DNA of 19,313 nucleotides. Origin: a bacterium (GTDB lineage Archaea; Thermoplasmatota; E2; JACPAO01; JAHFTW01). A model generated the notes under the pieces. The model searched no databases. It worked only from the letters and a program-made list of their open reading frames with translations, and was not told the DNA's origin. The position numbers and the translations under genes were made by a program. Positions 1 to 19,313 of the stretch are shown here, piece after piece. The stretch is from contig JAZJZE010000031.1 in NCBI GenBank assembly GCA_040390065.1, positions 1 through 19,313 of the forward strand. Direction: 5' to 3'. Numbering within the stretch: the stretch's first letter is position 1; each line of letters starts with the position of its first letter.

Positions 1-389
1 TGAAAGCCGCCACGACGTCCCACGCATAAGCCGACGTCGCCTAACCCGGTAGGGCTACGGCCAAGCAAGCTTGGCCGCAGCCGCGCCGTCCGGCTGCGCC
101 GGCCGGCGGGGCAGCGGTCTTGAAAGCCGCCACGACGTCCCACGCATAAGCCGACGTCGCCTAACCCGGTAGGGCTACGGCCAAGCAAGCTTGGCCGCAG
201 CCGCGCCGTCCGGCTGCGCCGGCCGGCGGGGCAGCGGTCTTGAAAGCCGCCACGACGTCCCACGCATAAGCCGACGTCGCCTAACCCGGTAGGGCTACGG
301 CCAAGCAAGCTTGGCCGCAGCCGCGCCGTCCGGCTGCGCCGGCCGGCGGGGCAGCGGTCTTGAAAGCCGCCACGACGTCCCACGCATAA
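1..389 (+). repeat. Exact 120-bp tandem array of tRNA-Ser 5'-half-derived units (full units start at 30, 150, 270; partial unit 1-29; may continue left of the window)
   Basis: Lines 1-120, 121-240 and 241-360 are identical. Unit = tRNA nt GCCGACGTCGCCTAACCCGGTAGGGC (26) + 57-nt insert + AGCGGTCTTGAAAGCCGCC anticodon arm (19) + 18-nt tail ACGACGTCCCACGCATAA. Confidence 0.97.
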
Positions 390-473
390 GCCGACGTCGC
401 CTAACCCGGTAGGGCAGCGGTCTTGAAAACCGCCGCGCGCGAGCGTTTCCAGGTTCAAATCCTGGCGTCGGCG
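390..473 (+). tRNA. tRNA-Ser (anticodon UGA), long variable arm, no encoded CCA
   Basis: Acceptor GCCGACG (390-396)/CGTCGGC (466-472), discriminator G473. D-arm GCCT-AACCCGGTA-GGGC. Anticodon arm GCGGT-CT TGA AA-ACCGC (TGA at 424-426). Variable arm CGCGCGCGAGCGTTT. T-arm CCAGG-TTCAAAT-CCTGG. Confidence 0.95.
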
Positions 474-572
474 TCGCTTGCTTTCATCTACCCGGGGATC
501 GTCAACCTTAGATCCAGCGGTTTCGTCCATCCCGCCGTGCTGACTTTCCCCATCAATCCACTGGACCGCGCC

Positions 573-1361
573 ATGGACTGGGACCTTCTCCATCGCTCCG
601 TCGTCAGCATCTTTGATTCGTACCACGCGCCAGAGCAGGACGTCCTTATCGAGGTCATCCAGAATTCCGTCGACGCAATCGAAGAGCGCGCGATTGAAGC
701 CAGCAAGAACAAGGAGAAATTTGTCCCCGAAATCCGCATTAGGATTGACACGGCCAAGAACGCTCTCGAAATCCACGACAACGGCGTTGGCGTGCCGGAA
801 TCCATCCTCCAGCAGTTGGGCTCCCCCCACAACACCAGCAAGAAGTCAGGCCGGCGACGGGGGCATAAGGGGGTGGGCCTGACTTACGTTGCCTGGTCAA
901 CCGAGAAATTTCGCTTTGCGACGAGACATGCGAACTCCAAGCAGCCCTACGCGGGTCTGTTGGCCGGCGCTAGCGACTGGGTACAGGACGGCGGTGGCCC
1001 CTGTCCAGTCATCCGAGAAGACTCCGCGTACGCCAAGGAACTGATTCCTGGCCCGTCCGGGGCATCGTTCTTTTTCCAGTTTCCACCGGCGGCGAGGGTG
1101 CTGAGCACGTTTCGCCGCCTAACCGCCGGCGGTCAGGAAGTCTTCCTTCGGACAAAAACGGCAATCGGCAATGTTGACTTGCCCCATGTGGACGAGAAGG
1201 ATGTAGACGATTGGATTTCTCGCGCGCGAGTTAGTGTGGTTGTTGACAACGGCCTTCCTCAGGAACTTCTTGGCCTTAACGGAGTGCCGCGATGCCTGCA
1301 ACGTGCGCTACTTCGTCGGCAACACGACCCTGCAACTCTCCGGCAAGGCCGTTGGTCGTGA
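573..1361 (+). pseudogene. GHKL (HATPase_c, Hsp90/MORC-like) ATPase, probably 3'-truncated near 1280
   Basis: GHKL motifs EVIQNSVDA, DNGVG and GHKGVG. The real start is probably ATG 573, because the ORF-track start at 423 lies inside the tRNA. Visibly lower GC than the rest of the window. The last ~27 codons read like an off-frame translation of the next ORF. Confidence 0.7.
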
Positions 1362-1797
1362 CAACTCGACGTATTCGTTCACGATTGATGCCGCGGGCAA
1401 GGGCTTGTGGCGCCTCAAGGACAAGGATGGGGACTTCAAGGTGTTCCACGGCGTCATGTTGGCGCACGGCGTCGTCACGGCCGCCAACGGGACCGTCGTG
1501 AAGGAGGGCGACTTCCGTGTCAAGGTCTTGGCCCGCAACACGCCGGATGGCTGGAAGTGGCAAGTCGTCTCGACGGGCGAGCGCCCGAACGGCATGCCGC
1601 GCCTCGTGGTTCGCGGTGAGGCGGAGAAGGTCAGCCCCGGTGTCTTCGACTTGACGGGCAAAGGCCACGCGGTGCTGCGCCTTGACGGCAAGGCGTTCTC
1701 GATGAAGATCCCGGAAGTCTCTGGCACGTTCACGCGCCAACTGCCGCCCGCGACGGCGCCGACGGCCAGTTCCGACGGTTCCTCGGCTGCGGCCTGA
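1279..1797 (+). pseudogene. Beta-rich hypothetical protein, apparently missing its N-terminus
   Basis: Strong host-like GC3 codon usage from ~1280 to TGA 1797. No credible start, promoter or signal peptide. The ORF-track start at 1234 overlaps the GHKL gene. Confidence 0.55.
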
Positions 1798-1809
1798 CGC
1801 ACGCAAGAG

Positions 1810-1953
1810 CGGCGGATGATGCCGGTTACGCTGAACCATTGATTTTCGGTGTCATCGGCGTCATCCCGGTTTTCCGCCGCAAGCCGCGGCCCAATCATGC
1901 CTGCCCGGAATCGAGCACACCGGACCACCACCTGATACAGGGCCGGGCAGGTT
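1810..1953. terminator. Two hairpins between convergent genes
   Basis: GATGATGCCGGTTACGCTGAA / TTCGGTGTCATCGGCGTCATC gives a 21-bp stem with 4 G.U pairs and 1 mismatch on the + strand. CCTGCCCGG/CCGGGCAGG gives a 9-bp stem followed by a pyrimidine tract. Confidence 0.35.
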
Positions 1954-1971
1954 CCCTTTCCCCTTTCCTTC

Positions 1972-2607
1972 CTATTCGTCGTCTTGCTTGTCCGCCCGCG
2001 GCCCGGGTACGAAGTTGACGAGAGCAATCTGTCCGAAGCCTTCCTCGCTCCATCCGGCAGCGTTGATGCAGCCGTAGTCCTGCGCGAAAGCGAAGCAGTC
2101 CATGTAGGGACGCTTGAGGATGTGGCCCAGGATGGCGCGGTTCGTTCCGGCATGGGCGGCCAGGACGACGGAGCGGCCCTTGAATTCGGCAAGCAGATTC
2201 GCGAGCGCCTCATCGATGCGCGCGGCAAACGCGTTTCCCGATTCGCCACCCGGGCACGCCACGGCGCCGGGGTCGGCTTGCCATTCCTCTGCGATGGCGG
2301 CATCGCTGCGCAGGATATCTTCCCACATCTTGCCTTCCCAGCTGCCGAAGTCCATCTCGGCGAAACCTGGCCGGACGTCGACGATCCTCCCGGACGCGGA
2401 GGCAAGGGGGCGCACGGTGTCCTTGGCGCGCCGGCGTGGACTTGCGACGATGGCGTCGACGGCGGCGCTTTCCAGGTAGACCTTGATGGCTTCCGCCTGG
2501 TGCTTCCCGAGGGGCGACAAGTCCGCTTCGCTGCGGCCGATGAAAGCGCCGACCTTGCCCGCCTCGATTTCACCGTGGCGAAGGAACCACAGGCGCGTCG
2601 GTTGCAC
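1972..2607 (-). CDS. Histidine phosphatase superfamily protein (phosphoglycerate mutase/CobC-like)
   Basis: LWFLRHGE motif right after GTG 2607; SPRRRA, EMDFGSWEG, GGES and AHAG motifs. Confidence 0.9.
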   Translation of the reverse strand: MQPTRLWFLRHGEIEAGKVGAFIGRSEADLSPLGKHQAEAIKVYLESAAVDAIVASPRRRAKDTVRPLASASGRIVDVRPGFAEMDFGSWEGKMWEDILRSDAAIAEEWQADPGAVACPGGESGNAFAARIDEALANLLAEFKGRSVVLAAHAGTNRAILGHILKRPYMDCFAFAQDYGCINAAGWSEEGFGQIALVNFVPGPRADKQDDE

Positions 2608-2704
2608 ACGGCGGCGACGGGGGTCGTGCTGATGACGCTTTGCGAGGACGGCCCGCCGTCCAGCCATCCGACGCCCTTTTCCCGCGCCGCGGATTGTTGC
2701 CCTC

Positions 2705-3013
2705 GTGGCCGGCTCCAGGCTCGGCACTCTCTTGCGCTACGGTGAGTCGGAGCTCGACCCTGCCGTCCAGGCTGAGATCCTGCTCGAATCGGCCCGCAAC
2801 GAGGCGCGCGCCGCCATCCTGGAACTGTTGGTCGCGGTGGGCTTCGGCGTCTGGTTCAAGTTCCGGGGCGAGGCGTTCCAGGCCGTCGCAATCTTTGCCA
2901 TCATCACGGTCCTTCCGCTGCTGGTGGACTCGCAGTTGCGCCGCAGTGCCGCGCGTCGCCTGCTCGGGCTGGCACCGCATCCGCCCAAGCCCGTGAAGCG
3001 GCACGAGAACTAG
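2705..3013 (+). CDS. Small membrane protein with two predicted TM helices
   Basis: 102 aa with two hydrophobic stretches. Divergent from the phosphatase. Its TAG overlaps the PIN stop in a CTAG at 3010-3013. Confidence 0.65.
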   Translation: MAGSRLGTLLRYGESELDPAVQAEILLESARNEARAAILELLVAVGFGVWFKFRGEAFQAVAIFAIITVLPLLVDSQLRRSAARRLLGLAPHPPKPVKRHEN

Positions 3014-3417
3014 TCGCTGCGTCCGCCGGAGCCGGCCTTCAGGAAGGCAAGGCGGCCTTGCTGGCGCGCAACGATGACGCGCAGCCCTGATTTCTGGCAC
3101 TCGGCCTGCAGTTTCTTGTCGTTGGTGAGGACGATGCCGCCGAGGCGTCGCGCCACTTCGAGGATGCCGTCGTCGCCCATCCGGCCCGTCGGCTCCGAGG
3201 CGCAGCGCTCCGAGAACTTGACAGCCATCTTGGCGGCGCGGCCGAGTTCGCCCCGGTTCTTCATGAGGTTCTTGAGTTCCGACAGCACGCTCGTCGGCAC
3301 ATGCATGGCGTACGGTGCGTCGAGGAGTTCTTCCAGGAGTTCCTCGAGGCGCGCGCCTTCGGTGAACGGCATGAGGATGGCGTTCGTGTCGAGGACGACG
3401 GGCAGGGGCTGCGTCAT
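3010..3417 (-). CDS. Fcf1/Utp24-like PIN-domain nuclease
   Basis: VVLDTNA, SVLSEL, GDDGI and VLTND acidic PIN motifs. ATGA overlap with the eif2g stop, the usual archaeal context. Confidence 0.9.
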   Translation of the reverse strand: MTQPLPVVLDTNAILMPFTEGARLEELLEELLDAPYAMHVPTSVLSELKNLMKNRGELGRAAKMAVKFSERCASEPTGRMGDDGILEVARRLGGIVLTNDKKLQAECQKSGLRVIVARQQGRLAFLKAGSGGRSD

Positions 3418-4706
3418 GCCTTCAGGACACCGTAGCCGATGAGGCGCCAGCGGCCACCGACGCGGCGGCTGACGGCGATGCGCGAGTCCGCCTCGACGGC
3501 GACGGGCAGTTTCAGGACGGCCTCGACGACGTGGTTGGCCGACTTCAGCACCATGCCGACGGTCGTGGCGGTGCCGACGTTGAGCATGAGGGGCTCCTTC
3601 ACCTTGATGGGCTCCACGGCGGCTTCGTCCTCGGCGCCGACGACGCGGTCCAGGAGTGTGACGTTCATGATCATGCGGTCGACCGTGTTCGGGAGCTTGC
3701 CGACGTGGCCGAGGGCGCGGCCGACGAGGTTGTCCGCCTTCGTGACGCTGGGGTCGAGTTCGGTGCCGACGGCGATGAGGCCGCCCGGTCCCGCGCGTTC
3801 GACTTGCTGGTTGCCGCAGTACAGGGCGACGACCTTGCTGCGTAGCGGCTTGTAGGTGGCCTTGCCGTCTGGCGTCTCGATGCGCAGGCCCGGCGTGACC
3901 TCGATCTCGTCGCCGACCTTGATGGTGCCGCGCGACAACGAGCCGCCCATGACGCCGCCCTTCAGTTTGTCGGGCCGCGTGCCGGGCTTGTTGATGTCGA
4001 AGCTGCGCGCCACGAGCATGACGGGCGCCGATTGCGGGTCGTGCTTCGGCGTCGGGATGGTCTTCTCGATGGCCTCGATGAGGGCCGAGATGTTGACGTC
4101 GTGGTGCGCCGAGATGGGAATGACGGGTGCGTGCTCGGCGACGGTGCCCTTCACGAATGCCTGGATCTCCCTGTAGTTCTCCATGGCGCGCTTCTCGTCG
4201 ACGAGGTCGATCTTGTTCTGCACGATGACGATGTTCTTGGCGCCGGCGATCTGCAGGGCCATGAGGTGTTCGCGCGTCTGCGGCTGCGGGCACTTCTCGT
4301 TCGCAGCCACGAGGAGGAGTGCACCGTCCATGAGGGCTGCACCCGAAAGCATCGTGGCCATCAGCGTCTCGTGGCCAGGGGCATCGACGAAGGAGACGCG
4401 TCGCAGCTTGGTTGCAGCGCCAGAGAGGCGCGCGTCCTCGGCGTGCGTGGTGAACAGGTCGTGGCCGTCCTTGTCCTTGCCCTTGAAGAAGGTCGTGTCC
4501 GCGTAGCCCAGCTTGATGCTGATGCCGCGCTTGATTTCCTCGGAGTGCTCGTCCGTCCACTTGCCGGAGAGCGCCTTCGTCAGCGTCGTCTTGCCGTGGT
4601 CGACGTGGCCGATGAGGCCAATGTTGACCTCGGGCTGCTCGAACGAAGCGGACGACTTCGGGGCCTCCGTCTGGAGGGTCTCGGTCGCCGGCTTCTTTGC
4701 TGCCAC
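3414..4706 (-). CDS. eif2g: Translation initiation factor 2 gamma subunit (aIF2-gamma)
   Basis: QPEVNIGLIGHVDHGKTT, RGISIKLGYA, DAPGHE, NKID and the C-terminal RWRLIGYG. Confidence 0.98.
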   Translation of the reverse strand: MAAKKPATETLQTEAPKSSASFEQPEVNIGLIGHVDHGKTTLTKALSGKWTDEHSEEIKRGISIKLGYADTTFFKGKDKDGHDLFTTHAEDARLSGAATKLRRVSFVDAPGHETLMATMLSGAALMDGALLLVAANEKCPQPQTREHLMALQIAGAKNIVIVQNKIDLVDEKRAMENYREIQAFVKGTVAEHAPVIPISAHHDVNISALIEAIEKTIPTPKHDPQSAPVMLVARSFDINKPGTRPDKLKGGVMGGSLSRGTIKVGDEIEVTPGLRIETPDGKATYKPLRSKVVALYCGNQQVERAGPGGLIAVGTELDPSVTKADNLVGRALGHVGKLPNTVDRMIMNVTLLDRVVGAEDEAAVEPIKVKEPLMLNVGTATTVGMVLKSANHVVEAVLKLPVAVEADSRIAVSRRVGGRWRLIGYGVLKA

Positions 4707-4729
4707 GGCTGCGGCCAGGAAGGGGGCCG

Positions 4730-4736
4730 TTAAAAG
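4730..4736 (-). promoter_or_regulatory. TATA-like box of eif2g (probably a leaderless transcript)
   Basis: CTTTTAA on the minus strand about 25 nt upstream of GTG 4706. Confidence 0.55.
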
Positions 4737-4757
4737 CGTAGGGCGATAGGGGCAGTC

Positions 4758-5582
4758 CTACAGGCTTGCCCCGGTTGGCACGAGGCGGATGCTGCCCTTC
4801 CACGCCTGCACCGGGAAGCGCAGCGCCGCGGTCGACTGGCCACTGCACGACGTGATTGCAAAGGTCTTCGCGATGGGAGCCGTCGCGCCGAACGAGCAGG
4901 ACACGAGAGTCCCTTGGGATGCCGGCTCGTCGACGTTGTAGTCGATGACCGCCGTGCCGTTGGACGTCTGCGTCCAGAAGCGCGCCAGGACCGCACTCTG
5001 TTGGGGGCCGGCCGCGACCAGTTGCAAGGCGTGGATGGGCATGCCACCGCTTTGCGCCGTGGCGTCACCGATGGAGGCGGCCGCCGTGTCCGTGATCTGG
5101 CCGCCGACGGCGAGCGGGCCGCCCGGGACGCCGAACTGTGTGAGCGTCGCCTGCAGCGTCGCGTTGCCGCTGTAGAACGACAATTGGTAGATGTCGAGGG
5201 TCGCAGCCGGGAGTTTGGCGCTGACGTTGGCAATCGTTGGCGGGTGCACGAAGATGCCCTCGAACGCCTCGCCAGCGCCGGCCGGACCGGAACCGCACGA
5301 GACGACGTTGAAGCCCAACGCCGCCTTGCCGGTGGGCGCGGGCAAGCCCAGGAGGTCGGAGGCGTCGCGCCACGTGTAGCCCGGCGGCAGCGCGGCTTGG
5401 ACGGGGGCAGGGTCAACCAGGAGCAGCCCGATCGACTCCGAGCAGCCCGCCTGGTCGTAGGGAATGATGATGGGCATGGGCGGCGGCGCGACGATGGGCC
5501 CGCTGCCGTCGTCCGAGGGCTGGGAGCAGCCTGAAAGAACAAGCATGAGGGCGGATGCAACGAGGAGGAGCCGTAGGGCCAT
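4758..5582 (-). CDS. Putative lipoprotein, unknown function
   Basis: MALRLLLVASALMLVLSGC lipobox, Pro-rich linker, host-like codon usage, T-rich box about 25 nt upstream. Confidence 0.8.
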   Translation of the reverse strand: MALRLLLVASALMLVLSGCSQPSDDGSGPIVAPPPMPIIIPYDQAGCSESIGLLLVDPAPVQAALPPGYTWRDASDLLGLPAPTGKAALGFNVVSCGSGPAGAGEAFEGIFVHPPTIANVSAKLPAATLDIYQLSFYSGNATLQATLTQFGVPGGPLAVGGQITDTAAASIGDATAQSGGMPIHALQLVAAGPQQSAVLARFWTQTSNGTAVIDYNVDEPASQGTLVSCSFGATAPIAKTFAITSCSGQSTAALRFPVQAWKGSIRLVPTGASL

Positions 5583-5637
5583 GGCGGCGCCGACCACCTG
5601 GACGCAAAAAGGTTTGCGCGAGGCGGGGAGGTCGGCT

Positions 5638-6009
5638 TTAGCGGCCGGGGGCCCCGATGCGGGCGATCTGGCCCTTGCGGGACGCGTTGAGGATCAAGGT
5701 GATGGGTGTTGCGACGAGCGAGATGATGCCCCACCAACCGAACATGGCCGTGTGCTTCTGGTACCTGCTGTAGACGAGGCGCAAACAGTCGCGGTAGAGC
5801 GGCTTCGTGATACGCTGGTGACGCATGAGGATGAGCATGCCCGTGTGCTTGTGGAACTTGACCAGGCCGACGGGCTTGACCTGCTTGCATCCGATGCACG
5901 TCGTGGGGGTCGCGCCTGGTGCAACTGCGCGCGCGACGGCGGCGGCGCCGGGGCGAGCCTGCGGTACGGCTGGGCGCACGAGGACAGGGCGGGCCACGGG
6001 GGCGTTCAT
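5638..6009 (-). CDS. Small membrane protein with CxxC and a GWWG motif
   Basis: ATG 6009; CIGC, LYRDC, and C-terminal hydrophobic FGWWGIISLVATPITLIL. Confidence 0.7.
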   Translation of the reverse strand: MNAPVARPVLVRPAVPQARPGAAAVARAVAPGATPTTCIGCKQVKPVGLVKFHKHTGMLILMRHQRITKPLYRDCLRLVYSRYQKHTAMFGWWGIISLVATPITLILNASRKGQIARIGAPGR

Positions 6010-6086
6010 CGGTCGCTGCGGAGCTGGGCCAGAGGGGACAACCACGATTTTTCCAGCCGGGAAGGCTGTAAGGCGTTGGTGGCAAC

Positions 6087-6578
6087 CTAGATGGTCGCCG
6101 TGACGCGCACGCTGACCTCGTGTGTCCCTTGCGGGTCCTGCTTGTCGGCGAGGTACACGACGAGGTAGTCGCCGGGCTCCGTGGCGCCGGCCACGCAGTC
6201 GCCGGACGAGTCGAGGTTGCCATACTGCGCGTCGCTGAAGGCCTTCTGGCTGACGAGCTTGGCGCCCAGATAGACGCGGCAGTTTGCAGCGAAGAGCTCC
6301 GCGCTGCGGTGGTGGCGGTGGAACGCGAAGGTGACGTTGCTGGCCCCGTCCGGCACCGTGACGTTGCCCATCACGAATTCGTCGGACGACGCAGTCGGTG
6401 GCGGCGGTGGCACGGGATTGGCGAAAGTCCGGTTGAGGACGGCAACCAGGAGGGTCTGCGGGGTGTGCGTCGGCGCCCCCGTTGTCGACGGCGACGAGGA
6501 CTCGATGGCCGGGGAGGCGCAGCCGGCCAAGATGACGAGAATTCCGAAGAGAACAACGGGCCCAGGAATGGGGCGCAT
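6087..6578 (-). CDS. Putative lipoprotein, unknown function
   Basis: VVLFGILVILAGC lipobox, Ser/Thr/Pro linker, beta-rich domain, CTTTTTG about 25 nt upstream. Confidence 0.8.
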   Translation of the reverse strand: MRPIPGPVVLFGILVILAGCASPAIESSSPSTTGAPTHTPQTLLVAVLNRTFANPVPPPPPTASSDEFVMGNVTVPDGASNVTFAFHRHHRSAELFAANCRVYLGAKLVSQKAFSDAQYGNLDSSGDCVAGATEPGDYLVVYLADKQDPQGTHEVSVRVTATI

Positions 6579-6670
6579 TGGGCGGGCCTAGCCCATCCGT
6601 GCAAAAAGGCTTGGCCTGGCTTGGTATCCCCTGGGAATGCTGCTGCGCCCCCAAGAGGCGGCAAGTGAGG

Positions 6671-8452
6671 CTAGGCTTCCCGACTGGAACGTCGAATGCG
6701 CCAGACAAAGCAAGCCCCCAGGAGTGCGACGGCAATCATGGCCGTGCCCTGGCCGGGAACGCCGGTGACGGCTGCATCTTCGTACGTGAAGGTCATCGCG
6801 GGTTGGATGCCATCCTGGAATTGCGTGAATTCCAGGACGGTTCCGTTTTCCGATAGCGTCGCGTTGGCCGGCAGACCCGACCATGTCGTAAATTGCGCCC
6901 CGGCAGGAGCGTGGACGACAACGGGGAAACTTGTTGGCCTTGTACCGCCCGAACGGGCGTAGTAGGTGCTGGGCGGAAACGCCCACGTATGGATTGAACC
7001 CGCGTCTGGGGGGTAAAGGAGCTGCCTTGACAAGGTCCAGCCGGTTTCCGCGGCGGCGAAAGGGTCGGAGCGGGCCAAGACAGGATGCAGGTTGGTTACC
7101 TCGACGCGCCCCGTGCCTGTCGAGGAACGATTGCCCAATGTCGCATCAAGCGGGCCGGCCGCCATGCCGAATCTGGCGGCCAATGAACCAAGAGCGCTTT
7201 GCTCGGCCAAGGAGCGGTTTCCGTCATAGCCGGCGGTGTTGACCACATCCCAGGCGCGCCCGGGTTCCGCCAGATCGTAGGTTTCATTCAGGTCGGAGCC
7301 GAGCGTAATCTCCAGCCGCTTGACGTGTTGGGTCTCGAAAACCGCATCATGAACCCGATGGCTGGTCGCCCAACGTTGCTCGACTTCCAGGTTCGTCCCG
7401 AAGACCGTGAGGCTCCCCGGTGCTGGCCCGAAGCTGGTCATCACGGCAATCTGCCCGTCTGGACCTGAAATCATGTCGCGAACGTTCTCGCCAGCAGGCT
7501 CGTCCAAGATACGGACGGCCCCGACGGCGGGGTGGATGAGCAGGGAGTTCCCCTGGACTAGGATGAAGCCTTGCTCGGACCGGACCCAGCGGAAGTAAAA
7601 TGGCAGGCCCCCGACAAACTCGGTCCATAGCCATTCCTTTCCAATCCTCTGGAGCAGGGCGGCCTCGGTCCGCGTCGCCGCAAAGACGCGCTTGTCACCG
7701 GCATCGACGTGCAGGCTCTCGATGCGGCCAGCAAATCCGGCCGGCGGCGGAATCCTGACCACTGCTCCCGATTGATTCAGGGCGAGCAAGCCGCCGCCGC
7801 GGTTCTCAGGCACGAGGAGCTCGCCCGTCGGCGCCGCGACGGCTCGCGAAATGTAGCTGCTCGCGTTGGTCCCGGTGCCGGCCGCCAGGGGGATGGTCTG
7901 ACTTTCGCTGGGCCGGTCCCAAGAGAACCGGAACAGTTCGTTTCCTTCCGGATGAAAAACGGCCGCTTCACCATTGAAGGTCCATGCCGTGGCGGGCCAC
8001 TCGGCCGGGTAGTACTGGGGGTCAAGTCCAGGGATGTCGTCGCGGGAGCCCCACGTCTGGGTTCGCGCTCCCGTACCGTTGGCAGCGACGGAGTATCCTA
8101 CCGTGTCGACAAAGATGCAACACCGATACACAATTTCTGGCTGCAGCCAATACCTTCCATTGGGGCTACGGATGCTGGGTGGGGACCACCCAAGATAGTC
8201 CGGGTAGGCGGCATGGAATACACCAGCACCCGTGGTCCTGAACGACCCGGAGGGGATATCGAAGGCCTCCGTGTCATTGTCGAAATTGGTTTGGAGCGTG
8301 TCCTGGTCCAGCCAACTCGTCTGGAAGAAGGGCGGATACGGTCGTGGAACGGGAGGCGGTGGGGAATGCGCAGTTACGAGCGTAACCTGCGTCAGAAGAG
8401 CAACGAGGACGCAGAGAACGACGGCCCTCGGCGTGCCGGGACCGGCCGTCAT
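6671..8452 (-). CDS. Large secreted/surface protein with a C-terminal anchor
   Basis: N-terminal signal peptide. C-terminal VPG + hydrophobic helix + RIRR, a tripartite archaeosortase-like signal. Codon usage less biased than neighbours. Confidence 0.75.
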   Translation of the reverse strand: MTAGPGTPRAVVLCVLVALLTQVTLVTAHSPPPPVPRPYPPFFQTSWLDQDTLQTNFDNDTEAFDIPSGSFRTTGAGVFHAAYPDYLGWSPPSIRSPNGRYWLQPEIVYRCCIFVDTVGYSVAANGTGARTQTWGSRDDIPGLDPQYYPAEWPATAWTFNGEAAVFHPEGNELFRFSWDRPSESQTIPLAAGTGTNASSYISRAVAAPTGELLVPENRGGGLLALNQSGAVVRIPPPAGFAGRIESLHVDAGDKRVFAATRTEAALLQRIGKEWLWTEFVGGLPFYFRWVRSEQGFILVQGNSLLIHPAVGAVRILDEPAGENVRDMISGPDGQIAVMTSFGPAPGSLTVFGTNLEVEQRWATSHRVHDAVFETQHVKRLEITLGSDLNETYDLAEPGRAWDVVNTAGYDGNRSLAEQSALGSLAARFGMAAGPLDATLGNRSSTGTGRVEVTNLHPVLARSDPFAAAETGWTLSRQLLYPPDAGSIHTWAFPPSTYYARSGGTRPTSFPVVVHAPAGAQFTTWSGLPANATLSENGTVLEFTQFQDGIQPAMTFTYEDAAVTGVPGQGTAMIAVALLGACFVWRIRRSSREA

Positions 8453-8459
8453 GGGGGCT

Positions 8460-8867
8460 TCAGGCCTTCTTCTGCTCGGCCAACTGGGCGAAGTGTTCGC
8501 CGACGGGCTTGGAGCCGGCCTTGGCGACCTTCATGTTGACCTGGTTGATCTCGGCGGAGATACGGTTGCCGCGGACGGATTGGCGCTTGCGCTTGCCGAC
8601 GTAGTCCGTCGGGTGGAAGCCGGTGCCGGCGGTGAGCAGAAGGCGGCGGCGCGCGGAGCCCTCGAAGTCGGCGCGCATCGGGAAGCCGGCCTTGTCGGAG
8701 CCGCCGGTGATCTCGAGCTTGTAGCCGGGCAGGTTGGCGTTGATGCCGTCGACCTGGTCGCCGATCTTCTTGCCGATGAGGTTCTGCGCGTGGTGGCCGG
8801 TCACTTCGAAGTTGAAGCTCTTGCCGGTCGCGGGGTCGTTGATGACGATCTTGAAGGTCGTTGCCAT
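8460..8867 (-). CDS. rps6e: 30S ribosomal protein eS6 (S6e)
   Basis: FKIVINDP, LIGKKIGD, YKLEITGGSDKAGFPM, RGNRIS and QVNMKV. SD AGGTGA lies 5 nt before ATG 8867. Confidence 0.97.
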   Translation of the reverse strand: MATTFKIVINDPATGKSFNFEVTGHHAQNLIGKKIGDQVDGINANLPGYKLEITGGSDKAGFPMRADFEGSARRRLLLTAGTGFHPTDYVGKRKRQSVRGNRISAEINQVNMKVAKAGSKPVGEHFAQLAEQKKA

Positions 8868-8961
8868 GGGGTTCACCTGGTTCGCTCCGGGTATACCGAC
8901 CGTGAGGTCAGCGCACCATGGGGCATCCGGAGCTAGGCTTGCGACAAAGGGGTGCTATTTA
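8868..8961 (-). promoter_or_regulatory. rps6e promoter and structured 5' leader
   Basis: TAAATA at 8961-8956; stem GCTCCGG/CCGGAGC (8933-8927/8890-8884) with inner hairpin CTGACC-TCAC-GGTCGG; then the SD. Confidence 0.5.
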
Positions 8962-8987
8962 GCCCTGACGCGGGCCGCGCAACCCTG

Positions 8988-9701
8988 TCAATCGAGGCGG
9001 CGGCGCGCCACGAAGCCGGCGAGGGCCAAGAGGCCGATGGCGAGCTCCGGGCCGATGGCAGGCGAGGACTTGCCGGGCGCGACGGCGGCCGTCGCCTTCG
9101 TGACGGTGATGCTCTCCTCGTGGTCCTGGTACATGGAGTCCGTCCAGGTGACAGTCATCTTGTCGGCCGAGGTGACGGTGCCGGCGGGCAGGCCCGTCGT
9201 CGCCGACACGGTGAAGCCGGCGGGGGCGTGGAAGGTGAACGGGGCCGTGCCGGAGGCGCTGCTCTGGCCCGAACTCTTGGAACTGCGTACGATGTGTTGG
9301 TTTGCGGCCGGCACGATGTAGCTCAGTGTGTGCATGGCATGGATCGTGATGGGGCCGGTCGCGCTGGCGGAGCCGACCAGGCCGTCGAGGGACGTGGTGA
9401 CGGTGACTGCCGTAGAGGCCTTGATGCCGTCGATGGTGGCGTCGTCGGCGGTGGGGGTCGACGTCTGGCCGTCGAGTTGTGCGACGAGGGCATCCTGTTC
9501 GGCTTGCGTGATCATGCCGTCTTGGTCCGTGTCGGCCATTTGGCGAATCTGGCCGGCTTCGCTGCCGGTCAGTTGGGCAACGGCAGTCTCGACGAGGCGG
9601 TCGGGGGCGGCCATGTTGATGTCCATCGAGATGCCCACCGTGCCGGCGCAGGCGGGTGGGATGAAGGCGAGCAGAGCGGCGGCTGCCAGGAGCAAGCGCA
9701 T
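8988..9701 (-). CDS. Secreted surface protein with an EF-hand-like Ca-binding loop and C-terminal anchor
   Basis: Signal peptide MRLLLAAAALLAFIPPACA, DTDQDGMITQAE loop, C-terminal SPAIG + TM + RRR. Confidence 0.8.
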   Translation of the reverse strand: MRLLLAAAALLAFIPPACAGTVGISMDINMAAPDRLVETAVAQLTGSEAGQIRQMADTDQDGMITQAEQDALVAQLDGQTSTPTADDATIDGIKASTAVTVTTSLDGLVGSASATGPITIHAMHTLSYIVPAANQHIVRSSKSSGQSSASGTAPFTFHAPAGFTVSATTGLPAGTVTSADKMTVTWTDSMYQDHEESITVTKATAAVAPGKSSPAIGPELAIGLLALAGFVARRRLD

Positions 9702-9746
9702 GCGACGGCCATGGATGCGGCCCCATATGACCATTCGGGGGACCTC

Positions 9747-10016
9747 GAGGCTGTTTCATAACTTCCAGGAGGCCTGCGCGCGCGGGTTTGCAAGGAAGGC
9801 TAGGAGGATTTGCCGACGGCGTGGCAGCGCCACGCCGAGGTGAATCCGACGACGCCCGCCGCCGCAAAGCGGCGCGCCCTTGCGGGTCGTTTTCCGGCCA
9901 CACATTCCCAGCGCGGGCGGCCTTGGCGGGCTGCCGGCCCGCCAGCGGCCGCCCGCGCCGCGACTGCGAGGGCCGGAAAACGACGCAGGCCACCCTGGCA
10001 GTTATGAAACAGCCTC
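9747..10016 (+). mobile_element. MITE-like structured repeat, copy A (270 bp)
   Basis: Perfect 17-bp terminal inverted repeat GAGGCTGTTTCATAACT/AGTTATGAAACAGCCTC (22/23 when extended). Homologous to 13896-14163 and 19208-19313. No transposase. Confidence 0.88.
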
Positions 10017-10891
10017 TAGTGGGCGGCGTCATGGCCATGCGGCTTGCGTAGCCGGAGGATGACGTACGTGGCCATCACGCCGAGATAGAGGAGGTACGTT
10101 GCGACCTCGGCCCAACGAGGGTCGGCGCGATACCCGAGGACCGCATGCAGCACTCCGCCCGTGGTGCACGCCGTCGTGGCCGGCGCGCCAGCCTCGCACT
10201 CCGTCGGAACGTTCGCCGACAAGTCCCATGCGACGGGCGATTCGGGGAACCATGCAGGCCCACCTTCCTCCTTGGGCTCCGACAGTTCGTGCACCGCCGT
10301 CACCGTGACGCCGGCCGCGATGACGACGAGGACCAGCCCGGTGGCAGCCATGAAGCGCTCGATGGACATCTTGAGGAAGCCGCTGAAGACGAGGAACGCG
10401 ACGAAGGCGCTTGCGGCGATGCCTGCCATGAGGGCCAGCGCGGTGGTGGCTGCGCCGTCGGTTTGCGAGCGTGCGGCGACGAAGAGGACCGTCTCGACGC
10501 CTTCGCGCAGGATGGCAATCAGGCCGAGGCCGAACAGGATGCCGCCGCGGCCGCCTGCCAAAGCTTCCTTGGTGCGCCGGTGCAGCGCGCCCATCATCCC
10601 TTGGGTGTGCCGGTACATCCACACGACCATGTACGTCAGGATGAGCACGGCCACCAGCGCCGCGAGGCCCTCGAACAGCGCCTCGTTGCGGTCGTACATC
10701 TCCTTCGATACGCCCTGGGCGAGCCAGCCGGCAAGCCCCGAAATGAGTAGACCAGCCAGTGCACCCCAAAGGATTGGGCGTCGCGCACCGGGCTGTCCCG
10801 TCTTGGTGGCGATGCCAAGGAGGATGCCGAGGATCAGCAGTCCCTCGAGCGATTCGCGCAGCGCGACCAATCCGGTGTCGATGAAGGCCAT
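10016..10891 (-). CDS. FTR1/EfeU-family high-affinity iron permease
   Basis: Two RExxE motifs (RESLE, REGVE), multiple TM helices, WMYRH; ATG 10891. Confidence 0.93.
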   Translation of the reverse strand: MAFIDTGLVALRESLEGLLILGILLGIATKTGQPGARRPILWGALAGLLISGLAGWLAQGVSKEMYDRNEALFEGLAALVAVLILTYMVVWMYRHTQGMMGALHRRTKEALAGGRGGILFGLGLIAILREGVETVLFVAARSQTDGAATTALALMAGIAASAFVAFLVFSGFLKMSIERFMAATGLVLVVIAAGVTVTAVHELSEPKEEGGPAWFPESPVAWDLSANVPTECEAGAPATTACTTGGVLHAVLGYRADPRWAEVATYLLYLGVMATYVILRLRKPHGHDAAH

Positions 10892-10892
10892 T

Positions 10893-10949
10893 TTCGGCTC
10901 CCCTAACACGGCGACGCGGCTGGTCTATTTGACTTTTAGGCCGGTCGAA
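10893..10949. promoter_or_regulatory. Two candidate DtxR-family operator sites upstream of FTR1
   Basis: TTCGG-ctccc-CTAAC (10893-10907) and TTTAG-gccgg-TCGAA (10935-10949); the same motif occurs at 11423-11437. Confidence 0.55.
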
Positions 10950-11407
10950 ACATTCTTGGGGCGTGCCTGTCGGGCGGCGCGCGGGCGGCTGTCGATCTGC
11001 TCCTTGACTTTCCGGTCGGTGTTGAACGCGTGGCCGAGGCGTTGCTCGAGGTAGGCCGCCATCCATGCCTCCAATTGCGCCGGGATCGTGTGCTCCATGT
11101 CGCAGGCGGCCTCGTGGGCAGCTCGGTGGTCCATCCCGCAGACTTCCTGCAGGAACGCCTGCATGACGCGGTGGCTCGCCAGGATGCTGCGCCCGACGCG
11201 GCGGCCGGCGGCGGTCAGGACGACGCCCTTGTACGGCTCGTAATCGACGAAGCCAGCCTTCTGCAACTTCTGCAGCATGTCCGTGACCGAGGGCGGCGCC
11301 ACGCCGAGGTGCCCCGCGATGTCCCCGGTGCGCGCGACCTTGCCTTCCTCTTCGAGGCGATAGATGGTCTCCAGGTACTCCTGCATCTGCTCGGAGGGCC
11401 CGTCCAC
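10925..11407 (-). CDS. DtxR/MntR-family metal-dependent transcriptional regulator
   Basis: EYLETIYRL, HTH DIAGHLGVAPPSVTDMLQKL, YEPYKGVVLT, and metal-site residues HR and EAACDMEH. Confidence 0.95.
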   Translation of the reverse strand: MDGPSEQMQEYLETIYRLEEEGKVARTGDIAGHLGVAPPSVTDMLQKLQKAGFVDYEPYKGVVLTAAGRRVGRSILASHRVMQAFLQEVCGMDHRAAHEAACDMEHTIPAQLEAWMAAYLEQRLGHAFNTDRKVKEQIDSRPRAARQARPKNVSTGLKVK

Positions 11408-11422
11408 GACGGCCAGGAAAAC

Positions 11423-11437
11423 TTCGGGCTAACTAAA
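11423..11437. promoter_or_regulatory. Candidate autoregulatory DtxR-family operator
   Basis: TTCGG-gctaa-CTAAA imperfect palindrome, 16-30 nt upstream of the regulator start. Confidence 0.55.
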
Positions 11438-11463
11438 CCTGTTGCAGAGGGCGCCGTCCAGGC

Positions 11464-12588
11464 CTAAGGGGTCGGCGGGAAGTCGATGCCGCTCAGCAAC
11501 TCGCGCTTGATGGCGTCGCGCTGCATCTGCGTGCTCTCGCCGACGAACTGAAGCGCCCGCACGTCGCGGGCAAAGCGCTCGGTCCCGCCGTCGCGCATGA
11601 AGCCCGTCCCACCCTGGATGCGGATGGCTTGCCGCGTCATGGGCACGGCCATCTCGGCGCAGAAAGCCTTGGCCCGCGCCGCCCAAAGGTGTCCATCCGC
11701 CTGGCCAAGCCGCGCGGCCGCCGCACAGACCAAGGCCCGGCCCGCAGCAAGCTGCGTATCGATGGTCGCCAAGCCGTCGGAGACCGCCTGGTACGTGCCG
11801 ATGGGCGCGTTGAACTGGCGCCTCGTCTGGGCAAACGCCGCCGCGGCATCGAGAGCGCCACCGACGCAACCGCAGAGCGCTGCCGCCGCACCCAATTGCA
11901 GCCAGCGCCGCGCGGCCTCCGCGATTGCGGCGCCCTGCCCGACGCCACCGATCACGGCACTCGTCGGTACCTGGACGCCGTACATGTAGACGGTACGGAT
12001 GCCGCAGGCGCGCAGCCCAAGAAGCGGCTCGTTCTCCCCGAGACTGACGCCGGCTGTGTCCGCGGGTACGTGCAGCAGCGTGGCGCCGCCGCCTTTTCCA
12101 GGGACGTTGGCCAGGACCAGGAAGTGGCGGGCGCCGGCCGCGTGGATGGCCCAGACCTTCTGCCCCGTGATGGCAAAGCCGCCCGGTGTCGGCATCGCCG
12201 TGGTGCCCGGGTGCAGGATGTCGGAGCCCAGCGCCTCTTCCGCCACGAGCCAGGCGGCAAACTCACCTGCGGCCAGCGCGGGAGCTAGCGGGTGCCCTGC
12301 CGCCGCCGCGGCCGCCAACGCGGCATTGTGCGCGATGAGGATGGCGGCCGCATTGGCATCGACTTGTGCGATCTCGTCGATGGCAAGCACGAACGGCGTG
12401 GCACCGAGCGGGGAGGCCGGGTCGGCCAGCGCCGTCAGCCCCAGTTGGACGGCTTCCGCCAGCGCCGCCTCGGGGACGCGGTCGTGCCGGTCGGCGTCCT
12501 GGGCACTCTGCAACGTGATGCGCGTCCGGGCGAACTCGCGCACGACCTTGCGCACGGCCTCTTCGTCGTCGGAGAAGGCGAAGGGCAC
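11464..12588 (-). CDS. Acyl-CoA dehydrogenase family protein (divergent active site)
   Basis: GTG 12588; [43 protein letters not shown] and ERFARD. Confidence 0.9.
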
Positions 12589-12687
12589 GGCTCTTGCTAT
12601 GCCCTCGGCCCGCCTAATGCCTTGCGCTGGCGGAGCACCGCCTGCTCCTTGGGAAAACGCCCTAAGCCGGGGCGGCCATCCCCGTGC

Positions 12688-13098
12688 ATGGCGAAGGCGG
12701 CGAAGGCCAGTGCGCCCGACGACGACGAATGGAAAGCCAAGCTCACGCCCGAGCAGTACGAGGTGACGCGCTGTTCGGCGACGGAGCGTCCCTTCACGGG
12801 GAAGTACTGGGATCACAAGGGCGTCGGCCTGTACAAGTGCGTCTGCTGCGGCACCGCCCTCTTCAAGTCAGACACGAAGTTCGAGTCCGGCACGGGTTGG
12901 CCCAGCTTCTGGGCCGCCGTCGACCGCAGCAAGGTGAAGGAAGTCGAGGACCGCGAGTACGGCATGGTGCGAACGGAGGTGCGTTGCGCCACCTGCGACG
13001 CCCACCTCGGGCATCTCTTCGACGACGGGCCCAACACCTCGGGGGAGCGCTACTGCATCAATTCGGCGAGCCTGGACTTCGAAGGCAAGGCCAAGTGA
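12688..13098 (+). CDS. msrB: Peptide-methionine (R)-S-oxide reductase MsrB, Zn-binding type
   Basis: [17 protein letters not shown], two CxxC, GWPSF, HLGHLF and RYCINS. Confidence 0.97.
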
Positions 13099-13200
13099 AG
13101 AGGCCTGGAAAACCCGAGGATTTTGCCGCGACACGAAGCACCAAGCGTCGGCGTGTGTAGGCCCCCGGCAGTGGCCGCCCCTGGCCACACGGTGACCCCA

Positions 13201-13896
13201 ATGAACATGCGAAACCTGCTTGCCCTGATTGCCGTGGCCATGGTCACGTTCCCGTTCCCGGCGCAATCCTCCGGGACCGACGGCTCGAACGCCGCCAACA
13301 AGACGGCTGCCGCCGGCTCCACCGTGGAGATCCTCGGCAACGGCGTCTCCGGCGGATCCAACTCCATGTCGGCGACGGTGCTTGCGACCTCCATCAAGAC
13401 GTCGCCGCCGCAGGACCTCCTGTTCACGGTCAGCTTGGAATGTGCGCTGTGGACCACGGTGAAGACGGTCGGCAACGACGTGTCCGAATCGACATCCCGT
13501 GTCACGGTGACCGTCTTCTTCGACGGCAACATGGTCCCGATCAGCTCGGATGACGCCGACGGCTCCGTCGTGTTCTGCGACCGCACCCACCAGCAGTCGA
13601 CGTCCGGCTTCGACGACGAGAACGCCACCATCAAGCAGTACCTCGCCACACGCACGGCCAACGCCTTCAGCTGGGTCCTGCCCAACGTCGGCGGCGGAAC
13701 CCACTCCGTCGAAGTCGTCGCCGAACTCTCGGGCACCGCCACGGACAATGCGTTCACCCAGGCTGGCATCGGTCACCGCACCCTCGTCGTCGAGCCCGTG
13801 CACCTGGCCCAAGGCGCGACCGTGACCAACACCGCCCCGGCGGCGTCGCACGGCGCCACGGCAACGACCAGCCTGCTCTGGGGCTCGGCGTTCTAG
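13201..13896 (+). CDS. Secreted hypothetical protein
   Basis: Signal peptide MRNLLALIAVAMVTFPFPAQS, beta-rich body, strong host codon bias. Confidence 0.8.
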   Translation: MNMRNLLALIAVAMVTFPFPAQSSGTDGSNAANKTAAAGSTVEILGNGVSGGSNSMSATVLATSIKTSPPQDLLFTVSLECALWTTVKTVGNDVSESTSRVTVTVFFDGNMVPISSDDADGSVVFCDRTHQQSTSGFDDENATIKQYLATRTANAFSWVLPNVGGGTHSVEVVAELSGTATDNAFTQAGIGHRTLVVEPVHLAQGATVTNTAPAASHGATATTSLLWGSAF

Positions 13897-14163
13897 AGGT
13901 CGTTTCACAACTGCCAGGGTGCCTGCGTCGTTTTCCGGGCTTCGCAATCCTGGCGATGGCGGCCGCCGGCGGGCCGGAAGCCCGCCAAGGCCGCCGGCGC
14001 CAGGATTGTGTGGCCGGAAAACGACCCGGAGGGCGCGCCGCTTTGCGGCGGATTCCGGCGTCAGCCGGGCCTCGGCGTGGCTCTGCCACGCCGTCCGCCC
14101 AACTTCCTTGCACTCCTTGCAAACCAGCGCGCGCAGGCTTCCTGGAAGTTGTGAAACGGCCTC
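13896..14163 (-). mobile_element. MITE-like structured repeat, copy B (268 bp, inverted relative to A)
   Basis: Terminal repeats GAGGTCGTTTCACAACT/AGTTGTGAAACGGCCTC. About 84% identical to copy A by hand alignment. Confidence 0.88.
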
Positions 14164-14170
14164 TGGCGGC

Positions 14171-14584
14171 CTACTGGAGTGCCCGGCAGGGCACGCGGGT
14201 GCCCGGTCCACCGGGGCCCGGGAACCAGTTGACCGTGATGAGGCGGCCGACCACGACCTCGACGGCGCTTCCCGGCATGGGCTGCGCGGGGCAGTCCCAC
14301 GTCGATTGGTTCACGGCGTCGAGATGGATGAGCAGGCCCGTGGGCGTTGCCTGTTGCAACGGCGGGAAGCTCACCTTCTGGTTCCCGGCGATCGTCGCAT
14401 TGTGCTCGTAGACGGCGACCTCGCCCTGCTGGATGAGAAGGCCGACAGGGACCGCGACGTCCGCGGTGTTGCTCACCGTGAAGGGGATCAGGGTCGCGCT
14501 CGACGCCGTCGTGGGCGCAACGGTCGGCTGCGACGAGGAGCAACCGGCCAGCAGAAGAACCGCGGCGACGAGCAGAAGCCTCAT
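14171..14584 (-). CDS. Small putative lipoprotein
   Basis: MRLLLVAAVLLLAGC lipobox; ATGA overlap with the Rid gene. Confidence 0.75.
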   Translation of the reverse strand: MRLLLVAAVLLLAGCSSSQPTVAPTTASSATLIPFTVSNTADVAVPVGLLIQQGEVAVYEHNATIAGNQKVSFPPLQQATPTGLLIHLDAVNQSTWDCPAQPMPGSAVEVVVGRLITVNWFPGPGGPGTRVPCRALQ

Positions 14585-15042
14585 TCCAGCTCGGCCACCA
14601 CTTCGACCTCGAATGGCACGTTGAACGGCAGTTCCGCCACCCCGACGCTGCTGCGGGCGTGCCGGCCCTTATCGCCGAAGGCTGCGACGAAGAGTTCGCT
14701 GGCGCCGTTGGCGACGACGTGGACGTCGGTGAACCCGGGCGAGGCCGCGGTGAAGTTGACCGTCTTCACGATGCGTACCTTGTCGAGGTGGCCGCCGGAC
14801 GCCTCCCTGAGCACGGCGATGGCGTTGAGGGCGCACACCCGGGCGATGGCCTGCGCGTCCTGCACGTTCACGTCCTTGCCGACCTTCCCCGTGCGGATGG
14901 GCTTGCCGTCGACCAGAGGCACCTGCCCGGACACGTAGATGGTCTTTCCAGCCCGCGTCCACGGCACGTACGTGGCCGCCGGCTTTCCCGGCATCGGCAG
15001 TTGGTGGCCGGCCGCGGCCAGGCGCTTCTCGACGTCGCTCAT
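14581..15042 (-). CDS. RidA/YjgF-family protein (enamine/imine deaminase-like)
   Basis: PAATYVP, IYVSGQVP, VANGASELF, HARSSVGV (catalytic Arg) and LPFNVPFEVE; ATG 15042. Confidence 0.93.
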   Translation of the reverse strand: MSDVEKRLAAAGHQLPMPGKPAATYVPWTRAGKTIYVSGQVPLVDGKPIRTGKVGKDVNVQDAQAIARVCALNAIAVLREASGGHLDKVRIVKTVNFTAASPGFTDVHVVANGASELFVAAFGDKGRHARSSVGVAELPFNVPFEVEVVAELE

Positions 15043-15104
15043 GGGCCAGGCCATTTCCATGACCCCACATGAAGTTTCATGAGTGTGGCCGACCATGCTC
15101 TTGC

Positions 15105-16778
15105 ATGCGGCAGCCTGGCCTCGTCCTCGCCTTGGCCGCCCTTGCCGTCCTGCCCGCGCTCTCCGGTTGCGCGTCGCCCGCCCCCCTTCGGGACTTTGCG
15201 CCCATTGCCTCCCCGGACTGGCGCCCGGGCTACGCCTTCCAGTACGCCAACGAGCAGTCCAGCTCCAGCCACGTCGCCGTGACGCGCAACGGCGTGCCCC
15301 AATCGAACGGCCACGACGCCGCCACGCATGCACCCGTGCCGGGCCTGTCGTTGGAGGTCTTGTCCACGCATGTGCCCGACGGCGACCGCCCGATGTACCT
15401 CGTGGCAGCCCAAGTCGGCACGACGGTCGAGGCGTTGACCGCGGACAGCCGCCTCGCCGGCCGCCACCCCGTCGGCGTGCGCCCCAGCGACTTGCAGGTC
15501 GTCGATGCCATGGTGCATTACGCGCAAGCCTGCGCCGACATCTGCACGACGCGTGCGTCCTCCCTGCGCTACGACGCGGTGAGCAGCTACCCATGGCTGG
15601 AGTTCCCGCTCGTGCGCGGCGCCAAGTGGTCTGGTCCGATGCCGGGACTGTCCCCGGCAGGCTCGGTCGTCGGCACGATGGAAGTGCACTCCACGGTGGC
15701 GGGCCTGGACCGTGTCACGACCCCCCTCGGCGAGGTCGATGCCGTTCGCGTCAATCACCACATCGAAGCCCCCCAACTCGCCGCCAACCTCGCTCTCCTG
15801 CGCGATGAGGGGGTCGCCCGCGGGTATTCGGCGGTCGACGTGTCGGCGACACTGTCGTTCGACCGCACGATCTGGTTCGGGCCTGCATCGCATGCCGTCG
15901 TTCGCGACGAGAGCCACATGGCGTTTGCCGAACGCGTGGCTTGGACCAACCACGGCGACCGGTACGAGACCGCGATCGACATTGCAAGCGATTCGCGGCA
16001 GAGCCTTGTCGCGTTCACGCTGGGGGAGGTGGCCGACCTCGACTTGGCGGACGCGCTCGATGCATTGAGCCCCGGCTCGAGCAAGAACGCGGCGCCGTTG
16101 GCACCAGTCAGCACGGCGCTTCGGTTGACGGCCGACCACGCGGACGCCAACGCCGCTGCCAGCCAGCCCATCACGTTCCGCCCCATCATTCCAGCAGGCC
16201 GCGGGCCCGGCCAGGACCTGTCGGTCTTCGTGGTGGGCGCCCACGGCATCGTCGCCCTGCAGGACGATGGCTCCGGCGCCTTCCGCTTCGTTCCGCCGGA
16301 GATGGGCCTGTACACGGCGGTTGCACAGCAGAGCAGGGACGGGGCCGTCGTGCAAAGGTCGAGCATGCAGATCCCCGTGCGCTACGACGGCCAAGCCACC
16401 ATTGCCTGCCCCCTTGCAGACCCAGGCTTCAACGGCTGTTCCACCGCCGTCGTCCCCGTGCGTCCGGGCATCCGGCGTCTGACGATTGACGCCACGCGCA
16501 GCGGCGCCGCCTTGCCTGCCACACTCCGGCTCACGGCGGCCGACGGCACGACGACGAGCGCGGACTTCACGGGCAGCCACGCACGCATCGAGTTGGATGC
16601 ATTTTCCCCGCAGGGTGCCGCAGGCCCGGATTGGATGCTCGAGTACGTGCCGGTCGTCGTGGCTGGTGAGACCGTGGACCTGCATCTGCGACTGGACCCG
16701 GAGCAACCTAGCCCCACGACGGACGGCGCCGATGTCGGAGTTGCCGCGCTGGCATGCACCGCGTGCGAGCCCTGGTGA
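15105..16778 (+). CDS. Large putative lipoprotein, unknown function
   Basis: MRQPGLVLALAALAVLPALSGC lipobox; PDWRPGYAFQY, FPLVRGAKW and VTTPLGEVDAVRV segments. Confidence 0.8.
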   Translation: MRQPGLVLALAALAVLPALSGCASPAPLRDFAPIASPDWRPGYAFQYANEQSSSSHVAVTRNGVPQSNGHDAATHAPVPGLSLEVLSTHVPDGDRPMYLVAAQVGTTVEALTADSRLAGRHPVGVRPSDLQVVDAMVHYAQACADICTTRASSLRYDAVSSYPWLEFPLVRGAKWSGPMPGLSPAGSVVGTMEVHSTVAGLDRVTTPLGEVDAVRVNHHIEAPQLAANLALLRDEGVARGYSAVDVSATLSFDRTIWFGPASHAVVRDESHMAFAERVAWTNHGDRYETAIDIASDSRQSLVAFTLGEVADLDLADALDALSPGSSKNAAPLAPVSTALRLTADHADANAAASQPITFRPIIPAGRGPGQDLSVFVVGAHGIVALQDDGSGAFRFVPPEMGLYTAVAQQSRDGAVVQRSSMQIPVRYDGQATIACPLADPGFNGCSTAVVPVRPGIRRLTIDATRSGAALPATLRLTAADGTTTSADFTGSHARIELDAFSPQGAAGPDWMLEYVPVVVAGETVDLHLRLDPEQPSPTTDGADVGVAALACTACEPW

Positions 16779-16827
16779 TTGTCTCCAGACGCACGCTTTT
16801 ATGGCGGCCCCAAGTCGCCGCGGCTCG

Positions 16828-17592
16828 ATGACGAAGATTGCCGTCCTGGTCAAGATGGCGCCGGACGTGACACAGCTCAAGATCGATCCCGCCACACAGG
16901 CCCCGCGCATGGAGGGCTTGCCGTGGAAGGTCTCCGACTTCGACAAGAACGCCATCGAGGCGGCTGTCAAACTCAAGGAGAAGGGGCAGGCCACGAAGAT
17001 CACGGCCTACACGTTCAACGGTGGACCGACGGTGCTGAACCTCATCAAGGAGCCCTTGGCGATGGGTTGCGACGAGGCCGTCGTTCTCACGGGTCCGGAC
17101 ACGGACGGCATCGGCATCGCGCGCGTGCTTGCAGAGGCGGTGCGCAAGGACGGCGCCGACCTTGTCTTCGCCGGTGACGTGTCCATCGACCGCGTGCAGG
17201 GCGAGATTGGCCCCCGCGTCGCAGCCATCCTTGGCATGCCGAGCCTCGTCAACTGCCAGCAGGTGCACGGCGTCGAAGGCGGCAAACTCAAGGCGACGCG
17301 AGCCGGCGACCCCGACGAGACGGTCGAAGTGCCTCTGCCGTGCGCGGCGACCTTCAACGACGAAGCCAACCGGCCGCGGCTTCCCGCACTCATGCAGATC
17401 CTCGGCGCGGGGAAGAAGCCCATCCGCCAAGTGAAGACGTCCGACCTCGGCATCGCGGACGCAAGCCTCGCGCGGCGCATGGCCATGACGGCCAACAAGG
17501 CGCCCAAGCAGGAGCGCAAGAACGTCGTGTTTTCTGGCGCCGACGCGGCCGAGCAATTGGCGCAGGCGCTGAAGAAGGAGGGCGTCGCATGA
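16828..17592 (+). CDS. etfB: Electron transfer flavoprotein beta subunit
   Basis: KIAVLVKMAPD, FDKNAIEAAVKLKE, LAMGCD, GDVSID and NRPRLP; TTTTAT box about 25-30 nt upstream. Confidence 0.95.
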   Translation: MTKIAVLVKMAPDVTQLKIDPATQAPRMEGLPWKVSDFDKNAIEAAVKLKEKGQATKITAYTFNGGPTVLNLIKEPLAMGCDEAVVLTGPDTDGIGIARVLAEAVRKDGADLVFAGDVSIDRVQGEIGPRVAAILGMPSLVNCQQVHGVEGGKLKATRAGDPDETVEVPLPCAATFNDEANRPRLPALMQILGAGKKPIRQVKTSDLGIADASLARRMAMTANKAPKQERKNVVFSGADAAEQLAQALKKEGVA

Positions 17593-18437
17593 GCGTCATC
17601 CTCGTCTGGTCCGACGACGCCAAACTGCAGGCAGAGCTCGCAGGCAAGGCCGCAAGCCTCGGCACGGCCAACGTCTTCGTCCCCGCCGGTTTGCCGGACG
17701 GCGACTCCGCGACCATCGCCCTGGGCCTGGCCGACGCAGCGAAATCGTCGCACGCCGAACTCGTCATGGTCGGCGCCACGAAGAAAGGCAAAGACGTCGG
17801 CCCGCGCCTCGCCGCCCACCTGGATGTCCCCTTTGCCGCAGAGGTCCAGGAGGTCTCCAACACTGGCGGCTGGACGGTCTCGCGCATGGTCCTCTCGGGC
17901 AACTCCAAGGCGACGTACACCCTAGGCGCCTCTGCCGTCGTCACGGCGAACCCGAAGACGTTCGAGGCCAGCGGCGCGGCGCCTGCCGCCGTCAATGCGT
18001 CCGGGATTGCAGCGAGCTCCGTCAACGTGGTGGGGAAGAAGGCGGAGATGCACAGCGACTTCGACCTCGGCTCCGCCCTGGTCGTGGTCGGCGTCGGCCG
18101 CGGCTTCAAGCAGCAAGCAGACATCAAGCTGGCCGAGGATCTTGCCAAATGCTTCCCCGGTGGCGCCGTCGGATGCAGCCGCCCCATCGCGGCCGACCTC
18201 AAATGGCTCGGCGAAGAGCACTGGATTGGCCTGTCGGGCCATGCCATCAAGCCCAAGGCGTACATCGCCTGCGGCGTGTCGGGCCAGATCCAGCACATCG
18301 CCGGCATCCGCGGCTCGAAACTCATCGTGGCCATCAACACGAACAAGGACGCGCCCATCTTCCAGGTCGCCGACTACGGCGTCGTGGGCGACTTGTACCA
18401 GGTCATCCCCAAGCTCATGGCGGCACTCAAGTCGTAG
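17589..18437 (+). CDS. etfA: Electron transfer flavoprotein alpha subunit (short N-terminal domain)
   Basis: VVGVGRG, GCSRP, IGLSG, GVSGQIQHIAG and AINTNKDAPIFQVADYGVVGD; ATGA overlap with etfB. Confidence 0.95.
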   Translation: MSVILVWSDDAKLQAELAGKAASLGTANVFVPAGLPDGDSATIALGLADAAKSSHAELVMVGATKKGKDVGPRLAAHLDVPFAAEVQEVSNTGGWTVSRMVLSGNSKATYTLGASAVVTANPKTFEASGAAPAAVNASGIAASSVNVVGKKAEMHSDFDLGSALVVVGVGRGFKQQADIKLAEDLAKCFPGGAVGCSRPIAADLKWLGEEHWIGLSGHAIKPKAYIACGVSGQIQHIAGIRGSKLIVAINTNKDAPIFQVADYGVVGDLYQVIPKLMAALKS

Positions 18438-18482
18438 GGACCCGCCAATAACCCTAAGGCGGCAAGTCCGCATCGCCGTGTC

Positions 18483-19208
18483 GTGCGCATCGCAGCCGCC
18501 GCCGTCGTTCTCGTCATCCTGCCACTTTCCGGTTGCTTCGGCGGATCACACCACGTGACGCCAGGAGACTACCTCACCGGCACGTACGGCAAGTGGCTCG
18601 TCGAAGTGGACGCCGCATCCGGCGACCGCCCGGACACGAGCCTCACGACGTTCCTGCATGACCACCTGGCCCCGCTCGTGAACAAGCCCAACGGCGTGGC
18701 ATTCTACAACGATGATGCCCTCACGTCGACCGACGCGTCCTGGTCGGATTCGCAGATCGAGGACTTCGCCTCGGCGCACTCGAGCTTCTCCACGGGTGGC
18801 GACCAAGTCGTCACGCATCTCATGTTCCTAGCGGGGCACTACGCGGGCGACTCCGGCAGTGCCAAGGTGCTCGGCGTCACGTACGACTACGACCTCATCG
18901 TCATCTTCCCCCAGACCATCAAGTCAACTTGCACTCTGCAGAACCTGTGCACCGACTCCGGCTCCATCCTGCGCGCCGCGACGCTGCACGAATTCGGCCA
19001 CGCCCTGGGCCTCGTCAACCGCGGCACCGACATGGTGCACCCGCACGAAGACGCCAGCCACGCAGGCCACTCCACCAACAACAAGTCCGTCATGTATTGG
19101 GCCGTGGAGAGCAGCGACATCGTCAACCTGCTCACGACGGGCGGCACCATCCCGCAGGACTTCGACTCCAGCGACAAGGAAGACCTGCACCACGCCGGCG
19201 GCCTCTAG
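18483..19208 (+). CDS. Lipoprotein zinc metallopeptidase (metzincin-like)
   Basis: LSGC lipobox, HEFGHALGL zinc motif, distal His residues, SVMY Met-turn. Confidence 0.85.
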   Translation: MRIAAAAVVLVILPLSGCFGGSHHVTPGDYLTGTYGKWLVEVDAASGDRPDTSLTTFLHDHLAPLVNKPNGVAFYNDDALTSTDASWSDSQIEDFASAHSSFSTGGDQVVTHLMFLAGHYAGDSGSAKVLGVTYDYDLIVIFPQTIKSTCTLQNLCTDSGSILRAATLHEFGHALGLVNRGTDMVHPHEDASHAGHSTNNKSVMYWAVESSDIVNLLTTGGTIPQDFDSSDKEDLHHAGGL

Positions 19209-19313
19209 AGGTCATTGCATAACCTCCAGGAGGCCTGCGCGCGCCGGTTTGCAAGGATTGCTAGGAGGTTGGGCCGACTTCGTGGCAGCGCCACGACGAG
19301 GTCCAAGCGACGA
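19208..19313 (+). mobile_element. MITE-like structured repeat, copy C (cut off by the window end)
   Basis: GAGGTCATTGCATAACCTCCAGGAGGCCTGCGCGCGCCGGTTTGCAAGGA aligns without gaps to the left end of copy A. Confidence 0.85.

Follow-up and report, generated by a model that had tools for sequence, protein, structure and literature searches.

Truncated, hairpin-filled tRNA copies beside tRNA-Ser(UGA) and about half of the tRNA genes of a Thermoplasmatota archaeon

The window analysed here is a stretch of 19,313 nucleotides that forms the entire contig C31 of a 50-contig assembly, 89 % complete. An intact tRNA-Ser(UGA) gene, the sole such gene found in the assembly, was placed on the + strand at 390-473 by both ARAGORN and Rfam (56.6 bits against a gathering score of 29). 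It is preceded by an array of 120-bp units that begins at base 1 of the contig and lies in register with the gene: over 1-415 Tandem Repeats Finder reports 3.5 copies with 100 % matches (score 830), and 1-295 is exactly identical to 121-415. Sequence comparison resolves the first unit (30-149, + strand) into four parts, namely a copy of tRNA positions 1-26 (30-55), a 57-nt insert of 81 % GC that contains two hairpins (56-112), a copy of tRNA positions 27-45 in which UGA is retained and one A>G change preserves a U.G pair (113-131), and an 18-nt spacer with CGACGTC (132-149). Each unit hence carries a pseudo-copy of positions 1-45, split at 26/27 by 57 nt of hairpins. Tandem Repeats Finder places identical units, also on the + strand, at 150-269 and 270-389. 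Positions 1-29 (+ strand), identical to 121-149, are the 3′ end of one more unit, whose other part is missing because the contig begins here; they comprise the remainder of its pseudo-anticodon loop and the 18-nt spacer. At the level of letters, an earlier note made from this DNA had described the locus correctly, with 120-bp units at 30, 150 and 270, the tRNA at 390, the 57-nt insert and the A>G change in a U.G pair.

The pseudo-copy lacks the variable arm, the T arm and the 3′ acceptor strand, and therefore cannot be a complete tRNA. Searching the assembly for the tRNA-Ser(UGA) sequence recovered no 3′ half elsewhere; the other matches were limited to a 5′ part on contig C1 (positions 8-27) and a 16-nt match on contig C10. 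A split tRNA gene was set aside, since the intact gene is present and no 3′ half was found elsewhere, and so was a multi-intron tRNA. When the first 1200 nt of the window and six module loci were scanned with Rfam 15, tRNAs alone passed the gathering score, the best non-tRNA match in the units being mir-3160 (22.9 bits against a gathering score of 80). As for the host, the electron transfer flavoprotein alpha subunit encoded in the window has its nearest records in Thermoplasmatota archaeon MAGs (68-76 % identity), which indicates that the organism is a Thermoplasmatota archaeon. The locus is hence read in an archaeal frame, with TATA-type promoters, no encoded CCA and integrative elements that target tRNA genes.

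The number of units in the contig is not matched by word depth. The periodic part measures 3 x 120 + 55 nt, and the leading 55 nt of the contig are precisely those found before branch point 55|56, a layout suggestive of a k=55 assembly graph in which a loop was unrolled. We checked depth with the Logan contigs of public run X1, a possible source and the one public run that contains the stretch, aligned with 241-900; all figures are mean word depths of contigs. A 4229-nt contig containing the tRNA and its unique flank (386-900) has a depth of 14.8, the 67-nt node common to unit and tRNA (349-415) a depth of 17.1, and a 113-nt contig with the unit-unit junction 295|296 and the whole insert (266-378) a depth of 5.85, while 241-262 is covered by no contig of this run. 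At each of its ends the 113-nt contig overlaps one end of the shared node, which closes the loop, so that junction and loop exist in the reads. Since the shared node is a contig separate from the loop, another entry path into it must exist. The high GC of the insert could lower the insert's own depth.

Three passes through the loop would predict a depth of about 44 for the loop and about 59 for the shared node, against the 5.85 and 17.1 of run X1, which correspond to about 0.4 passes per genome (5.85/14.8) or to 0.16 when calculated from the shared node (17.1/14.8 - 1). These depths support about 0.2-0.4 extra units per genome, not three. The shared node has a GC content of 0.67, equal to the genome average, and GC bias is hence unable to rescue an array of three to four copies. 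From the mean contig word depths we conclude that genomes of the population average fewer than one extra unit, the 3.5 copies being an inflation introduced by the assembler. Neither the second unit as a separate copy nor the count of at least three units given in the earlier note finds support in the word depth of this run. Such sub-stoichiometric depth is as expected of an unstable repeat.

An array that is wholly an artefact of assembly, with no biological repeat behind it, would fit with its location at a contig end, its perfect identity, its k-mer-like remainder and the low depth of the loop. We regard it as extremely improbable and largely refuted, because the contig of an independent assembler crosses the unit-unit junction with at least 30 nt on both sides and closes the loop, because the end of contig C1 bears two more 5′ fragments, and because equivalent structures are found inside long contigs, both here and in other MAGs. 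The earlier note had itself named a single unit looped at the contig end as the outcome that would undo its reading: the copy number is indeed inflated, but the unit-unit junction is real. Among other public runs, X2-X20 match the stretch over short portions only, namely the conserved tRNA; X21 contains the tRNA of a relative with unrelated flanks, and X22 yielded nothing. The RNA library X20 includes a contig in which the tRNA of a relative extends into a hairpin module, which is no demonstration that the unit is transcribed. As a general matter, tandem arrays at the ends of MAG contigs need a depth check before any biological reading, which in this case brought 3.5 copies down to less than one extra unit.

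The left junction of the array lies outside the assembled sequence. The first 20 nt of tRNA-Ser(UGA) recur on the opposite strand of contig C1, at positions 8-27, and the start of this contig, read in the orientation of the tRNA, consists of a unique flank, tRNA positions 1-12, 53 nt, tRNA positions 1-20, 7 nt and the contig end. This unique flank can be aligned to the sequence that lies upstream of tRNA-Ser(UGA) in three genomes of the same genus, and the 1-12 fragment sits exactly where the tRNA starts in those three relatives. This shows that the 5′ end of the ancestral gene is represented by the outermost fragment, and that the intact gene has been displaced rightward by inserted DNA. The 5′ fragments lengthen stepwise toward the intact gene, from 12 to 20 to 26 nt.

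Over 50 tRNA genes of this genome, A+T content peaks at -32..-28, with boxes such as TTATAT, GTTGAAACC, CCTTGAAGG and TCTCGAAAAG, and with boxes similar to TCTTGAAAG at Arg(CCU), Trp and Gln(CUG). At the Ser(UGA) locus the sole A/T-rich box is TCTTGAAAG, the pseudo-anticodon loop of the last unit (358-366, + strand), which lies at -32 to -24 of the intact gene. Judging from the position of A/T boxes at the other tRNA genes, this loop probably acts as the TATA-like box of the intact tRNA-Ser(UGA) gene. If the last unit supplies the promoter, this would explain why the shared node is found at full depth, that part being present in all genomes.

The flanks of all tRNA genes were then compared with the genes themselves. 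The census took exact same-strand self-matches of at least 14 nt within 1.5 kb of the 52 tRNAs called by ARAGORN, with random 76-mers as a control. Partial self-copies were found at 23 of the 52 tRNAs, compared with 54 of 2000 random 76-mers. In a cross control between tRNAs of different amino acids, a flank match of at least 14 nt was present in 27 of 2540 pairs, which excludes chance as the origin of the self-copies. The inspection of tRNA flanks in this and related genomes advised in the earlier note hence turned up similar copies at close to half of the genes here, and further ones in relatives. The copies respect the ends of the gene. Of 16 upstream copies, 10 start at tRNA position 1-2; the remaining six are internal stretches, found where the tRNA sequence takes up again behind a hairpin insert or after a mismatch. 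Of 21 downstream copies, 20 stop no more than 2 nt from the tRNA 3′ end. A relaxed census, allowing two mismatches over 17 nt within 420 nt, yielded 3′ copies at 18 of 52 tRNAs, 5′ copies at 8 and both at 2; one of its 5′ cases and one of its 3′ cases come from two adjacent tRNA-Tyr calls, one of which is a truncated gene copy itself.

Tandem Repeats Finder, run on the whole genome, revealed further arrays of this kind, at Ser(CGA) (208 bp x 2.2, 99 % identity, positions 1-50 copied), Leu(CAG) (140 bp x 2.1, 99 % identity, last 19 nt copied), Gly(UCC) (103 bp x 2.2, 97 % identity, last 19 nt copied) and Gln(CUG) (128 bp x 2.1, 93 % identity, 3′ end copied). All four lie deep in contigs of hundreds of kb and their copies are non-identical, so they are not assembly loops. 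The genome also holds many other short-period hairpin arrays remote from tRNAs.

All upstream copies break at a loop-coding position, be it the D-loop, 26/27 or the anticodon loop; a hairpin filler follows, the tRNA sequence sometimes resumes, and the copy is then truncated. At Gln(UUG) a 17-nt flank precedes positions 1-21 and 64 nt of hairpins; positions 22-42 follow, altered at one site, then 29 nt that include a TTCATCAAGG box, a second copy of the 17-nt flank and the gene. Leu(CAG) has positions 1-33, 62 nt, positions 38-59, about 77 nt and the gene. At Pro(UGG) a 40-nt promoter with positions 1-24 comes first; new hairpins of about 120 nt separate it from a 95 % identical repeat of the 40 nt, behind which lies the gene. 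Val(CAC) has positions 1-43 with a diverged promoter copy, Leu(CAA) positions 1-35 with an unrelated promoter-like box on each side, and Ser(CGA) positions 1-50 twice. The Ser(UGA) unit is in keeping with this series. One pseudo-copy has a stem-breaking change.

The upstream fillers are GC-rich hairpins with loops of the CTTCG/CTGCG type. Most of each filler is not copied from the adjacent flank, and a simple contiguous tandem duplication is therefore insufficient to produce these structures. Pieces of filler are dispersed, a 26-nt hairpin occurring at no fewer than 14 sites and pieces of 83 nt and 39 nt at other loci. Whole fillers are locus-specific, with no second copy elsewhere in the genome, and movement between loci is hence not demonstrated.

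Downstream modules share one order. They open with a small hairpin, followed by a reverse-complement of the stretch with which the copied 3′ end begins, by another hairpin and by a linker resembling GAGGWATG; a long hairpin and then the copy itself, which extends from the T-loop to the 3′ end, complete them. The inverted segment is tRNA-specific, a perfect one (11/11, G.U allowed) being present in the own downstream flank of 5 of 48 tRNAs compared with 8 of 2220 cross pairs. An anti-T-arm as a general feature of tRNA trailers was rejected, as it is present only where there is a 3′ module. A loose scan for the core motif placed 13 of 192 matches near tRNAs, the motif being too degenerate for use. 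The same three-way junction is folded by 8 of 10 downstream modules, with z-scores from -1.1 to -6.3. The sense strand gives the more stable fold in 15 of 16 downstream modules, with G.U pairs in the closing helix, and the strand antisense to the tRNA does so in 7 of 7 upstream modules, the Ser(UGA) unit included; the standard deviation of the strand difference in random segments is 8.2 kcal/mol. Loop motifs agree strongly in orientation downstream (57 vs 23) and are weakly biased upstream (23 of antisense type vs 16 of sense type). The two classes of modules look like mirror images in polarity. The analogy is incomplete, as an inverted copy of tRNA positions 1-11 is not enriched upstream, where a score of at least 10 was reached in 11 of 49 own flanks against 500 of 2348 cross pairs.

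We compared 10 orthologous tRNA-Ser(UGA) loci, nine from the same genus and one from another genus of the family, at k = 11. Upstream 5′ copies were found at only two, with a different breakpoint and a different filler in each: G005 has copies of positions 1-34 and 1-13, and G007 a copy of positions 1-29 with a diverged promoter copy. G004 has an identical tRNA-Ser(UGA) and no upstream copy, and the remaining seven loci showed no copies at this word length. A module at Gly(GCC) was present at 2 of 14 loci, in G000 and its closest relative G004, which share a strand of the closing helix, the long hairpin and the copy of the tRNA end, the other parts having diverged; another hairpin has changed sequence and yet remained a hairpin. 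Censuses of terminal-type copies, covering about 30 tRNA loci per genome, gave 5 of 31 tRNAs in G004 (same genus), 4 of 33 in G017 (another genus; one truly partial, three whole-gene tandem duplicates), and 3 of 29 in G026 (from a different family of the order); in G031, the sole low-GC member of the class examined, the count was 0 of 31. When the Glu(CUC) loci of G000 and G004 were compared as a candidate pair of filled and empty sites, 96 of 145 flank columns were identical, compared with 73 of 126 in the control. Our results show that the structures are lineage-wide, young and quickly turned over, and that this genome is an extreme case.

These observations bear on whether the modules are functional RNAs or DNA sites, such as structured trailers or leaders cut from tRNA precursors, decoys against anticodon nucleases, or sham attachment sites diverting tRNA-targeting integrases. 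The three-way junction common to most 3′ modules would support such a role, and so would the G.U pairs of their closing helix and their greater stability when read as the tRNA sense strand, the elements kept at Gly(GCC) with one hairpin resequenced as a hairpin, and the promoter-like box found 24-32 nt before the next copy in each Ser(UGA) unit. On the other hand, every upstream module folds better in the antisense direction, species of a single genus differ in which modules they have gained or lost, the population is not uniform in copy number, no Rfam family matches, and the strand bias could equally reflect a mutation bias linked to transcription. We consider function improbable as a general explanation; an RNA or decoy role is possible for the 3′ modules and disfavoured for the upstream units. 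The array of tRNA-derived RNAs, decoys or leaders proposed in the earlier note is accordingly left unsupported at Ser(UGA), given the depth, the lack of conservation of the structure (2 of 10 loci) and the uniformly antisense upstream folds.

The main rival to an insertion process requires no dedicated enzyme. Single strands of tRNA genes and of adjacent GC hairpins would fold and stall polymerases, leading to template switching and fold-back synthesis, and errors of replication or repair of this sort would leave local direct and inverted duplications with templated hairpin filler, in arrays that grow by slippage. Breakpoints at loop-coding positions favour such errors, as do the direct and inverted copies of the same tRNA end in 3′ modules, the co-duplication of promoter flanks at Pro(UGG), Val(CAC) and Gln(UUG), the many hairpin arrays elsewhere in the genome, the failure to find a dedicated enzyme in the 89 % complete assembly, and the absence of the pattern from the low-GC relative. 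Nevertheless, the ends of the copies are strikingly exact, nearly all downstream ones stopping at the tRNA 3′ end, the 3′ architecture and its motifs are stereotyped across unrelated tRNAs, the filler is for the most part not contiguous local sequence, and there is no obvious microhomology at the junctions between hairpin and T-loop. Taking both sides together, we judge an enzyme-free origin to be unlikely.

Genuine integrative elements are present in the genome as well. Six tyrosine-recombinase matches were found, all on contigs other than C31, and none could be tied to the modules. tRNA-Lys(CUU) lies 1 kb from an integrase and 12.5 kb from a copy of its last 17 nt, with a further module behind this 12.5-kb element; tRNA-Glu(UUC) has a 16-nt copy 3.6 kb away, and tRNA-Val(GAC) a 22-nt copy adjoining an integrase. 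At Lys(CUU) and Glu(UUC) the mini-modules are stacked with genuine integrase elements at the same tRNA ends. Modules could then be ordinary attachment-site scars, left where kilobase-sized elements of tyrosine integrases had entered and been deleted almost wholly, with about 100 nt remaining between the copies of the attachment site. In favour of this, real elements occupy these three tRNA genes, their blocks of identity, like those of the mini-modules, extend from T-loop to 3′ end, and 5′-terminal integration fragments have been documented in archaea (PMC3293823). It would nonetheless require about 25 independent deletions, all ending at 60-160 nt with a common architecture that the real elements lack beside their own attachment sites, and no integrase remnants were seen in or beside the modules, which are far too short to hold them. 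At Ser(UGA), a terminal direct repeat is indeed there (the 1-26 copy upstream of the intact gene at 390-473), but the insert amounts to 94 nt per unit, with no space for a gene, shows no trace of an integrase, and lies in a window whose 16 scanned ORFs have no Pfam integrase. We therefore hold ordinary scars to be a highly improbable origin for the modules.

Several known systems resemble parts of this pattern. Split and intron-bearing archaeal tRNA genes, a topic taken up in PMC3293823, include the halves of Nanoarchaeum and the multi-intron genes of Thermoproteales, and share with our copies interruptions at non-canonical positions (21/22, 26/27, T-loop) by structured inserts; the copies described here are in contrast truncated, lie beside an intact uninterrupted gene and have no matching other half. 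In E. coli, tyrT is followed downstream by about three tandem repeats of 178 bp, each with a tRNA 3′ end. The likeness lies in a short tandem repeat that adjoins a tRNA gene with a piece of tRNA in each unit, and the layout is that of our 3′-type arrays at Leu(CAG) and Gly(UCC). Ser(UGA) has tandem units with a tRNA part, at an inflated copy number, and no downstream units with the 3′ end, which are found at other loci of the genome. However, tyrT is a single bacterial locus with downstream repeats only, whereas many loci and both gene ends are involved here, and to our knowledge neither loop breakpoints nor hairpin filler have been described there.

REP/BIME sequences are short GC-rich intergenic hairpins of bacteria, both dispersed and clustered, that form short-period arrays. 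Dispersed hairpins and short-period hairpin arrays are likewise found here; no RAYT/Y1 transposase was found (Y1_Tnp: 0 matches in the 89 % complete assembly), and we know of no capture of tRNA termini by REP sequences. A retroelement primed by tRNA was set aside, as the assembly, at that completeness, yielded no reverse transcriptase and no encoded CCA complement was shown. Among the papers listed by full-text literature searches there was no evident account of hairpin-only modules bounded by copies of tRNA ends at this size and frequency, which is not proof of absence.

In archaea, a 5′ tRNA fragment upstream of an intact tRNA-Thr gene, at a locus heterogeneous in the population, has been explained by integration (Sugahara et al. 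2012, PMC3293823), and the inserts associated with integration fragments measure 1.8-23 kb and encode recombinases (PMC3293823; van der Gulik et al. 2023, PMC9897764). Our modules resemble archaeal attL/attR scars in having a truncated 3′ or 5′ tRNA terminus beside a regenerated intact gene, with fragments that can be stacked (PMC3293823, PMC9897764). They differ in consisting of 57-160 nt of non-coding hairpins without a gene, at about half of the tRNA genes and often in tandem, and in the inverted copy of the duplicated end that is found in 3′ modules as well. We regard the modules as a miniature variant of known tRNA-gene integration fragments, of which both 3′ and 5′ forms have already been described in archaea. 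The premise of the earlier note that such duplications are normally single copies, and its implication that upstream 5′ copies had no precedent, were too strong in view of the 5′ fragment in PMC3293823. Finally, a casposon of A. boonei inserts at a tRNA 3′ end, guided by a palindrome that codes for the T arm, with a long target duplication and possible tandem insertions (PMC5137440). Its 15-bp duplication overlaps the tRNA by just 5 bp, and the element is large and carries Cas1 (PMC5137440). It is hence a conceptual parallel with a different geometry, and was set aside, as Cas1 gave 0 matches in the 89 % complete assembly.

The account that we favour, with confidence evenly divided between acceptance and doubt, is that the Ser(UGA) locus records repeated insertion-with-duplication, whose scars are stacked in the 5′ part of the gene, accompanied by local amplification. 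In each event, short GC-rich hairpin DNA from an intergenic hairpin-repeat family would lodge in the tRNA gene at a loop-coding position, and the stretch from the insertion position to the gene end would be duplicated, so that a complete gene remains inward of the insert and a truncated pseudo-copy outward of it; 3′ ends of other tRNA genes would be affected in the same way. We further infer unequal recombination between repeats, which would add or remove units locally and render the population heterogeneous. Indeed, the unit shares 63 nt with the start and leader of the intact gene, so that unequal recombination can change the number of units. The units would need no function of their own. 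This account is favoured by the displacement of the fragments, the genome-wide class, the shared architecture, its lability, the dispersed filler, the stacking with integrase elements and the depth. Counting against it, no enzyme to account for it was found in the 89 % complete assembly, the length of the duplicated segments (14 to about 69 nt) is variable where known transposases make duplications of fixed size, the tRNA-specific inverted end copy in 3′ modules is unexpected of a generic element, and whole fillers are locus-specific. Of the ideas in the earlier note, a selfish repeat amplifying at tRNA genes comes nearest to the evidence, though the phenomenon is of larger scale, involving about half of the tRNA genes, both of their ends and an archaeal lineage.

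A bolder reading, which we put forward tentatively and think rather unlikely, is that this Thermoplasmatota lineage has an active system that installs miniature non-coding hairpin modules at the loops of tRNA genes, at either end and in mirrored form, regenerating the gene and sometimes giving it a new promoter. As part of this reading, and by analogy, 3′ modules that fold the copy of the tRNA end against its inverted copy may mimic a double-stranded target in the manner of integron attC sites. Such a structure could suit a folded single-strand recombination substrate or, alternatively, could belong to structured trailer RNAs.

tRNA genes are classic landing sites for mobile DNA, and those of archaea are famously interrupted, split and permuted. 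A genome in which about half of them are flanked by hairpin-filled truncated copies is a natural laboratory for the disruption and repair of tRNA genes. It could inform how introns and split genes begin and how promoters are recruited, with an anticodon loop that has probably been reused as a TATA-like box. If an enzyme is responsible, it would represent a new tRNA-directed recombination activity.

The assembly of the genome under study is interrupted three times within or next to tRNA genes, namely those of Thr(CGU), His and Ser(UGA), the contig ends involved being the end of C11 and the start of C8, the end of C13 and the start of C17, and the starts of C1 and C31. N-gaps also lie inside or at tRNA-linked repeats in two other scaffolds, at Leu(UAG) of this genome and at Gly(GCC) of the same-genus relative G005. 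Evidently, tRNA-linked repeat structures break short-read assemblies.

Tandem repeats flank tRNA-Glu(CUC) on both sides. A 57-bp × 3 array (C11:195136-195307) precedes the gene, while a 131-bp × 2.3 array (C11:195510-195804) follows both the gene and its module, that is, the hairpin-filled truncated tRNA copy beside it. The second array carries module-like motifs without a tRNA end, and its 131-bp unit is kept in another relative of the genus, G004. Short tandem arrays are also a frequent setting of a hairpin of 26 nt, with cgacctg / caggtcg as its stem and atcattt after it, which we found at no fewer than 14 sites in the genome, on both strands (for example C1:22026, C1:105536, C17:93559 and C9:185445). 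This hairpin is one member of an abundant intergenic GC-hairpin family.

Two loci of G017, from another genus of the family, hold entire tRNA genes duplicated in tandem (L129 and L144; Asp(GUC) and Gly(GCC)) at a spacing of 35-200 nt, instead of partial copies. In the genome under study, two ARAGORN calls of 96-97 nt look dubious as tRNAs: one is labelled 'tRNA-Asp' (C5:309585-309680), the other 'tRNA-???' with an anticodon of four bases (C13:35430-35526). A 16-nt piece of the C5 call was found again at 12 other loci, so this 'tRNA-Asp' probably reflects a repeat instead of a tRNA. A classical integrated element of 12.5 kb (C4:105117-117717) is bounded on one side by tRNA-Lys(CUU) and on the other by a repeat of the last 17 nt of that gene; a tyrosine integrase lies 1 kb away from the tRNA.

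Directly downstream of tRNA-Ser(UGA) in the window, an ORF on the forward strand (423-1361) matches the Pfam domains HATPase_c / HATPase_c_3, and some 2.5 kb beyond it a 612-aa ORF on the reverse strand (3010-4848) carries a C-terminal PIN_9 domain. Several large ORFs near these two gave no Pfam match. This neighbourhood of the tRNA may be an island, either variable or of the defence type. On the 5′ side of the tRNA, an element of about 60 nt (cgatgaacggcttgggc ... tcatcagcgtagg) lies just outside the window (C1:90-200, reverse strand). Located 20-85 nt upstream of the gene, it is conserved in four species (the present one and those of loci L007, L009 and L012). A box resembling TTCAAGTG is found about 100 nt upstream. 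The element may represent a leader or encode a small RNA.

What the first reader, a model, noticed from the sequence alone, without database searches (positions are those of the whole stretch)
9747..19313. ~270-bp repeat family with compensatory changes in its stems (copies at 9747, 13896, 19208)
Seen: three copies in under 10 kb, with A and B about 84% identical by hand count. The terminal repeats co-vary within each copy: A has CTGTTTCATAAC/GTTATGAAACAG and B has TCGTTTCACAAC/GTTGTGAAACGG, i.e. two T-A to C-G swaps and one wobble. The inner hairpin GCGTGGC-agc-GCCACGC (A; loop aga in B) becomes TCGTGGC-agc-GCCACGA in C. Other shared stems are CGCCGC-aaa-GCGGCG and a long arm closed by GTCGTTTTCCGG/CCGGAAAACGAC, while linkers vary most. 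Inference: pairing rather than sequence is being maintained, pointing to an abundant structured RNA or ssDNA element (a domesticated MITE or 3' UTR module) that I do not recognise. Subfamilies or conversion between the ends could also explain the pattern.
Basis: partly seen in the sequence, partly recalled or inferred. Interest (0 to 1): 0.75.

Follow-up and report, generated by a model that had tools for sequence, protein, structure and literature searches.

The report
Structured archaeal MITE at stop codons
The repeat is a small non-autonomous transposon (MITE) of an uncultured Thermoplasmatota-type archaeon that sits on the stop codons of genes and keeps its predicted hairpins intact through many paired base changes, so it is a known kind of element with unusually clear structural conservation.

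Summary
They belong to a ~268-bp family with 30 matches in this 2.68-Mb, 67% GC assembly. Fifteen are full length and 13 partial ones stop at contig ends.

The element has ~31-bp terminal inverted repeats and TA flanks. Its first 20 bases match, at 19 of 20, the ends of an 861-bp IS5-family (IS427-group) insertion sequence found in related genomes, though not in this assembly. I therefore read it as a MITE.

In 15 of 16 complete copies, at least one end lies on a gene's stop codon. There the TAG is rebuilt from the duplicated TA plus the element's first G.

Of 1968 pair cells, 96.7% are paired, and 35 of 88 pairs changed on both sides (0 of 500 shuffles reach this). A tree-based count gives 28 same-branch pair-to-pair changes, against 0-3 in slid controls.

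One arm tolerates G·U but not A·C, which hints at folding of one specific strand. The repeat ends and the long arm are symmetric. No RNA data exist and no function is shown.

Verdict: new member of a known kind, moderate interest.

The parts
9747..10016 (+). MITE copy A, full length (270 bp)
   Evidence: Flanked by TC (9745-9746, a degenerate TA) and TA (10017-10018).
9747..9777 (+). Copy A left terminal inverted repeat (pairs with 9984-10016)
   Evidence: helix 1: 28 pairs, 94.4% of cells paired. Its first 20 nt match the IS427-group IS end in L076 at 19 of 20.
9984..10016 (+). Copy A right terminal inverted repeat
9806..9847 (+). Copy A left arm core: hypervariable stem (9806-9814 with 9839-9847) enclosing hairpin GGCGTGGC-agc-GCCACGCC (9818-9836), with unpaired GAC and GAG between them
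   Evidence: There are 15 stem haplotypes, 114 of 120 cells paired, permutation p<=5e-5. G·U versus A·C is 29:0 cells.
9886..9984 (+). Copy A long palindromic arm (~100 nt hairpin closed by GTCGTTTTCCGG/CCGGAAAACGAC)
   Evidence: Self-match on the opposite strand. Helices 7-9. 8 same-branch compensatory events.
13896..14163 (-). MITE copy B, full length, inverted relative to A
   Evidence: Flanks are TA (13894-13895) and TG (14164-14165, degenerate).
19208..19313 (+). MITE copy C, first 106 nt only (contig ends)
   Evidence: TA at 19206-19207.
10016..10909 (-). FTR1-family iron permease gene whose TAG stop (10018-10016) is TA plus the last base of copy A
   Evidence: Pfam PF03239, E 2.3e-38.
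13123..13896 (+). Gene-like ORF whose TAG stop (13894-13896) is TA plus the first base of copy B's + strand end
   Evidence: No Pfam hit.
18483..19208 (+). Gene-like ORF whose TAG stop (19206-19208) is TA plus the first G of copy C
8988..9734 (-). Gene-like ORF starting 12 nt beyond copy A's left end, so copy A sits between two co-directional genes
14171..14584 (-). Gene-like ORF whose stop lies 7 nt from copy B's other end, so copy B sits between convergent genes

Best explanation
[quoted passage not shown] Public records holding near-identical copies are titled Thermoplasmatota or Thermoplasmata MAGs.

The element carries no gene. It is bounded by ~31-bp imperfect terminal inverted repeats starting GAGGYYRTTKCATAAC, and by a duplicated TA. 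It is most likely moved in trans by the transposase of an IS5-family, IS427-group insertion sequence that has the same ends.

It lands at TA, mostly in CTAG or TTAG. In this 67% GC genome that very often means the TAG or TAA stop codon of a gene. The stop is rebuilt as TA plus the element's first G, so the protein is unchanged and the copy survives.

As a single strand the element is predicted to fold into a Y shape: a terminal stem made of the two repeats, a left arm (a hypervariable stem enclosing a conserved hairpin) and a long right hairpin.

Shown: the copy family, the terminal repeats and TA flanks, the matching IS in relatives, the stop-codon placement, and many independent compensatory changes.

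Inferred: the ends co-vary because one transposase must bind both. The internal arms are kept by selection on a folded single strand. The left arm folds on one particular strand, most simply an RNA made by read-through or from an AT-rich TATA-like box in the repeat. The long arm must pair on both strands, which would suit a hairpin working in either orientation behind genes.
For: Family: 30 primary nhmmer matches, 15 full length, 13 cut at contig ends and 2 internal ~190-nt deletion forms. Read-contig depth over the element is ~290 against ~14 in the flanks.

Ends: TA lies on both sides in 11 of 16 complete copies, and the other 5 differ by one base on one side (with the register of the two short copies taken). 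The bases outside the TA differ between the two sides, which argues against a 4-bp duplication.

Partner: the pattern TAGAGRNNRTTKCANAAY occurs 23 times in G000, 10 in G004, 10 in G019 and 3 in G008, and the reversed control pattern occurs 0 times in those genomes. In G019 two such ends, 861 bp apart and TA-flanked, enclose two overlapping ORFs. These hit PF13340 (5.9e-22) and PF01609/PF13586 (1.4e-14, 1e-9), and an A7 run lies in the overlap. Table 2 and passages of PMC3281130 list IS427-group elements of 832-865 bp, with 2-bp duplications in most, and describe two ORFs with a frameshift motif.

Stop codons: 18 of 37 repeat ends abut a gene-like ORF ending in that TAG, and 2 more read through where the TA has mutated. 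15 of 16 complete copies have at least one such end. By comparison only 23.6% of the 1366 other CTAG sites lie at gene-like stops. The same placement is seen in related genomes.

Structure: 96.7% of 1968 cells are paired, and 35 of 88 pairs changed on both sides against 16±2 in shuffles (0 of 500 reach this); slid controls give 6-15. There are 28 same-branch pair-to-pair changes, against 0-3 in slid controls and a mean of 0.85 (maximum 5) in 1000 partner permutations.

Strand asymmetry: in the left arm G·U versus A·C is 29:0, 6:0 and 4:2 cells, against 15:17 in the repeats and 9:11 in the long arm. By pair types this is 15/1 against 14/17, Fisher p = 0.0013.
Against: No IS427-group transposase or IS DNA is found in this assembly, nor in G004 or G007. 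The assembly is 89% complete, and repeats are often unassembled. Only 1 of the 4 clearly MITE-bearing genomes has an assembled partner.

Similarity to the IS stops after ~20 nt, so the element is not a simple deletion derivative.

No empty site was found. Relatives are too diverged (~70% nt identity, no synteny downstream), and the run contigs show no joint.

Internal blocks are more conserved across genera than the repeat tips, which is unusual for a plain MITE.

The stop-codon excess may reflect survival rather than targeting, and my gene calls are crude (GC3 rule, 75% coverage).

The pair-type counts used for the strand asymmetry are not fully independent. Copies face neighbouring genes in both orientations about equally, so read-through alone cannot explain a one-strand signature. 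Mosaic copies with mismatched arms exist (C3:39887, C9:36524).
Confidence: 0.8

Rival explanations
1. It is a MITE, but pairing is kept with no RNA role at all. The ends co-vary because the transposase binds both. The internal palindromes stay complementary through DNA-level processes: template switching within quasi-palindromes, hairpin or cruciform repair, and conversion between copies.
For: G·U and A·C mismatches are balanced in the repeats (15:17) and the long arm (9:11). Mosaic and recombinant copies exist. Copies show no orientation bias relative to genes. No RNA holder is available. That quasi-palindrome template switching produces paired changes is recalled knowledge, not a result of any call.
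Against: The left arm shows 29:0 G·U over A·C in its variable stem, which a strand-blind DNA process does not predict. Arms 30-250 nt apart co-vary. The left-arm core is retained, with new compensations, in weaker matches from a third genus.
Confidence: 0.35
2. The copies have been taken over by the host as 3' end modules. They would act as transcription stops or protective hairpins directly behind stop codons, working in either orientation.
For: 15 of 16 complete copies lie at a stop codon. The fold is very stable. A T3-T5 run at the base of the long arm is invariant on both strands. The long arm pairs symmetrically.
Against: Distribution is patchy, at 4 of 38 genomes of the order, so no conserved host role is evident. 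The T run lies inside the stem, not after it. Three of 16 copies sit 12-31 nt upstream of the next gene's start in apparent operons, where termination would be harmful. Nothing was measured.
Confidence: 0.2
3. It is a MITE of the IS630/Tc1-mariner type, which also duplicates TA.
For: TA flanks and the CTAG preference.
Against: PF13358 is absent from all four MITE-bearing genomes. The IS630-like copies found in G025 have different ends. An IS427-group IS has the matching ends.
Confidence: 0.03
4. It is a dispersed family of structured RNA genes, not a mobile element.
For: Strong covariation. Internal blocks are more conserved than the ends.
Against: It has terminal inverted repeats identical to an IS's ends, TA duplications, both orientations, deletion derivatives, local clusters and patchy presence among relatives. 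There is no Rfam match.
Confidence: 0.03

Closest known systems
MITEs that share terminal repeats with an IS5-family, IS427-group insertion sequence
   Same: Terminal inverted repeats starting GAG, a 2-bp (TA) duplication, and ends 19 of 20 identical to an 861-bp two-ORF IS with PF13340 plus PF01609/PF13586. The size, duplication length and frameshift layout agree with the IS427-group entries in Table 2 and passages of PMC3281130.
   Different: The interior is unrelated to the IS beyond ~20 nt. No partner is assembled in this genome. The host is an uncultured archaeal lineage. Two searches of the paper library found no MITE study of Thermoplasmata or Thermoplasmatota (the latter's one relevant hit, PMC13343696, names MITEs only in passing).
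Bacterial structured MITEs such as Correia elements (Neisseria), ERIC and RUP/BOX/SPRITE (recalled; general statements seen in passages of the review PMC10969869)
   Same: Small size, terminal repeats, intergenic position close to genes, and transcripts predicted to form very stable stem-loops. Proposed effects are on termination or mRNA stability.
   Different: This is a different host domain and a different sequence family. Here the insertion is exactly on the stop codon, and paired changes are documented quantitatively, with one arm showing a strand-specific wobble bias.
Archaeal MITEs of Sulfolobus, Halobacterium and Haloquadratum (listed in the review PMC10969869, passage seen)
   Same: Non-autonomous archaeal elements mobilised in trans by IS transposases.
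   Different: No sequence relation was tested. Those hosts and their partner IS families differ (recalled).

Membership tests
MITE (non-autonomous DDE transposon) | Terminal inverted repeats | tested here: met
   ~31 bp; 28 pairs with 94.4% of cells paired across 24 copies.
MITE (non-autonomous DDE transposon) | Target site duplication | tested here: met
   TA on both sides in 11 of 16 complete copies, and a one-base variant on one side in the other 5.
MITE (non-autonomous DDE transposon) | Small, multicopy, dispersed, both orientations, no transposase gene | tested here: met
   265-270 bp; 30 matches on 17 contigs in both orientations. 1-nt indels between subfamilies break any common reading frame (seen in the alignment, not formally tested).
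MITE (non-autonomous DDE transposon) | Ends shared with an autonomous IS in the same genome | tested here: not met
   The matching IS is present in G019, and its ends lie at contig breaks of G008. It is absent from the G000 assembly, which is 89% complete.
MITE (non-autonomous DDE transposon) | Evidence of mobility (empty or polymorphic sites) | tested here: inconclusive
   Relatives are too diverged for site comparison, and contigs of the holding run show no joint. Indirect evidence: patchy presence (4 of 38 genomes) and copy-number differences.
IS5 family, IS427 group (partner IS in L076) | Two overlapping ORFs (DUF4096 N-terminal part, DDE C-terminal part) with a slippery run | tested here: met
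   PF13340 at 5.9e-22; PF01609 at 1.4e-14 and PF13586 at 1e-9. An A7 run lies in the overlap.
IS5 family, IS427 group (partner IS in L076) | Length ~800-1000 bp with a 2-bp duplication | tested here: met
   861 bp between TA-flanked ends. Compared with Table 2 of PMC3281130.
IS630/Tc1-mariner-derived MITE | Ends matching an IS630-family element; DDE_3 transposase in the host | tested here: not met
   PF13358 occurs in 3 of 38 genomes, none of them MITE-bearing. The ends of those IS differ.
Any Rfam RNA family | Covariance-model match at gathering score | tested here: not met
   Only a tRNA matches in the window. The best sub-threshold hit over copy A is 19.4 bits against a cut-off of 42.
Bacterial-type intrinsic terminator | GC-rich hairpin followed by a U run | tested here: not met
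   The T4 run lies inside the 5' arm of the long hairpin and pairs with an A4 run. Archaeal oligo-T termination was not testable here.

The most novel reading that the evidence does not exclude
The element is more than a passive MITE. Its ~100-nt left arm would be a strand-specific structured RNA module: a conserved hairpin and conserved unpaired GAC/GAG bases set in a helix that is free to change sequence only if both sides change. It would be kept by selection in at least three genera and transcribed from the AT-rich, TATA-like box in the terminal repeat. That RNA, or a protein bound to it, would act on the element's own spread or on the 3' ends of the genes it sits behind.
Probability: 0.2. 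Interest if true: 0.6.

Novelty: new member of a known kind. Interest (0 to 1): 0.4.

Why it matters
It adds a well-defined MITE family, with a candidate partner IS, to a poorly studied uncultured archaeal lineage. It explains 14 of the contig ends in this assembly.

It is also a clean natural example of two effects. First, in a GC-rich genome a TA-targeting transposon ends up almost only on stop codons, and it rebuilds them. Second, a mobile element can carry strong, tree-corrected compensatory covariation, which RNA-discovery scans would otherwise read as a new structured RNA.

If the one-strand signature of the left arm reflects a real RNA, the family would offer a tractable case of a transposon-borne structured RNA in archaea.

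Tried and rejected
- IS630 partner: rejected.
- Transposases in the own genome: PF13340 and PF13586 give nothing. PF01609 gives two diverged 660-730-aa open frames (C43, C4). None of the repeat-end motif matches found genome-wide lies at those places, but their own ends were not examined.
- Looser end motifs in G000: only MITE ends turned up.
- Genome-collection pattern scan: 7 loci, of which 6 are true and 1 is a chance match in a Beijerinckiaceae record.
- Metagenome scan: 9 loci, of which only L050 is a true match, a ~90-nt derivative.
- Viral contigs: 0 matches.
- Empty-site search in the genus: orthologues of the FTR1 gene are ~70% identical and the downstream gene is not syntenic, so this was uninformative.
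- Sequencing runs: no RNA holder is listed. Contigs of the one DNA holder break at the element and show no joint.
- Strand comparison of folding energies: the left arm is more stable on the + strand in 21 of 22 copies, but the long arm is more stable on the - strand in 22 of 23. I judged this not decisive, because loop and stacking terms differ between strands.
- Rfam: no match.
- Not done: complex prediction, structure prediction and the protein-homology searches were not needed. R-scape is not installed, so I used the tool's shuffles and my own parsimony count.
Full report
**1. Observation.**
The window is contig C31 of a 2.68-Mb, 50-contig, 67% GC assembly that is 89% complete.
- A: 9747-10016.
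- B: 13896-14163.
- C: 19208-19313, cut by the contig end.

A and B are 84.7% identical over 268 columns, but only when B is reverse-complemented. A and C are 84.8% identical over 99 columns.

**2. The family.**
An nhmmer profile finds 47 hits, which reduce to 30 primary matches:
- 15 are full length.
- 13 are partial copies that stop at contig ends.
- 2 are internal ~190-nt forms that lack the long arm.

One of the full-length copies also reaches a contig end. The element therefore accounts for 14 contig ends. Summed contig depth in the one public run that holds the locus is ~290 over the element against ~14 in the flanks.

**3. Ends and target.**
Aligned copies begin GAGGYYRTTKCATAAC and end with its complement. 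The inverted repeat extends to ~31 bp, with three mismatches in copy A.

TA lies on both sides in 11 of 16 complete copies, and the other 5 have a one-base variant on one side. The bases outside the TA differ between the two flanks, for example TTAG on the left against CTAG on the right, and CTAG against CTAA. This fits a 2-bp TA duplication in an NTAN target (mostly CTAG) better than a 4-bp duplication.

**4. Organism and distribution.**
Public records with near-identical copies are titled Thermoplasmatota or Thermoplasmata archaeon MAGs. One is labelled 'uncultured Halobacteriales archaeon'.

- In the held genomes of the order, the element is found in 4 of 38: G000, G004, G007 and G019, the last from another genus.
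- A covariance model of the left arm adds two weak matches, one in G016 (44.6 bits) and a further one in G019.
- A metagenome scan gave 9 loci, of which 1 is a true hit. It is a ~90-nt derivative lying between two convergent ORFs.
- Viral contigs gave nothing.

**5. Partner element.**
No DDE_3 (IS630) gene exists in any MITE-bearing genome, and the IS630 copies elsewhere in the order have different ends.

Scanning 197 genomes of the class for the repeat-end motif gave 23 hits in G000, 10 in G004, 10 in G019, 3 in G008 (all at contig ends) and 2 in G029. The reversed control pattern gave none in these genomes.

In G019, two such ends 861 bp apart and flanked by TA enclose two overlapping ORFs. 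These hit PF13340 (DUF4096, 5.9e-22) and PF01609/PF13586 (1.4e-14, 1e-9), and an A7 run lies in the overlap. Table 2 and passages of PMC3281130 describe the IS427 group of the IS5 family in matching terms:
- lengths of 832-865 bp;
- 2-bp duplications in most members;
- two ORFs with a frameshift motif.

The IS end GAGACTGTTTCATAACTTCC matches the MITE end at 19 of 20 positions, and similarity stops there. The IS is not in G000 by Pfam scan, tblastn or blastn. It is also not in G004 or G007.

**6. Stop codons.**
I called ORFs gene-like with a simple rule: at least 60 codons, GC3 of at least 0.78, and GC1 above GC2.

- 18 of 37 repeat ends abut an ORF whose stop is exactly TAG, made of the TA plus the element's first G. 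Two more read on into the element where the TA has mutated.
- 15 of 16 complete copies have at least one such end.
- In the window this holds for the FTR1 permease gene (10016-10909, PF03239) and for ORFs 13123-13896 and 18483-19208.
- Genome-wide, TAG and TGA are equally common stops (1125 and 1110; TAA 293). Only 23.6% of the 1366 other CTAG sites lie at such stops, or 28% of those outside called genes.
- Copies in related genomes show the same placement.

Whether this reflects targeting or survival of harmless insertions cannot be told from these data.

**7. Structure and covariation.**
Copy A folds at -200.2 kcal/mol (z = -13.3) into a Y shape. For 24 aligned copies I combined the RNAalifold consensus with the terminal stem, giving 88 pairs. 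The results are:

| Measure | Observed | Control |
|---|---|---|
| Cells paired | 96.7% of 1968 | slid controls 37-44% |
| Pairs changed on both sides | 35 of 88 | 16±2 in shuffles (0 of 500 reach 35); slid 6-15 |
| Same-branch pair-to-pair double changes (FastTree tree, Fitch parsimony) | 28 | slid 0-3; partner permutations mean 0.85, max 5 |

By helix, the 28 events split as 9 in the variable stem, 8 in the long arm, 6 in the repeats, 3 in the P2 stem (a long-range stem at the base of the left arm) and 2 in hairpin 1.

Twelve of them are fully paired, and 114 of 120 cells pair against a permutation mean of 84.6 (p<=5e-5). Two mosaic copies (C3:39887, C9:36524) carry mismatched arms, which shows recombination between copies.

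**8. Which molecule folds?**
G·U pairs become A·C mismatches on the other strand. Cell counts are:

| Region | G·U cells | A·C cells |
|---|---|---|
| Terminal repeats | 15 | 17 |
| Long arm | 9 | 11 |
| Left arm: variable stem | 29 | 0 |
| Left arm: P2 | 6 | 0 |
| Left arm: hairpin 1 | 4 | 2 |

By pair types this is 15/1 in the left arm against 14/17 elsewhere (Fisher p = 0.0013). The types are not fully independent.

Partial copies and the G016 match add further G·U cases and no A·C cases. This points to folding of one particular strand for the left arm.

The symmetric parts fit either protein recognition of duplex DNA (the repeats) or a hairpin that must form on both strands (the long arm).

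Copies face their neighbouring genes in both orientations about equally. A one-strand signature therefore cannot come from read-through alone. An inward promoter using the AT-rich TTTCATAA box of the repeat is my inference. It is supported only by the observation that in the IS the transposase ATG lies 49 nt from the end.

**9. What could not be settled.**
- No RNA run holds the locus.
- No empty site was found.
- No Rfam family matches.
- Strand comparison of folding energies gave opposite preferences for the two arms, and I do not rely on it.

**10. Verdict.**
This is a new MITE family related to IS427-group insertion sequences, in an uncultured archaeal lineage. Two library searches found no MITE study of Thermoplasmata or Thermoplasmatota. 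The one relevant hit, a survey of archaeal IS (PMC13343696, passages seen), names MITEs only in passing.

'Domesticated' or '3' UTR module' is not shown.

The kind of element is known, and reviews already note that MITE transcripts fold stably (PMC10969869, passages seen). The points of interest are the strength of the compensatory signal, the one-strand bias of one arm and the near-exclusive stop-codon placement.

Noticed in passing
window 1-473: A 120-nt unit is repeated 3.5 times at 99-100% identity at the contig start. Each unit begins with the 5' part of the tRNA-Ser(TGA) gene, which is complete only at 390-473. This could be remnants of an integrative-element att site or an assembly artefact at a contig end.
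   Followed up: partly
G000 C9:216947-217135 and C21:19060-19247; L050:1993-2080: Shorter derivatives of the element: two ~190-nt forms lacking the long arm, and a ~90-nt form in a metagenome contig. All have both repeat ends and TA flanks.
   Followed up: partly
L082:545-785 (G019), L083-L085 (G004): Other short elements or single ends carry the same repeat-end motif but a different interior. The same transposase type may therefore mobilise several MITE families.
   Followed up: no
window 9734-9762; G000 C9:37483 and C9:213439: In 3 of 16 complete copies a gene-like ORF starts 12-31 nt outside a repeat end. The AT-rich box of the repeat then lies roughly where an archaeal TATA box for a leaderless mRNA would be. 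An outward promoter is possible but untested.
   Followed up: no
G007:C6:80528-80642, G019:C269:14403-14519, G019:C266:494-609: In the diverged copies, the left-arm covariance model also matches the opposite strand of the right half (54-66 bits). The element may have begun as a fold-back duplication of one arm.
   Followed up: no
window 9747-19313; G000 C9:36524/37483, 213172/216947, 604469/608524: Copies cluster. Three lie within 10 kb in the window, and three pairs lie 1-4 kb apart on C9, in a genome averaging about one copy per 90 kb. This suggests local hopping.
   Followed up: no
G000 C43:11941-14136 and C4:101650-103641: Two diverged open frames of ~660-730 aa carry a C-terminal DDE_Tnp_1 domain. 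They represent a different, unclassified transposase-like gene pair, and their ends were not examined.
   Followed up: no
whole genome G000: By a crude GC3-based gene call, TAG is as common a stop codon as TGA (1125 vs 1110; TAA 293). That is notable for a 67% GC genome and relevant to where the element can land.
   Followed up: partly
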